From contig CALXEX010000002.1 of NCBI GenBank assembly GCA_944387445.1, positions 28,290 through 92,289 on the forward strand: DNA of 64,000 nucleotides. The letters are read 5' to 3'. How positions within the stretch are numbered: the stretch's first letter is position 1; each line of letters starts with the position of its first letter. The stretch comes from an uncultured Clostridia bacterium. Its GTDB lineage: Bacteria; Bacillota; Clostridia; TANB77; CAG-508. The notes below the pieces were generated by a model that did not search any database, had not been told where the DNA came from, and saw nothing but the letters and a program-made list of their open reading frames with translations. Shown here piece after piece: positions 1 to 64,000 of this stretch. Both the position numbers and the translations under genes were made by a program.

Positions 1-714
1 AAAAGAAGCTGTTAGCAAAAGTGTTAATCCAGAAGCCAATACCAAATATAGTATATTTTTCTTTGTAAATATTTGTTTAAAATATATAACAAAAAATGTA
101 AATACAAGCATTAATGTAAAATAAATTGTCATAACTAGATGTGAATAAATCGCTAATGTATATCCTCCTACAAAACAAATAAAAAATAGTTTGTATCTTT
201 TTTCAATTAGGTATAGCAATCCTATGACAATTAAAGGAATTGCTACAGGAATAAACATTTCCGAAAAAGCATCTCTTACAAAGATTTCTGCTAAATGATA
301 GGGTGCTGACATATAAAATAGAGATAATAACATTGCTACTTTTTTGCTTTTAAAAATTTTCTTTCCTAACAGATAAACAGTCACTCCTGATGCAAAAATT
401 GTTAACCATTGTGTGATACGCATTCCAACAGCAACATTACCAACGTGAAAAACACTTAATAATTTTGTAATATAGGCTGAAATTAAATGTGGAATTGGTG
501 GATAAAAAAATCTGGTTCCATATCCAAAATCTTTTGCTATATATTTTAAAGGTTCTTGTACGGTTAAATTATCCCAAGATAATTGATCTATAATAGCTGT
601 TATATTTGCTAAATGAAAATCTGTATCATGTCCTTGTATATATCCATTATGCACATCTGACATCATAATAATGATACTAAAAATAAAAATTGCTAATATA
701 TATTTATGTTTCAT
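1..714 (-). CDS. Integral membrane protein, PTPS-related / GT-C-like (N-terminal 238 aa; 3' end runs off the window)
   Basis: ATG at 714 after an A-rich leader. Open in frame to base 1. Translation starts MKHKYILAIFIFSIIIMMSDVHNGYIQGHDTDFHLANI and continues with many TM helices. Absent from the ORF track because it is truncated by the window edge. Confidence 0.55.
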   Translation of the reverse strand, partial: MKHKYILAIFIFSIIIMMSDVHNGYIQGHDTDFHLANITAIIDQLSWDNLTVQEPLKYIAKDFGYGTRFFYPPIPHLISAYITKLLSVFHVGNVAVGMRITQWLTIFASGVTVYLLGKKIFKSKKVAMLLSLFYMSAPYHLAEIFVRDAFSEMFIPVAIPLIVIGLLYLIEKRYKLFFICFVGGYTLAIYSHLVMTIYFTLMLVFTFFVIYFKQIFTKKNILYLVLASGLTLLLTASF

Positions 715-905
715 TTTCTCACCTTTTATTTCTTCTTACATGTTTCATTATATTACATTCCTATTCTTTTCGCAATATTTACTCTATTTTAAATTGATGT
801 TCCTATTTTTTCTCATCATATGCATTCAAATTTTTATATAGATTTCTATATTTTTATTGCAATATCATATAAATTCATATAAAATCTTTTAGGGGGATTT
901 ATTTT

Positions 906-1415
906 ATGAATGGTAATCAAAATATGGATATAAAAAATGAAGAACATATTCAAGAAGTTTATATAGATCAGGCTATTTTTTTCTTAAAATTTTATATAGG
1001 CATTTCTCTATTTAGTATAATTACTTACCTAATCGCTCTTGAATATAACGCTTTTGATTTTGGATTTATTTTTGAAGTTATTTCATTTGTTTTTGTGATA
1101 CTTTCCATGGATAAATTAAAAAAACATAAGTTACAATCAGCAAAAAAATGTATTATTATTGCTATGATTCCTATAGGTTGGCTAATTATATATGACTTTA
1201 TTAACTTACTAGCAAATCTAGATGAGGTTATAACAAATATTACTAAGTACTATACTACTAGGGATAAATATTATTATTCTTTAATGCCTTATCTTATTGA
1301 TGTAACACTAATTATATTGATTGGGTTATTATATAAGTCCTATTCATCTGTTACCCAAGTTAATAAAACTACAAAATCAGATAATTATACAGACACCTTT
1401 TATAATAAATTATAA
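906..1415 (+). CDS. Hypothetical multi-pass membrane protein
   Basis: 169-aa ORF preceded by AGGGGGA SD. Hydrophobic segments. No recognisable family. Confidence 0.5.
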   Translation: MNGNQNMDIKNEEHIQEVYIDQAIFFLKFYIGISLFSIITYLIALEYNAFDFGFIFEVISFVFVILSMDKLKKHKLQSAKKCIIIAMIPIGWLIIYDFINLLANLDEVITNITKYYTTRDKYYYSLMPYLIDVTLIILIGLLYKSYSSVTQVNKTTKSDNYTDTFYNKL

Positions 1416-1464
1416 TCAAAACATAACTTTACTATATATGAATTGAATACATCTTCTATATACT

Positions 1465-1512
1465 AAAAAAATAGTTATCTATTTTAAAGTTAAATAGATA
1501 ACTATCTTTTTT
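1465..1512. terminator. Bidirectional intrinsic terminator between convergent genes
   Basis: ATAGTTATCTATTT-AAAG-TTAAATAGATAACTAT hairpin flanked by an A-run and a T-run. Confidence 0.6.
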
Positions 1513-2233
1513 AAAATTTTATATTTTCTTCTTCATCAAATAATACAGCATCATCTTTATGCAATTCTTCCTTTTTATCTTCCATATTTGCTAATCTATG
1601 TGCTAGATAAAATACGATGCATATAGTACTAACATATATGGCTATATATAATATTGTTTTTACTTTAAAATTTGTATAAGCATTAACACTTTCTTCAATA
1701 TATGCTTCTTTATCATCTAAATATTTTATTCCAGATAATCCAACCGTTACTCTTTTTGAATTTGTATTTCCTTGTTCATAGGTTTCATAAAAATCTCCAA
1801 ATGTTTCTTTCGTATATTGACTATCTAAATATATTTTTAATCCTAAATGAATAAAAACAATTAATAATGATATGATTCCCACTAATTTTAACCCTTTTAT
1901 AATTGTTTCTTTTTGTTTGGATAATATTGTAATCAATGTAGCTAAGATAACTGTTGCAAGAATACTAATCAATTGAAAGTTTAAAAATGTTTCTTTTGTT
2001 TCTGCTATTGGGTCGTCAAATGTAACTTGATAAGCAAACAGATATACTGCAACTGCTATTAGAATGATAAGAATTACTGATATGAGTTCCATTGCAATAA
2101 ATGTTTTATCATAATATATGATAAAATATCTACGTCTTCCCCAATAATGTGAATAATGTGGTGCACTATATCCACCATTTCCATTATCTTTTCCTATATC
2201 AATATTAGGAACTTCTCCTCTATTTCTAAACAT
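1511..2233 (-). CDS. Hypothetical membrane protein
   Basis: 240-aa ORF with several TM helices. No family recognised. Confidence 0.5.
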   Translation of the reverse strand: MFRNRGEVPNIDIGKDNGNGGYSAPHYSHYWGRRRYFIIYYDKTFIAMELISVILIILIAVAVYLFAYQVTFDDPIAETKETFLNFQLISILATVILATLITILSKQKETIIKGLKLVGIISLLIVFIHLGLKIYLDSQYTKETFGDFYETYEQGNTNSKRVTVGLSGIKYLDDKEAYIEESVNAYTNFKVKTILYIAIYVSTICIVFYLAHRLANMEDKKEELHKDDAVLFDEEENIKF

Positions 2234-2358
2234 ACCCCTTTTTCTCCTTTTATGATTACTTTAAAATAATGGTATCATATAACTTTCTGTATTGCAATGT
2301 TTCTTTATTGTTTTTTATTTCAATTGGCTTTCTATTTTTTGTCGTTTTTTAACTTTTA

Positions 2359-2742
2359 TTAAATATTTACTCGATATTTTTCAGTTCTTTTTCCTAAATT
2401 AATCGTACTTTTATTTGTAATTTCTATTTTAGGAATTAAATACATTTTTTGCTCTGCATCTAATACAAATATATAATCTACATTTGTATTTACTATTGTT
2501 TTATATTCCTTTCCTTTTGTTCCACCACAACTTTTCAAAGCTACTTGATATACATTATTTCTTGTTTTACAGCCTGTTGCTTTTACTTGTACTGTGTATA
2601 ATTTATTACATTTTTCTATTACCAAATCATAATCTTGTGTATCATTTAAAGGTATGGATACTGTATATCCTTTGGTTGTAAAATATGCTACTGCCATTCC
2701 TAAACCTGAATTTCCTTTTTCTTTATTAGTACCAAAATTCAT
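2359..2742 (-). CDS. Small PD-(D/E)XK endonuclease, I-Ssp6803I-like (PDDEXK_5-type)
   Basis: Pattern KGNSGLGMAVAYFTTKGYTVSIPLNDTQDYDLVI...YTVQVKAT...VDYIFVLD...MYLIP matches the small group-I-intron-associated PD-(D/E)XK nuclease family. Preferred start is the ATG at 2742 (AAGGAG 5 nt upstream), not the TTG at 2757 used by the track. Confidence 0.6.
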   Translation of the reverse strand: MNFGTNKEKGNSGLGMAVAYFTTKGYTVSIPLNDTQDYDLVIEKCNKLYTVQVKATGCKTRNNVYQVALKSCGGTKGKEYKTIVNTNVDYIFVLDAEQKMYLIPKIEITNKSTINLGKRTEKYRVNI

Positions 2743-2778
2743 AGCTTCTCCTTTCAAAACATTTGTTTGTTAATTTAT

Positions 2779-2808
2779 GTAAAATAAAATACAAGTTTCC
2801 TTGTATTT
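2779..2808 (-). terminator. Intrinsic terminator after tRNA-Tyr
   Basis: Minus strand reads AAATACAAGGAAACTTGTATTT followed by TATTTT. Confidence 0.5.
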
Positions 2809-2810
2809 CA

Positions 2811-3124
2811 TGGTGGGCAGGGAAGGATTCGAACCTTCGTACTCAAATGAGAACAGATTTCTTACTACTATAGTTTTCACTACCATAATCAAAATATCAT
2901 GTTTGTAGTCTGGACTTTCTCTTTATCTTTTTCAAGATACCAGGTATAAAGTCTCTACACTCGGAAATTTCTTTCCTAGCTCGGGATTGTCATCAGCCTA
3001 ACTGTTAAGAGTTCCCCGAATTAGCCCGGTGTTCATCATATAATCACTTATATGAGCTGCAAGTTTAGGTTTTGATTAACCAAAGACCACAGTCTGCCGC
3101 CTTTAGCCACTCGGCCACCTACCC
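2811..3124 (-). tRNA. tRNA-Tyr(GTA) interrupted by a 228-nt intron (exon 1 3089-3124, exon 2 2811-2860)
   Basis: The reverse complement reads GGGTAGGTGGCCGAGTGGCTAAAGGCGGCAGACTGT, then the insert, then AAATCTGTTCTCATTTGAGTACGAAGGTTCGAATCCTTCCCTGCCCACCA. This gives a 7-bp acceptor stem, a D arm, an anticodon stem GCAGA/TCTGT, the loop CTGTAAA, a long variable arm, a T arm GAAGG/CCTTC and an encoded CCA. It is co-linear with Bacillus tRNA-Tyr. Confidence 0.85.
2861..3088 (-). ncRNA. Group I intron (IC3-like, ORF-less) in the tRNA-Tyr anticodon loop
   Basis: The 5' exon ends in U and the insert ends in G. The strings GAGTGTAGAGACT and ATAAAGAGAAAGTCCAGACTAC parallel, from memory, GGUGUAGAGACUAGACGG (Azoarcus tRNA-Ile intron) and UAAAGAGAGAGUCC (Anabaena tRNA-Leu intron). 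AAACCTAA and TATGG receptor-like strings are also present. Confidence 0.75.
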
Positions 3125-3139
3125 ATATATTTATTTTAA

Positions 3140-3216
3140 TGGTGCTCCCTCAAGGATTCGAACCTTGGACCCACCGGTTATGAGCCGGTTGCTCTGACCA
3201 ACTGAGCTAAGGGAGC
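3140..3216 (-). tRNA. tRNA with CAT anticodon (elongator Met or lysidine-modified Ile2)
   Basis: The reverse complement reads GCTCCCTTAGCTCAGTTGGTCAGAGCAACCGGCTCATAACCGGTGGGTCCAAGGTTCGAATCCTTGAGGGAGCACCA, a full cloverleaf. The G1-C72 pair argues against an initiator tRNA. Confidence 0.85.
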
Positions 3217-3248
3217 GTTTATAACGCTTTTTCCTCAACGCAAGATAC

Positions 3249-3277
3249 AGTATAAACTATTTTTATGTAGTTGTCAA
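3249..3277 (-). promoter_or_regulatory. Sigma-A-type promoter for the tRNA pair
   Basis: Minus strand reads TTGACA, a 17-nt spacer, then TATACT, about 30 nt upstream of the first tRNA. Confidence 0.6.
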
Positions 3278-3380
3278 GACATTTTTCCAAATTCCTATAA
3301 TTTTTAAGTCACAATGTAAGTTTCAGTATACTCACGAAAGGAGCTAGTTTTCATCCTAACTCCTTTTCATTTACTTCTTT

Positions 3381-4274
3381 CTAATTATCTGAACCTTTAC
3401 CTTCTGGTAATGCTGGATATTGTATAACAATTCTAATTTTTGATATGTATCGAATAGCTCTAACAATTTTACTATTTTTAATTCTTTGCCATAAACTTGG
3501 TTTTGCCTCAAAAGTTACTTCTTGTTCATATTGTTGTTGCTCAACATTTACTTGCTCTTTTTGTTTTGTTTTTTGTTTTACTTTTTGTTTTGCTATCTTC
3601 TCTACTTTTTGCTCTTCTTGTACTTGTTCTACTACTGGTTCTACTTCTTCTGCTGGTGCTGGAATAGATTTTAATGCATCTGCCACTTCAATTCCTATGT
3701 AACTTAATGCTTTTGATCTATCTTCTATTCTTTCCATATCAATTTCTATATGCAAATTAGATTCAAGATTTGTTACTCTAGCATTTAATAACTTCATAGC
3801 GTCTTGATAATTTTGAGATTTCTTTCCTTTACATTTTCCAACAATGTTTAATGTATCAATAATGTCTTCTGGAAATTCGTCTTCTGCCTCTTTTACTTGA
3901 TCTTTCCAATTTTTTTCTTTATTATCTACAATCTCAATTAGTTCTTTTAGTCTTCCTGATAAAGCTATGTTTTCTTCTCTTTGTCTTATTAATTCTTCAA
4001 TTTTCTTTGTATTTTCTTCAAATTGATTTGTTGCATATTCAACCAATCCATATGCAGCTTTATAAACACTTGCAGGAAAATTCTTCTTTTTTGGATATTC
4101 AATTAAATATGCTTTTATAGACTCTATTAAATCTTTAAAATAAGAATCATCCTCTAATTGTACAATTTGTTTTTTACTGTTTGGATTGATAAGTTTATGT
4201 ACTTTATCTATATTTGATAATATTTTCTCCTCAGTGATAACCATTCTCACATTTACTATGCCAGATCTAGACAT
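3381..4274 (-). CDS. Hypothetical coiled-coil protein, K/E/Q-rich
   Basis: 297-aa ORF with AAAGGAGGGA SD. No family recognised. Confidence 0.5.
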   Translation of the reverse strand: MSRSGIVNVRMVITEEKILSNIDKVHKLINPNSKKQIVQLEDDSYFKDLIESIKAYLIEYPKKKNFPASVYKAAYGLVEYATNQFEENTKKIEELIRQREENIALSGRLKELIEIVDNKEKNWKDQVKEAEDEFPEDIIDTLNIVGKCKGKKSQNYQDAMKLLNARVTNLESNLHIEIDMERIEDRSKALSYIGIEVADALKSIPAPAEEVEPVVEQVQEEQKVEKIAKQKVKQKTKQKEQVNVEQQQYEQEVTFEAKPSLWQRIKNSKIVRAIRYISKIRIVIQYPALPEGKGSDN

Positions 4275-4610
4275 GTAAATTCCCTCCTTTTATCTTAAGC
4301 ATATGATTTTATACATTTATAATTATACATTAACCTACAAAAAACTACAATACCAACGGAAGATTTTTTTTTTAAGTTTTTGTTACAAAAGTGTTACATT
4401 TTTGTAACATTTTTGTTTTTCTTTATATTCTTAGGGCAGAACGACATTCTAAAATCCAAAGGGCTTAACTTTTTGTAGGGTTCATTTTTTTCTACGGGAA
4501 GAATTGCTTTTCCTATACATTCGCTAATGTATAAACCATTTTTTCTCTATCAAAAAAATATAACGCAAAAATGTCCCTTGGAAAACGTTCCCAACTGGAC
4601 ATTTTATTTT

Positions 4611-6326
4611 TTATAGTACTGTTTTTATTTCTTCAAATCTTTTTACTTTTTGTGTTGTTGTTTTGATTAGTTCTTTATTCGTTACACTAATCACCCTTAC
4701 ATATTTATATGCTGGCATTGTTTTGTTAACTTTCTTAACTTCTTGCCAAATTTTTTCCTGTAATTCTTTTGGATCTTTTGTTCCATATATTTCTTCAACT
4801 GTTTCATCATCATATACAATTTTTGCACATATTTTATAGTCACCATCATCTTCTGGCTTTCCATAAACAAATGATTCTTTTACACCTTCGATTTTATTGA
4901 TTAGTGCTTCTATTTCTTCTGGATATATATTTTTTCCATTTTTTAAGACAATAACAAATTTCTTTCTTCCTGAAATAAAGATAAAATCATCTTTGTCTAT
5001 TCTTGCTAGGTCTCCTGTATGTAACCAACCATCTTCTGTTATTGTTTCTTTTGTTGCTTCTTCATTGTTATAATATCCGAGCATAACAGATGGACCTTTT
5101 ACCATCAATTCTCCAATTCCTTCTTCATTAGGATCTTCAATTTTTACATCTAAACTTGGAAATGCTTTTCCAATAGATCCTAGTCTTTGATACTTATCAT
5201 CTTCTACAGAGATAACTGGTGAGCTTTCTGTTAATCCATACCCTTGGTATAATGTAAACCCTAACTCATTAAATCCTTTTTCTGTTTCTGGATCAAGTGC
5301 AGCTCCTCCTGCTACAAATATTCTTATGTTTCCACCTAATGTATCATGAATTTCTTTAAATAATTTTTTTCTAATATCGATTCCAAATTTTAATAAGAAT
5401 TGGCTAATTTTAATTCCTTTTTGTACAGTTTTCAATTTACCTTTTTTCTCAATTGTTTTCATTACCTTTTTATACATTGCTTCAAACAAAATTGGAACAG
5501 AAACCATGACACTTGCTTTATATTCTTTTAAGTTATCTGCAATATGTCTAATACCTTCACAAAATGCAATTGAAGAACCTCTTGATAATGGATATAAAAA
5601 TCCAGTTGTACATTCAAATGTATGATGTAATGGTAAAAAAGATAAAAATCTATCTGTATCATAAATCCTTAAAACAGATGTAATATCCATTATGTTTGCA
5701 CATATATTTTTATGTGACAACATAACTGCTTTTGACATAGCAGTTGTTCCTGATGTAAATAACATAATAGACATTTTTTCTGGGTCAATCTTTGCATCTA
5801 AAAAATCTCTATTTCCTGCCTCTAACAATTCTTTTCCTTGTTTAATTAATTCATGCTCTGAATATACACCATTTTCTTCTTTTTCTAAATCCATAGAAAT
5901 GAAATATTTTACTTTTGTATGATTTTCTTGTTTCATTTTATTCATAACATCATTGTATTTTTCAGAATACACAATTGCTTCTACTTCTGAACGAATCATT
6001 AAACTTTCTATTTCGTTTTCTGGTAAAGATTTATCTAGTGGAACAATAACACCCGTTCCATTTACAACAGCTAGATAAACAATTCCCCATTCATATCTAT
6101 TTTCTGATATAACCGCAACTCTCTTGTCTTTTAAACCCATATTTACAAATTTTGTTCCTAAAGCTTTTACATCATCTCTAAATTCTTTATGGGTAATTTC
6201 TCTAAATTTTCCTTCTTCTTCTGTTTTAAATACATAGGCTGGTCTGTCTCCATAAAGTTCACCAGATTTTTCTAACATATCTCTTAAATCTGTAAATTTC
6301 ATAAATTCATGTATTGGCTCTCTCAT
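4611..6326 (-). CDS. AMP-dependent synthetase/ligase (long-chain fatty acid-CoA ligase-like)
   Basis: AMP-binding motif LFTSGTTAMSKAVMLSHKN, then YGLTE and TGDLA motifs. 571 aa. Confidence 0.85.
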   Translation of the reverse strand: MREPIHEFMKFTDLRDMLEKSGELYGDRPAYVFKTEEEGKFREITHKEFRDDVKALGTKFVNMGLKDKRVAVISENRYEWGIVYLAVVNGTGVIVPLDKSLPENEIESLMIRSEVEAIVYSEKYNDVMNKMKQENHTKVKYFISMDLEKEENGVYSEHELIKQGKELLEAGNRDFLDAKIDPEKMSIMLFTSGTTAMSKAVMLSHKNICANIMDITSVLRIYDTDRFLSFLPLHHTFECTTGFLYPLSRGSSIAFCEGIRHIADNLKEYKASVMVSVPILFEAMYKKVMKTIEKKGKLKTVQKGIKISQFLLKFGIDIRKKLFKEIHDTLGGNIRIFVAGGAALDPETEKGFNELGFTLYQGYGLTESSPVISVEDDKYQRLGSIGKAFPSLDVKIEDPNEEGIGELMVKGPSVMLGYYNNEEATKETITEDGWLHTGDLARIDKDDFIFISGRKKFVIVLKNGKNIYPEEIEALINKIEGVKESFVYGKPEDDGDYKICAKIVYDDETVEEIYGTKDPKELQEKIWQEVKKVNKTMPAYKYVRVISVTNKELIKTTTQKVKRFEEIKTVL

Positions 6327-6380
6327 ATGTTTACCCCTCTCTTTTTTTATCCTAGATTGGAAACATTTAATGTTTCGTCA

Positions 6381-6950
6381 TTATTTTTTCTTCAATCCTT
6401 CAATAACTGTATTTTCAAACTCTTTATACAATTTCATAATATCAATTTCATTTTCGTTTCTTAATTTATATACCAATGTCGAACAGATTAATCCATAGAT
6501 TTCTGATGCAATTACTTTTGGATTTCCCTCTTTAATTTGCTTTTTATCGATTCCTTCCTTTACAATTTCTTCAATTTTTTTAATATAATCATAAACATGA
6601 TTTTTGCATTTTTGATTTCTTGCTTCATTTCCCCAAAATTGACTTAACAAAATTGTTATTAAATCTTCATATTTCATAACAATTTTTATTTGGATTAAAA
6701 CAATTGCTTTTAACTTGTCTATATAATTATCATATTTTGCTGTTTTGATATCAATACTATTTTGCAATAGTTTCATACCTTCTTCAATTAAAAAATTAAA
6801 AATTTCTTCTTTACTTGAAAAATGATAATACAAAGTTCCTTTTGCTACACCAACCGTTGCTGTAATCTCTTCAATACTGGTGGCATCATATCCTTTTTCA
6901 GCAAATAATTTCATTGATGTTTCAAAAATTTTTCTTTTTGTTTTATTCAT
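6381..6950 (-). CDS. TetR/AcrR family transcriptional regulator
   Basis: N-terminal HTH region KIFETSMKLFAEKGYDATSIEEITATVGVAKGTLYYHF. Directly upstream of the ligase gene. Confidence 0.85.
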   Translation of the reverse strand: MNKTKRKIFETSMKLFAEKGYDATSIEEITATVGVAKGTLYYHFSSKEEIFNFLIEEGMKLLQNSIDIKTAKYDNYIDKLKAIVLIQIKIVMKYEDLITILLSQFWGNEARNQKCKNHVYDYIKKIEEIVKEGIDKKQIKEGNPKVIASEIYGLICSTLVYKLRNENEIDIMKLYKEFENTVIEGLKKK

Positions 6951-7068
6951 TTTCTAAACATCCTTTCAACACGATATATCAATAGCTATATTATATATGT
7001 AAACATAGAATATTGCAATATTTTTTTGAGGTTTTATACCACTTGTTCAAACATTTCATTTTTGATAT

Positions 7069-7266
7069 CCCCTGTATAAGTTGTTATCATTTATAAATCA
7101 CCTGTTACGAATGTGATTGGAAAGCATACTAGAAAATTTTATTTAAAATAAATGAAGGAACCCGAATCCTTTTGGGGAGTGTCATTTATTTTAAATTAGA
7201 TTTTCTGTATGCTTGTATTAAGCCGAGTAACAGGTAATTTATAAATGATAACAACTTGTACAGGGG
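7069..7266. repeat. Rod-like hairpin element, copy A (see findings)
   Basis: 40-bp outer arms (2 mismatches), then 5' junction GAATGTGATTGGAA, a ~32-bp inner stem, a 26-nt apical loop and 3' junction TGTATTAAGCCGA. Confidence 0.7.
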
Positions 7267-7281
7267 CTAAGCAAAATCAAT

Positions 7282-7971
7282 CTATCTTATTATACAAATG
7301 GCACAAAAAATAAGTATTCCCATGAAAACATTGCATAGCAATGCATAATTCACACTTTTAATTCCAACATCATTTAATCGATCAAAATGATGTACTATAT
7401 TATCTATTTCATCTTGTGAAGATATTTTTTTATTTTCCATATATGCTTTTGCTAGAAATCTTGCTTTTATCATAGCATCATTTTCTAAGTAACTTCTTAT
7501 AAAATAATAAACACATCCTCCAATGATTAAAATTGATAAAAATACCATTTCATGTGAAAGTAGATGACATAGTTTTAAAATAGAAATGATAATAAAATAT
7601 AGTATGTAGATATTAGAATATATAAAATTAAATAATAATAGCTTTCTATCTTGAATTGAATGTAAACATTCATGTGCAATGGTTTGTATTCTTGTATAAC
7701 TATTTTTTACATCCGCTATCATAATTTTGTTTGAGATAGCTATGTATAAAGAATTTGTTGCATTTTTGTCTTCTTCTATGGTAACAGTTTCATTTTTTAA
7801 CATTTTTAAATATTCCTTACACATATCTATATTGACTGGATATTTTTCTGCCAATTCATCTAATGCTTCATCTTTAGCAATTGCTTCTATTTGTTTTTTA
7901 CTACTACCAACCAATATTCTTAATAAAACCATCATAAAAATTAAAAAAATAATGATTACTCCAAATTCCAT
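7282..7971 (-). CDS. Membrane protein with HExxH motif (putative zinc metallopeptidase)
   Basis: HECLH motif at IAHECLHSIQD plus several TM helices. Confidence 0.45.
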   Translation of the reverse strand: MEFGVIIIFLIFMMVLLRILVGSSKKQIEAIAKDEALDELAEKYPVNIDMCKEYLKMLKNETVTIEEDKNATNSLYIAISNKIMIADVKNSYTRIQTIAHECLHSIQDRKLLLFNFIYSNIYILYFIIISILKLCHLLSHEMVFLSILIIGGCVYYFIRSYLENDAMIKARFLAKAYMENKKISSQDEIDNIVHHFDRLNDVGIKSVNYALLCNVFMGILIFCAICIIR

Positions 7972-8113
7972 CTTTTATCTTCCTTTCTCTATCTGAAATA
8001 AGATAAACATATCCTATCTTAATAAACTCATTTAAATACAGTATAAAGCTAATATATATAAGATTTATAAATTCTTATATATATTAGCTTTGACTAATCA
8101 TACATATATTAAC

Positions 8114-8449
8114 TTATTGCATAACATCTCTTACTGCTTCACCAATAATTTTATTGATATCTGCTAATACAATATTAAATTTCATTTCTGCATTAAAATA
8201 TTTTTTAGCATCATCGATTTGTATTAATTCTGCATATAGGTCTTTCATTTTATTTGTTTTTTCGACATCTTCTTTTCCAGTTTGCATTTGTGTTAATTGT
8301 GCGTCATATCTTGCAACTTCAAATTCACCTATTTTCTTTTTTAGGTCAGGATTTAAAGCCAATGCTTCTCTTGCCATTTTATAATTTACATATTCTTCAG
8401 ATTGTCGTATTTCACTTGCTAATTGATTTGCTGTATCATATACATTCAT
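8114..8449 (-). CDS. YlbF/YmcA family regulatory protein
   Basis: Typical YlbF-like helical sequence (ASEIRQSEEYVNYKMAREAL...). ATG at 8449 preferred over the GTG at 8458. Confidence 0.7.
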   Translation of the reverse strand: MNVYDTANQLASEIRQSEEYVNYKMAREALALNPDLKKKIGEFEVARYDAQLTQMQTGKEDVEKTNKMKDLYAELIQIDDAKKYFNAEMKFNIVLADINKIIGEAVRDVMQ

Positions 8450-8467
8450 TATTTTCACATCCTTTCT

Positions 8468-9553
8468 TTATTCATTTACTGTATTGGTTGTTTCAATAAT
8501 ATCTTCTGTTCCTTCGATTTCTACATCCGCGCTTGTTGGGCAAATATTTACAAATGTATTTCCATCATTTACTTGGATTTCATTTCCATTCATATCTTGG
8601 TAAATGGTTTTTTCATCTCTAGCATTTTTTATACATTGAATCTGAATCGCTCTTCCGTTTGTAATATAATATCCATCAAAAGTTCCTATATTTTTTAAAC
8701 CTTGTCTACCTTTGTTTTCTGAGTCTGATAAAGTATAATTATTGCAGAAAGTAATAATGATATTTTTCGTTGTTACAGGTTCTTCTGTATCCCAATCTGT
8801 TTGTTCTTCTCCTCTTGCATATCTTACATATACTTGCTTTTCTTTATCATATTCATAAGTTACTGTTTGTAAATCCGAATGTGGTATTGTAATGGTATCC
8901 GCTACTTGCCCATCTTCTAAATTCACTTCATCTGTTACATAATGTAATACACTTTCTTCTGTCGAAGTTGTTCTATAATTTTTACTTTTTGCTGATTCTA
9001 ATAATTTTTCTGTACTTGTTACAGCATTATGTGGTGCATATTTATCTTTTACTCTCCAGAAAGTTGTTCCATCTTCTGCTATACCATTAATATCATCTAT
9101 ATCGTATTTTTTGATATCACTTTGTGCTTGTGGACTTTGTCCAAAATGTACATATATTGCATCATTTTCCATTGCATAATCTATAAAATAATGTCTGGCA
9201 CTTCTTACTGGTCCTATTTTGTCTAAATCGACACCTTTGAATAATGCCATTAATCTAGTTTCTCCACCTTCTACAATAATTTCATATACCATATATGCTT
9301 GATTCAAACCAGCTTGTGGCCAAGCATCACTATGATTATCAATCATAACAGCAAATGGTCTATCATTCCCACTAAATATTTGTACTTTCTTTTCTTCTTC
9401 TACTGCTACCTGTTCATTATTTTCTTCACCAGAGATGGTTTCTGTATCATTTTTATCTTGCATAATCTTATATGCTAATATCACACCTGCCACAATGATT
9501 AATAGAACTAAAATTACGATTAACAGTTTAACGCCACCTTTTTCTTTTCCCAT
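8468..9553 (-). CDS. DUF3048 (YerB-like) membrane-anchored protein
   Basis: N-terminal TM helix and FAVMIDNHSDAWPQAGLNQAYMVYEIIVEGGETRLMALF. Confidence 0.7.
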   Translation of the reverse strand: MGKEKGGVKLLIVILVLLIIVAGVILAYKIMQDKNDTETISGEENNEQVAVEEEKKVQIFSGNDRPFAVMIDNHSDAWPQAGLNQAYMVYEIIVEGGETRLMALFKGVDLDKIGPVRSARHYFIDYAMENDAIYVHFGQSPQAQSDIKKYDIDDINGIAEDGTTFWRVKDKYAPHNAVTSTEKLLESAKSKNYRTTSTEESVLHYVTDEVNLEDGQVADTITIPHSDLQTVTYEYDKEKQVYVRYARGEEQTDWDTEEPVTTKNIIITFCNNYTLSDSENKGRQGLKNIGTFDGYYITNGRAIQIQCIKNARDEKTIYQDMNGNEIQVNDGNTFVNICPTSADVEIEGTEDIIETTNTVNE

Positions 9554-9635
9554 TTGTTCCTTACATTCCTTTCTTAATAAACAAATCCAGTTGAAAAAGT
9601 TTCAATTTTTCAACTGTATTCCTTCTTGTATTTTT

Positions 9636-10109
9636 TTATCTTAATATATTTAATGCTTTCAATATCTTTTCTTCTTTTGCTCTCATCTCTTTTTTATCTT
9701 CCTCTTGGATATGGTCATACCCCATCAAATGATAAAATCCATGTACTAGCATATAGCTTAGTTCTCTTTCAAAACTATGCCCATATTCTTTTGCTTGTTC
9801 TTCCACTTTTGGTATAGAAATAACAATATCACCTAATACATCTTCACAAAAGAAATCGTTTTCTTGTATTTTTTTATCTAATTCTTCTTTTTCAAACATA
9901 GGAAAAGAAAGCACATCTGTTGGCTTATCTATATTCCTATATTCTTTATTAATACTTTGTATATTTTCAGGATTTGTGAAAGTAACTGTAATATATAATT
10001 TTGAATCTTGTAATCCTTCTTCTTCAAAACATTTATCAAAAACTTTTTCTACAATTGTTTCATAATGATTTTCTTTAATATCTTTATATATAATTTCATA
10101 TTTATCCAT
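9636..10109 (-). CDS. ybeY: rRNA maturation endoribonuclease YbeY
   Basis: HGFYHLMGYDH metal-binding motif. 157 aa. Confidence 0.9.
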   Translation of the reverse strand: MDKYEIIYKDIKENHYETIVEKVFDKCFEEEGLQDSKLYITVTFTNPENIQSINKEYRNIDKPTDVLSFPMFEKEELDKKIQENDFFCEDVLGDIVISIPKVEEQAKEYGHSFERELSYMLVHGFYHLMGYDHIQEEDKKEMRAKEEKILKALNILR

Positions 10110-11324
10110 TTAAGCTACTTCCTTTAATTTTTTCGTATATTTTCCTTCTGATGTATATGCATTTTTCAATTCTTTCATAGCACCATAGTCAATTAATTTT
10201 CTTTTATAATAGGTAATTAATCTGCTATAATCTGTCTTTGTATTACCTTCTCTTATTTTTTTCATATCATTTTTTATAAATAAGATTTCTTTTTGTCTTA
10301 CATATTCAATAAAATTGCTTTCTTTTAATTTGCATACTTCTTTATATTGATTCCAAAAAGCTTTAAATTCTTCTCTTTCTTTTGCGTTCTCCCAATAAAC
10401 TTTTGTAGATAATAACTTCACATGATAATCTTCAAATAAATTCATTAACATACCATATGCCTTTTCTCTTTTGGTAGCTATTTTTGTGTCTTGAACAAGA
10501 ATTCTTGCATCTTTTAAAAGTTTTTCATAACATTGTATAGCAACAATTAATGGCAAACTATGTGTAAACAATTTTCTACTAATACTTAATAGCAAAACAT
10601 TTTTCTCAATATTATCCTTTGTATCTAATTTTCCAACTGTAAAGGTCTCATAATTTTCGTATTCTTTGATAACATCTTTAGCAACTTTGTCATCTCCGAT
10701 TCTTATTTTTAATGATAAAATATTTTGTATATAATCTTCCAATGTATAGAATATTTTTGTATATATCCATTCTTTTGAAGCTTCATAAGTATTTGTCGTA
10801 TCTGCTAATTTGATAGAATAATTCTTTAGAATGCCTTTATACAAGGTATCCATTTTTGAAACATAAAATTGATTATATCTTTCAATTAATTTTTCTTTTC
10901 CAGATAGTTGAACCCCATCATTATCTAATTCTAATAAATATTTTTGTTTTCTATGTTTATATTCTACAAATTCATTTTCTTTCAAGCTAGTTACTTCATA
11001 ATATTTAGATAATGCTTCTTTTTCAAATTCTGAAGCAGTATCATTTTTTACTTTTTTATAGATGGAATCCATTACATATTTGTCTAAAGATTCTAAATAA
11101 GCTTCATAAGCCGTATCATATTTTTTTTCGGTTTCTTTTTGATCATAATTTTCATCATTATTTTGATATGCTTCAAATGCTTTTAATAAACTATTTCTTT
11201 TAATAGAAATTAGCATTCCATTAATTCCAATTTTAGTTGGTATTAACATTTTTGTTAATGTCTTTGTGATTTTATTAAAAAATGTTTTATCTGTTCCTGT
11301 GATTCTCAAACTTTTTTCTTCCAT
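10110..11324 (-). CDS. Hypothetical K/E/Y-rich helical protein
   Basis: 404-aa ORF whose stop abuts the ybeY start, which suggests translational coupling. No family recognised. Confidence 0.5.
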   Translation of the reverse strand: MEEKSLRITGTDKTFFNKITKTLTKMLIPTKIGINGMLISIKRNSLLKAFEAYQNNDENYDQKETEKKYDTAYEAYLESLDKYVMDSIYKKVKNDTASEFEKEALSKYYEVTSLKENEFVEYKHRKQKYLLELDNDGVQLSGKEKLIERYNQFYVSKMDTLYKGILKNYSIKLADTTNTYEASKEWIYTKIFYTLEDYIQNILSLKIRIGDDKVAKDVIKEYENYETFTVGKLDTKDNIEKNVLLLSISRKLFTHSLPLIVAIQCYEKLLKDARILVQDTKIATKREKAYGMLMNLFEDYHVKLLSTKVYWENAKEREEFKAFWNQYKEVCKLKESNFIEYVRQKEILFIKNDMKKIREGNTKTDYSRLITYYKRKLIDYGAMKELKNAYTSEGKYTKKLKEVA

Positions 11325-11337
11325 TTATATCATCCCT

Positions 11338-12522
11338 TCAAAACACAATTTTTTCATTTGTCCCTATATTTTCTAGCACTTCGTATGTCACATAAACATC
11401 GATACTATTCTCATGTTCATATGTATTTATATTTTTATTGACAATATTTTCTTTGTTCTCTATTTTTCTTTCCAATTCTTCTTCTATTTGTTGTATCCCT
11501 AAGTTTTTAGCTTCTTCTACAGAATATATTTTTTTCTCTTCCTCATATTCTTGATAAGTCGTTTTTATAACAGAAATTGGTAAATACAAATTAGAAAACA
11601 ACCTTATTTTATTTTCAATTTCTATTGTATCATAAAATTTAAATTTTGAAACCCCTTTCGAAAAATTTATTTCAAAATTATTAATTTTTATTCCAAAATG
11701 ATTTTCAGAATTTCCTGTATGCCTTCTTTCCGTAGTTGTATATTCAATTGTCTTATGTTCTGTATACCAAACCTTTGCTTCTATTTCTCCTTTAGCATGT
11801 ACATATCGAATGCCTGTATATTTTCCCTCCATCCATCCATTAATTAATACATCACCAACACTTACTGTATCTCCTACTTTTACATTAGCCGTTCCATCTT
11901 GTGCATTTATTTTGGTAATCACGCCATTTTTATTTGAAATAATATTACAATATTCATCCTCATTAACAATTTCTGGTTTTTTTTCAGCTTTTACTAATCT
12001 AACTATGGCATTTGTTCCTTTTAATTCAATTCCCATCCATGCAATATCATCTCTTTCTAATCTTACCTTATTAATAATTTCTTTTGCATTAATATCATTT
12101 TTTGATTTTCCAATTGTTAATCCTGCTTCTTGAATATCTTCCATAATATTTTCAATTTCCAGTCCATTTTCTTCTATAATTTCAATATTCCATACAAAAT
12201 GAGAGCTAGAAAAAATGACTAGAAAAATTAATATTAAGAACAAAGCAAATATTTTTCTTTTCTTATATCTATTAAGAAAAAATGGTAACCCTCTTTTTGC
12301 TTTTATTTTTACTTTGCATTGGGTCTTTTTAGCAATTTTACAAATTTCTTTAAAGTTTTTTATCTCTACATTTAATGCTAACTGTATATCATTACTTTTC
12401 TTTATATTCCACATCATATAATTTCGATTTCTACAAATATTAATAAATCTTTCAATGTAATAACCTTCTACAACAATTCTCACATAGCCATATATGTAAT
12501 TTATCATTTTTTTAATAATCAT
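11338..12522 (-). CDS. yqfD: Sporulation protein YqfD
   Basis: N-terminus GYVRIVVEGYYIERFINICRNRN and a central TM helix, typical of YqfD. Confidence 0.8.
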   Translation of the reverse strand: MIIKKMINYIYGYVRIVVEGYYIERFINICRNRNYMMWNIKKSNDIQLALNVEIKNFKEICKIAKKTQCKVKIKAKRGLPFFLNRYKKRKIFALFLILIFLVIFSSSHFVWNIEIIEENGLEIENIMEDIQEAGLTIGKSKNDINAKEIINKVRLERDDIAWMGIELKGTNAIVRLVKAEKKPEIVNEDEYCNIISNKNGVITKINAQDGTANVKVGDTVSVGDVLINGWMEGKYTGIRYVHAKGEIEAKVWYTEHKTIEYTTTERRHTGNSENHFGIKINNFEINFSKGVSKFKFYDTIEIENKIRLFSNLYLPISVIKTTYQEYEEEKKIYSVEEAKNLGIQQIEEELERKIENKENIVNKNINTYEHENSIDVYVTYEVLENIGTNEKIVF

Positions 12523-12533
12523 GTACTTCTCCT

Positions 12534-12812
12534 CTAATCTGTTATTCGCTCAAAATCAAAACTTTCAATTTTTCCTGTAACACGTATATCATCATTTGTC
12601 ATCGTTTCTAAATTTAGATTATATCCATTAATACTAATAAGTCCTTTATAAGTACTAATTCTGATAAAAAATTCTTCATATTCTAAAATTCCCTTATAAT
12701 TTTCTATAATCATTTCATCAAACCCTATCAAAGAAATTTTAGGAACATCTGAATATACCTCTTCTGGAATTTCTAATAGTTTATTTAATTTACGCATTCT
12801 ATTCTTTTTCAT
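12534..12812 (-). CDS. yqfC: Sporulation protein YqfC (YabP/YqfC family)
   Basis: LEIPEEVYSDVPKISLIGFDEMIIENYKGILEYEE motif. Internal ATG at 12812 preferred over the track start at 12854. Confidence 0.75.
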   Translation of the reverse strand: MKKNRMRKLNKLLEIPEEVYSDVPKISLIGFDEMIIENYKGILEYEEFFIRISTYKGLISINGYNLNLETMTNDDIRVTGKIESFDFERITD

Positions 12813-12870
12813 CCTTATTATCTGTCCTTTCTGATGATTTTGGGGACAGAACAAAAATCACCCAAAATCA

Positions 12871-13689
12871 TCACTTTTCAAATTCATCTAATGATTTGAA
12901 TTCATATCCCATATTTTTTGCTTCTTTTATAATACTATCTAGAATATTCGTATTGGTTTTTGAATTACCATGTAACAACATAATTTCCCCATTATGAAGA
13001 TTATTTAATATTTTTTCTTTTGCTTTTTCTTCGTTTGGTTGTTTATCTTCATTCCAATCTTCATAAGCAAATGACCACATAACCGTTTTATAACCTAATG
13101 AATTTGTTACTTGTATAGATTTTTCACTAAATTCTCCTTTTGGTGGTCTTATATATTTCATCTCATATCCAAATTTTTCATATACACTTTGGTGTAAATC
13201 CATTACTTCTTTTTTGATTTCTTCTTCTGTTAGACTTGGCATACTTTTATGATTTACTGTATGATTTCCTATGATATGACCTTCATCAATCATTTGCTTT
13301 ACCAATTCTTCTTGTGTATTGATATAATGTGCTGTTAGAAAAAAAGTAGCTTTTACATTATTTTCTTTTAAGATTTCTAAAATTTGACTCGTATAACCTG
13401 CTTCATAGCCTTCGTCAAATGTCAAATAAATTGCTTTTGATTCACTATTTCCTAAAGCAATTCCATTATTTTCTTCTAGTACTTTTCTATTCTCAATCCC
13501 CAAATCTGGTTGTTCATGATTATCATTTCTTTTTATTCCCCATTCTATTTTTTTCGTGTGAACAGATTCTGCATTTGTATTGATAAGCTTACCTTGCTGA
13601 ATTTGTATAGTTGTCAATGAGATAACAGCTACCAATAATACCATTATTGCTAACTTTTTTATTCGCTTTTCTTTTATCATATTATGCAT
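12871..13689 (-). CDS. Polysaccharide deacetylase, PdaA-like (delta-lactam-biosynthetic de-N-acetylase type)
   Basis: YLTFDEGYEAGYT and GNHTVNHKSMP NodB-type motifs. N-terminal signal/TM segment. Confidence 0.8.
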   Translation of the reverse strand: MHNMIKEKRIKKLAIMVLLVAVISLTTIQIQQGKLINTNAESVHTKKIEWGIKRNDNHEQPDLGIENRKVLEENNGIALGNSESKAIYLTFDEGYEAGYTSQILEILKENNVKATFFLTAHYINTQEELVKQMIDEGHIIGNHTVNHKSMPSLTEEEIKKEVMDLHQSVYEKFGYEMKYIRPPKGEFSEKSIQVTNSLGYKTVMWSFAYEDWNEDKQPNEEKAKEKILNNLHNGEIMLLHGNSKTNTNILDSIIKEAKNMGYEFKSLDEFEK

Positions 13690-13893
13690 TTCCTCCTCTT
13701 GATTTCTTTTGTTTAATTTTATGAATCATATTTTAAATTATTCCTTCACTATAAACATCTGTTATAAATCAGGAAAATCGGACAAAATTTTATTTCTGGT
13801 TACATACAAAAAAAGAGATACTAATTTCTTAATATCTCTAATTTTATATTTACTTTTACTTACAATAATAATTGTCACTAACATTGTACTCTT

Positions 13894-14388
13894 TTATTTC
13901 TGCAATAAATTATTTTGTTCTAAGTACATCATTAATTTGTAGAAATGTTTATCCCTACTCTTTACAAATATCTTTTGTGTATCTTGCATATTGATTTCAA
14001 TTTTGTCGCCAGATAAACCTGTTCGACTATATCTATGATACCATTTTACATCTACTATATCACTTACACTATAATCAAAAACTTGTCCTTGTTCATTTTT
14101 ATATTTTATTTGATTACCATTAATGGATAATTCAAAATTTATAATTCTATTATAATGATGATGTAAAAATAAAAAAAGAAAGATTATAATAATCATAACA
14201 ATAGCTATTATATTTGAAATTAATTCTGATATTGGAAATAATCTTGAAACAGCTAATATTACTAAAAATGGTATACTTTCAAAAAGTAAATTAAGAAAAT
14301 TTTTAGCATGACAGTTAATATTATCTATTTTCCCTATTTTTTCTACATCTTCTATATCATAAAATGAAATTTTATTTTCTCTTTTCAT
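13894..14388 (-). CDS. Hypothetical membrane protein
   Basis: 164-aa ORF with two TM helices followed by a soluble domain. Confidence 0.45.
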   Translation of the reverse strand: MKRENKISFYDIEDVEKIGKIDNINCHAKNFLNLLFESIPFLVILAVSRLFPISELISNIIAIVMIIIIFLFLFLHHHYNRIINFELSINGNQIKYKNEQGQVFDYSVSDIVDVKWYHRYSRTGLSGDKIEINMQDTQKIFVKSRDKHFYKLMMYLEQNNLLQK

Positions 14389-14423
14389 AGAATTTATTTT
14401 CTCCCTTTACAACAACTTGCTAG

Positions 14424-14738
14424 CTATCTGATACATTCTAAATAGTCAATCTTCTTCCCTTCTGCTTTTGCATATTCAATTTCATTTTTAGTACTTTCTC
14501 CAATATATCCACCAACATTAATTACATAAATTTCATCAGACATATCTATTTTTTGCTTATGCATTTCATCTAACATTTTCTTAGTTTTTTCGTCTATATC
14601 CTCTTTTTTTATATTATTAAAAAAATTAGGTGTTAAAACAATATTTCCATCTAATGTAAGTTTTTCTTGAACTCTCATAAATTCATCTTTAAATTTGATT
14701 GAGCCACATAGAGCTATTATTTTATATTCATGCATCAA
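14424..14738 (-). CDS. Small nucleoside 2-deoxyribosyltransferase-like fold protein (tentative)
   Basis: KIIALCGSIKF...VINVGGYIGESTKNEIEYA pattern. 104 aa. Confidence 0.35.
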   Translation of the reverse strand: MMHEYKIIALCGSIKFKDEFMRVQEKLTLDGNIVLTPNFFNNIKKEDIDEKTKKMLDEMHKQKIDMSDEIYVINVGGYIGESTKNEIEYAKAEGKKIDYLECIR

Positions 14739-14930
14739 TTTTAACTACTCACTTTCTTTTTTATTAGTTCATTATAAAAGGCAGGAAAGAGATACAGAAG
14801 GTATCTCCTAAACACATAGAAAAACAAGTTTTCTAGTCCTCTACATTCAGTAAGATAATACAGAGAAAATACAGAGTTCCCACTTCGGTATATTGTTAGT
14901 TTTCAATATATTTCATTAATACTTCTTGTA

Positions 14931-15183
14931 CTAACAATAGAATTTCACTTCATCATCACCATATTTTTCTCTCCATTTTGAAACGATTTTTAAATAATAT
15001 AATGGTACTATCTCAAGTAATCTATTTAATTCTCTTTCGGGAATGCGTCCATTATTATTAGCTAAAATACAACCTCCTGCTTTTGTAAGCCATACTTTTG
15101 TTGAATTTGGTGTTGGCTTTCCTTTTGAAATATGAATAGGTTCACTATTTTCATTTGACCAAAAATAAATTTTATATCCGCAT
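14931..15183 (-). pseudogene. DUF4160 family gene, frameshifted at codon 2
   Basis: The minus strand reads ATG C GGA TAT AAA. Removing one base gives MGYKIYFWSNENSEPIHISKGKPTPNSTKVWLTKAGG...KWREKYGDDEVKFYC. As written, ATG CGG ATA TAA terminates immediately. Confidence 0.5.
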
Positions 15184-15196
15184 TATTTCTAAAATA

Positions 15197-15481
15197 CTAG
15201 GCAAATTTAAGTCCCCCTTCTCTTGCATATTTAAAGAATAAATGAGCACCTTTTTCTACTGTTTCTCTAAATTCTTTTATCTCTTCTTCGCTGTAATTTC
15301 CATCTTGCTCTACTATCTCATAACTTGGAAGTTCAAAAACCACAGTATCAAAACCATTTTCTGTTGGTCTTTCAAAAGAAACTCTTATATATTCTTCTCC
15401 ATTATCTTTTTTTCTAATATCTGAGAAAACGACTAATGTTTCATCAGGATATTTAGCAAATTCATACACCATTACTGTCAC
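15197..15481 (-). CDS. Hypothetical acidic protein
   Basis: 94-aa ORF immediately upstream of the DUF4160 remnant. Confidence 0.45.
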   Translation of the reverse strand: MTVMVYEFAKYPDETLVVFSDIRKKDNGEEYIRVSFERPTENGFDTVVFELPSYEIVEQDGNYSEEEIKEFRETVEKGAHLFFKYAREGGLKFA

Positions 15482-15816
15482 TCTCCATTCTTTCTAACTT
15501 TATTATTAATTAATCAAATTTATTTAAAATGCTTGTCCTCTATTTTATAAAAATTAGTTTTTTCTTATATACTACTATTAGTATAGCATAATTTTCCTAA
15601 AATTACTATATTTTGGTATCACTTAAAAATTTTTATTTTATTGAATTTTAAAGTGTCATTTAAAGTGTCATTAAAGTGCCAATTTTTAATGTCATTATCA
15701 ATATTGCTCTAAATAGGCTATATTTTACCTCTAAAAAAGAGATACTATTGTTCGTATAGTATCTTTTTATTTACTATATATGAGTAATTAACCTCATACT
15801 TTATAGCTGTATCAAC

Positions 15817-16449
15817 TTAAATAAGCTTTTCTACTATATAAGGTAATTCTTTGAATGTATTAATGTAATATTTTGCATTTAAATTCTTCCCAAATCCATA
15901 TTTTGCTTGTATAAATGGTATTTTAGCTAAATCTGAAGCTTCCATGTCTTTTTGGGTATCTCCTACATATACAGCTTTATCTAATTTATAATCATCTATT
16001 ATCTTTTTTATTGCATCAGCCTTTGAAATTCCAAGTTCGCTAGCAGCAATATAATCTTTAAAATAATTATTTAACTTAGCTGATGTTAAAAACGCTTCAA
16101 TATACTCACTTTTTGATGTATTGCTAACAATAAATAGTTCATATTTTTTTCTCAAACTTTCTAGAGTTTCTTTTAAATTTGGATATATATTACCTCCATA
16201 TTCTTTTAGATTTTTTATATTTAAAATTTCAATTTCATCTAATAAACTTAAAGATTGATTCAATTCAAGATATGGAAAATATAACTGTGCTACTTCAAAT
16301 TTATTTAGTCCAAATACTGCACAGATTGTTTCCATAGATATTTCTTTTAATTTATGTTTTTTCGCAATTTTATTTGCACTTTCAAACGTTGAATTTTTCA
16401 CTTCCCATAACGTTCCATCTAAATCAAATAATATTCCATTTTTCTTCAT
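15817..16449 (-). CDS. HAD-superfamily hydrolase (phosphoglycolate phosphatase-like)
   Basis: FDLDGTL motif I and VGDTQKD motif IV. ATG at 16449 sits behind AAAGGTG. Confidence 0.75.
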   Translation of the reverse strand: MKKNGILFDLDGTLWEVKNSTFESANKIAKKHKLKEISMETICAVFGLNKFEVAQLYFPYLELNQSLSLLDEIEILNIKNLKEYGGNIYPNLKETLESLRKKYELFIVSNTSKSEYIEAFLTSAKLNNYFKDYIAASELGISKADAIKKIIDDYKLDKAVYVGDTQKDMEASDLAKIPFIQAKYGFGKNLNAKYYINTFKELPYIVEKLI

Positions 16450-16944
16450 AATTTTCACCTTTCTTATTATTTTTCTGCTAATATTTTACCTCTTACCTTC
16501 ATCACCAATGTTAATTAGTTCTTTATATAAGTATGAATAACAATTTATTGCTGATTTTTTTAATTCTGTCTCATTTATAAAGTCTTTGCATACACATACT
16601 ATTTTTTCCATTTTATCTACTTTTTATTAGCATATCATAAATTATTTAACAAGTTGGTATTTCTCCCTTATCAAACAATATATATACAGTTTAGCATAAA
16701 TCCAATAAAAATACTATGCTTTTTTTAATTAAAATTTCTTTGTACAAGATGGATATAACACAATTTATTTCACTAACATTATTTAGTCATATTACCCCTT
16801 CTCCTTACTAGAAAAATTTGCAACGATAGTATTGACAAGATGATTATTTTAGAATATATTGTTGTTACTGCTGGAAAAATAAGGTAATTATTTTTTTGTT
16901 GTCGAAACTTATCATTTCACTTAATTAAAGGGGGATACGATTAT

Positions 16945-17661
16945 ATGTTAAATTTTGTAATTTGTGATGATAATGTAAATATTTTAGATAGATTAGAAAA
17001 ACTTTTAGAAACTATATTTGTAAAAAATAATCTTGATGGTCAAGTATCCTTTAAATTTAATAAATTTGAAGATTTATTGGCATGTTTTGACAATGAAAAT
17101 CAAATTGATGTGTTATTATTAGATATTAATTTAAAAGCTCAGAAAACAGGTTTAGATTTAGCAGAAGAAATTAGAAAGAAAGATAAAAATGTTTATTTAA
17201 TATTTACAACTGGTCATTTAGAATATGCTATGATGGCTTATAAATACAAAACTTTTGATTATCTAGCAAAACCAATTACTTATGAAAGATTAGAAGACAC
17301 CGTTAAAAGACTTTTTGATGATATTTATGGATTACCAAAGAAATATATTAAAATTGATAATAAAGATACACTTGTTGATGAAACGCAAATTCAATATATT
17401 AAAAGAGATGGTATGAAATTAAATTTTCATACCTCTTCTCGTGATTATGAATCTTATAGTTCTTTTAATAAAATTCAAGATAAATTACCAGATAATTTTG
17501 TAAGATGTCACAAATCCTATATCGTTAATTTAGATAATATTAAAAATGTGGATCCTGTTGCTTTAACTGTGTATTTTGATAATGATACATTTTGTAGCAT
17601 TGGACCTAAATATAAAAAAGAATTTATGGAGGTTATAAAAAATCATGGAATTATTGAATAA
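16945..17661 (+). CDS. LytTR-family response regulator (AgrA-like)
   Basis: Receiver domain (VLLLDINL) followed by a LytTR DNA-binding domain (FVRCHKSYIVNL). Confidence 0.85.
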   Translation: MLNFVICDDNVNILDRLEKLLETIFVKNNLDGQVSFKFNKFEDLLACFDNENQIDVLLLDINLKAQKTGLDLAEEIRKKDKNVYLIFTTGHLEYAMMAYKYKTFDYLAKPITYERLEDTVKRLFDDIYGLPKKYIKIDNKDTLVDETQIQYIKRDGMKLNFHTSSRDYESYSSFNKIQDKLPDNFVRCHKSYIVNLDNIKNVDPVALTVYFDNDTFCSIGPKYKKEFMEVIKNHGIIE

Positions 17662-18991
17662 TATATGGAATGCGTTAACAATGCCTAATGAATATTTAAT
17701 AAGTATACTTTCTATACCATTTACAATAATCGAAACTGCTTTACTCATGTTTCTTTTTATATCTATTCTAGATATTAAATCTAATTTAAGAAACAAAATA
17801 TTATATATTTCTGTAATCAGTATCATTAGTATCTTGAGTAATTTTCTACTTACAAGTCCCTTCAATTTAATAATTAACTATACTTTTATGATTATCTTTA
17901 TACACTTGTTTTTCAAAACAAATATATTTAAAACCATAATAGCTTTTATTATTCCAATCATAATTTTTGCATTAATAGGTATGTTTATAATGAATCCTTA
18001 TCTATCTATAACAAATATTTCTTTTAATTCTTTATCAACAGTACCTTTATATAGAATAACCTATGTCTTTTTACAATACATGATTGCTTTTGCAATTTAT
18101 ATATTTTTCAAGAAGAAACACCTTTCTTTAAAAATCTTTGATGAAATTGACAAAAAGAATAAAAAGATAATTTATGCTAATTTACTATTTGGTATATTTA
18201 CTCTTTTAATAGAAGCAATTATTACCGTTTATTATATAGATAATCTTCCATTAATTATAACCTTTTTAAGTTTCTTATCTATGTTGGCATATTTTTCAAT
18301 AAGTATTTATAGCTTAACAAGAGTCATGAAATTAGCTTCTACAACACAAAAATTACAAAATGCGGAAGAATATAATAAAACATTAAGTATCTTACATGAT
18401 AATGTAAGAGGTTTCAAACATGATTTTGATAATATTGTAACAACCATTGGTGGATATGTAAAAACAAATGATATGGAAGGATTGAAAAAATATTATGTGC
18501 AACTTGAAGATGATTGTCAAAAAGTAAACAATTTATATGTTTTAAATCCTAAACTAATAAATAATCCTGGCGTTTACAATTTACTAACCACTAAATACCA
18601 TGAAGCTGAAGAAAAAGGTATAAAAGTGAATATGTCTCTTTTACTAGATTTAAGTAAACTAAATATGAAAATATATGACTTTACTAGAATTTTAGGTATT
18701 CTTTTAGATAATGCAATTGATGCCAGTAACGAATGTGAAGAAAAAGTAATAAATATTATTTTTAGGGATGATGCTAAAAATCATAGACAACTCATTGTTG
18801 TAGAAAATACATATGCAGATAAAAATGTTGATACTGAAAAAATATTCAATAAAGGTGTTACTGGAAAAGATAATCATACTGGATTAGGTTTATGGGAAGT
18901 TAGAAAAATTTTAAATAAAAATAAAAACTTAGATTTATTTACTACAAAAAATGAAAAATACTTTTCTCAACAAATTGAAATATATTATTAA
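17645..18991 (+). CDS. AgrC-like sensor histidine kinase
   Basis: Six or more N-terminal TM helices, H-box FKHDFDN, and a GHKL ATPase region (LLDNAIDA, GLGLW). Overlaps the regulator gene by 17 nt. Confidence 0.8.
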   Translation: MELLNNIWNALTMPNEYLISILSIPFTIIETALLMFLFISILDIKSNLRNKILYISVISIISILSNFLLTSPFNLIINYTFMIIFIHLFFKTNIFKTIIAFIIPIIIFALIGMFIMNPYLSITNISFNSLSTVPLYRITYVFLQYMIAFAIYIFFKKKHLSLKIFDEIDKKNKKIIYANLLFGIFTLLIEAIITVYYIDNLPLIITFLSFLSMLAYFSISIYSLTRVMKLASTTQKLQNAEEYNKTLSILHDNVRGFKHDFDNIVTTIGGYVKTNDMEGLKKYYVQLEDDCQKVNNLYVLNPKLINNPGVYNLLTTKYHEAEEKGIKVNMSLLLDLSKLNMKIYDFTRILGILLDNAIDASNECEEKVINIIFRDDAKNHRQLIVVENTYADKNVDTEKIFNKGVTGKDNHTGLGLWEVRKILNKNKNLDLFTTKNEKYFSQQIEIYY

Positions 18992-18995
18992 AAAA

Positions 18996-19027
18996 ATAGA
19001 TATGAATTAAATCATATCTATTTTTTT
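18996..19027 (+). terminator. Intrinsic terminator after the kinase gene
   Basis: ATAGATATGA-ATTAAA-TCATATCTAT hairpin followed by TTTTTTT. Confidence 0.7.
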
Positions 19028-19163
19028 GTGCAACGCTATTTTCTTATTGAATAGAAAAAACAGCTTTCAAAAGCTGTCTTATATTGGATTGTAAATATAT
19101 ATAACTTTTTAAGTTATATATGGATAGGCAAAAATAATTTTTCGTCCTATTTTTGCCAAGTAA

Positions 19164-19283
19164 CTAATCTTTTTTTATCATGCTTTCTGGCATTTTAGGT
19201 TGATGTAATACCCATGCAACAAAACATGATGTATTTGTTACTTTAGCATATTTTTCTGCTACTTTAGATAAAAATTTGAACAT
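19164..19283 (-). CDS. agrD: AgrD-type autoinducing peptide precursor (39 aa)
   Basis: MFKFLSKVAEKYAKVTNTSCFVAWVLHQPKMPESMIKKD has an amphipathic leader, a single Cys core and a QPKMPE tail like clostridial AgrD. Lies directly downstream of agrB. Not in the ORF track because it is under 60 aa. Confidence 0.65.
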   Translation of the reverse strand: MFKFLSKVAEKYAKVTNTSCFVAWVLHQPKMPESMIKKD

Positions 19284-19344
19284 AATAGATTCCCCCTTAT
19301 TATATATTTTTAAAAACATACCGGTATATGTTTTTTAAACATTT

Positions 19345-19971
19345 TTAAACTGAAGCATCACCATATACTTCATATCCATATTTATTTTTTGTTAATCTAT
19401 ATGCCAATTTTGTAATAGTTAATGTTTGTAAAAGATTTCCAAATAACAATATATTAGAAAATACATTATCTTGAATAAGCAAAGCACCTATAAGACCTAT
19501 TGTAAATGCAATATAAGCTATCATTTGTTTCTTTTTTCTATCTTTTTTGGATAATATCGGAACATTTTCTGTATCTGCAGGTGCATAAAGTTTTATCATA
19601 ATCATTCCAAATATCCAACTTATTCCTATTAAAACGTATTTTGTCATATTTCCTAGTATAATATGTTGTGAAAGAAGTACAATTCCGCAATAAAAAACAG
19701 TTGTTCCGATTATACATCCTAAATGTGTTTTTAAATGAAATCCTCCTGATGCTCCTCTATATGGTATTAATACGATAAACATAAATAATACTTCTTTTAA
19801 CATTCCCAGAATATATGCGATTATAAATAATAAGAAAATTTTAGGTATTTCTCCTACGATATTTTGTAATCCATAATTGATTACCTCTGCTCTCTCATCA
19901 TCTATTTCTGGCATTTCTTTTCTGATTCTTTTAGTCAAGAATGTGCAGATTGTATCTATCATTTTCTTCAC
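19345..19971 (-). CDS. agrB: Accessory gene regulator B (AgrD-processing membrane peptidase)
   Basis: IPYRGASGGFHLKTHLGC motif and a polytopic membrane profile. Confidence 0.85.
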   Translation of the reverse strand: MKKMIDTICTFLTKRIRKEMPEIDDERAEVINYGLQNIVGEIPKIFLLFIIAYILGMLKEVLFMFIVLIPYRGASGGFHLKTHLGCIIGTTVFYCGIVLLSQHIILGNMTKYVLIGISWIFGMIMIKLYAPADTENVPILSKKDRKKKQMIAYIAFTIGLIGALLIQDNVFSNILLFGNLLQTLTITKLAYRLTKNKYGYEVYGDASV

Positions 19972-20193
19972 CTCTTCTTGCTAATTTGATTGTAGCACTC
20001 TTATGATTTTTAAAAGTATTTTATTTTGTAAAACGTTCATTTTCTTTTGCAAAAAATTCTTTCTATTTGTTTTATAAAAAAATTTGCAAGAAAATAAAAA
20101 ATAACTTTCTAAATATATAAAGTTACTGACTGAAAACTATGTTTTATATAACAAAAAATATAGTCAAACTTTTCGTTCAACTATATTCTTACA

Positions 20194-20880
20194 TTATATT
20201 TTCTCATCTCGTAATATACACCATGTTCCAATCGGTTCTGGTAAATCTTTAAACTCTAACGTTTCTTTGGTGATAGGATGTTCAATTGTTAATTTGTAAG
20301 CCCATAAGGCAATTTGTTTTCCCTTTCCTCTAGTTCCATATTTTTGGTCTCCAAATATACTATGTCCAAAATGTGCTAATTGTACTCGAATTTGATGATG
20401 CCTTCCTGTATGTAAATTTATCTTCACTAAAGATAAATCTTTTACTTCATTGTATTTTAAAACCTCATAATCCAATTTTGCTTCTTTCGCATTTTTCTTT
20501 TCTTTATTCACTACTTTACTTATATTATGCCTTTCGTCTTTATATAAATAATCTATTAATGTTCCTTTGGATCTATCAAATTTCCCATCAACAACTGCTA
20601 AATATTCTTTTTTAAAGATTTTTTCTCTTACCTGATTACTTAATCTTGAAGCCGACTTTGATGTTTTTGCAAATATCATAACTCCGCCAACAGGTCTATC
20701 CAGTCTATGCACTAATCCCAAATACACATTACCTGGTTTCTTATATTTTTCTTTAATATATTCCTTAACAAGTGTTAGCATATCCATATCACCTGTTTTA
20801 TCAGATTGTGAAGGAATATTTGGTATTTTTTCAACAACAATAATATGGTTATCTTCATATATGATTTTTAATTTGTTCAT
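20194..20880 (-). CDS. RluA-family pseudouridine synthase
   Basis: VHRLDRPVGG catalytic Asp motif and HQIRVQL. Confidence 0.85.
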   Translation of the reverse strand: MNKLKIIYEDNHIIVVEKIPNIPSQSDKTGDMDMLTLVKEYIKEKYKKPGNVYLGLVHRLDRPVGGVMIFAKTSKSASRLSNQVREKIFKKEYLAVVDGKFDRSKGTLIDYLYKDERHNISKVVNKEKKNAKEAKLDYEVLKYNEVKDLSLVKINLHTGRHHQIRVQLAHFGHSIFGDQKYGTRGKGKQIALWAYKLTIEHPITKETLEFKDLPEPIGTWCILRDEKI

Positions 20881-20909
20881 TTACATTCCTCTTCTAATTT
20901 TGCTATTTT

Positions 20910-21776
20910 TTAAACTAGTTCCCATCTTCCATAAATCCCACAAGGCAAAACCAACTTAGAATTTTCCATAGGAAGTCCAATTTCTCCAGACTCAATTTTT
21001 CCTTTATACTTTTTAGAAACCGTTAATTGTAAAATATCTTCTAATACCTTACTAGATATTCCAGTTGTATAGGAATTAATTAAAAAGAATAAAGGCTTAT
21101 CTGATAATACTTTTGTACATAATTCTACCAAATCATAAATATTATTTTCGAATTGCCATACTTCTCCTTTAGCACCTCTACCATATGAGGGTGGATCCAT
21201 AATAATGGCATCATAGGTATTTTCTCTTCTAATTTCTCGGTTAACAAATTTTACAACATCATCTACAATAAAACGAACTGGTCTATCTTGTAATTTTGAA
21301 GATGTTACATTTTCTTTTGCCCAAGTAGTCATTCCTTTTGAACTATCTACATGACATACAGAAGCCCCTGCTGACAAACACGCAACAGTTGCCCCTCCTG
21401 TATAAGCAAATAGGTTTAATACTTTTATTTGCCTTTTTTCACCTTTAATTTTTTGTATCATCCAATCCCAATTAACAGCTTGTTCTGGAAATAACCCTGT
21501 GTGTTTAAACCCCATTGGCTTAATGTTAAATGTCAAATTTTTGTATTTTACTTGCCATTGAGAAGGTACTTTTTTCTTAAATTCCCATGAACCTCCACCT
21601 GTTTTACTTCTATTATATACAGCATTCATTTCTTTCCATTTATTAGGAAAGCTTTTATTTTTCCAAATAATTTGTGGATCTGGTCTAGATAAAATGACAT
21701 TTCCCCATTTTTCTAATTTTTGTCCATCTGCCATGTCTAATATTTTATAATCTTTCCATTCATTTGCTATTTTCAT
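20910..21776 (-). CDS. Class I SAM-dependent methyltransferase (RlmI/RlmK-like)
   Basis: VLNLFAYTGGATVA SAM-binding loop and IIMDPPSYG motif. Confidence 0.75.
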   Translation of the reverse strand: MKIANEWKDYKILDMADGQKLEKWGNVILSRPDPQIIWKNKSFPNKWKEMNAVYNRSKTGGGSWEFKKKVPSQWQVKYKNLTFNIKPMGFKHTGLFPEQAVNWDWMIQKIKGEKRQIKVLNLFAYTGGATVACLSAGASVCHVDSSKGMTTWAKENVTSSKLQDRPVRFIVDDVVKFVNREIRRENTYDAIIMDPPSYGRGAKGEVWQFENNIYDLVELCTKVLSDKPLFFLINSYTTGISSKVLEDILQLTVSKKYKGKIESGEIGLPMENSKLVLPCGIYGRWELV

Positions 21777-21984
21777 AATTCATCTCATTCCTTTTCGTTA
21801 CACAAATCTGGTTTCAAAAATTGTAATTATTTTCAACCTTTTTCGAGTAGCATTCATAAACTACTCTTCCGACTACTATTAGAATAGCTATATTTTACCA
21901 TATTTTTTTGATTTTTCCAAGGGTATTTGATGATTTAAAAATTTTATGACTTTAAATATTTTAAAAATTCTTCTAATTCTATAT

Positions 21985-22104
21985 CTATAAATATAATTCT
22001 AATGCTTCTCTTAAGTTTTGCAATGCTTCTTCTATTGTTTTTCCTTGTGATGCAACATTATTATCTAACCATTTTGCTACATACCATTCTTCTTTTTGTA
22101 TCAT
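21985..22104 (-). CDS. HicB-like (UPF0150) mini-ORF with no canonical full-length start
   Basis: MIQKEEWYVAKWLDNNVASQGKTIEEALQNLREALELYL. The frame stays open 12 more codons upstream (QGAKNTSIKYNV) behind AAGGAG, but contains no ATG, GTG or TTG. Confidence 0.3.
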   Translation of the reverse strand: MIQKEEWYVAKWLDNNVASQGKTIEEALQNLREALELYL

Positions 22105-22170
22105 AACATTGTATTTTATACTCGTATTTTTAGCTCCTTGTTATATATTATACTTCCTTTTTTAATAAAT

Positions 22171-22362
22171 TCAAATGTTTCGTAAAATTTTAAAAAAATT
22201 ATATATCATCATTACATTTATACTAGATAAGATGACCAAAGATAGAATAATCAAAGTCAGCCATTTATGTTCGTGTACTTTCCTTATCATTTTTTTATCT
22301 AATCTTTCCTTATGAACTCTCCTCAATTCTAAATTCAATAAGTTTCCTTCTGTATATTCCAT
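22171..22362 (-). CDS. Hypothetical small membrane protein
   Basis: 63-aa ORF with one TM helix and AAGGAGGA SD. Confidence 0.4.
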   Translation of the reverse strand: MEYTEGNLLNLELRRVHKERLDKKMIRKVHEHKWLTLIILSLVILSSINVMMIYNFFKILRNI

Positions 22363-22631
22363 ACTTTATCCTCCTTTGTAATTTTCACAATATCTTATTC
22401 ATCTTATGTGCTATTTATTCCTACTTTTTCATAAAAGCTGTCAGGTTTTATGACATTTTTTCTTAACTTTTTCATTCTAAGAGGAAAAGATTGGCTCTCT
22501 CTTTTCGAGAAAAGACTGAAAAGCCGATATGTTTAGGCATAACACATTCGGCTCTTTTTATTATATAAAAAACTCAGCTATTCTCTTAAAACTACGCAAA
22601 TTTTTCTATCTATACAGCAAGCCACACTTTC

Positions 22632-24491
22632 TTACTGTTTCAATCTATCTGCTAACTCTTTTGTAATCCCTTTTACTGTCATCAATTCTTCTCTAGATGC
22701 TTGTTTAATTTTTTCTACGCTTCCAAACTGTTTTAATAAAGCTTGTTTTTTGACTTTACCAATTCCTTTAATATCATCTAATTCTGATTTGGTGATTTCC
22801 TTGTCTCTTAATTTTCTATGATAGGTAATAGCAGTATCATGAACGGTATCTTGAAATCTGGTAATTAATTTCATTAAATTTTCAGAAATTTTTAATTCAT
22901 TTCTATTTTCATCCATTAAAGCTCTTGTTTGGTGTTTATCATTTTTAACCATACCAAATACTTTAATATCTAATTCTTTTTCTAGCATTTCTAATTTTTC
23001 TTGTTTATCTTTTTCTGTCATATCTTCTTGCATAATCTTTTCTTTTTCTTCATTTAAAACATTTTCAATGGCTTGTTTTGTTGCACGGATTTGGGTAATC
23101 CCACCATCTGCAAATATGACATCTGGAAGTTTTCCAAACCCACCATTTGGATTTTCGATAGAATGTCTTAATCTTCTAGTAATAACCTCTTCCATACATT
23201 TGGGATCATCTTGCCCATAAACGGTTTTGATTTTAAATCTTCTTGATAAATTCTTTTTGATAACACCATCTTGCAGAACACACATTCCAGCTACCATATA
23301 TTCTCCTGATATATTTGATATATCAAAAGTTTCTATTTTTCTTGGTAAGATATCCATTTTTAATACTTCTTTTAATTCTAATAAAATTTCACTTTTATCT
23401 TTTTCTTTATTGTCTAGTGTTACTTTTGCATTATTTTCTGCCATTTCTACAAATCTTAATTTTTCACCTTTTTTAGGTGATTTGATTTCCACTTTTTTTC
23501 CTAATTCTGTGGATAACCAACCTTCAATTGCTTCTTTGTCTTCGATTTCTTCTCTTATCATAATTTTGCTTGGAATGTTTGGATTGTCAAAATAATACTG
23601 TTTGATAAATCCTGAAAGAATTTCTTTATCTTCCATATCTTTCAAATCTTTGTAGAAGTATTGTTCTCTTCCTATCATTTTACTTCCTCTTACGAAAAAG
23701 ATTTCTACACAAACTTCTAAATCTGATTTTGCAATTCCGATAACATCAATACTATTTTCTGATATGTTAGATACTTTTTGTTTGGCTGATGCTCTTTCGA
23801 TTGCTTGTTTTCTATCTCTTAAATCTGCTGCTTTTTCATATTCCATTTTTTGAGAGGCTTCTTGCATTTGTAAATCTAAATCTTTTAAGATTTTATCTGT
23901 TTTTCCTTCTAATAAATCAATGATTTCATTTACTTGTTTTCTGTATTCTTCTTTATCTACATTTCCCATACATGGTGCTAAACATCTTCCTATATGATAG
24001 TTCAAGCATGGTCTTGTTCTTTCTTTTAGTGTTCTGCATTGATGAATTTTGTATCTTTCTTTGATAAAATCTAACATTTCTTTTGCAGAACCTGGATTGG
24101 CATATGGTCCAAAATATTTTGAACCGTCATTAATGATTCTTCTTGTATAATAGACACCTGGATATTCTGATTTTACATCAATTTTTATATAGGGATATGT
24201 TTTATCATCTTTTAATAATACATTAAATTTTGGTCTATTCTTTTTGATTAAATTACATTCCAAAATTAAAGCTTCTGCCTCATTATCTACAACAATATAT
24301 TCGAAATGGTCAATTAAAGAAACCATTTTCTCTATTCTAGCCGTTTTATTTGTCTTTCGAAAATATTGTCTAACTCTGTTTTTTAGAGAAATGGCTTTCC
24401 CTACATAGATAATGTTATCCTCTTTATCATGCATAATATATACACCAGGTTTTCCTGGTAGCTTTTTTAGTTCTTCTTCTATATCAAACAT
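22632..24491 (-). CDS. uvrC: Excinuclease ABC subunit C
   Basis: GIY-YIG N-terminus (GVYIMHDKEDNIIYVGKA), UVR domain, and C-terminal RNase H-like and HhH domains. 619 aa. Confidence 0.95.
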   Translation of the reverse strand: MFDIEEELKKLPGKPGVYIMHDKEDNIIYVGKAISLKNRVRQYFRKTNKTARIEKMVSLIDHFEYIVVDNEAEALILECNLIKKNRPKFNVLLKDDKTYPYIKIDVKSEYPGVYYTRRIINDGSKYFGPYANPGSAKEMLDFIKERYKIHQCRTLKERTRPCLNYHIGRCLAPCMGNVDKEEYRKQVNEIIDLLEGKTDKILKDLDLQMQEASQKMEYEKAADLRDRKQAIERASAKQKVSNISENSIDVIGIAKSDLEVCVEIFFVRGSKMIGREQYFYKDLKDMEDKEILSGFIKQYYFDNPNIPSKIMIREEIEDKEAIEGWLSTELGKKVEIKSPKKGEKLRFVEMAENNAKVTLDNKEKDKSEILLELKEVLKMDILPRKIETFDISNISGEYMVAGMCVLQDGVIKKNLSRRFKIKTVYGQDDPKCMEEVITRRLRHSIENPNGGFGKLPDVIFADGGITQIRATKQAIENVLNEEKEKIMQEDMTEKDKQEKLEMLEKELDIKVFGMVKNDKHQTRALMDENRNELKISENLMKLITRFQDTVHDTAITYHRKLRDKEITKSELDDIKGIGKVKKQALLKQFGSVEKIKQASREELMTVKGITKELADRLKQ

Positions 24492-24631
24492 TTCTTCTCA
24501 TTCCTTTATGACGTTTATGATGAAAAGAAAGGCTTATATCTTCTGACTGAATTTATAAGTCTTTCTTAAATCTTTCTAATAGTATTATCATTTCTTATTT
24601 GAACTTAGAAATTTTTAATTTTTTTCTGATT

Positions 24632-25150
24632 TTAAAACTCATCTACACTTTCTACATAACCAATATATGGTAGATTTCTATAGTTTTGGTTATAATCTAA
24701 ACCATATCCTACAACAAACTTATCTTCTATTCTAAATCCAATATATTCTACTTCTAATTCTTTTGTCCTTCTTGATGGTTTGCTAAGTAAAGTTGCAATT
24801 TTCAAACTATTTGGTCTTTTTAGTTTAAAATACTCCTTTAAAAATGCTAAAGTGGTTCCTGTATCAATGATATCTTCTACAATTAATACATCTTTTCCTT
24901 CAATACTGTTTTTAATATCTTTTACAATTTTCACTTTTCCTGTGCTTTCTGTGCCCTCATAGCTAGATACTTCTATAAATTCAAATTGTACTTTTGTTTT
25001 TAGTCTTTTTGCTAGTTCTACCATAAAGACAACTGAACCTTTTAAGATACCAATTAAAATAATTTCTTTTCCCTCGTAATCTCTGTCTATTTCTTTTGCC
25101 ATTTCATCTAATCTTTTTTCAATTCTTGCTTCATTAATTAATACATTCAT
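24632..25150 (-). CDS. hpt: Hypoxanthine phosphoribosyltransferase
   Basis: PRPP-binding motif VLIVEDIIDTGTTL. 172 aa. Confidence 0.9.
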   Translation of the reverse strand: MNVLINEARIEKRLDEMAKEIDRDYEGKEIILIGILKGSVVFMVELAKRLKTKVQFEFIEVSSYEGTESTGKVKIVKDIKNSIEGKDVLIVEDIIDTGTTLAFLKEYFKLKRPNSLKIATLLSKPSRRTKELEVEYIGFRIEDKFVVGYGLDYNQNYRNLPYIGYVESVDEF

Positions 25151-25608
25151 GTTTTAACGCATTCCTTTCTTAAGGCTCAATCTTGGTTGGAAAAGAATAT
25201 ATTTTTCAACCACATTCCCCTTATTTCTTATTTAGGCTTTCTGGTTACCTATCCCCTTTTATGTATGTTTTATTTTGAATACTTATATTATATATGATTT
25301 TACTTATATTTTCAATCTTTTTATCATTTTTTCCTATACCAGGACAAATCTCGCTTCGAGAGAACTTTTCTCTACTTTCTAGCTCAACTATATATATTTA
25401 AGTTCTCGAAGAAGCGTAAAGATTTGTCGACGCGAAAAATTGCGTAGCAATTTTTTTGTGCAACTTTGTTTTTTGTGGTATAGGAAAATGGCTTTTTCCT
25501 ATACCACAAAAAAGCAGACTATCCAAATGAGGATAATCTGCTTTCTTTTCATATAAACTGAGGCACCTGCAAATGGGCAGGATTTTATCAGGTTCTTTTC
25601 CGAAGCCT

Positions 25609-25749
25609 TTAGTCTGCTGAGTCAGCTCCGGTCTGTTCGCTCTGTCTAGCGATGGGTTCATCATCGCCATAATCGGCGCTGTTTGCGCCCAATGTTCCGC
25701 CCTTTCCAATCATCTCCTCTAAAGTTTCCCTGTTTGTTTTCTCAGCCAT
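25609..25749 (-). CDS. Small acidic ORF (46 aa) in a G+C-rich islet
   Basis: AAAGGAGGAAGAAAAAATG start, MAEKTNRETLEEMIGKGGTLGANSADYGDDEPIARQSEQTGADSAD, followed by hairpins and the terminator GCAGATTATCC-TCATTT-GGATAGTCTGC-TTTTTT. Confidence 0.45.
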   Translation of the reverse strand: MAEKTNRETLEEMIGKGGTLGANSADYGDDEPIARQSEQTGADSAD

Positions 25750-26029
25750 TTTTTCTTCCTCCTTTATTTTAGGCTACTAACAGTTGTACAAAGAAAAACA
25801 GGCTAAAGAAACAGCCTCAGTTTATATATGAGGTGCTTACTTGCACCTATTTTTCAATGTACTGCAACCACTTTGGTTTGCACAGACTATATTATACCAC
25901 TTTCCTATAAGCTTTTCAAATTTTTTATCTAGGACTTGCTTATTTTTTCATTTTAGTATAATATAATAAAAGTAAATTAAACGTATGCAAAAAAATTCTT
26001 AAGAAAGGAGGGCAATATTTTATTCATAT

Positions 26030-26165
26030 ATAGCGCCTGGACACGATAGATTTGTGTTGACGAGGTTCAGGGTTATCGAAAAATTCGGCGGATGCTCTGA
26101 TGGCTTTCACTTATGGTCATAAGTATTAATGAAAAAGCAGTAGTGATACTGTAACAAAGGTTAAT
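26030..26165 (+). ncRNA. glmS ribozyme (GlcN6P-dependent self-cleaving leader)
   Basis: A^GCGCCTGGAC ... TTGACGAGGTTCAGGGTTATCGAAAAATTCGGCGGATGCTCTGATGGC matches the conserved glmS ribozyme core. Lies about 130 nt upstream of glmS. Confidence 0.85.
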
Positions 26166-26297
26166 ACATATAAGTTTTATTTGCATACCTTTAATTCCAA
26201 CAATCTCTTGTATCTTAGAGATATTATCAAAATTTAGCAAAAATAATTTAATATATTTATTTGTATATATTAAATTATTGAAATGGAGGATTATATT

Positions 26298-28139
26298 ATG
26301 TGTGGAATTGTAGGTTATATAGGAAAACAAAAAGCAAGTCCAATTTTAATCAATGGACTTTTAAGATTGGAATACAGAGGATATGACTCTGCAGGTATTT
26401 CAACAATTGAACCAGAAGGTTTGGTTGTTATGAAAGATAAAGGAAGAGTAAAAAATTTATATAATTTAAAAGGAATTGATGATTTAAAAGGTACCATTGG
26501 TATTGCACATACCAGATGGGCAACACATGGAAAACCATCTAAAGAAAATGCACACCCTCACCAAGATAATGCAAAAATGTTTAGTGTTGTTCATAATGGT
26601 ATTATTGAAAATTATAATGAATTAAGAAAATTTTTAATCGACAATGGATACAAATTCTATTCTGATACAGATACAGAAATTGTTCCAAATCTAATTCATT
26701 ACTATTATACAAAAGAAACAAAAGAAACAGGAAAAATGAAATTTTTAATAGCAGTAAAAAATGCATGTTCTGACTTAAAAGGAAGCTTTGCTTTAGAAAT
26801 TATTTGTAAAGATTTTCCTGACAATATGATTGTTGTTAGAAAAGATAGTCCATTAGTTATTGGAAAAGGAATTGATGAAAATTATATTTCTTCAGATATT
26901 CCAGCGATTCTTTCATTTACAAGAAACTTCTATCTTTTAAATGATTTTGAATATGTATTTTTATCAAGAGATTCTGCTGAGTTTTATGATAAAGATTTAA
27001 ATAAAATAGATAAAAAAACACAAAATATTGAATGGGATGCTGCTAGTAGTGAAAAAAATGGTTATGATGACTTTATGTTAAAAGAAATTCATGAGCAACC
27101 AACTGCTATTCGTGAAACAATAGGTGCTAAGTTTAGTGAAAATTCAAAATGTGAATTTGATGAATTACACTTTACAAAAGAATATTTATCAAAATTAAAT
27201 AAAATTTTTATTGTTGCTTGTGGTACAGCTATGCACGCTGGATTAGCTGGTAAAAATATTATAGAGAAACTTTGTAGGATTCCAACTGAGGTTGATATTG
27301 CTTCTGAATTTAGATACAGAGATCCATTAATAGATGATAAAACCTTATGTATTTTTATTTCTCAATCAGGAGAAACAGCAGATACCATTGCTGCATTAAA
27401 ATTATCAAAACAAAAAGGTGCCAAAACACTTGCAATTTCCAATGTAATTGGAAGTTCTATCACAAGAGAAGCAGATTATTCTATTTATACACATGCAGGG
27501 CCAGAAATCGCAGTTGCTTCTACAAAAGCATATACTTCACAAGTGGTTTTAATGGTAATTTTAGCAATTTATTTTGCTGAAATCTTGGGAAAAAGTTCTG
27601 AAGAACTATATGAATTGAAAAAAGAAATTTTAGACTTACCTGCTAAAATTGAGGAATGCTTAAAATTAGAAGATATTGTTAAACAATTTTCAAAAAGAAT
27701 TTATCAAGAAAAAGACATTTTCTTTATTGGTAGAGGTATTGATGAAACAGTTGCTAAAGAAGGTTCTCTAAAATTAAAAGAAATCTCATACATTCATTCA
27801 GAAAGTTATCCAGCAGGTGAATTAAAACATGGACCAATTGCTTTAATTGAAAAAGATATTACGGTTGTCGGTATTATGACAGAACCTACTTTGGTTGAAA
27901 AAACGGTTAGTAACCTTCAAGAGGTCATCACACGTGGTGCCAAAACCTTAATCATTACCAACCAAAAAATTGATAAATCTATGTTTGATACAGTATTAGA
28001 AATTCCTGAGATAAATCCATATATCTCACCAATCTTATCAGTTATTCCTTTGCAATTGTTGGCATATTACATTTCAAAGGAAAAAGGATTGGATGTTGAT
28101 AAGCCTAGAAACTTAGCAAAATCTGTTACTGTTGAATAA
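26298..28139 (+). CDS. glmS: Glutamine--fructose-6-phosphate aminotransferase
   Basis: Starts MCGIVGY (catalytic Cys2), followed by two SIS domains. The track start at 26283 is 5 codons too far upstream. Confidence 0.95.
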   Translation: MCGIVGYIGKQKASPILINGLLRLEYRGYDSAGISTIEPEGLVVMKDKGRVKNLYNLKGIDDLKGTIGIAHTRWATHGKPSKENAHPHQDNAKMFSVVHNGIIENYNELRKFLIDNGYKFYSDTDTEIVPNLIHYYYTKETKETGKMKFLIAVKNACSDLKGSFALEIICKDFPDNMIVVRKDSPLVIGKGIDENYISSDIPAILSFTRNFYLLNDFEYVFLSRDSAEFYDKDLNKIDKKTQNIEWDAASSEKNGYDDFMLKEIHEQPTAIRETIGAKFSENSKCEFDELHFTKEYLSKLNKIFIVACGTAMHAGLAGKNIIEKLCRIPTEVDIASEFRYRDPLIDDKTLCIFISQSGETADTIAALKLSKQKGAKTLAISNVIGSSITREADYSIYTHAGPEIAVASTKAYTSQVVLMVILAIYFAEILGKSSEELYELKKEILDLPAKIEECLKLEDIVKQFSKRIYQEKDIFFIGRGIDETVAKEGSLKLKEISYIHSESYPAGELKHGPIALIEKDITVVGIMTEPTLVEKTVSNLQEVITRGAKTLIITNQKIDKSMFDTVLEIPEINPYISPILSVIPLQLLAYYISKEKGLDVDKPRNLAKSVTVE

Positions 28140-28234
28140 ATTTTATATAAAAATGAACCCAAATTATAAAACTTATTGTTTGTTTCATATTTGGGTTCAC
28201 TTCATTTATTTTGACTTAGCCTTTTTCTTTCTTA

Positions 28235-29011
28235 CTAAAAATCTAGAATTTCTAAAACCTCTTGAAAACTTGCTTGATTGGTTAATACAATATCAAAAGT
28301 TTTATTATATTTTTCTAAATTTGCTTCTATATCTCCATCTAAAAATCCTATGGTTACAGTATGATTTAGCTTTTCTTTTGAAACCATATTCACATCATCT
28401 GTTAAATCACCTAATAATAATATATATGGTTTATCTTTTATGATTTTCTTTATTTTCTCTGAAAATTCTATTTTGTTTTTATTATATGGGGTCACATTTG
28501 TAATATAATGTTCTTTTATTCCATCCATATCATAATAATTAGCATATATATACATATTGTCATAATATGCATCATTTTGCTTTAGATATTCTTCTATGAC
28601 ATTTTTTATGCTAGAAGATATAATAATAACTGGAATATGATTATTATACATTTGTTTAAAAAATTCTTTTGCACCTTCACGTAATTTTAAGTTCGTTTTT
28701 TTTACGGATTTTTCTAGAATATCTTTACTAATATGACATTCTTTTAATAAATTCATAAATTCCTTAAATCTTTGCTCAAAAGCTTTTTCTTTGACTTCAT
28801 TAGTTGCATTCTTATCAGGCTCTGTTTTAATATGTATATCCATATATTGTTCTTTGAAATCTTTTCCTAAAAATTCTGAATAATATAGTACTCTCCATGC
28901 ACTAAAACTTTTTGACTCTGTAATCGTTCTATCAAAATCAATTAGTACATAAAAATTATCTTTATTGAACTTTATATTTTTTAACTTGTCTCTTTGATTT
29001 ATATATTTCAT
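28235..29011 (-). CDS. HAD-superfamily hydrolase (5'-nucleotidase-like)
   Basis: IDFDRTIT motif I and LLLGDLTDD motif IV. Confidence 0.55.
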   Translation of the reverse strand: MKYINQRDKLKNIKFNKDNFYVLIDFDRTITESKSFSAWRVLYYSEFLGKDFKEQYMDIHIKTEPDKNATNEVKEKAFEQRFKEFMNLLKECHISKDILEKSVKKTNLKLREGAKEFFKQMYNNHIPVIIISSSIKNVIEEYLKQNDAYYDNMYIYANYYDMDGIKEHYITNVTPYNKNKIEFSEKIKKIIKDKPYILLLGDLTDDVNMVSKEKLNHTVTIGFLDGDIEANLEKYNKTFDIVLTNQASFQEVLEILDF

Positions 29012-29123
29012 AATTTTGTTCCCCTTATTCGTTCTTTTTCATATGTCTATCCTACCAGAAATTTCTTCATAATTCAATAGTAGTAATATTTTTTTCGTTA
29101 TCCTATTGTGGTATATTTTTACA

Positions 29124-29396
29124 TTATCCTATTAATAATTTAACAATAATTAAGCAAACTGCTCCCGGTAATCCCAATAATCCTATGATAATACTATTGA
29201 CAATATTTAATCCAATATGAAACCCAAAATTTGCCCCTATCAAATTAATGACATATATTACAATCCCACCAAAAACTGAATTGATGATGAGTTTTAATAT
29301 TTTTTTTAATGGGACAATAAAAATTCTTCCAATGATAAATAAAAAGCAAATGCAAGCTAAATATGTAATGATATTTAAATCCATTTTCTCCTCCAA
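29124..29396 (-). CDS. bofA: Pro-sigma-K processing inhibitor BofA
   Basis: 90-aa two-TM protein with NSVFGGIVIYVINL and GLLGLPGA motifs. Adjacent to yaaL, as in Bacillus. Confidence 0.8.
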   Translation of the reverse strand: MEEKMDLNIITYLACICFLFIIGRIFIVPLKKILKLIINSVFGGIVIYVINLIGANFGFHIGLNIVNSIIIGLLGLPGAVCLIIVKLLIG

Positions 29397-29451
29397 TTGA
29401 TAACATAGAAATCTTTTATTAATTATTATGCTATCAATTGGACAAATAGAC

Positions 29452-29736
29452 CTATCCTACTTCTTCATCACTAGAAAGTCTATATTTTATGTCATTAATC
29501 ATATCAACTGTAATTCCTTTCATTTTTGCCATTTTAATTAAATAATTTAGTTTTGCCTGATTCGCTTTCATTTCATAAATATAATAATCCACCAAATCAT
29601 CTTGCGCATATTCAAAATTTTTATCTACATTTTTTAACTCTCTTCTTGTTTTTATAATATTTTTAATCAGCTCAATTTCTCTTTCTCTTTCTTCCATATT
29701 CTCTATTTCGCTTTCTTTCATATATCCATCTTCCAT
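29452..29736 (-). CDS. DUF2508 (YaaL-like) protein
   Basis: FEYAQDDLVDYYIYEMKANQAKLNYLIKMAK pattern. 94 aa. Confidence 0.7.
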   Translation of the reverse strand: MEDGYMKESEIENMEEREREIELIKNIIKTRRELKNVDKNFEYAQDDLVDYYIYEMKANQAKLNYLIKMAKMKGITVDMINDIKYRLSSDEEVG

Positions 29737-29821
29737 AACTTTCCTCCTCGCCTTTTGCCATAATAGTATATTCCATTATCTTGCTTTTTATACTATCATT
29801 TTGTCCTATTGACCTTTTATT

Positions 29822-30082
29822 GTTACAGTTCACAGCTTAATCAATCCCCCTAGAGGCTTATGTTCTTCTAGATTGAATAAAATTTCGAATGTGATTGGAA
29901 AATAATTAGAAACTCTTGAATCATTTTATGGAAAATGTTCGCGTCGAGCGTAGCGAGGACTAAGTGAAAGGGTGCCATAAAATGATTTTAGAGTTTCTTA
30001 TTATTTGTATTGAGCCGAGAAATTTATGAAATCTAGAAAAACATAAGCCTCTAGGGGGATTGATTAAGCTGTGAATTGTAAC
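29822..30082. repeat. Rod-like hairpin element, copy C
   Basis: ~63-bp outer arms, the same junction strings (GAATGTGATTGGAA / TGTATTGAGCCGA), a different ~31-bp inner stem and a 43-nt apical loop. Flanked by the direct repeat CCTTTTATTG. Confidence 0.7.
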
Positions 30083-30189
30083 CCTTTTATTGAACAAAGT
30101 TAAATTATTTTAGCCAAAAGTCTTGTTTTTTTCGCTATTTTGTAGGATAATATATATGTATGATTATAAATTTTGAAAGGATATTTTAA

Positions 30190-32517
30190 ATGAAGCTAAT
30201 TGATAAATTTTTAAAGAAATTGAATATCAACAGAAATACTTTTGCAACATATATCTTAACTTTGTTAACAGTATATTTAGCTGTAGATAGAATTGTTGAA
30301 ATGCTTCTTATGATTTTTACAGGTGTATCTTACTCATATTGGGGACCTATTCAATATACCTTAGCTTTGGCTTGTCCAATTTTCGCATTTCTATTTTCAG
30401 GAAAATCTGAATTCGCCACTTCCAATATGAAAAAGGTTGCTATATTTTATGTATATGTCATTGGATTATATATCATTGCTGTTTCGATGTTCACCCAATG
30501 GCTAAACATGGGGGCTTGGTTATTATTATTATCTGTTCCTAATTACGTAGAATTAATTACGGATTTTTCTGACATTGTAAAACCAGCTTTTATTAGTATT
30601 TCACTTTATTTACCATTAGTGACAATATTCCCACTATTCAAATGGTTATATATGGGTATTAATGACAACTTGGATCAAATCCGTTCTATTTGGGATTATC
30701 CTGGAATTGATTTATCTGATCCTAAAAAGGATAGAGGTGCATATACTTGTGAAGTCTTTTTATGTACAGATCATGATTATGGTACAGTCATTACCATTCC
30801 TGAATCTTCTAGATATTTATCTTTATTTGTATGTGGTGGTTCTGGAACAGGAAAAACATCTTTAGTATTTGAACCAATGATTGCTAGAGATATTGAGAAA
30901 AAATACTTTTTTAGAGAAGTTTCAAAAGAAATGGGATTTACAGCACTAAAAACAGGTATTGCTCATTTGAAAAGACCTTATGATAATGATTATCTAAATG
31001 AAAACTTTAAATTAGAAATGCTTGCTCCTAATGCTGGAAAAGAAGCTGTTTATAATGGATATATGAAAAAAATGATTCTAGGAACACTAGATGGTGAAAA
31101 TGTATATAGAAATTTAGGATTAGAAATCATGTCTCCAGATTATGAATTACTTGATCATATGACACAAGTTTGTGATAATTATGGATTTAAATATAACATG
31201 ATTGATCCATCAAATCCTAATTCAATGGGATTAAATCCTTTTGTATATGATGAACCTTCAAAAATAGCAGTTACTATCTCTTCTGCTTTAAAATCTATGT
31301 ATAATAATGCACATGAAGAAGTAGAAGATGCCTATAGAGAAGACTTTATCATTCAAGCAATCGAAAATTTAGCTATTTTACTAAAAGAAATGTATCCTAG
31401 AATGAACGAAGGTGCTCTTCCTAATATGGAAGATATGCTAAAAATGTTCACCAATTTTGAATTGATAGAAAAGATGTGTGAAATATTAGCACATGATGAA
31501 GAATTAAAAGAAAAATATGCTATACAACTTGCATATTTTAGAAAATGTTTCTATAAAAACGGATCTGCTAGAGAACAAACAGAAAAAGATATTTATGCAG
31601 CTGTTACACAATTAGATAATCTTTTAAGATTACCTGGTGTCAAATCTATCTTATGTAATCGATTTAATAATATAGATTTTGATAAAGCACTTGCAAATGG
31701 TGAAATTACTTTTATATGTACAAGACGTGGTGATTTAGGATCATCAACACATCAAGCATTTGGACTATTCTTCTTAATATCAATGCAAAATGCAGTTTTA
31801 AGAAGACCAGGTGGAGAAAATTCAAGAGTTCCTAATTTCTTATATGTTGATGAATTCCCTGACTTTATTTGTAAAGCAACAGAAGCTATTTTTACAATGT
31901 ATAGAAAATATCGTGTTGGAACCATCATTTCTGCTCAAAACTTAGCACAATTAGAAACACCAAAATCTAGAGAAAATTATAAAAATACTATTTTATCAAA
32001 CTGTGCAAACAAAGTCTTTACAGGAAATGCAGAAATAAGTGAACTAAAATGGTGGTGTGACGAATTTGGTCAACACAGGGAATGGACTTACAAAGTTGAT
32101 TTTGACACCGAGAAGACACAATATGCACCTAAATATGGTGATGCAAAATGGGCATATGTCTATTATTTCACACCTGGTAAATTACAATCAATGCTAACAA
32201 ATAAATTATGTGCTTTTAAAGTTAGAGATCTCAACGGGAAACCACTAGTTGGACCTGGTAGATTTAACTACTTAGAATCTAAATATAAAGAAAAACAAAA
32301 AATCAAAGCTTATGATTTTGGTAAATATTCTGATGGTGTCACAACCTCTACAGAAGATGACACTTCATCTAAAAAGAAATTTGATTTAAAAAATCTAGAT
32401 TTCAAAGATGAAAGAGATGAAATTAATCCAGTACAAACAGACAATACAGATTCTAAATATTTATTTGATAATGATGATGCTGTTGTTATCAATTTCAAAA
32501 GAAACGAAAAGAAATAA
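30190..32517 (+). CDS. Membrane-anchored P-loop ATPase, TraG/TraD/VirD4 (type IV coupling protein)-like
   Basis: About 5 N-terminal TM helices, Walker A CGGSGTGKTS, Walker B FLYVDEFPDF, then YRKYRVGTIISAQNLAQL (TraG-D_C-like). Confidence 0.6.
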   Translation: MKLIDKFLKKLNINRNTFATYILTLLTVYLAVDRIVEMLLMIFTGVSYSYWGPIQYTLALACPIFAFLFSGKSEFATSNMKKVAIFYVYVIGLYIIAVSMFTQWLNMGAWLLLLSVPNYVELITDFSDIVKPAFISISLYLPLVTIFPLFKWLYMGINDNLDQIRSIWDYPGIDLSDPKKDRGAYTCEVFLCTDHDYGTVITIPESSRYLSLFVCGGSGTGKTSLVFEPMIARDIEKKYFFREVSKEMGFTALKTGIAHLKRPYDNDYLNENFKLEMLAPNAGKEAVYNGYMKKMILGTLDGENVYRNLGLEIMSPDYELLDHMTQVCDNYGFKYNMIDPSNPNSMGLNPFVYDEPSKIAVTISSALKSMYNNAHEEVEDAYREDFIIQAIENLAILLKEMYPRMNEGALPNMEDMLKMFTNFELIEKMCEILAHDEELKEKYAIQLAYFRKCFYKNGSAREQTEKDIYAAVTQLDNLLRLPGVKSILCNRFNNIDFDKALANGEITFICTRRGDLGSSTHQAFGLFFLISMQNAVLRRPGGENSRVPNFLYVDEFPDFICKATEAIFTMYRKYRVGTIISAQNLAQLETPKSRENYKNTILSNCANKVFTGNAEISELKWWCDEFGQHREWTYKVDFDTEKTQYAPKYGDAKWAYVYYFTPGKLQSMLTNKLCAFKVRDLNGKPLVGPGRFNYLESKYKEKQKIKAYDFGKYSDGVTTSTEDDTSSKKKFDLKNLDFKDERDEINPVQTDNTDSKYLFDNDDAVVINFKRNEKK

Positions 32518-32536
32518 TATATAATTTAGGATAAAA

Positions 32537-32581
32537 AAAGACTTACAAAAAACTAAATTTGTTTTTGTAAGTCTTCTTTTT
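32537..32581 (+). terminator. Intrinsic terminator
   Basis: AAGACTTACAAAAA ... TTTTTGTAAGTCTT hairpin followed by CTTTTT. Confidence 0.7.
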
Positions 32582-32598
32582 ATGTATTTGCTTTACTT

Positions 32599-33453
32599 TT
32601 ATATATTTAAACCTATCAACTCTAAGATAATTCCAGATATGACACCAATTCCATATAATAGAACTGTGATTTTAATATTTTCTTTGATACCTTTATTCGT
32701 TCTGAACAATACAGCTAGTCCTACCCCTGCTCCTACTAATAATCCAGCAATCATTGTTCCAACAGATATGATATTTTCTAAATACATTTGTGTAATAATA
32801 ACAGATGATGCACAATTTGGAATCAATCCAATAATTCCAGATATCATTGGTCCTAATATTGGTCTATCTAACATAAATCCTGCTATTGTTTCTTCTCCTA
32901 TAAAATAGATGGCTAAATTAATAACAAATGTTATAATCAATATAAAGATAAATATATTTACAGTATGTTTTAATGCAGATTTCCATATACCATGTTCACA
33001 ATGGCAATGCTCTTTTTCACATAAGTCAATAATTTTCTCTTCTTCTTGTTTTCCTTTATGTTTTAAACGTATCACCAAATCTATTAAGAAACCAGCTATC
33101 ATACCAATAACTAATTTGATAGCCAATATTTTGACAATCACATCAATGGCTACACCTTCTGATAAAAAGATTGGTAACATTTCATCTGATGTAGATAAGT
33201 AAACTGCAATTAACGTTCCCAAAGTAATAACTCTTGCTGCATATAAATTAGTAGCAGAAACAGAAAATCCACATTGTGGGACAATACCAAGTAAAGCTCC
33301 AAAAAATGGTCCGAATTTTCCTGACTTTTTGATTGTTTCCTTTGTTTTTTCCTTGGTTTTATGTTCTATGTATTCCATTAATAAATAGGTAAGAAATAAA
33401 AAAGGAATTAATCTTACACTATCTATTATTGTATCTTCTATGATTTCTAACAT
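32599..33453 (-). CDS. Putative 10-TM heavy-metal/manganese exporter (ArsP_2-like)
   Basis: GALLGIVPQCGFSVSATNLYAARVITLGTLIAVYLSTSDEMLPI and a second IIGLIPNCASS repeat. Confidence 0.55.
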   Translation of the reverse strand: MLEIIEDTIIDSVRLIPFLFLTYLLMEYIEHKTKEKTKETIKKSGKFGPFFGALLGIVPQCGFSVSATNLYAARVITLGTLIAVYLSTSDEMLPIFLSEGVAIDVIVKILAIKLVIGMIAGFLIDLVIRLKHKGKQEEEKIIDLCEKEHCHCEHGIWKSALKHTVNIFIFILIITFVINLAIYFIGEETIAGFMLDRPILGPMISGIIGLIPNCASSVIITQMYLENIISVGTMIAGLLVGAGVGLAVLFRTNKGIKENIKITVLLYGIGVISGIILELIGLNI

Positions 33454-33547
33454 CTTCTCCTCCTTTTTGTATGATATATATTACCACAAATTTCATAAAT
33501 TTTCAACCGAAATAGAAAAAATGTCCTATTGGGGGACATTTCCTTAA

Positions 33548-34201
33548 TTATCTTCTTCTATATCTTCCACAGATACAACCAGTTCTTCCATTATTTGTTG
33601 CATTTGGTACAACATTAATTCTTGTTCTTATTTCATCATTGTTACAACAATTATTTCCATTGTTATCTACAATTCGAATAACACCATTTATTGTATTCGC
33701 TGTATTTATATCATTGTTATTACAAGCTCCATTGTTATTGCTACATCCACAACAATCATTATCATTATCACAACAACAATTTCTTCCATTATTACTACTA
33801 ATTGTCAATAAATTATTGGTATTTCCATTTGCACAGCTACTATTGATGGTCAACAAGTCACCATTTCCGTTATTTTGGCAACAACTACTTATGGTCAATA
33901 GGTCATTTTCATGATGATTGTTATTCCAACAGCGATTTCTTCTACAATTATCATCATCATGATTGTTTTTAAAGAATCTATTGATTAAACAAGTAATGAA
34001 TGCTGTTATATAACTAATTAATGTATACAGCAAGGTAAGTGCTAAAACAACTACGTTTCCTATAATAAATGTAACAATAATGCCTATTGCAAATATAATT
34101 CCAGCTACTAATGCTGGACATTTTAATATTTTTTGTAAAGCTATGGAAAATATAATGACAGCTAATGGAATTGCAAAAAATATAAGTAAAATTGTATTCA
34201 T
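33548..34201 (-). CDS. Membrane-anchored Cys/Asn-rich repeat protein
   Basis: Three N-terminal TM helices. The tail carries three (D/N)LLTI(S/N)S repeats and CC/CCC clusters. Confidence 0.5.
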   Translation of the reverse strand: MNTILLIFFAIPLAVIIFSIALQKILKCPALVAGIIFAIGIIVTFIIGNVVVLALTLLYTLISYITAFITCLINRFFKNNHDDDNCRRNRCWNNNHHENDLLTISSCCQNNGNGDLLTINSSCANGNTNNLLTISSNNGRNCCCDNDNDCCGCSNNNGACNNNDINTANTINGVIRIVDNNGNNCCNNDEIRTRINVVPNATNNGRTGCICGRYRRR

Positions 34202-34270
34202 ATGCTTTCTCCTTTTTCTTTTTTACTATATTTTATGCATAATCCATTAATTTGGTTCATATTATGGTTT

Positions 34271-35017
34271 TTATTTCTCATATTCTACATTAACTAAGTA
34301 TAACCCTTGTGGTGGTAATGTTTTTCCTGCATTTTCTCTTTTTTGAGATTCGATAATGGTTTTGATTTCTTTTGGTTCTATTTTTCCCATACCTACTTCT
34401 ACTAATGTTCCTGCAATAATTCTTACCATATTATATAAAAAACCATTTCCCGTTAATTCTATATAAATTCTCTCATTACCGGCATCTATGACTTCTGCTT
34501 TATAAATGGTCCTCACACTACTCTTACTGCTTGTTCCGCTTGCTTTAAATGCCTTAAAATCATGTTCACCTTCAAAATATTTGACTGCTTGTTGCATTTT
34601 TTGTATATCTAATTTCATTGGTATATGTGTTTCTAAATTTCTATAAATAGCTGTTCCATATTTTGAATGATTAATAATATAGCGATATGTTTTTCTTTTA
34701 CAATTTAATCGACTATGAAATCTTTCTTCTACTTCTTCTGCTGATTGGATGACAATAGACTTTTTTAAATTTGAATTTAATGCTATCGGAATCTTTTCAA
34801 TTGGTATATTAGAATTTGTTTTAAAATTGGCTACTTGCCCAAGTGCATGTACACCTGCATCTGTTCTTCCTGATGCTGTTAAATCCACATCTTCTCCTGT
34901 TATTTGTTTAATGGCTTTTTCAATTTCTCCTTGAATATTTAATTTTGTTGGTTGTTTTTGCCATCCATTAAAGTCCTTTCCATCATATTCAATCACTAAT
35001 TTAATATTTCTCATCAT
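34271..35017 (-). CDS. truA: tRNA pseudouridine(38-40) synthase
   Basis: IEYDGKDFNGWQKQ and SGRTDAGVHALGQV motifs. Confidence 0.9.
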   Translation of the reverse strand: MMRNIKLVIEYDGKDFNGWQKQPTKLNIQGEIEKAIKQITGEDVDLTASGRTDAGVHALGQVANFKTNSNIPIEKIPIALNSNLKKSIVIQSAEEVEERFHSRLNCKRKTYRYIINHSKYGTAIYRNLETHIPMKLDIQKMQQAVKYFEGEHDFKAFKASGTSSKSSVRTIYKAEVIDAGNERIYIELTGNGFLYNMVRIIAGTLVEVGMGKIEPKEIKTIIESQKRENAGKTLPPQGLYLVNVEYEK

Positions 35018-35068
35018 CTACATTCCTCTCTATCACCAATCAATAAAAGTCGCATTTATAGCGACTTC

Positions 35069-36019
35069 TTATTCTTTCTTTTCTTTCTCTTCATTAGCTT
35101 TTTCCTCTTGTTTTTTCTCTTTATGTAATTTTTCTCTAATTTCTTTTATTTTGTTTCTTCTTTCTCTTTTCTCTACTGCAAATCTTTTTGTTACTACATT
35201 ACTAATTAATATCTTTTTCAAAGCATCTTCACTAACATCTGCAATTAATGTTCCATCTTTTGCAATAGAAATTTTTCCAGTTTCCTCAGAAACAACAACG
35301 ACAATAGCATCAGATTCTTTAGAAATTCCAATCGCTGCTCTATGTCTTGTTCCTAATTCTTTGGCTATATCATTATCATCTGCTAGTGGTAAAACACAAG
35401 CTCCAGCTGATATTTTATTTCCTGAAATAATCACTGCACCATCATGTAAGGGAGTTTTTGGCTCAAAGATATTCACTAATAGCTGAGGAGATACATCTGC
35501 ATTCATTGGTATTCCAGTAGATATGACATCTTGTATTTTTATATCTCTTTCTATGACAATAAGTGCTCCTATTTTACTCTTTGACAATTCTACTGACGCA
35601 ATAACAATTTTATAAATATCTTCTTTGGTCTTTGTTGCTAAATCTTTATCTATTCCAAAAAACTTCGTGAATTTATTAGTTCCTAATTGTTCAAGTCCTC
35701 TTCTTAATTCTGGTTGGAATATAACAATAATAGCAATCACTCCTAAATTCATGATTCCAGTTAAAATCCAATTCAAAATTTGTAAATTGAATAATCCACT
35801 AAGCCAAGTAATTACAATTAATAACACAATTCCTTTTATTAATTGCCAAGCTCTAGAGCCTTTTACAACTTTTAAAAAGGAATATATTAGAAAAATTACG
35901 ATTGCTAAATCGATAATTAATGTAATTAATTCAAATGGATTTTCTTGCAATGATTTTATATATCCTACTATATTATCTGTATAAAAATTTTCCCAATTCA
36001 TTCCAAAATCAATTATCAT
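35069..36019 (-). CDS. cdaA: Diadenylate cyclase CdaA
   Basis: Three N-terminal TM helices and a DAC domain (GALIVIERD, HDGAVII, GTRHRAA). Unusual K/E-rich C-terminal tail. Confidence 0.9.
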   Translation of the reverse strand: MIIDFGMNWENFYTDNIVGYIKSLQENPFELITLIIDLAIVIFLIYSFLKVVKGSRAWQLIKGIVLLIVITWLSGLFNLQILNWILTGIMNLGVIAIIVIFQPELRRGLEQLGTNKFTKFFGIDKDLATKTKEDIYKIVIASVELSKSKIGALIVIERDIKIQDVISTGIPMNADVSPQLLVNIFEPKTPLHDGAVIISGNKISAGACVLPLADDNDIAKELGTRHRAAIGISKESDAIVVVVSEETGKISIAKDGTLIADVSEDALKKILISNVVTKRFAVEKRERRNKIKEIREKLHKEKKQEEKANEEKEKKE

Positions 36020-36039
36020 ATTTTTACCTCTTTTTTTTA

Positions 36040-36195
36040 CTATATCATTAGTGAATATATTAGTGTTGAAGCTGTTGCCAATAGCATTAATATTGCTAAT
36101 ATACCAGCCATTACTTTTACAAAAATTTGCCCTTTATCATAATGTTTTGTTTTCTTTACTTTTTCTTGTTGCTTTTGTTTTTTTTCTTTTTTCAT
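36040..36195 (-). CDS. Small K-rich single-TM protein (51 aa)
   Basis: MKKEKKQKQQEKVKKTKHYDKGQIFVKVMAGILAILMLLATASTLIYSLMI, directly upstream of cdaA. Not in the track. Confidence 0.4.
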   Translation of the reverse strand: MKKEKKQKQQEKVKKTKHYDKGQIFVKVMAGILAILMLLATASTLIYSLMI

Positions 36196-36431
36196 TTTGC
36201 ATTCCTTCCTTTCTCTTTTTCTAATGAAAATTAAATATTATTTATTTTGATTTTTTATGCATCACTAAAAATTTTATTTCAACATCTATATTATATCATC
36301 ATTTTCTTGTTTTTTGTATAGTTTTGGGTAAATTTTTTTATTAAGACAGAAAAATCTTCATTTTATCTATATGCAGATTGATTTTGAGAATAAAAAAATC
36401 CCCCACCGAAGTGGGGGGAGGTCGAGTGGAG

Positions 36432-36551
36432 TTAAAATTTTATCGCCGTTATAAATTCTGGCGTCGCCTCGACCTCTTCTGGGGTCAATTCACAATCTCC
36501 TACAAGTTTGAGAATTGCCCAGATTTCTTCTTCTGGATCAAGTGTTCCCAT
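36432..36551 (-). CDS. Small acidic ORF (39 aa) in a G+C-rich islet
   Basis: Has its own extended -10 (TGATATAAT) and GAGGAGGTG SD. Encodes MGTLDPEEEIWAILKLVGDCELTPEEVEATPEFITAIKF. Followed by the terminator CCCCCCACTTCGGTGGGGG-TTTTTTT. Confidence 0.5.
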   Translation of the reverse strand: MGTLDPEEEIWAILKLVGDCELTPEEVEATPEFITAIKF

Positions 36552-36761
36552 CGGGAGCACCTCCTCTCTGCAGAATCAATGTTGACGAGTTACATTTTTC
36601 ATTATATCACAATTTACATAATATTTCAAATACTGGTTTTATAAAACCAGCATTTATCTTTACATTCTTTAAAATGTATATCACAAACATGTATATCCAA
36701 TCATAAACATATTCTTCTATTTTTAATACCACCTAAACTTCCAAGAGTATATACATACTAA

Positions 36762-38066
36762 TTACTTCATAATCTCCAATATCATTTTAGGCTTTGCTAC
36801 TTCTTTATTTTCAATTTTTATAACCTCTAATACCTTCTTCTTAGCATCTTCCATCTTTTCTTTTGAATTTGCATATATCGTAACTAATACATCATCCTTT
36901 TCCACTTTATCTGAAACTTTTTTATTTAAAATAATTCCTACTGCATTATCAATACTATCTTCTTTTTGGATTCTTCCTGCTCCTAAATCACAAACAATTT
37001 TTCCAATTGCTTTTGCATTCATACTTTGTATATATCCGTCTTTTTGACTATATACATTTTCTATATAGTTTGCCTTTGAAAATTGATTTGTATCTTTAAT
37101 ATATGAACTATCTCCACCCTGGTTTTCTACTAATTGTATGAATTTTTCATATCCTTTTCCATTTTCTATATTCTCTAATAATCTTGCCTTATTTTCTTCA
37201 ATATCTGCTCCTTTTCCCGCAAGTTTTACCATATATGCACCTAATTCTAGTACCACTTCTTTTACATCTTCTGGCATGTCTCCTTTTAAGAAATGAATTG
37301 CTTCTATCACTTCCAAGGAATTTCCCACAGCATATCCTAATGGTTCATCCATATTTGTAAGTACACATACTGTTTCTTTATTTGCTAATTTTCCTATTTC
37401 TATCATTTCTTCTGCTAAGGCTTCTGCTTTTTCTTTAGATTGCATAAAGGCACCTGAGCCACATGTTACATCTAATACAATTTTTTGTGCTCCACTTGCA
37501 ATTTTTTTACTCATAATACTAGAAGCAATTAATGGAATACTTTCTACACAAGAAATACTATCTCTTAAACTATATATTTTCTTATCTGCTGGTGCCAAAT
37601 TTAATGTCTGAGAAATCATACTGATTCCTACTTTTTCCACATTTTCTACAAATTTGTGGATATCTATCCCTGTTTGGTATCCTGGTATAGATTCTAATTT
37701 ATCAACCGTTCCGCCCGTAAATCCTAATCCTCTTCCAGACATTTTGGCAACTGGTACACCTAAAGAAGCAACTAGTGGTAATAAGATTAGAGATACCTTA
37801 TCTCCTACACCACCTGTAGAATGTTTATCAACAATCACTTCATTTAATCTTGATAAATCTAATTTTTCTCCCGAATTTGCCATCGCAATTGTTAAATCTG
37901 TTGTTTCTTGTTTGGTCATTCCATTTAAATACATCGCCATAATTAATGCAGATGCTTGATAATCTGCTATTTTATCATTTGTATATCCTTCGATAAAATA
38001 TTCAATTTCTTCTTTGGATAATTCTTTTTTGTCTCTCTTTTTTTCTATAATTTCTAGAATGTTCAT
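36762..38066 (-). CDS. pdp: Pyrimidine-nucleoside phosphorylase
   Basis: DKHSTGGVGDK motif. 434 aa. Confidence 0.9.
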   Translation of the reverse strand: MNILEIIEKKRDKKELSKEEIEYFIEGYTNDKIADYQASALIMAMYLNGMTKQETTDLTIAMANSGEKLDLSRLNEVIVDKHSTGGVGDKVSLILLPLVASLGVPVAKMSGRGLGFTGGTVDKLESIPGYQTGIDIHKFVENVEKVGISMISQTLNLAPADKKIYSLRDSISCVESIPLIASSIMSKKIASGAQKIVLDVTCGSGAFMQSKEKAEALAEEMIEIGKLANKETVCVLTNMDEPLGYAVGNSLEVIEAIHFLKGDMPEDVKEVVLELGAYMVKLAGKGADIEENKARLLENIENGKGYEKFIQLVENQGGDSSYIKDTNQFSKANYIENVYSQKDGYIQSMNAKAIGKIVCDLGAGRIQKEDSIDNAVGIILNKKVSDKVEKDDVLVTIYANSKEKMEDAKKKVLEVIKIENKEVAKPKMILEIMK

Positions 38067-38186
38067 CTTTTTACCTACTCTTTCTGTATGTTTAATACAA
38101 ACCTATTTTTTGTTATGTAATTAAAAAACTACTTAGCTTTATTTTTCAATGTGTTTTGCATTTATTCTAAATATTAATACTTTTTA

Positions 38187-38822
38187 TTACACAAAATGTT
38201 TAATAAATGTTTTTCTATGTATTGGACATGGTCCATATTCTTTTAATGCTTGTATATGTTTCGCTGTTCCATATCCTTTATGATTGATAAATCCATATTG
38301 TGGATAGATTTCATCCCATTCACGCATGATTCTATCCCTTGTAACTTTTGCAATAATAGATGCACAAGATATGTTATAGCATTTTGCATCTCCTTTAATA
38401 ATCGAATCATAAGGAATTCCTTTTGTATTAATATGTGTTAACGCATCTACCAATATTAAATTAGGTTTTACATCTAGTCCTTCTACAACTTTTGTAACAC
38501 CGTCTTTTGTTGCATTTAATATATTGATTTCATCTATCACATCTTGTCCAATAATTGCAACTGAATAACTAATGGCTTCTTCTAAAATCACATCATATAA
38601 TTTTTCTCTTTTCTTTTCTGAAACTTTTTTAGAATCATTGACACCTTCTATCATAGAATCTTTTGGCATAATAACCCCTGCAACAACAACAGGACCAGCT
38701 AGTGGTCCTCTTCCTGCTTCATCTATTCCACAAATATATTCAAAGCCCTTTTCATAAAGTTCTTTTTCCATACTTTTTAAATTGGTTAATCTTTCTAGTT
38801 CTTTTTCTTTAATTGTCTCCAA
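38187..38822 (-). CDS. rnhB: Ribonuclease HII
   Basis: GIDEAGRGPLAGPVV active-site motif. Confidence 0.9.
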   Translation of the reverse strand: METIKEKELERLTNLKSMEKELYEKGFEYICGIDEAGRGPLAGPVVVAGVIMPKDSMIEGVNDSKKVSEKKREKLYDVILEEAISYSVAIIGQDVIDEINILNATKDGVTKVVEGLDVKPNLILVDALTHINTKGIPYDSIIKGDAKCYNISCASIIAKVTRDRIMREWDEIYPQYGFINHKGYGTAKHIQALKEYGPCPIHRKTFIKHFV

Positions 38823-38936
38823 CCTTCTTTCCTTAGCTTTCTTATTTATTTCTTTTTATGACTTATTATATAGAAAAAATCCAATTTTATCTTGTCCATA
38901 TATGGATTTTTTCGTATACAACAAGACCCAAGCTTC

Positions 38937-39467
38937 TTATAATTCTATTTGTTCAATTTCTGTTAATGAATGTTTTCCTTGATACCCAATTGTATGATAA
39001 ATTTCTGCTGTTGTATCATCAATATTATATACAATCACATACCATCCATCTTCAGAATCAGATGTTACATCATGAATTCCCATTTTTTCTAAATTCTCTG
39101 TTGTTAATTTAAATACTTTTTCATTGTCTATATCTTCTTGCTTAATCCCTATATTTAATAACGCATCTACTATACTGTCATCAGAGGTAACTAAAGTACC
39201 TTTATCTTCTCCAGTCAATTCGTTTTTTGCTTTTGTTTTCATTTCATCTGTTGCATTTTGTGGATCTATCCCTAAATCAAAACTTGCATTTTCAACATAT
39301 TCTCTTGCTTTTGTCTGAATTAATAGCATATTGGTTTTTAACCCTTCTAAATTTGCTTTTTGTATAGAATCTTTTCCAGTATATATAGTAATTCCCGCTA
39401 AAATGAGTAGTAAAATGATCGTAATCATTAATGCAACAACTGTAATCCCTTTTTCATTTTTTTTCAT
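38937..39467 (-). CDS. Secreted/anchored protein with a pilin-like N-terminal hydrophobic segment
   Basis: MKKNEKGITVVALMITIILLLILAGITIY resembles a prepilin leader but has no Glu at +5. Confidence 0.35.
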   Translation of the reverse strand: MKKNEKGITVVALMITIILLLILAGITIYTGKDSIQKANLEGLKTNMLLIQTKAREYVENASFDLGIDPQNATDEMKTKAKNELTGEDKGTLVTSDDSIVDALLNIGIKQEDIDNEKVFKLTTENLEKMGIHDVTSDSEDGWYVIVYNIDDTTAEIYHTIGYQGKHSLTEIEQIEL

Positions 39468-39714
39468 TTTATCAATCTCCTATTATTATTAATTTGTAAA
39501 TACTTTTATGATTATACTCAATATTATATATTTTTATGTTATTTTTTTCAACAAAATTCACCTGAAATCTTTTTTATTTTGTATAAATTTTATATAATAG
39601 AATTGCATAAAAAATGACCATAAAAAACCCTATTTCTTTCACATAAAATTCACAAATATATTGTATGATATGTTCAGAATAGGTTAATATATATATAATT
39701 AGGAGGTAATATAT

Positions 39715-40980
39715 ATGGAAAATAATAATCAAGAAAATGGAACAACCAATTCAAAATTTAAAACAGTTTCAAATCCAGGAAACTATAAAGCAGTTTATGA
39801 AGTAGATGATAAACCTAAAAAGAAATCAAATTTTGGAAGGAATGTTGTCTTACCATTTTTTAGTGGAATTGTCGGTTGTGCAGTTGTACTTGGTACTTGC
39901 TTTGGCGTTCCATCTATTCGAGAACAAATTATAGGAAGTGGAAATTCTAGTTCATCTAATAGTTCAAGTGCACAAGCATCAGGATATATTGACCAAGTTT
40001 CCTTATCTAATTATTCTGATACAGCTGTATATGCAGCAAATAAAATTTTACCATCTATTGTTGGTATACAAATTGAATATAATGTAACATCTATGTTCTC
40101 ACTATTTGGAGGAAATCAAACATCAACAGCTACTGCAACTGGTTCTGGTATTATTATTAGTGATGATGGATATATTTTAACCAATAACCATGTTGTTTCT
40201 TCTAGTGAAGCTGAAGCATATTATCAAGTATCAGAGGCTACTAAAATTACAGTTACTTTGTTTGATGATGATACACAATATGATGCAAAAATTGTTGGTA
40301 CTGATGAAGAAACCGATTTAGCCGTTATTAAAATTGATAAAACTGGTTTAACAAAAGCTGAATTTGCTGATTCTGATTCTATCAAAGTAGGAGAATTTGC
40401 TATGGCAGTTGGTAGTCCTTTAGGATTACAAAGTTCTATTACTTGTGGTGTTGTTAGTGCTGTTAATAGAGAAGTTACTGATACAGATGGAAAAACCTAT
40501 ACATTAATTCAAACAGATGCTGCTATCAATGCTGGTAATAGCGGTGGTGCTTTAGTAAATAGTGAAGGTAAAGTTATTGGTGTTAATACCTTAAAATTAA
40601 CTGGTGAAGATGTTGAAGGTATGGGATTTGCTATTCCAATTAATTCTACTACAGATATTTCTTCACAATTAATTCAATATAGTAAAGTAAGAAGACCTTA
40701 TATTGGTATTACTGGTATGGATTTAGATGCTGAAACTGCTAAGAGAAATAACTTAGTTGAAGGTATTTATGTAAAAGATGTTGAAACATTTTCATCTGCT
40801 GAAAAAGGTGGTATTAAAATAGGTGATGTCATCATTCAAGCTGATGGAAAAGATGTAAAAACAATGGATGAATTAAACGAAATCAAAAACTCACATAATA
40901 TTGGTGATGAGATGAAAATTAAAGTAAATAGAGATGGTGAGGAAAAAGAATTAACCATCACTTTAGGTGAACAACCTTAA
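39715..40980 (+). CDS. HtrA/DegP-family serine protease with PDZ domain
   Basis: TNNHV, DLAVIK and GNSGGALVN catalytic triad motifs. N-terminal TM helix and C-terminal PDZ domain. Confidence 0.85.
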   Translation: MENNNQENGTTNSKFKTVSNPGNYKAVYEVDDKPKKKSNFGRNVVLPFFSGIVGCAVVLGTCFGVPSIREQIIGSGNSSSSNSSSAQASGYIDQVSLSNYSDTAVYAANKILPSIVGIQIEYNVTSMFSLFGGNQTSTATATGSGIIISDDGYILTNNHVVSSSEAEAYYQVSEATKITVTLFDDDTQYDAKIVGTDEETDLAVIKIDKTGLTKAEFADSDSIKVGEFAMAVGSPLGLQSSITCGVVSAVNREVTDTDGKTYTLIQTDAAINAGNSGGALVNSEGKVIGVNTLKLTGEDVEGMGFAIPINSTTDISSQLIQYSKVRRPYIGITGMDLDAETAKRNNLVEGIYVKDVETFSSAEKGGIKIGDVIIQADGKDVKTMDELNEIKNSHNIGDEMKIKVNRDGEEKELTITLGEQP

Positions 40981-41213
40981 TTAAAATTTAATTTAAAAGC
41001 TTAGATATGTTTTTAAGAACATTTTCTAAGCTTTATTATTGCAATAAGGAACTTAAATTGTTTTAATAATTACTTCTTTTTCACTTCAAGTTCACACAAT
41101 GGACAAATTTACAGATTATAATACAAGCATAATCAGTAATTATTTACTGATTGAAATAAAAAAACATCCCCTTTTATTTTCAAAGAGAGAAGCTTCGAAG
41201 CTTCTCTCTTTTT

Positions 41214-42077
41214 TTATACAATTACTAAATCCATTTCACTTGTTAAATTTTCATTTCCATATGCATATATGATATAAATATTTCCATCTTTGATAAAAAA
41301 CACTTTCGAATTTTCTACTTTGTACATCTCATCTTCTGGATTTCTTTCAAAAACACTATATCCCAAAGAAATTAAATCTTGAACCCTTTGTTGTTCTGTT
41401 GTAATTTTATCTTTTACTTTTGCTTCTACATCTTCAACAGTCCATTGCTTATTAGTGATAACATCTTCCAAATGAACTTCTTTATTATTTTTCAAGTCAT
41501 AATTATATGTTTGAATAATAACCCTTTGTGCACTTGCTCCTTCTTTTAAATCTGATCTTATCATTAAAGATAAAATATCATTTTCAATCGTTGCTTCATA
41601 TTGCACACTATATATTGTATTTCTATTTTCCGTTTTTAACGTATTTTCCGCTTTATCTTCAAAAGTTTCTTTGATTTCTTGATTATATTGATCAATAATT
41701 TCATTATCTATATTAATATATGGAATATTTAAATGTAAATCATAACTATTTTCTTTACTTTCTTCTTTTGTATAATATGTATATATCAAATCTTGATTTT
41801 CATCTTTTTTCTTTACATCAACATCTATATTGTAATCTTCCAATTGATTCTGAAATATATTGTCAAAATTTGACACTAATAATTGATAATTCATATCATC
41901 CTGCGTCGAACTTGAACCACCAATTGTCACTAATCTATCTAATTCATCACTTCCGTAAAAAAATGACAAAATAACTATAATAATTGCTATAATGCAAGTT
42001 ATGATCGAAATTGTATAAATAACTATTGCTTTTTCATTCAATTTCTGTTTTTTGGGTAATATTACCTTCATATTCAC
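41214..42077 (-). CDS. Membrane-anchored DUF4163/DUF3298-like protein
   Basis: N-terminal TM helix, then a pattern typical of RsiV/PdaC N-terminal-type domains. Confidence 0.45.
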   Translation of the reverse strand: MNMKVILPKKQKLNEKAIVIYTISIITCIIAIIIVILSFFYGSDELDRLVTIGGSSSTQDDMNYQLLVSNFDNIFQNQLEDYNIDVDVKKKDENQDLIYTYYTKEESKENSYDLHLNIPYINIDNEIIDQYNQEIKETFEDKAENTLKTENRNTIYSVQYEATIENDILSLMIRSDLKEGASAQRVIIQTYNYDLKNNKEVHLEDVITNKQWTVEDVEAKVKDKITTEQQRVQDLISLGYSVFERNPEDEMYKVENSKVFFIKDGNIYIIYAYGNENLTSEMDLVIV

Positions 42078-42152
42078 ACTCCTTACAATATGCTTTTCAT
42101 ATAATTATACCATTTTTTTGAAAATATTTCAATACAAATGTTCTCAAATTTG

Positions 42153-42181
42153 TTGACTATTCGTTGAATTTGGGGTATGAT
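42153..42181 (+). promoter_or_regulatory. Sigma-A-type promoter upstream of the clp ATPase gene
   Basis: TTGACT, a 17-nt spacer, then TATGAT, about 40 nt upstream of the start codon. Confidence 0.5.
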
Positions 42182-42220
42182 ATATATTGTATATTTATAT
42201 AGAAATGAGGAGTTAAAAGT

Positions 42221-44587
42221 ATGTTATGTTCAGAATGTAATAAAAACCCAGCTATACTTTTTTATAAAAAAATTGAAAATGGTAAAGAATCTTTAGAAGG
42301 GTATTGTTATGATTGTGCAAAAGCAAAAGGCATCAACCCTAATGAAGTATTATATAAACAAAATGAAATTTTATCAAAAGATAATGTAAATTTAAATGAT
42401 ATGACAAAACAATTTGAAACCATTTTTAAAGATTTAGCTGAAAACATTAATTTAGAAGATATTGAAAATATCGATGGAGCCATTACGTTTGAAAATGCCG
42501 GAGACGAAGATGGTGATGGATCTGGAAAAGTGGCTGGTGCAGCCATTCCATTAAGTTCATTGTTTTCTAATATGTTTGGCGGAAATAACAACAATACGAA
42601 TAACAACAATGAACAAGAAATCAATAATGGCAGAAAAAAAGTAAAAGTAGAGAAAAAGAAAAATACAAAACAAAACAAAAAGAAAAAATTTCTAGATACT
42701 TATGGTACGAATTTAACAGCAAAAGCCAAAAACAATGAATTAGATATTGTTGTTGGAAGAGATAATGAAATTAAAAGAATTATCCAAATTTTGAATAGAC
42801 GTTCTAAAAATAATCCTTGCCTAATTGGTGAACCAGGTGTTGGTAAAACAGCAATTGCTCAAGGATTAGCCATTCGAATTGCTAACCAAAATGTACCTGC
42901 AAAATTATTAAATAAAGAAGTTTATTTGTTAGATATGACAGCTGTTATTGCAGGAACACAATTTAGAGGACAATTTGAATCTAGAATGAAAGGTATTATT
43001 GATGAATGTAAAGAATATGGAAATATCATTTTAGTCATTGATGAAATCCATAATATTATTGGTGCAGGTGATGGTGAACATTCTATGAATGCTGCTAACA
43101 TCTTAAAACCAGCACTTTCAAATGGTGAAATTCAATTAATCGGTACAACTACTTTAAAAGAATATAGAAAATATATTGAAAAAGATTCTGCTTTAGAAAG
43201 AAGATTCCAACAAGTTTTAGTAGAAGAGCCAAATATTGATGATACAATTGGTATTTTGGAAGGTATCAAAAAATATTATGAAGAATATCATAAAGTAAAA
43301 ATTTCTTTAGATGTGATTAGACAAGCAGTTATCATGTCTGAAAAATATATTCATGATAGATTTTTACCTGATAAAGCCATCGATATTTTAGATGAAGCTT
43401 GCTCAAGAATCAATCTAGAAAATAAAGAATTATTTACTTTAGAAAAATTAAAACAAGAATTAGAACAAGTCCAAGCTGAAAAAGAAGAAGTCATTGCTGC
43501 CGATTCTACAGAAGATTATCAAAAAGCAGCTGATTTAAAAACACGTGAATGTCAATTAATTGAACAAATTGATAAATTAAATAAAACAATGAAACCTAGA
43601 CAATTAACCGTTCAAGATATTGCAAACGTTATTGAAAGTTGGACAAAAATACCTGTACAAAAAATCACAGAAGCAGAAACACAAAAATTATTAAACTTAG
43701 AAACCAATCTTCATAAAAGAATTATTGGTCAAGATGAAGCTGTAAATGCTGTAGCAAGAGCCATTCGTAGAAATAGAGCAGGTTTAAAATCAACCAAAAG
43801 ACCACCTTCATTTATTTTTGTTGGTCCTACTGGTGTTGGTAAAACAGAACTTGCTAAAAGCTTAGCTTATGAAATGTTTGGATCTGAGGATTCTATTATC
43901 AGAATTGACATGTCAGAATATATGGAAAGCCATTCTACTTCTAAATTAATTGGTGCACCTCCAGGATATGTTGGTTATGATGATGCAGGACAATTAACTG
44001 ATAAGGTTAAAAGAAAACCATATTCTATCATTTTACTAGATGAAATAGAAAAAGCACATCCAGATGTATTTAATATTTTATTACAAGTATTAGATGATGG
44101 AATCTTGACAGATAGTCAAGGAAATTCTGTTAGCTTTTCAAATACCATTATCATTATGACATCAAATGCAGGTTCTAACTTAAACAATAATTCTATTGGA
44201 TTTGGAAACTCTATGGTAAGCAAAAATAAAATTATGGATAGCCTAAAAGATGTCTTTAGACCTGAATTCTTAAATAGGGTTGATGAAATTGTTACCTTTG
44301 ACCCATTAACCAATGAACAATTATTACAAATTGTTGATTTAATGCTAAATGATACAGTCAAAGCTTTATCAGATAAAGACATCAAAATGAATATGACAGA
44401 ATCTGCTAAAAACTATATCTTGGAAAAAGGAACAGACATCAAATTTGGTGCTAGACCATTAAGAAGAGCTATCCAAAGATATGTGGAAGATGAATTATCT
44501 GAAATGATTTTGAGACAACAATTATTAGATGGACAAACTGTCAATATTGATTTTGCAGATGGAAATTTAAAATTTGAAGTAAAATAG
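42221..44587 (+). CDS. clpE: ATP-dependent Clp protease ATP-binding subunit, ClpE-like (N-terminal zinc finger)
   Basis: N-terminus MLCSECNKNPA...GYCYDCAK (CxxC...CxxC). Two AAA+ modules (GEPGVGKT, GPTGVGKT). Confidence 0.8.
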   Translation: MLCSECNKNPAILFYKKIENGKESLEGYCYDCAKAKGINPNEVLYKQNEILSKDNVNLNDMTKQFETIFKDLAENINLEDIENIDGAITFENAGDEDGDGSGKVAGAAIPLSSLFSNMFGGNNNNTNNNNEQEINNGRKKVKVEKKKNTKQNKKKKFLDTYGTNLTAKAKNNELDIVVGRDNEIKRIIQILNRRSKNNPCLIGEPGVGKTAIAQGLAIRIANQNVPAKLLNKEVYLLDMTAVIAGTQFRGQFESRMKGIIDECKEYGNIILVIDEIHNIIGAGDGEHSMNAANILKPALSNGEIQLIGTTTLKEYRKYIEKDSALERRFQQVLVEEPNIDDTIGILEGIKKYYEEYHKVKISLDVIRQAVIMSEKYIHDRFLPDKAIDILDEACSRINLENKELFTLEKLKQELEQVQAEKEEVIAADSTEDYQKAADLKTRECQLIEQIDKLNKTMKPRQLTVQDIANVIESWTKIPVQKITEAETQKLLNLETNLHKRIIGQDEAVNAVARAIRRNRAGLKSTKRPPSFIFVGPTGVGKTELAKSLAYEMFGSEDSIIRIDMSEYMESHSTSKLIGAPPGYVGYDDAGQLTDKVKRKPYSIILLDEIEKAHPDVFNILLQVLDDGILTDSQGNSVSFSNTIIIMTSNAGSNLNNNSIGFGNSMVSKNKIMDSLKDVFRPEFLNRVDEIVTFDPLTNEQLLQIVDLMLNDTVKALSDKDIKMNMTESAKNYILEKGTDIKFGARPLRRAIQRYVEDELSEMILRQQLLDGQTVNIDFADGNLKFEVK

Positions 44588-44596
44588 GAGATTTTT

Positions 44597-45190
44597 ATGT
44601 TAAAACATGTACCAAACGCACTAACGATTATTCGATTTTTATTGATACCATTTATTGTAGTAAATATTTTTAATGGAAATTATATATTAGCTTTCATATT
44701 CTTCACAGTATCTGGCATTACAGATATTGCAGATGGATGTATTGCAAGAAAATTTAACTTGATATCTAACTTCGGAAAATTGATGGATCCTTTGGCAGAT
44801 AAGTTAACACAAATTGCCACACTGGCATCTTTAACCTTAATCCATATTATACCTATTTGGATATTAGCAGTTGTATTATTAAAAGAATTAATTATGATTG
44901 CAGGTGCATCCTTCCTTTATGGTAAAGATGTTGTGGTATATAGCAAATGGTATGGAAAATTGGCCACTGTCCTTTTCTACCTTGCCATTGTATTTTCATT
45001 ATTAATTAATCAATTTGATTTACCATCTATATGGTCTAATCTGGATTTATGGTTATTCTATTTAGCTTTATTTGCTACTGTATTTTCTTTATTAATGTAT
45101 ATTAAAGATGTATACAAAAAAGGATTTATTGATAAACAAGATTTGAATAAAGAAGTTACCATTGATAAAAAAGAAAGAAAAAAAAGATGA
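44597..45190 (+). CDS. pgsA: CDP-diacylglycerol--glycerol-3-phosphate 3-phosphatidyltransferase
   Basis: CDP-alcohol phosphatidyltransferase motif DGCIARKFNLISNFGKLMDPLADK. Confidence 0.85.
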   Translation: MLKHVPNALTIIRFLLIPFIVVNIFNGNYILAFIFFTVSGITDIADGCIARKFNLISNFGKLMDPLADKLTQIATLASLTLIHIIPIWILAVVLLKELIMIAGASFLYGKDVVVYSKWYGKLATVLFYLAIVFSLLINQFDLPSIWSNLDLWLFYLALFATVFSLLMYIKDVYKKGFIDKQDLNKEVTIDKKERKKR

Positions 45191-45218
45191 AACGCCCTAC
45201 TTAAGGCGTTTCGTCTTT
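45189..45218. terminator. Bidirectional terminator shared by pgsA and the small minus-strand ORF
   Basis: GAAACGCCCTACTTAAGGCGTTTC palindrome followed by TCTTTTTT. Confidence 0.6.
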
Positions 45219-45371
45219 TTTCAGTATGATCAGCACCCCTTCTCCTACTGAGAGGATAAAACCTCCCAGCCATACAAGAATGGGACCCACCGGTAATGCA
45301 TCACCGGTATTCATGCCCCATGCCAGGGCCATAATTATCAATCCTACAAGAAACAATACTTTTTTTTTCAT
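45201..45371 (-). CDS. Small two-TM membrane ORF (56 aa) in a G+C-rich islet
   Basis: AAGGAGGTAAAAAGATG start. Encodes MKKKVLFLVGLIIMALAWGMNTGDALPVGPILVWLGGFILSVGEGVLIILKKDETP. Not in the track. Confidence 0.5.
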   Translation of the reverse strand: MKKKVLFLVGLIIMALAWGMNTGDALPVGPILVWLGGFILSVGEGVLIILKKDETP

Positions 45372-45483
45372 CTTTTTACCTCCTTGTATTACTCGGAGGC
45401 ATACCCTCCGAGAATTATTATCCCCTTTGGGTACAGCATAAAGCTACCTTTATTATACCATATTTACATAATTTAATCAAATC

Positions 45484-45535
45484 TGAATTTATAGACATTG
45501 CACTTCATATGAATTTATAGACATTGCACTTCAAA
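45484..45535. repeat. Tandem direct repeat, 26 nt x 2
   Basis: TGAATTTATAGACATTGCACTTCA occurs at 45484 and again at 45510. Confidence 0.8.
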
Positions 45536-45608
45536 AAGCAACTCTTAAATTTAGCAAGTCTGTCCCTTTTGGTATCATTTTGGAACGATTTGGCACGTCC
45601 CCAACGTT

Positions 45609-46217
45609 TCACTCATAATCCTCAATTAATTGATTTAATTCCACTCTTCCATTTGCTTCAATTCCATTTTGTAATTCAATTCTATCTGTTTCTGTTAAAA
45701 ATTCTGTTGCAATGTCTGTTTCTTCTACTAATTCTTCTGTATCACCTGTTTTTAGATATACAACTACTTTCCCATCTTTTTCTCTTAACACATAATGTTC
45801 TCCACATTCACTATCAAAGTCTCTATATAATATAATTTGATTTCGTGAAAATTCTTCTATTGTCCAACCTTCATATTGTTCTTGCAAATCCTCTTCTGTT
45901 TTATTAACTAATTCAGTTGGAATACTAGCATATTGTTCAATCGTATGCCCACAATCATTATAATGTCTTCTAAATATAATGGAACAATTTGGAGATATTT
46001 TTTCTCCTTCTGAGCTTGTCTCCTCTACTAGGGTATTACTTTCTAGCATTTCTTCATATTCATCTGTACATTCGTCATAAATTTCTTTTTGACTTTGTTC
46101 CGCAATTTCTGTTTCTGCTTTTTTCTCGTCTGAAAAATTTTTTATTAAAATAGTGCCAATGACTGTTCCTAAGATAAATAATACAATAATAGCTGAAATG
46201 ATTATACTTTTTTTCAT
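45609..46217 (-). CDS. Hypothetical membrane-anchored acidic protein
   Basis: 202-aa ORF with an N-terminal TM helix. Weak resemblance to BofC-type C-terminal domains only. Confidence 0.4.
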   Translation of the reverse strand: MKKSIIISAIIVLFILGTVIGTILIKNFSDEKKAETEIAEQSQKEIYDECTDEYEEMLESNTLVEETSSEGEKISPNCSIIFRRHYNDCGHTIEQYASIPTELVNKTEEDLQEQYEGWTIEEFSRNQIILYRDFDSECGEHYVLREKDGKVVVYLKTGDTEELVEETDIATEFLTETDRIELQNGIEANGRVELNQLIEDYE

Positions 46218-46285
46218 TTTCCTATATTCCTTTCATATCCTTTTATAGTATTATTTACCTTTTTTTACAGTTTATACATTTTCTT

Positions 46286-46627
46286 TTAATTTGCTTTTAA
46301 ATAAGCAATAACGGCTTGTTTTATTAATTCATTAATAGAAATATTTTTTTCAATGGATTTCATTTTTGCTTTGTTATGAAGCTCTACACCTAATCTTACA
46401 TTTAAAGATCCTTTTGCCTGTTTCTCTGGTTTCCAATGATTTGCTTCACATACACTTAAATAATGGTCTATAGCATCTCTAAAATCTTTCTTTAATTCCT
46501 TAACTGTTTCTCCCTCAAATGAAATACTATCATTTTTTAATCCTTCTATTTCTCCACAAAAACATTCATCTTCATCACTATATTTGATTTCTGCCCAGTA
46601 TCCTCGATATTTCATAATATTTTTCAT
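46286..46627 (-). CDS. hicB: HicB-family antitoxin
   Basis: N-terminal HicB fold (YRGYWAEIKYSDEDECFCGEIEG) and a C-terminal RHH-like region. Confidence 0.8.
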   Translation of the reverse strand: MKNIMKYRGYWAEIKYSDEDECFCGEIEGLKNDSISFEGETVKELKKDFRDAIDHYLSVCEANHWKPEKQAKGSLNVRLGVELHNKAKMKSIEKNISINELIKQAVIAYLKAN

Positions 46628-46882
46628 TTATATTACCTCCCATTCTTTTAAATTATCTAATATTATTTTTATCTGATAGGGTTTTAATATGTTACTTGGG
46701 TGTGGTTTATGTATTTCGATTTTTTGAATTTTATCATTACAAAATTCTACTCTCGAACCAGAAGTTCTTCCTTTATTATTTTCATAAAATCCTAATTTAT
46801 TTAATAATGATTTTGCTTCCTCATATGTATAATCTTTTGGTTTTGATTTTAGTCTTTCTAATTCTTTTTCTAATTTACTTAT
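46628..46882 (-). CDS. hicA: HicA-family toxin with no canonical start codon
   Basis: The frame reads (I)SKLEKELERLKSKPKDYTYEEAKSLLNKLGFYENNKGRTSGSRVEFCNDKIQKIEIHKPHPSNILKPYQIKIILDNLKEWEVI. Its stop abuts the hicB ATG. AAGGGAG lies 9 nt before an ATA codon, and there is no in-frame ATG, GTG or TTG. Confidence 0.5.
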   Translation of the reverse strand: MSKLEKELERLKSKPKDYTYEEAKSLLNKLGFYENNKGRTSGSRVEFCNDKIQKIEIHKPHPSNILKPYQIKIILDNLKEWEVI

Positions 46883-47008
46883 TTTATTATACTCCCTTCT
46901 TTTATATTTTGCAACTATTTTTAGTTGCTATATTTTTCTATAAACTTTCTCACGCGAACCTTTCCTTTACGATTAACACTTATGCTAATTTCTCCATTTT
47001 CATCTGTT

Positions 47009-49537
47009 CTAAAAACCTGCATGCCGAAATGCTTGTAATCTTTCAAGAACAGCATTATTTGGATGTCCAAACATATTATTTTCTCCTACGCCAATGATAG
47101 CTACTTTACTATTTACTGCTTTTAAAAATTCTTCTGTTGATGAGCTTTTAGAACCATGATGTGCTACTTTCAATACAGTTGCTTTTAACATATCTAAATG
47201 ATTTTTATAGGTATCTAAAATTTTCTTTTCTGCCACTTCTTCTATGTCGCCTGTAAATAGCATACTAAAACTTTTATATTGTAATTTCATAACCATGGCA
47301 TTATTATTTAATATGTTTTCTTCTATTTGCTTTTCCATTGGCCATAAGATATGGAAAGTCACTTCTCCTATTGTGATCTTATCACCTACCTTTACTTCTC
47401 TTACCTTTAAATTCTTTTCTTTTACAATTTCTAAAAATGTTTCATAGTTCTCGCTTTTTTCCTCCTGTTTTGTAATAAAAACTTGTCCTACTTTAAATTC
47501 TTCTAATATTGGCAATATACCACCTACATGGTCTTGGTCAAAATGGGAAATCAATATATAATCTAATTTTGTATATCCTTTATCTAATAAATAAGGAATT
47601 AGGGTGTCTTTTCCTACATCAAATGTGTTAGATGTACTTCCACCTCCATCAATTAAAATAGTTTTATGATTTGGTGTGATTATAAAACAAGAATCTCCTT
47701 GCCCTACATCTAAAAAATGAATTTCTAAATTTTTTGGAAATTGATAGATACCGACTAAAAAAACAATGAAAAAAATAACTTTGTATGTTTTTACAATAAA
47801 AACTTTTACATTTCTTTCTTTTAAAATTTTCTGATATATTTTCCTTATCTTTTTCTTTTTTTCATAAAGTTTATATTTCGCGAGTGCAATTAAATTTTTC
47901 ACTCTTGTTTTGGTAGGATTTATATATTGGCTAGTATAAATCCTATATATTTGATTTCCTATCAATATCGCAATGTAATAAATAATGATAAATAAGATAC
48001 TTGGTGTTGGTACATATATTTTCGAAAATGGTAAATTCGCTAAATTCGAAATTTGTATGAAACATTTAATACCTAATGATAAAAAGATAGAGATAAACTG
48101 CGAAATTTGTAACTGTATAAATGAGCTAAAGACAAAAATAACGGATAAAAACATGATGGGAACAGTCACGATACTGACCAAAATATTGGTTATCACGAAA
48201 TAGATTCCTATCATATTAAAATGATAAAGCATAACTGGAAGAATCATCAGTTGTGCAGAAAGTGTAACGGCTATCATATCTTTCAAATTTTCTACTATTT
48301 GGGAAATTCGTTTACTTCTTTTTATGGATATATTATTTTTTATCCATTTTATATTATCAAAATACTGCTTTATGCTTTTATTGAATAAAATAATTCCTAT
48401 TGTACCTAAATAAGATAATTGTAATCCCACACCTGTAATGGCATAAGGATTTTGGATTAAAATAATTCCTAAAGAAATAGCAATAGATGTCCATATATCA
48501 TTTTTTCTATATACTAAAAATGCGACTATATTCATCATTCCCATGATTCCTGCTCTGACAATTGAACTCGTATATCCTGTTAAAGCCATATAAAATACCA
48601 ATCCAATGATAACTACATATTTTACATATCTTTTTCCTAACCATTTTTTAAAAAACATTTCTATTCCCATTATGATATAAATAATATGCATACCAGATAC
48701 TGCTAAAACATGAGAAATATTGGCTATTTGAAATTTTTCTTTTAACTCTTCGTCTAATGCTGTTGTATCTCCTAAAATTAATCCTTTTACAATTTGCTGT
48801 TCTTGCTCTTCTAATAAGTTTTCAATATTTTGGCTAATAACTAACTTTATATCATTCATACTTTTTTCAAACCAATTTGCATTATCTGAAGATATTTTTT
48901 TGTAGTTTTCAACTTTTAAAGTACCATATATATGAATGGATTTTAGATATAACTGATAATCAAACCCTCCTGTATTTCTTTGTTTACTCCCCTTTCGAAA
49001 TTCTCCTTGCAACATCACCTTATCTCCATATTGAAAGGAAATATCTTTTTTTACTTCTATATACATTTGTGTAGATTGATATTTATCAGATGAATTTACT
49101 GTTAATACGTTTAGTTTATATCGGTTTTTATATTCTCTTTCTTCTTGATTACTGACAATAATTCCTTCTACGATAATATTTTCTTCAGGATATAGATTTT
49201 CATATTTTTTTTCTTGAAATATAAGAATTGTATTTGAAATAATAGAACTAATGGTCATGAAACAAATAACTTGTTTTGTGAAAATTAATTTGATATATCG
49301 AACATATCGATGAATTGAAAATAATTGAAAAGATGTATTCTTTTTACTTTTAAAACACTTTCTAAAAAAATTAGACAAAAGCGACATGATTGAATTTTTT
49401 TGATTTTTCTTATAAAACAATATAGCTATTAGGATATATAAAAGGACTATACTAAAATGAAAGTATAGCCCCCATATAATTCCAATAATATATCCTATAA
49501 CTATAACGACAATTGGTCTTTTCAAATTTGCTATCAT
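47009..49537 (-). CDS. comEC: DNA internalization competence protein ComEC/Rec2 (3' end apparently frameshifted near 47026)
   Basis: Polytopic competence domain plus a C-terminal metallo-beta-lactamase domain (HFDQDHVGG). The expected C-terminus GMQVFRTDENGEISISVNRKGKVRVRKFIEKYSN continues in another frame to about 46925. Confidence 0.85.
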   Translation of the reverse strand: MIANLKRPIVVIVIGYIIGIIWGLYFHFSIVLLYILIAILFYKKNQKNSIMSLLSNFFRKCFKSKKNTSFQLFSIHRYVRYIKLIFTKQVICFMTISSIISNTILIFQEKKYENLYPEENIIVEGIIVSNQEEREYKNRYKLNVLTVNSSDKYQSTQMYIEVKKDISFQYGDKVMLQGEFRKGSKQRNTGGFDYQLYLKSIHIYGTLKVENYKKISSDNANWFEKSMNDIKLVISQNIENLLEEQEQQIVKGLILGDTTALDEELKEKFQIANISHVLAVSGMHIIYIIMGIEMFFKKWLGKRYVKYVVIIGLVFYMALTGYTSSIVRAGIMGMMNIVAFLVYRKNDIWTSIAISLGIILIQNPYAITGVGLQLSYLGTIGIILFNKSIKQYFDNIKWIKNNISIKRSKRISQIVENLKDMIAVTLSAQLMILPVMLYHFNMIGIYFVITNILVSIVTVPIMFLSVIFVFSSFIQLQISQFISIFLSLGIKCFIQISNLANLPFSKIYVPTPSILFIIIYYIAILIGNQIYRIYTSQYINPTKTRVKNLIALAKYKLYEKKKKIRKIYQKILKERNVKVFIVKTYKVIFFIVFLVGIYQFPKNLEIHFLDVGQGDSCFIITPNHKTILIDGGGSTSNTFDVGKDTLIPYLLDKGYTKLDYILISHFDQDHVGGILPILEEFKVGQVFITKQEEKSENYETFLEIVKEKNLKVREVKVGDKITIGEVTFHILWPMEKQIEENILNNNAMVMKLQYKSFSMLFTGDIEEVAEKKILDTYKNHLDMLKATVLKVAHHGSKSSSTEEFLKAVNSKVAIIGVGENNMFGHPNNAVLERLQAFRHAGF

Positions 49538-49603
49538 TCCTTCCTAAAGCTTAAACCTAGATTGGAAAAGAATTAAATTTTCAACCCTTATCTTCCAATT
49601 TCA

Positions 49604-50929
49604 TTATAGGATTCTTCTTGCACCTACATAATTATTATTATAATATCCTGTGCTTAAAGAATCAATTCTGACTCCTGTTGATGGAGTTGACGCGTGAATA
49701 ATTTGTCCTCCACCAATATATATTGCCACATGATTAATTCCAGATTTACCAAACATAACCAAGTCTCCTGGTTGTAAATTTGATCTACTTACTGCAACAC
49801 CATTACTATATTGTCCTGCAGCTGTTCTATTTAAAGATATTCCATATTGTTTAAATACATATGAAGTAAATCCTGAACAGTCAAATCCTGTACTTGGAGA
49901 ACTTCCTCCATAAGTATATTTATATCCTAAATATTTTTTAGCTGTTGCCACAATTGATGAACCATTACTAGATGATGGTACACTCGTCGCTTGCGCTGTT
50001 GTTGTTTGACTTTTTGTTTGACTTGTTGTATTTGTGGTTGTATTTGTACTACTTGTTCTTCTAGAAGTGCTTTGACCTCTGGATGTTTCTTGTTTACTGT
50101 TTGATAATAATGAAGTTGCTATATATCCTTCTTTATCATTTACTTTTACTTTACTCCATCCATTTTCTTCACTATACACTTGAACCTCTGTATTTAGTGA
50201 TACAGTTGTTACAATTGTGCTAGAAGTATTTGCTTCTTGTCTTACATTAACTGTTGTAGAATTTACATATTGTGTTTTGATTGGTGTTTCTTGTACTGGT
50301 CCTTGTTGTTCTTCTTGCACTTCTTCTACATTTTCTTCTACTGGTTCGTCTTTCTTTAATTTATCTTTTCTCAACCAACCTTTTGTTGTTTGTGTTTCTA
50401 CACATGCCCATCCATTTATGATTTCTGTAACAGTAACTGTTTCATCTGTTTTTAATTCTATCACATCTGTTGCATTAATAGATGGTATTAATTTTAGTTT
50501 TGTATTTTCTGAAATTTTGTATTCTCCTAAGGTTATTTCCTCTGTGTTAGTAGTTGTTTCTACATTTTCTTCTGTTGTGTTTTGTTCTTGTTGATTATTT
50601 TCTTCTGTGCTATTTTCATTTACTTGATTATTTTCATCTATAGACTCTGGATTTGAATTTACTGTAACCAGTTCTTTACTTACATATCCTGTAATTCTAT
50701 TATATGTAACTTGATACCAGTCACCTTCTTCTCCAATAATTTCTACTTCTTGATTCAAAGTAATTTGCTCCAAGATTGTACTTTCAGCATCTGCTGTCTC
50801 CCTTAAATTAGCAACATCTACATTAATTGTTCCAGTATTTGCTGCTAAGCTGATATTTATAAAAAGCAAGCTAGCTAATGATATAATTGCCATAACAAAA
50901 ATGCTTTTTATATTCATTTTACTTTTCAT
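49604..50929 (-). CDS. NlpC/P60 peptidoglycan endopeptidase with SH3b repeats
   Basis: Signal peptide, three SH3b-like repeats, an S/T-rich linker, and FDCSGFTSYVF with the catalytic Cys. Confidence 0.85.
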   Translation of the reverse strand: MKSKMNIKSIFVMAIISLASLLFINISLAANTGTINVDVANLRETADAESTILEQITLNQEVEIIGEEGDWYQVTYNRITGYVSKELVTVNSNPESIDENNQVNENSTEENNQQEQNTTEENVETTTNTEEITLGEYKISENTKLKLIPSINATDVIELKTDETVTVTEIINGWACVETQTTKGWLRKDKLKKDEPVEENVEEVQEEQQGPVQETPIKTQYVNSTTVNVRQEANTSSTIVTTVSLNTEVQVYSEENGWSKVKVNDKEGYIATSLLSNSKQETSRGQSTSRRTSSTNTTTNTTSQTKSQTTTAQATSVPSSSNGSSIVATAKKYLGYKYTYGGSSPSTGFDCSGFTSYVFKQYGISLNRTAAGQYSNGVAVSRSNLQPGDLVMFGKSGINHVAIYIGGGQIIHASTPSTGVRIDSLSTGYYNNNYVGARRIL

Positions 50930-51092
50930 TGTAATCCTTCTCCTTAAATATTTTATATTTTAAAAAAAGTAGTACCGAAATAGTATACTATAAATCTAAA
51001 AAAAAGTCAAATTTTTGACTTTTTTCTAGAATTTACCAATTCACAGCTCAACCCTTATTTATATAAAAGTAACATTCTGAAGTTTAAAACTC

Positions 51093-51425
51093 TCATACCA
51101 CTTGATTTTTTATCAATAACTTTACCATATTATAAATTAATTTTTGTTTTTCCAGATTACACTTGATAATTAATTCATATAAATCTTTATCCATATATCT
51201 TATTATATGATCCGTTTTTTCGTTTAGAACGTCATAAATGGAAATATTTAAGAAATCGCATATCTTGATAAATGTTTTTAATTCTATTTTCGTTTTTCCA
51301 TTTTCTAGTTTACTGATATAATTCATAGATAATCCTAAAAAATCTGCCATTTCTTTTTGCGTAATTTTATTTTCCATTCTTGTTGCTTGTATTCGTTTAC
51401 CAATATTAGCAAAATCCATATCCAT
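51093..51425 (-). CDS. XRE-family HTH transcriptional regulator
   Basis: ITQKEMADFLGLSMNYISKLENGK HTH motif. Confidence 0.8.
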   Translation of the reverse strand: MDMDFANIGKRIQATRMENKITQKEMADFLGLSMNYISKLENGKTKIELKTFIKICDFLNISIYDVLNEKTDHIIRYMDKDLYELIIKCNLEKQKLIYNMVKLLIKNQVV

Positions 51426-51510
51426 ATTATCACTTCTCCTTCATTGGTAAATATAACATTATGAGTTTCATTTGTCAATACATTTTTTTACATAATAGTA
51501 AAAATTAAGT

Positions 51511-51731
51511 TTTTTCTTCATCCTATGTGCCAGTCAGAGGTATTTCTAAACTATTTCATTACGAATGTGATTGGAAAGCATATTAGAAAATTTTATTTAA
51601 AATAAATGAAGGAACCCGAATCCTTTTGGGGAGTGTCATTTATTTTAAATTAGATTTTCTATATGCTTGTATTGAACCGAGTAATAAATAGTTTAGGAAT
51701 ACCTCTGACTGGCACATAGGATGAAGAAAAA
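51511..51731. repeat. Rod-like hairpin element, copy B
   Basis: ~50-bp outer arms unrelated to those of copy A. The inner core is nearly identical to copy A. Confidence 0.7.
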
Positions 51732-51736
51732 CTTCA

Positions 51737-52756
51737 CTAATTTTCCATACTTTTTAACGCATACGTATTATTAACAATTTTATCATAAGGTGCTGGATTT
51801 TCTAGTTCTCCAGCTAATGTCATAACTTCTTGAAGTCTATTAAAACTTTCCTCTTCTAATACAGGTGTTTCATTCCATGCATCAATATCTTTATATGTTT
51901 GTATTGCCTCTGTTAACATCTCAATTCCCGTGTCTGGGAAAAAGTCTTGTATAACTGTTGCAATTTCTTCTGCTGTATGTTCTTTTACCCATGTCTGCCC
52001 TTTATAAATCGCGTCTGTAAAGTTTTGAATAATCTCTTCATTTGCCTCAATATAACTTTTTTTAGCAAAATATGCTGTATATGGTATTTCTCCTGCCTCT
52101 TCTCCAACTGATGCCACAACATATCCTTTTCCCTCTTGCTCTGTTAAAGAAGCCGTTGGCTCAAATAAGGTCACATAGTCAGCATTTCCAGCTGTAAAAG
52201 CACCTGCCATTAAGTCAAATTTAATACTATCATCTAATACCACATCTGTTTCTGGATTGATTCCATTCTTTTTTAGTACATATTCTAATGTCATATATGG
52301 TACGCCACCTTTTCTTCCAGGAATAACGGTTTTACCCTTTAAATTTTCCCAGCTGAAGTCTTCTTCATTTGTTCTAGAAACTAATAATGACCCATCTTTT
52401 TTCGTTACTTGTGCAAATACTTCTGTATAATCTTCTTTTCCTTCATTATATACATATATAGATGCTTCTGGACCTGCAAATCCAATTTCTACTTGATTTG
52501 CTAATACACTTGTCATAACAGCATCTGCCCCTTGACCAGTAGATAATTCTATTTCTAGCCCTTTTTCTTCAAAGTATCCATTACTGATTGCTACATATTG
52601 TGGTGCATAAAAGACAGAACGGGTTACTTCACTAACATTGATGGTTTGTAAATTATTTTGACTGTTTCCTGTTTGACGTTTTATAACCACAACAACAATC
52701 ACAATTGCAATTACTAAGATTACGCATGCTAGCACAATTTTTCGTTTTTTACTCAT
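51737..52756 (-). CDS. ABC transporter substrate-binding lipoprotein (NMT1/THI5, sulfonate/nitrate/taurine type)
   Basis: N-terminal anchor and a typical NMT1-like sequence (YAPQYVAISNGYFEEKGLEIEL). Confidence 0.8.
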   Translation of the reverse strand: MSKKRKIVLACVILVIAIVIVVVVIKRQTGNSQNNLQTINVSEVTRSVFYAPQYVAISNGYFEEKGLEIELSTGQGADAVMTSVLANQVEIGFAGPEASIYVYNEGKEDYTEVFAQVTKKDGSLLVSRTNEEDFSWENLKGKTVIPGRKGGVPYMTLEYVLKKNGINPETDVVLDDSIKFDLMAGAFTAGNADYVTLFEPTASLTEQEGKGYVVASVGEEAGEIPYTAYFAKKSYIEANEEIIQNFTDAIYKGQTWVKEHTAEEIATVIQDFFPDTGIEMLTEAIQTYKDIDAWNETPVLEEESFNRLQEVMTLAGELENPAPYDKIVNNTYALKSMEN

Positions 52757-52883
52757 TTCACACCTCCTTGATTTTTCTCCTTATATTTTATGTTTCTTGT
52801 TGGAATGTGTGAAATGTTTCGTTTTTCTAAAAACCGTATATTGATTTGTTTTCGTTTATTTTGAATGTTATCACATTTCTATT

Positions 52884-53933
52884 TTATCTTCCTTCATCTC
52901 TTACCAAAGATTCTTGATTTTTTTTACGCTCTAATAAATCTCTTGCAAAATTTCTTCTATACGCATACATTTGTGTTCCAAAATTGATATATGCGCTAGG
53001 CAATCCTTCACAATCTTCTAAATATCTTTTTATATGTTCATCTGTGTTTTTACTTAATTGTTTTCTTAATATTTCTTCAGTCTCATGTGGATATGTCCTC
53101 ATTAAATATGTAAGCATATCTTTATATGTTGAGTGCTCCTTAGTTTCCCCTGGTACATGCATTATAGAAAAGAAAGTTTCTTCTGCTATATTTTCCATGT
53201 TTTCACTTCTTAGTGCTTTTTCTATAAAGTCTTGATTTTCATAAAGCCCTAACACTTTTTCATTATCATATAATGGATATAAATCGATATCTTGATTTGC
53301 TTTTATATGCATAGACCAATTTTCATCATGTCTATCATAGTTTCCATATAAACAATCATAAACTACCATTTCTATGATTCTTTTTCTAGTTTGTTCTACT
53401 TTGGATTGTATAAATTCTTCTGAATAATTTCCAGTAGTTCTATAAAAATCTTCTACTCTAAATGCAACAGCAGATAATACCAATTCTATATTATTATTTA
53501 TATCTGGTTTTTTTCTCTCATCTTTTATAATTTCTCTATATCTATCTTGGTTATTTTCTTCGAACCTTTCTATTGTAACTTTCCCTGCTTCTAATATATC
53601 ATTTTGATTCAATTGACTATAAATGATACCCCCATCTTTTTTTATTGGTGTTCCATGGTGTCTTTCTTTATGTATATTTGGATAATATTTACTAAGATGA
53701 GCTAACTCGGCTTTACAAGTGGGTATTCCTGCATTGTCAGCTAAAGCACTACCAATAACCTCTCCATAATGATTGCCACAAAAAACATCTTTATTTCCAG
53801 GTTCTTGCCTTTGTGGTTTAAACAAGCCTCTTTGAAATGTTTTAGTATCAATATACCATCTTTTTCCTTTTAGCATTCCTACTTTTTCAAAATAATGTGG
53901 TATAAAGCTGTCAATATTTCTAAATTTGAACAT
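52884..53933 (-). CDS. HipA-like Ser/Thr kinase lacking the N-subdomain (HipT-like), copy 2
   Basis: LFKPQRQE...GEVIGSALADNAGIP, catalytic loop GNYDRHDENWS and Mg-binding LYPLYDNE. Its start lies 1 nt after the stop of the upstream gene. Confidence 0.7.
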   Translation of the reverse strand: MFKFRNIDSFIPHYFEKVGMLKGKRWYIDTKTFQRGLFKPQRQEPGNKDVFCGNHYGEVIGSALADNAGIPTCKAELAHLSKYYPNIHKERHHGTPIKKDGGIIYSQLNQNDILEAGKVTIERFEENNQDRYREIIKDERKKPDINNNIELVLSAVAFRVEDFYRTTGNYSEEFIQSKVEQTRKRIIEMVVYDCLYGNYDRHDENWSMHIKANQDIDLYPLYDNEKVLGLYENQDFIEKALRSENMENIAEETFFSIMHVPGETKEHSTYKDMLTYLMRTYPHETEEILRKQLSKNTDEHIKRYLEDCEGLPSAYINFGTQMYAYRRNFARDLLERKKNQESLVRDEGR

Positions 53934-53934
53934 T

Positions 53935-54306
53935 TTATTTCTCCTCTTCTAATATATATTTATCTGTTACTAACATACCTTTTGTCTTTCTCAAATACTC
54001 AAACTCATCATACTCATCCATTTCTAACTCTTCTAATAATTCTTTTAACTCCTCTTTCGTATATTTTTCAATTTTGGGTAATCTTACTTTAAATATAGCA
54101 AATATTTCCGTACTTTCATAAATCTTATCTAAGTCGTAAAAGGGCAATAAAGCTTTTGAAATTGCTTTTTCTTGAATTGCTTTTTCTACATGTTTCCTAC
54201 TCATTTTAAAATAGTATTTTCCCTTTTCCTTATCTCTAAATAATGCACCTATTAAATATTTTTTATTTGTTCGATAATCTATCCATTTTAAATATAAATA
54301 CTCCAT
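53935..54306 (-). CDS. HipS-like mini-protein (resembles HipA N-subdomain 1)
   Basis: YLIGALFRDKEKGKYYFKM ... LPFYDLDKIYESTEIFAIFKVRLP ... YDEFEYLRKTKGMLVTDKY follows the Couple_hipA-type pattern. Confidence 0.5.
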   Translation of the reverse strand: MEYLYLKWIDYRTNKKYLIGALFRDKEKGKYYFKMSRKHVEKAIQEKAISKALLPFYDLDKIYESTEIFAIFKVRLPKIEKYTKEELKELLEELEMDEYDEFEYLRKTKGMLVTDKYILEEEK

Positions 54307-54321
54307 TTGTCCACCTCATTA

Positions 54322-55413
54322 TTATATTTCCATTCCCTCATGCTCTTTTCTGTCTTTAAATGCTTTTACGATATCTGCTATTTCTTGTTGTCTTTCTAAA
54401 AATATTTTTTTAGAAAATTGCTTATGTTCTTCAGATAATCCAGGGCATACTTCCAAAACTTCTTCTAAATGTGGAAAACTATATCTACCAATATCTTCTA
54501 ATGCATCCATTGTTTCATCCGCATAATTTTCTAATAAATACCTTAAAAACGTGGCTGGTGTTGTATTGCTGATTTGTCCTGGTATTCCCATATAAGATGT
54601 CAAACTTTTTTCCTTAAATTTTTCATATTCTTTTTCACTTGACAAATATTTTGTAACGTCATTTTTTTCTTCTTGCATACCTAAGATTTGCTCATTATCA
54701 AAAAGTGGATAAAAATCTATTTCATTTGTAAGTTGGTTAACTTTTACACCAAAATTTTCATCATTTCTATCTCTATTAGCAAACATCAAATCAAAGACAC
54801 ACATATCAAAAAAATGTTTTCTCATCTGAGGAATTTTATCACCTTGTCCATGTTGGGTATAATATTCTTCTAAAGTTTTTAATATGATTTCAATATTCAC
54901 ATAATTTAGTTGTGAGTTTGTTTTACCTCTTTCTGTCATTTCCTTATATTTTTTAGGATGTTCTTTTTTATAACTCTCAACAAGTTCAGCTAATGTTTTA
55001 AAATTTTCTTGTGGTTGAAGTTGATAATAACTTAAAACACCTTCTACACTTATTGTTTTACTACTATATTTATTTTTTATATCTATTTCCCCTAAATCGA
55101 CTTTACATACGTCTTTTCCTAATTGCTTTAAAATCAAATAAGCTATATATTCTGCATAATGGTTCGCATATTCTTTATTGTTTTTTAATTTAGAATTATA
55201 TCCACTTTTAGATTTAAACTCTCCTAATTTTAAGACTCCTGTTGGATCCTTATAGGTCATTGTCGCATGTACTTTTTCATTGCGTTGACTAACAGTCCTT
55301 CTTCCATAACTTGTAAAAAAATATCCATTTTTCGGATTTAATTTTTTCTGGACGCCTATTTGTTCATGTATTTCGTTTCTTACTTCTTTTAAACTTTTTA
55401 CTGGTAACAACAT
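54322..55413 (-). CDS. HipA-like Ser/Thr kinase lacking the N-subdomain (HipT-like), copy 1
   Basis: Catalytic loop FANRDRNDENFG (Asn in place of the usual His) and FYPLFDNE. 363 aa. Confidence 0.7.
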   Translation of the reverse strand: MLLPVKSLKEVRNEIHEQIGVQKKLNPKNGYFFTSYGRRTVSQRNEKVHATMTYKDPTGVLKLGEFKSKSGYNSKLKNNKEYANHYAEYIAYLILKQLGKDVCKVDLGEIDIKNKYSSKTISVEGVLSYYQLQPQENFKTLAELVESYKKEHPKKYKEMTERGKTNSQLNYVNIEIILKTLEEYYTQHGQGDKIPQMRKHFFDMCVFDLMFANRDRNDENFGVKVNQLTNEIDFYPLFDNEQILGMQEEKNDVTKYLSSEKEYEKFKEKSLTSYMGIPGQISNTTPATFLRYLLENYADETMDALEDIGRYSFPHLEEVLEVCPGLSEEHKQFSKKIFLERQQEIADIVKAFKDRKEHEGMEI

Positions 55414-55516
55414 ATTTACTCCTTTTCATATACTATATCTATTTTACCATAATTTATGGAAAAATCAAGTAATTGAGCTTTATTGTTTTATGTAAATTCA
55501 AATAATAAATATAGCA

Positions 55517-55551
55517 AATAAAAAACTACTAAAATAAATTAGTAGTTTTTT
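55517..55551 (-). terminator. Intrinsic terminator after the ABC permease gene
   Basis: AAAAACTACTAA-TTTATT-TTAGTAGTTTTT hairpin with a T-run on the minus strand. Confidence 0.6.
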
Positions 55552-55553
55552 GC

Positions 55554-56360
55554 TTACTGAAATTTTTTAGATTTCAATATCATTTTTTCTAATAATAAGA
55601 CTGCTAAATACATTAATCCTGCTACAATTCCAAGTATAATGACACTTGCCATAACTAGATCTAGTTTAAACACTTGCCCACCATATACAATTAAATATCC
55701 TAAACCTGCTTTTGATACTAAAAATTCTCCTGAGATGACGCCTACTAAGGATAGGCCAATGCTAACTTTTAAGGAATTGATAAAAGTAGAAATATTTGCA
55801 GGTATAACAATTTGGGTCAATACCTGGAATTTTGTCGCTTTAAACGTTTTTGCCATTTTGATTAGGTCTTTATCTGTTTTAATAAATCCATTTAAGTTTT
55901 CTAATATGGTAACTACCAATGAAATCGCAACTGCCATTACAATAATGGCTGGTGTTCCCGCTCCTACCCATATAATAATCACAGGTCCTAATGCTACTTT
56001 TGGTAAACTATTTAATACGACTAAATAGGGTTCTAGCACATCTGAAAGAAATTTAGACCACCATAACATAATAGCAATCATTGTTCCTAAAATGGTTCCT
56101 AGTAAAAATCCGACAACTGTTTCATATACCGTTACTTTGATATGCATCAACAAATCATTTGCCCCTAAGTTGGTTAGTGTTTCCCATATCCTACTTGGTT
56201 GACTCATGATAAAACTATCAATCACATTCATATCTGCTAATATTTCCCATATTGCTAAAAATCCAACTAATATTGCTACCTGTGTTGTTAATACCAGTAT
56301 TTTTCTTTTTCGATTATGTTTAATATATTCTTTTCTTTCCTGTGACAATAATTTATTCAT
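55554..56360 (-). CDS. ABC transporter permease
   Basis: Binding-protein-dependent transport permease profile. The ATG at 56360 overlaps the ATPase stop (ATGAATAA). Confidence 0.85.
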   Translation of the reverse strand: MNKLLSQERKEYIKHNRKRKILVLTTQVAILVGFLAIWEILADMNVIDSFIMSQPSRIWETLTNLGANDLLMHIKVTVYETVVGFLLGTILGTMIAIMLWWSKFLSDVLEPYLVVLNSLPKVALGPVIIIWVGAGTPAIIVMAVAISLVVTILENLNGFIKTDKDLIKMAKTFKATKFQVLTQIVIPANISTFINSLKVSIGLSLVGVISGEFLVSKAGLGYLIVYGGQVFKLDLVMASVIILGIVAGLMYLAVLLLEKMILKSKKFQ

Positions 56361-57120
56361 CAACGCCCAACTCCTTCCATAAAGTGTTAAAATACCCACT
56401 AAATTTGGGGCTTTCTCTTACATTGATAGGATTTCTATTTTCCATCTCAAAATCAATTGTATGAATATCTTTTACGCTTCCTGGTCTTTTGGTTAATACC
56501 ACCACTCTATCAGACATACTAATCGCTTCTGAAATATCATGTGTGACAATAATAGCTGTCATATTTTCTTTTCTTAAAATTGAATAAATATCATTTGTTA
56601 CCATGATTCTTGTTTGATAATCTAATGCTGAAAATGCTTCATCTAGCAATAAAATTTTAGGCTTTGTTGCTAATGTTCTAATTAAAGCTACTCTCTGCCT
56701 CATTCCTCCAGATAATTCAGATGGGTATTTATCTTTAAAATCATAAAGATTATATTTTTTCAATAGGTTCTCTACATATTTTTTACTGTTTTCATCTAGT
56801 TTTCCTTTTAATTCTAACCCGAATATGGTGTTACTCCATATATTTCTCCATTCTAATAAGCAATCTTTTTGTAACATATATCCTACTTCTTCTGAAATGC
56901 CTTCTACCTTCTTATTTTCTATGTAGATTTCTCCTTTTGTTTTTTCTTCTAATCCACTGATGATAGATAACAAAGTAGATTTTCCACATCCACTAGGTCC
57001 TATAATCGATACAAATTCTCCTTCTTTTACTCTAAAATGAATATTATCTAGTGCTAAAATTTCTCCTTCTTTACTTTGATACGTTTTACAAATATTCTTT
57101 ATCTCTAATATAGTTTTCAT
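56353..57120 (-). CDS. ABC transporter ATP-binding protein
   Basis: Walker A GPSGCGKST, signature LSGGMRQR and Walker B ILLLDE. Confidence 0.9.
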   Translation of the reverse strand: MKTILEIKNICKTYQSKEGEILALDNIHFRVKEGEFVSIIGPSGCGKSTLLSIISGLEEKTKGEIYIENKKVEGISEEVGYMLQKDCLLEWRNIWSNTIFGLELKGKLDENSKKYVENLLKKYNLYDFKDKYPSELSGGMRQRVALIRTLATKPKILLLDEAFSALDYQTRIMVTNDIYSILRKENMTAIIVTHDISEAISMSDRVVVLTKRPGSVKDIHTIDFEMENRNPINVRESPKFSGYFNTLWKELGVDE

Positions 57121-57173
57121 GTTGCTTCATTCCTTGTATACTTTATTTAGGTTTTTTAAGGTTTTACCCATAA

Positions 57174-57217
57174 ACCTTTATATCCTTTTATATCCTTTTA
57201 TATCCTTTTATATTTTT
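57174..57217. repeat. 10-bp tandem repeat (TATCCTTTTA x3 plus partial copies)
   Basis: Exact copies at 57181, 57191 and 57201, about 55-95 nt upstream of the ABC ATPase start. Confidence 0.8.
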
Positions 57218-57331
57218 CATGTATTTTGCCATTAATATATTTTATGTAAAATGAAAGAAGATGGTGTATCTATCACACTATTACAACTAACCCCTGAATA
57301 TATTCAGGGGTTAGTTGTAATGCATATTATT

Positions 57332-57964
57332 CTAATTTTCTAAATATATTAACTCTTCTAATATAGTATTTTTCATCTTAGGTTGTTTTAAAAATTGAAA
57401 TAAGTTTATTAAATTATATTTTAATTCCAATATATGATTATCATAAGTTGTCATCTGAAAACATTGCTTCATTGTTTTTCCATAATGATATGTATTTTCT
57501 TTAACATATATCACAATAGGAATGATACTTATATTTTTAATATTTTTTTGCTTACAATTTTGAATAACTTTTATACATTCCTGTAAAATTGAATATGGTA
57601 AATCTGCAGAAATTTTTTGCTGATACATAATCACATAAAATATTTGTTTATCTAAGTGTTTATATATGATTTTTATACCTTTTTTTCCTCTATAAAATTC
57701 TATGTATTTCAATTTTTCTTTTTCTATTTTCGCGTGGCAATCTGAAAAACACTTAAGAAAGAAACAAATTCTTTCTCTATCTTTAAATAGATATTCAATG
57801 ATATCCTTATATCGTGTTTCTAAATGGTTTCCTAGTAAAAGCCCATATGTTTCACTTTCTTCTTGAACATCTAAATAATCTTTTTGTTTGATATTATGAA
57901 TACACTGAATATAGTTCTTATATGTAAATTGATATATAACGTCTTTCACCTCCTTGTAAATCAA
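57332..57964 (-). CDS. Rpn/YhgA-like PD-(D/E)XK nuclease-family protein (divergent)
   Basis: IKIIYKHLDKQIFYVIMYQQKISADLPYSILQECIKV...IIPIVIYVKENTY mirrors the Rpn-family layout. Confidence 0.4.
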   Translation of the reverse strand: MIYKEVKDVIYQFTYKNYIQCIHNIKQKDYLDVQEESETYGLLLGNHLETRYKDIIEYLFKDRERICFFLKCFSDCHAKIEKEKLKYIEFYRGKKGIKIIYKHLDKQIFYVIMYQQKISADLPYSILQECIKVIQNCKQKNIKNISIIPIVIYVKENTYHYGKTMKQCFQMTTYDNHILELKYNLINLFQFLKQPKMKNTILEELIYLEN

Positions 57965-58182
57965 ATTTTGAAGTTACTTTTGGGATTTTTTTGATATTAA
58001 AATTTATGATAAAATTTAGACTAAAATATATAAATTAAATTATGTATATTAAATCACAAAAATGTAAAAAATACAAGTATTTTCTGTTTTTTCGTATGAT
58101 AAATATAATTTTCCAAACATTCGTTTGACTTTTTCTTTCAAATGTTATATAATATTTAAAAATAAACGAGGAAGTGATATTT

Positions 58183-59022
58183 ATGCAAGAAAACAAATTA
58201 GCTTTATTCGAAGAAAAAGAGATTAGGATGAAATGGTATAATGATGATTGGTTCTATTCTGTTGTTGATGTAATATTTGTATTAACGAATAGTAAAGATC
58301 CAAAAGATTATTGGTACAAACTAAAAACAAGAGTTAATGAAGAATCTAAAATTGAACTATCGACAATTTGTCGACGTTTGAAATTACCTGCAAAAGATGG
58401 AAAAATGAGAGAAACAGATTGCACTGATACAAAAGGAATATTAAGAATTATTCAATCTATCCCCTCTCCCAAAGCTGAACCTTTTAAATTATGGCTAGCA
58501 CAAGTCGGAAGTGAAAGATTAGATGAATTAGTAAATCCTGAACTTGCAATTAATAGAGCAAAAGAAACATACATTCGAAAAGGATATGATGATGGTTGGA
58601 TTGCACAAAGATTAAAATCAATAGATAGCAGAAAACAACTAACAGATACATGGAAGAATAGTGGTGCCAAAAATAGAGACTACGCATTATTAACAGATGA
58701 AATTTATAAAAATACTTTTGGTTTAAATACTGCCCAATATAAAACTTTAAAGGGAATAGATAAAACAAAGCGAAACTTAAGAGATAGCATGGGGAATCTA
58801 GAGTTAGCCATAACAAATTTGGCAGAAGTAACAGCAAATGAAATACATCATAAAAATAATAGTTATGGATTAGAAAAATTAAAAGATGATGTTGTAAGAG
58901 CTGGTAAAATAACAGGAAAAACAAGGAAAGATATCGAACAAGAAATTGGAAAAAAGGTTGTAGACAAGACAAATTATAAAAATCTTACAAACACACAAAC
59001 TAAAAATCTACCAAAAAAATAA
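58183..59022 (+). CDS. Bro-N domain protein (DinD / prophage antirepressor-like)
   Basis: WFYSVVDVIFVLTNSKDPKDYWYKLK...IQSIPSPKAEPFKLWLAQVG. The ATG at 58183 sits behind GAGGAAGTG. Confidence 0.65.
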   Translation: MQENKLALFEEKEIRMKWYNDDWFYSVVDVIFVLTNSKDPKDYWYKLKTRVNEESKIELSTICRRLKLPAKDGKMRETDCTDTKGILRIIQSIPSPKAEPFKLWLAQVGSERLDELVNPELAINRAKETYIRKGYDDGWIAQRLKSIDSRKQLTDTWKNSGAKNRDYALLTDEIYKNTFGLNTAQYKTLKGIDKTKRNLRDSMGNLELAITNLAEVTANEIHHKNNSYGLEKLKDDVVRAGKITGKTRKDIEQEIGKKVVDKTNYKNLTNTQTKNLPKK

Positions 59023-59187
59023 TCTTATTATTTCAATTACTTGAAGAATTTATCAATACGAACCTAACCCGACATAGCAATCAAAGATTGCAGTCGGGTC
59101 CCCCAGAACCTTGTTGTCTAAGACAATAAGGCTTTTTCAATCCATCATCTGAAATAGCCTTTTACCCTTTTTATTTTAAATTAAAAT

Positions 59188-59904
59188 TCACTTAGCTATT
59201 TTTTTCACTTCTTCTTTCGACAAATATCTCCATTTTCCAAGTTCTATATCTTTTACCCCAATACCTGCAATTGCACTTCTATGTAATGCAAGTACTTTAT
59301 ATCCAATTGCTTCACACATCTTTCTTACTTGTCTATTTTTTCCTTCATGAATGACAATTTCTAATCTCGTTATTTGTTTTTCTTCATCTATTTTTAAAAT
59401 TTTTACTTTGGCAGGTCTGGTGATATATCCTCCAATATCCACACCTCTTCTTAAATTTTCTACATTTTCCTTGCTGACAATTCCTTTTAATGTAACAGTA
59501 TAGGTTTTATGAATTTCATGTTTTGGATGTGTCACTTTATATACAAAATCCCCATCATTTGTAAGAATTAAAGCTCCTGATGTATACATGTCTAATCTTC
59601 CTACTGGTACTAATCTTTCTTTTACTTTTACCAAGTCCAAAACAGAATCACGGTCAAATTGATCTTTTACAGTAGTTACATATCCGATTGGTTTGTTTAA
59701 TAAAATATATATTTTTTTGTTTTCGATTTGTACAATTTTATTTTCATATTTTACTTCGTCTTTTTCAGGATGCACTTTTGTTCCTAGCTCTTTGACTACT
59801 TGTCCATTTACTTGCACTTTTCCTTGCAAGATAAATTCTTCTGCTTTTCTTCTTGAGGCAATTCCTGCTTCTGCTAAATATTTTTGCAATCGTATTTCTT
59901 TCAA
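59188..59904 (-). CDS. RsuA/RluB-family pseudouridine synthase with S4 domain
   Basis: S4 N-terminus (RLQKYLAEAGIASRRKAE) and GRLDMYTSGALILTNDG. Confidence 0.85.
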   Translation of the reverse strand: MKEIRLQKYLAEAGIASRRKAEEFILQGKVQVNGQVVKELGTKVHPEKDEVKYENKIVQIENKKIYILLNKPIGYVTTVKDQFDRDSVLDLVKVKERLVPVGRLDMYTSGALILTNDGDFVYKVTHPKHEIHKTYTVTLKGIVSKENVENLRRGVDIGGYITRPAKVKILKIDEEKQITRLEIVIHEGKNRQVRKMCEAIGYKVLALHRSAIAGIGVKDIELGKWRYLSKEEVKKIAK

Positions 59905-59930
59905 AAACGATTCTCCTTTCTTCTTTTATA

Positions 59931-60827
59931 TTACAACTCTGGAATACCATCCATAGATGGTAATTCCGGTATTTCAAATGATTCAAATATATCATCTCCT
60001 TGTGCACTATGCCCCTCATTGGATTTATGCTGTTTACTTGCAATATAATTATCTACATTCATTTCCATTCTTCTTGGTGAAAGTCCCATTTTTAGGATCT
60101 GTGTAATCCCCTTTTCTCCGTTAAAAGATATTAAGGCTACTTTATTAAAATATGGATCTCCTTTTAAGTCTAATCCATTTGACACATCATCTTGAATGGC
60201 TTCATTATATTTTACTAAAAGTCTTATTCCCTGTTTATCAGGACATCCTTGTTTAATATATTCATCATATCTTCTTAAAGTTTCTGGTGAATATACCTCT
60301 ACACCTCTTTTGATTGCTATATCTTCTTGTTCTAATGGATTTTGTGTCTGTAATGTATTTACAAATTCTAAAAAATATCCTAATTGCATAACTGGATCTA
60401 ATTTTCTAGTATCTAATTCTATTCCAACAAATGGATAACGGTTATAGTATTCTTTGTAGCTACTCATGTCTGTACTCCAATATTCACTAAATACCTGATA
60501 TGGTCTTACTTTCTTATTTCTTTTTGATGGTATATCTTCTTCATATAACTCTTCATAATCAAATGGATTCTCCGCATCCTTAATACAAACTACATGATTG
60601 GGATACACCATATTCATGGTGTTTAATATGTCTGTATTCATACTATTTAATTGACTTTTATCTATTAAAAGCATCACACTATTATCTTGTTTTAATAGCC
60701 TTGCACCTTTTATATTTTTTCTATCTAATACTTCTAATATAGGTTGTAAATATTTTTCTCTTGCAACTTCATTGTTATCTGGAGTTTGTGATATGCTTTG
60801 CGTTTCATGTTTTATCACTTCTTGCAT
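59931..60827 (-). CDS. Hypothetical protein
   Basis: 298-aa ORF between two pseudouridine synthase genes. No family recognised. Confidence 0.5.
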   Translation of the reverse strand: MQEVIKHETQSISQTPDNNEVAREKYLQPILEVLDRKNIKGARLLKQDNSVMLLIDKSQLNSMNTDILNTMNMVYPNHVVCIKDAENPFDYEELYEEDIPSKRNKKVRPYQVFSEYWSTDMSSYKEYYNRYPFVGIELDTRKLDPVMQLGYFLEFVNTLQTQNPLEQEDIAIKRGVEVYSPETLRRYDEYIKQGCPDKQGIRLLVKYNEAIQDDVSNGLDLKGDPYFNKVALISFNGEKGITQILKMGLSPRRMEMNVDNYIASKQHKSNEGHSAQGDDIFESFEIPELPSMDGIPEL

Positions 60828-60862
60828 TTTTATTCTCCTTTCTATAGATTATTTTATACATA

Positions 60863-61774
60863 TTAAAGTCTCTTTCTTTTCTCTAAATCTTTTAGAATAT
60901 TTTCAAAATATTCTGGCAATTCTGCTTCTAAATGCATTGTTTCTCCAGTTATGGGATGTGTAAACTCCAAACTTTTGGCATGTAAACATTGTCCTTTTAT
61001 ATTCCATTCATTTTTTCCATTTGAATATACTTCATCACCTACAATGGGATATCCAATTTGAGACAAATGCACTCTGATTTGATGGGTTCTTCCTGTTTCT
61101 ATATTTACTTGTAATAATGTGTATTTGTCATATCTTTCTAACACTTTAAAATGGGTTATAGCTTCTTTTCCCTTTCTAGTAACAGCCATTTTCTTTCTAT
61201 CTTTTTCACTTCTTCCAATTGGCATATTAATGGTTGCTTCGTTTTCTTTTACGATTCCTCTAACCAAAGCAATATATGTCTTTTTGACTTTATGGTCTTT
61301 TATTTGTTCACTTAAATGTATATGTGCTTTATCATTTTTGGCTATGATGATAATTCCTGATGTATCTTTATCTAATCTATGCACAATTCCTGGTCTGATT
61401 TCTCCGCCAATTCCTGATAAAGAATCTTTACAAATTGCCATAATGGCATTTACTAGTGTTCCATCTGGATTTCCATTGGCAGGATGTACTACCATTCCTT
61501 TTGGTTTATTTACTACAATAATATCATTATCTTCATAAATAATATCTAAAGGAATTTCTTGTGCTTTTAAAGATATCTCTACTGGGATTTCTTCTTCTAC
61601 TTCAATTTTATCTCCTACTTGTACTTTATAGGATGCTTTTATCGTTTTTCCATTTACCAATACCTTCCCATTAGTTATTAATCTTTGTATCGCTACTCTT
61701 GATGTATCTTCAAGCTTTTCTGACAAATAAGCATCTATTCTTTTGTTATCATTTTCCACTTCGAAATACTTCAT
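60863..61774 (-). CDS. rluD: 23S rRNA pseudouridine synthase RluD
   Basis: S4 domain, HRLDKDTSG and HQIRVHL. Confidence 0.9.
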   Translation of the reverse strand: MKYFEVENDNKRIDAYLSEKLEDTSRVAIQRLITNGKVLVNGKTIKASYKVQVGDKIEVEEEIPVEISLKAQEIPLDIIYEDNDIIVVNKPKGMVVHPANGNPDGTLVNAIMAICKDSLSGIGGEIRPGIVHRLDKDTSGIIIIAKNDKAHIHLSEQIKDHKVKKTYIALVRGIVKENEATINMPIGRSEKDRKKMAVTRKGKEAITHFKVLERYDKYTLLQVNIETGRTHQIRVHLSQIGYPIVGDEVYSNGKNEWNIKGQCLHAKSLEFTHPITGETMHLEAELPEYFENILKDLEKRKRL

Positions 61775-61825
61775 TTATCTTATCCTTTCAAAACTTGTAT
61801 CATTTTATATTCCAATATATAATAT

Positions 61826-62341
61826 TTATTTTTCTTTTTTTACATGTTCGTTTTTTTCCTTTGATTTTCTCTCTGCCAATTCTTTTGCTGAAAAAGACGC
61901 AAATATAGCAACAAAAGAAACCCAACCGATTAAAATACAAATATCTGCTATATTAAATGCTGGAAAATTTCCAATGTTAATAAATTCTACAACATATCCT
62001 CTGCACAATCTATCTATAATATTGCTAACGCCTCCCGCAAAAGCAAAACTTACCAATATTTTTGTTTTTTTCGTTATAAATTGATTGTCACTTTTTATGA
62101 TTCCAAAAATAATTGCTATAATCACTAAGTTTGTTAATATTGTTACACCTCTGGAAGTCTCATCATATGCTCCACTCTGTAAGTTTGCTTCCTTTAGTAG
62201 TATTGTGCCAGAAGCCAAACTTTTCTCCCCATAATGTATCAGCAGAATTTTTGATAGTTGGTCTATTAATACAATGAGAATTACAATAACAGCTATGGCT
62301 ATATAAAACTTTTTCAAATTCTTCTTTTCTTCTTTTTTCAT
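61826..62341 (-). CDS. lspA: Lipoprotein signal peptidase II
   Basis: NIIDRLCRGYVVEFINIGNFPAFNIADI motif. Start taken at MKKEEKKNLKKF. Confidence 0.85.
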   Translation of the reverse strand: MKKEEKKNLKKFYIAIAVIVILIVLIDQLSKILLIHYGEKSLASGTILLKEANLQSGAYDETSRGVTILTNLVIIAIIFGIIKSDNQFITKKTKILVSFAFAGGVSNIIDRLCRGYVVEFINIGNFPAFNIADICILIGWVSFVAIFASFSAKELAERKSKEKNEHVKKEK

Positions 62342-62387
62342 AAAATCCTCTCTTTTTAATGTATAATTCACAAGTATACACTCTTTT

Positions 62388-64000
62388 TTATACATTTAGT
62401 CTTTCGTATATTGTAAAATGATCGTCTTCATATAACTCTTTATAATTTGGATCATTTGTTTTTTTGATAATCATATTCATTTTTGAGTTCTTATAAGTAA
62501 TAACATGTGTAATATCATATTTTTCAAATGTATCTTCATAAAATTCTCCTATATTAGAAGTATCAATAAAATCCATGAAGATATCATCTTCTTTTCCGCT
62601 AAATTCTGGTGCATACAAATCTGCTCTAGAATCAATAAATACTGGAATTCCTCTATATATCATATAACTTCCGTAATTGTATTCATTATAAAATCTTGCT
62701 GTTCCTAAATCTATATTTTCTAAAATATAATCACATGCTTGAACTGGATAGTCAGATTCATCTATATACACATCGTCTTTTTTTGGCTCATAGAAGTGAT
62801 AACTTAATGCTAGCATAATAACAATCATCGCAATATAGCCTCCCCTGCCTGAAATTGTTTTTGTTACTTTTTCCAATCCATCTTTTGTATATATTTCAAA
62901 TAATCCACATATCATTTTATTAACAATAAATACACCTACTAAACAAAACATCGTAAATTGTCTTCTTGATGCTAACATTAAATAGCATAATCCACCAATC
63001 ATGAACAAATCACTAAGCTTAATTTTCGTCTTTGTAAATGTTAAAATTGCTAAGATTCCTATAATAACAGCTAATGCTTCTGTTTCATTTACAATTGTCA
63101 TTGGTAAATGTTCATTAATATTTTGTGTTGTATTACCTGCCATTGTTTTAAACAAATACGTATATGGTGTATCTCCTAAGGGTGTTAATAATCCAGTAAA
63201 TGCACATATAACCATAACTAATATTAACCATTTAACATTTGGATTTTTATGAAATTTAATTTTATATGGATTTTTTAGTTCTTCTTCTCTTTTTATTTTT
63301 ATTTTCTCATTTCTATTTATTGTACTATTTAAATCTTCTTCTAATTTTAGTTTTTTGTCAGGATTTTTTCCTGATTTGGCTAATCTTTGTATTCTGTAAT
63401 GCAATATCTTTATATGAACTTTTCTATATATGCTAATTTCTGCTATTATGGCAAGTAAATATTCTGTTATATATGGTAAGAATAAAACAAATATAAATGG
63501 CCAAACAGCTACATGTAGGTTAGCAATTAAAGTTGAAATCAATACTAATCCAACTGCATATCGAATTTTTCTGTTTCTCAAAAACATTTCAATACAATAC
63601 ATAATCCATACAAATAAAATAAAAGTAACCAATTGTGCCCTTGCTGCAATATATCCTCTAATAAGATAAATAACAAGTGCTGTTAATACAAATGAAACTA
63701 GTTGATTTTTTGCAATTTTGGTATTGACAAAATAAAGAGAAATTCCTAATATGGCAGTTAATATACAAGTCATTACATAAATTCCAGTCATACCAAATCC
63801 ATCATATATATAATATGTTATTAAATCATATAACCAGTGTGGATACGTATATGACAAACCTTCATGCCAAGAAAAATGGTCTTGCATATCAATTCCGGTC
63901 TTGGTTATCTGTTCTCCTATTTTTATGGTATAAAATGTATCATTTTGTAATGTGACTGGTGTCATAGCAATACAAAAAATGGCAATTAATATAATTGCTA
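62388..64000 (-). CDS. Large polytopic membrane protein, GT-C-like (5' end off the window)
   Basis: The frame stays open upstream of the track ATG (…AIILIAIFCIAMTPVT), so the true start lies beyond base 64000. More than 10 TM helices. Confidence 0.5.
   Translation of the reverse strand, partial: AIILIAIFCIAMTPVTLQNDTFYTIKIGEQITKTGIDMQDHFSWHEGLSYTYPHWLYDLITYYIYDGFGMTGIYVMTCILTAILGISLYFVNTKIAKNQLVSFVLTALVIYLIRGYIAARAQLVTFILFVWIMYCIEMFLRNRKIRYAVGLVLISTLIANLHVAVWPFIFVLFLPYITEYLLAIIAEISIYRKVHIKILHYRIQRLAKSGKNPDKKLKLEEDLNSTINRNEKIKIKREEELKNPYKIKFHKNPNVKWLILVMVICAFTGLLTPLGDTPYTYLFKTMAGNTTQNINEHLPMTIVNETEALAVIIGILAILTFTKTKIKLSDLFMIGGLCYLMLASRRQFTMFCLVGVFIVNKMICGLFEIYTKDGLEKVTKTISGRGGYIAMIVIMLALSYHFYEPKKDDVYIDESDYPVQACDYILENIDLGTARFYNEYNYGSYMIYRGIPVFIDSRADLYAPEFSGKEDDIFMDFIDTSNIGEFYEDTFEKYDITHVITYKNSKMNMIIKKTNDPNYKELYEDDHFTIYERLNV

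Follow-up and report, generated by a model that had tools for sequence, protein, structure and literature searches.

Hip kinases serve as a model for persistence and toxin-antitoxin biology. In the HipBST systems of E. coli O127, Legionella and Haemophilus, HipS is the antitoxin, and the kinase is inhibited by a bulky residue, Trp65 of E. coli HipS, which inserts at its Gly-rich loop. The mechanism of inhibition by HipS has been described (PMC10627512), and kinases of the HipA family can act in phage defence (PMC13092281).

Ten gene organisations of Hip kinases have been catalogued (PMC8262856). The survey contains two examples of hipJS, a bicistron of the HipJ kinase and a standalone HipS, and this HipS was grouped with the one of hipBST (Gerdes, Baerentsen & Brodersen 2021, PMC8262856). 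In hipIN, which corresponds to the PADLOC candidate PDC-M03, the HipI kinase is accompanied by HipN, a HipS-like domain associated to HIRAN; HipL combines kinase, HipS-like and HIRAN domains, in this order, in a single chain. CtkA of Helicobacter pylori is encoded by an integrative conjugative element (ICE); it has been investigated as a kinase that is secreted and pro-inflammatory, and to our knowledge no HipS-like partner or paired kinase has been described for it. CtkA (JHP0940; PDB 3AKJ/3AKK) is a HipA-like core kinase, has no N-subdomain 1 and displays a DRH..N loop, similarly to the two kinases described below.

The window analyzed here, a stretch of 64,000 nucleotides from an uncultured Clostridia bacterium, contains three tightly spaced genes on the minus strand. 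The first one, K1 (54322..55413), is an ORF for a 363-aa core kinase of the HipA superfamily, with the catalytic loop DRNDEN; the second, S (53935..54306), codes for a 123-aa HipS-like protein, assigned by profile to the HipN/HipL branch and devoid of HIRAN; the third, K2 (52884..53933), codes for a 349-aa core kinase of the same superfamily with the canonical DRHDEN loop. The stop codon of K1 is separated from the start of S by a 15-nt spacer containing GAGGTGG, and the TAA stop of S is followed by a single nucleotide and then by the ATG of K2. ORFs and sequence bear out the three-gene layout, coordinates and gaps of 15 nt and 1 nt given in the original prediction, which had also called the arrangement unfamiliar: indeed, K1-S-K2 is absent from the ten catalogued Hip organisations (PMC8262856), and it is not the two-gene PADLOC candidate PDC-M03.

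The locus resembles hipJS, since in both a small, standalone HipS-like gene comes after a short core kinase without N-subdomain 1, and an HTH partner is missing; the K1-S part has the hipJS order, and in two loci it occurs alone. Unlike the bicistronic hipJS (Gerdes clade XI), S is followed, after a gap of 0-5 nt, by a second and old paralogous kinase in nearly all lineages, and, unlike the HipS of hipJS, the S of the trio groups by profile with HipN/HipL-type HipS-like domains. As for hipIN, both kinases match PDC-M03A, S matches the N-terminal half of PDC-M03B, the HipS-like gene comes after a kinase, and the function is merely predicted for both systems; however, the genes are three instead of two, S lacks HIRAN, the K2 gene is located where the HIRAN half of HipN would continue, and the trio lies outside defence islands and mobile elements. 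The split-HipA logic and the position of the HipS-like gene directly upstream of a core kinase (S is placed 1 nt before K2) are in common with HipBST, from which the trio differs in having two kinases, which are not of the HipT type, no HipB, and K1 upstream of S. HipL has the same domain order as K1-S, and the S profile detects HipL-type proteins (P0203 and P0247); unlike the trio, HipL is a fused chain with HIRAN and without a second kinase.

Distribution, genomic setting and expression signals

As a unit, K1-S-K2 is shared by about 45 lineages of uncultured Clostridia from gut and rumen, the hosts of the gut bacteria being chicken, rabbit, ruminant, mouse and human. The same gene order was found in 31 of the 36 species-representative genomes, a contig end interrupts it in another one (L032), and further trio loci are present in metagenomes (L045-L050, L052-L064); the survey of gene order proposed together with the original prediction revealed a recurrent unit, which is more than a chance arrangement. 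A pattern-based scan for additional S-like loci returned further members of the same clade exclusively. No matches on phages, plasmids or viral contigs were obtained by tblastn of S against phage and plasmid collections and by scanning viral contigs for the pattern; the neighbourhoods of the trio showed no defence genes, and it is not placed in a defence island.

Ancestrally, the trio is located between uvrB and uvrA: about 24 loci, those of all deep clades included, have uvrB-K1-S-K2-(purC)-uvrA on one strand. In the clade of the window the trio is found at a site other than uvrBA, and is equipped with promoter-like signals of its own; the three genes occupy at least two unrelated chromosomal sites, having relocated intact, and their neighbours are either uvrB, uvrA and purC, or ABC transporter, XRE and NlpC/P60 genes. 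Insertion in an ABC-transporter operon was considered as the defining context and rejected, as the ABC genes are missing in L012 and L015, where the trio sits at the same site, and in most lineages the trio lies between uvrB and uvrA.

In the window, a consensus scan together with the sequence predicts a promoter-like site upstream of K1, TTGATT-16-TAAAAT with a TG extension (55441..55468, minus strand). An AT-rich hairpin, AAAAAACTACTAA / TTAGTAGTTTTTT, followed by a T-run, was read from the sequence at 55518..55552 of the same strand, immediately past the stop of the ABC permease gene; it looks terminator-like and would keep the trio insulated from the gene upstream. This hairpin was missed by the consensus scan because its stem has few G-C pairs. 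Each gene is preceded by a ribosome-binding site on the minus strand: AAAGGAG for K1 (55419..55425), GAGGTGG for S (54311..54317), inside the K1-S spacer, and GAGGAG for K2 (53941..53946), contained in the final codons of S, which specify its EEEK tail. The single nucleotide before the ATG of K2 suggests a translational coupling of S and K2; between the two genes there are 0-5 nt in 31 of 32 loci, and the EEK tail of S is gone where K2 is gone.

The original prediction had excluded a HipB from the locus, and this view was confirmed: no HTH gene is adjacent to the trio, and none is conserved with it across its genomic contexts. The nearest one (51093-51425, HTH_3) is 1459 nt downstream of the trio, separated from it by a substrate-binding-protein gene, and it is absent from the other genomic contexts. 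This XRE gene was evaluated as a cryptic HipB and discarded, since it is present solely in the clade of the window, another gene intervenes before the trio in most loci, and it is always paired with a downstream NlpC/P60 gene. No DNA-binding partner belongs to the module, and the trio is inherited and relocated as one unit with its own expression signals.

The locus might also be composed of two juxtaposed units, a hipJS-like K1-S pair and a separate K2, which would be independent of S or would use the S gene just for translational coupling. K1-S is indeed found without K2, and with its own terminator, in L033 and L036, the sole true bicistrons; the kinase-then-HipS order is that of hipJS and hipIN, and K1 and K2 share merely 28% identity (E 2e-33). 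We consider this explanation unlikely, as none of about 45 loci has K2 without S, the gap between them is almost invariably minimal, and the trio relocated jointly to a new site of the chromosome; moreover, S followed by a kinase reproduces the order of HipS-HipT and of the HipA domains, and K2, which lacks N-subdomain 1 like K1, would be the sole kinase without a lid.

K1, S and K2 are all under purifying selection, with a median dN/dS of 0.24, 0.07 and 0.28, respectively. In 99.8% of 595 locus pairs S is more conserved than either kinase; its mean pairwise identity is 73%, as compared with 46% for K1 and 49% for K2, and the divergence of the kinases is far faster than that of uvrB (42-47% vs 89% identity). 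A faster S after the loss of K2, which would be predicted if S had to fit two partners, could not be demonstrated in the one lineage available, K1 being faster there as well.

These rates, together with the uvrBA setting, bear on a different proposal, in which the trio, instead of serving as a toxin-antitoxin or in defence, would be a kinase module domesticated for regulation, linked to DNA repair and co-expressed with excision-repair genes. Upon DNA damage, its kinases would modify repair proteins or hold back translation or growth, and S would be a required regulatory subunit, with S and K2 forming a split HipA. The position between uvrB and uvrA has been retained for a long time, in all deep clades, with selection acting on all three genes; the uvrB stop is only 3-5 nt from the K1 start in L040, L042 and L045, and among 19 uvrB-K1 junctions about 11 have no terminator-like hairpin. 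The closest relatives of S carry HIRAN, a DNA-end-binding domain, and the conservation of S, which exceeds that of the kinases, is atypical of an antitoxin. However, about 6 of the 19 uvrB-linked loci do have a terminator-like hairpin after uvrB, the whole clade of the window has the trio off uvrBA, with its own promoter-like site and the upstream terminator-like hairpin, and LexA boxes (Cheo-type GAAC-N4-GTTC/T) upstream of uvrB, K1 or uvrA gave sporadic matches, with none in the window. The divergence of the kinases relative to uvrB is a better fit to conflict genes than to housekeeping regulators, and synteny among related genomes does not represent independent evidence; this proposal, too, appears improbable.

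The two kinases and the HipS-like protein

K1 and K2 are old paralogous core kinases of the HipA superfamily without N-subdomain 1, flanking one HipS-like protein, as originally proposed. In the HMM search that had been suggested, K2 passes the Pfam HipA_C profile (PF07804) with 38.0 bits, the cut-off being 30.5, whereas K1 stays below it with 18 bits; both kinases match the PADLOC profile PDC-M03A (7e-30 for K1 and 6e-26 for K2). The catalytic D-x-H-x-x-N loop and the Mg-binding Asp are complete in K2 and, except for the His at position 217, in K1. The AlphaFold2 model of K1 (pLDDT 93.5) is matched by Foldseek with probability 1.0 to CtkA, HipT and HipA, the best match being CtkA (E 3e-12), to which both K1 and K2 are closest also among solved structures and PDB sequences. 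The label of HipT, under which the kinases had first been presented, could not be maintained: the TM of the kinases is 0.64/0.77 to CtkA vs about 0.5 to HipT, PDC-M03A-type profiles recognise kinases of the hipIN/hipL type, neither K1 nor K2 displays, beside its N-terminal G-x-x-K motif, a conserved Ser/Thr like the autophosphorylation sites of the HipT Gly-rich loop, and the K1-S order is that of hipJS, not of hipST.

The catalytic loops are ANRDRNDENFG in K1 and GNYDRHDENWS in K2. In 40 of 40 K2 orthologues D200, H202, N205 and D223 are invariant, as are all the catalytic and ATP/Mg residues. In K1, all 46 orthologues keep K67, E88, D215, N220 and D239, and His alone varies: position 217 is occupied by H in 25 sequences, N in 13, S in 6 and A in 2, with Asn in the window. 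The DRNDEN loop had led to the description of K1 as a possible pseudokinase, a reading that we rejected given these invariant residues and a dN/dS for K1 no higher than that of K2; a true pseudokinase paralogue, X346, does exist in L001, L027 and L051. Judged from its residues, K2 is a strictly canonical enzyme and K1 appears to be a derived, yet constrained, copy. In HipT, the His contacts the phospho-Ser of the autophosphorylated Gly-rich loop (PMC10627512); the freely varying His of K1 suggests that this kinase may be regulated differently.

The least probable explanation of the locus, and in our view a very unlikely one, is that K1 is a catalytically impaired sensor or decoy, which competes with K2 for S in a partner switch leaving K2 as the sole effector: its His position varies and its N-terminal Gly-rich-loop-like motif is unrecognisable in deep clades, both being invariant in K2, it scores below K2 against outgroup kinases, and X346 was added upstream of the trio in two lineages. 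However, every K1 sequence retains the Lys and Glu, the catalytic Asp, the Asn and the Asp that binds Mg; the dN/dS of K1 equals that of K2, and K1 is the sole kinase in K2-less loci.

S is a HipS-like protein; the lines of evidence agree, each single test on S itself being not strong. Against Pfam Couple_hipA (PF13657) S scores 17.4 bits (E 0.0065), under the cut-off of 22.5, while its profile relatives, which are HipS-like+HIRAN and kinase+HipS-like+HIRAN proteins, pass it with 26-32 bits. S matches the N-terminal half of PADLOC PDC-M03B with 2.4e-19, covering positions 8-114 of the 232-position profile, where S ends; the HIRAN domain carried by the true HipN relatives, as defined by Pfam, is not present in S. 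The PDC-M03B match and the relatives passing Couple_hipA uphold the HipS-like nature initially assigned to the 123-aa protein, and the profiles place it in the HipN/HipL branch. In the structural comparison, the sole full-length fold matches of the AlphaFold2 model of S (pLDDT 93.7) are to the HipA N-domain, with a TM of 0.58, as expected from the prediction, but with a Foldseek E of about 0.4, which is not significant. There are no HipS chains among the top 50 Foldseek matches of the model; the S-family profile matches H. influenzae HipS (HI_0666) weakly (E 0.17), and a sequence search of PDB chains with S alone returned nothing meaningful. S contains an invariant W8 and several other invariant aromatic residues.

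A possible control of two kinases by one HipS-like protein

The trio may represent a chromosomal three-gene module of Hip-type kinases, a variant of hipJS/hipIN ('clade XI', PDC-M03-like) in which one S controls two kinases; we give this explanation an even chance. S would supply in trans, to both K1 and K2, the N-subdomain 1 of HipA. By analogy with HipBST and HipA, it would dock where this subdomain sits in HipA, keeping the kinase inactive; upon displacement or depletion of S, one or both kinases would phosphorylate an essential translation factor, e.g., an aminoacyl-tRNA synthetase, with consequent growth arrest, and the outcome would be a toxin-antitoxin-like stress arrest or an abortive infection. 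From its relatives, a toxin-antitoxin or phage-defence function of the trio may reasonably be inferred.

Some observations count against a module of this kind. The trio lies outside defence islands and was not found on phages, plasmids or viral contigs; a single uvrB-uvrA site kept across deep divergence, instead of a patchy distribution, is unusual for toxin-antitoxin or defence genes, and a DNA-binding component for autoregulation is absent. Antitoxins of typical type II systems evolve at a higher rate than their toxins, and S and the kinases reverse this pattern; the unusual conservation of S would be explained by its fitting two fast-diverging partners. The match of the modelled S to the HipA fold, at a non-significant Foldseek E, also weighs on the negative side.

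A more speculative possibility, which we regard as decidedly doubtful, is a partner-switching kinase switch, where the constrained S would be common to K1, as a derived sensor, and to K2, as the canonical effector. The kinase that holds S would change, and the other one would be freed, upon a trigger such as phage infection or, considering that uvrBA is the ancestral location, DNA damage; this would be a Hip logic without a DNA-binding component or a classical labile antitoxin, unlike every described Hip system.

If the three genes do form a module in which one S controls both kinases, it would add a further organisation to the ten catalogued, and the first one with two kinases per HipS-like protein. 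It would also reverse the usual pattern, since conservation is much higher in the putative antitoxin than in the putative toxins. With two diverged partners for a single S, the trio would provide a natural system to ask whether HipS-like proteins act as antitoxins or are subunits that the kinases require, and the long residence between uvrB and uvrA, together with the presence of HIRAN in the closest relatives of S, would point to a testable link between this branch of Hip kinases and DNA damage.

Identity and coupling of the three genes

ORF calling places the three genes on the minus strand of the window, as in the original prediction: K1 (54322-55413, 363 aa), S (53935-54306, 123 aa) and K2 (52884-53933, 349 aa). 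The K1-S spacer of 15 nt contains GAGGTGG, while one base lies between the S stop and the K2 ATG; the GAGGAG ribosome-binding site of K2 is embedded in the final codons of S, and this is the better explanation for the invariance of the C-terminal EEK in S. The end of the ABC permease gene upstream of K1 is marked by an AT-rich hairpin and a T-run, behind which lie a promoter-like site with an extended -10 (TTGATT-16-TG-TAAAAT, 55468-55441, minus strand) and the K1 ribosome-binding site, AAAGGAG. The sole terminator-like site from the consensus scan is a perfect hairpin at 57279-57322 (plus strand; 20-bp stem with 7 G-C pairs), between the ABC ATPase and YhgA-like genes, both on the minus strand.

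K2 passes the Pfam HipA_C cut-off of 30.5 (38 bits) and K1 falls below it (18 bits); both strongly match PDC-M03A, the kinase profile of a PADLOC candidate defence system (K1 7e-30, K2 6e-26), and they share 28% identity across about 290 residues. The catalytic loop is ANRDRNDENFG in K1 and GNYDRHDENWS in K2. The top PDB sequence match of both is H. pylori CtkA, which is also nearest to the confident AlphaFold2 model of K1 (pLDDT 93.5, pTM 0.92; TM 0.64 by query and 0.77 by target, E 3e-12), against a TM of about 0.5 for HipT (Legionella HipT 0.64 by target) and 0.4-0.5 for HipA. Thus, K1 and K2 are core kinases of the HipA superfamily that lack N-subdomain 1 and are not of HipT type; the HipT label originally proposed for them is not retained.

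S matches Pfam Couple_hipA weakly (E 0.0065) and the N-terminal half of PDC-M03B, the HipS-like plus HIRAN component of the same system, at 2.4e-19. Searched with a profile, 1.84 billion representative proteins yielded only 160 S-related clusters, in three size classes: about 105-145 aa (standalone), about 220-255 aa (Couple_hipA and HIRAN by Pfam) and, in a few cases, about 500-530 aa (HipA_C, Couple_hipA and HIRAN by Pfam). The latter two have the architectures of HipN and HipL, respectively (Gerdes et al. 2021, PMC8262856), and match PDC-M03B and M03A+B over the full length. For the S model (pLDDT 93.7) the full-length fold matches were of one kind only, the Shewanella HipA N-terminal domain (TM 0.58, probability 0.75-0.84, non-significant Foldseek E-value), and the S-family profile reached H. 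influenzae HipS (HI_0666) at E 0.17. Taken together, the profile match, the relatives and the fold uphold the description of S as HipS-like and place it in the HipN/HipL branch, without a HIRAN domain. Two proteins from the profile search carry a HipS-like domain fused to an RNase_T/DEDD exonuclease (P0148, 306 aa) or to a YopX domain (P0175, 246 aa); the former is reminiscent of HIRAN-HipA clusters, for which neighbouring DEDD dinuclease genes have been reported (PMC11706625).

Conservation of the trio and its genomic setting

An S homologue turned up in 36 species-representative genomes, each a MAG of an uncultured gut member of the Clostridia, and the K1-S-K2 order is kept in 31. One trio is interrupted by a contig end (L032), the L016 and L029 loci stop right after S, and L033 and L036 carry true K1-S bicistrons that have a terminator and nothing remaining of K2. 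In 31 of 32 loci 0-5 nt, most commonly 1 nt, separate S from K2. More trios, some very divergent, are present on metagenome contigs, and searches of phage, plasmid and viral-contig collections gave nothing related. K1s cluster with K1s and K2s with K2s, and the two are mutually closer than either is to HipL kinase domains; the duplication is therefore old and precedes the radiation of the clade. The trio is inherited like a unit, and it seems unlikely that it represents two juxtaposed units instead of a single system. The trio can also decay in place, since L041 (6056-6373) retains only a 105-aa S remnant between uvrB and purC/uvrA, with no trace of either kinase. In one divergent lineage (L054:4872-6134, L060:991-2256) the place of K2 is taken by a 420-aa kinase, 27% identical to other K2s, with an insertion of about 20 residues in the C-terminal region; the loop, DRHSRN, is canonical. 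The K1 paired with this kinase carries DRNDEN, and the S, 131 aa long as called from a start further upstream, shares 56-60% identity with that of L001.

At about 24 loci, every deep-branching lineage included, the trio lies between uvrB and uvrA, sometimes followed by purC on the opposite strand. The uvrB stop is 3-5 nt from the K1 start in three lineages, and a terminator-like hairpin between them is absent from about 11 of 19 loci and present in about 6. In the window's sub-clade the intact trio occupies another site, and neither uvrB nor uvrA is present within the window. A domesticated module tied to DNA repair is an equally unlikely reading. LexA-type boxes (GAAC-N4-GTTT) are found immediately upstream of uvrA/uvrB in a few uvrB-linked loci (L005:6701, L031:7696, L034:2640, L023:7770); most such loci lack them, and none lies near the trio in the window.

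The neighbours in the window's sub-clade are YhgA/Rpn-like, ABC ATPase, ABC permease, substrate-binding-protein, XRE and NlpC/P60 genes. L012 (4380-7866) and L015 (4026-10263) share this neighbourhood of YhgA-like gene, trio, XRE and NlpC/P60, but not the genes for the ABC ATPase, permease and binding protein on either side of the window trio; whichever state came first, genes would have to have been gained or lost separately on the two sides. The YhgA/Rpn-like gene (57332-57964, minus strand, 210 aa, Pfam Transposase_31), upstream of the ABC genes, is kept beside the trio at all loci in the clade of the window, directly adjoins K1 in L012 and L015, and could be tied to the move away from uvrBA. 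A Bro-N domain gene (58174-59022, plus strand, opposite to the trio) in a local G+C dip (0.23-0.27) is common only to the window and L014 among related loci, which suggests that a small piece of phage-type DNA was inserted recently. No conserved HTH gene accompanies the trio across its settings, and so the claim of a module with no HipB holds.

Divergence of the kinases and the K1 histidine

Purifying selection acts on all three genes, median dN/dS over 15 close pairs being 0.07 for S, 0.24 for K1 and 0.28 for K2. Mean pairwise identity is 73%, 46% and 49%, respectively, with S highest in 99.8% of 595 pairs; in matched genome pairs the means are 89% for uvrB, 70% for S, 47% for K2 and 42% for K1, and therefore the kinases diverge very fast. 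In K2 every catalytic and ATP/Mg position is invariant, His202 included (40/40), and the FE..G.LKGKRW motif is essentially so. In K1, K67, E88, D215, N220 and D239 are invariant (46/46), and position 217 varies (25 H, 13 N, 6 S, 2 A), with a minimum of five changes required on the tree. All deep clades have N there, and in them the N-terminal Gly-rich-loop-like motif of K1 is unrecognisable as well. The equivalent His of HipT touches the Ser that becomes autophosphorylated in the Gly-rich loop (PMC10627512); neither K1 nor K2 has a conserved Ser/Thr at this loop. The conserved catalytic residues, with only His217 varying among them, together with the dN/dS, rule out a decaying pseudokinase, which the DRNDEN loop had first suggested; K1 is, from its sequence pattern, a constrained kinase-like protein, probably ATP-binding and with altered regulation. 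A partner switch with K1 as sensor or decoy appears very unlikely.

An extra gene, X346, lies directly upstream of K1 in two separate lineages (L001:3786-4826 and L027:3786-4826, 346 aa; L051:2224-3216, 330 aa; 36% mutual identity), giving a four-gene version of the module. It aligns to the K1 profile (hhalign probability 96% over 254 columns), but other residues stand in place of its catalytic loop and FDNE Mg-binding motif, which makes it a degenerate kinase paralogue and a true pseudokinase.

Relation to known Hip systems and proposed action

The kinase-HipS-kinase layout is absent from the ten Hip organisations catalogued by Gerdes et al. (PMC8262856), hipJS with 2 examples and hipIN with 14 among them, in agreement with the initial impression that it matched no described system. 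PDC-M03 is of the hipIN/hipL type and has two genes, whereas the trio has three. HIRAN-HipA clusters figure in the later literature searched only as predicted defence genes (PMC11706625), and the validated HipAD is a different HipA-family system (PMC13092281). No description of the trio was found in the literature searched, whose coverage is incomplete and does not prove absence.

On the best-supported reading, to which we give about an even chance, the trio works as a Hip-type module, with a single HipS-like protein keeping two core kinases inactive. By analogy with HipBST and HipA we infer that S binds both kinases, which would be toxic when free: S would supply the missing N-subdomain 1 in trans to K1 and K2 and hold them inactive; once released, they would phosphorylate an essential translation factor, the presumed target, and growth would stop. 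Such a role, with two fast-diverging partners to match, would be in keeping with the strong conservation of S.
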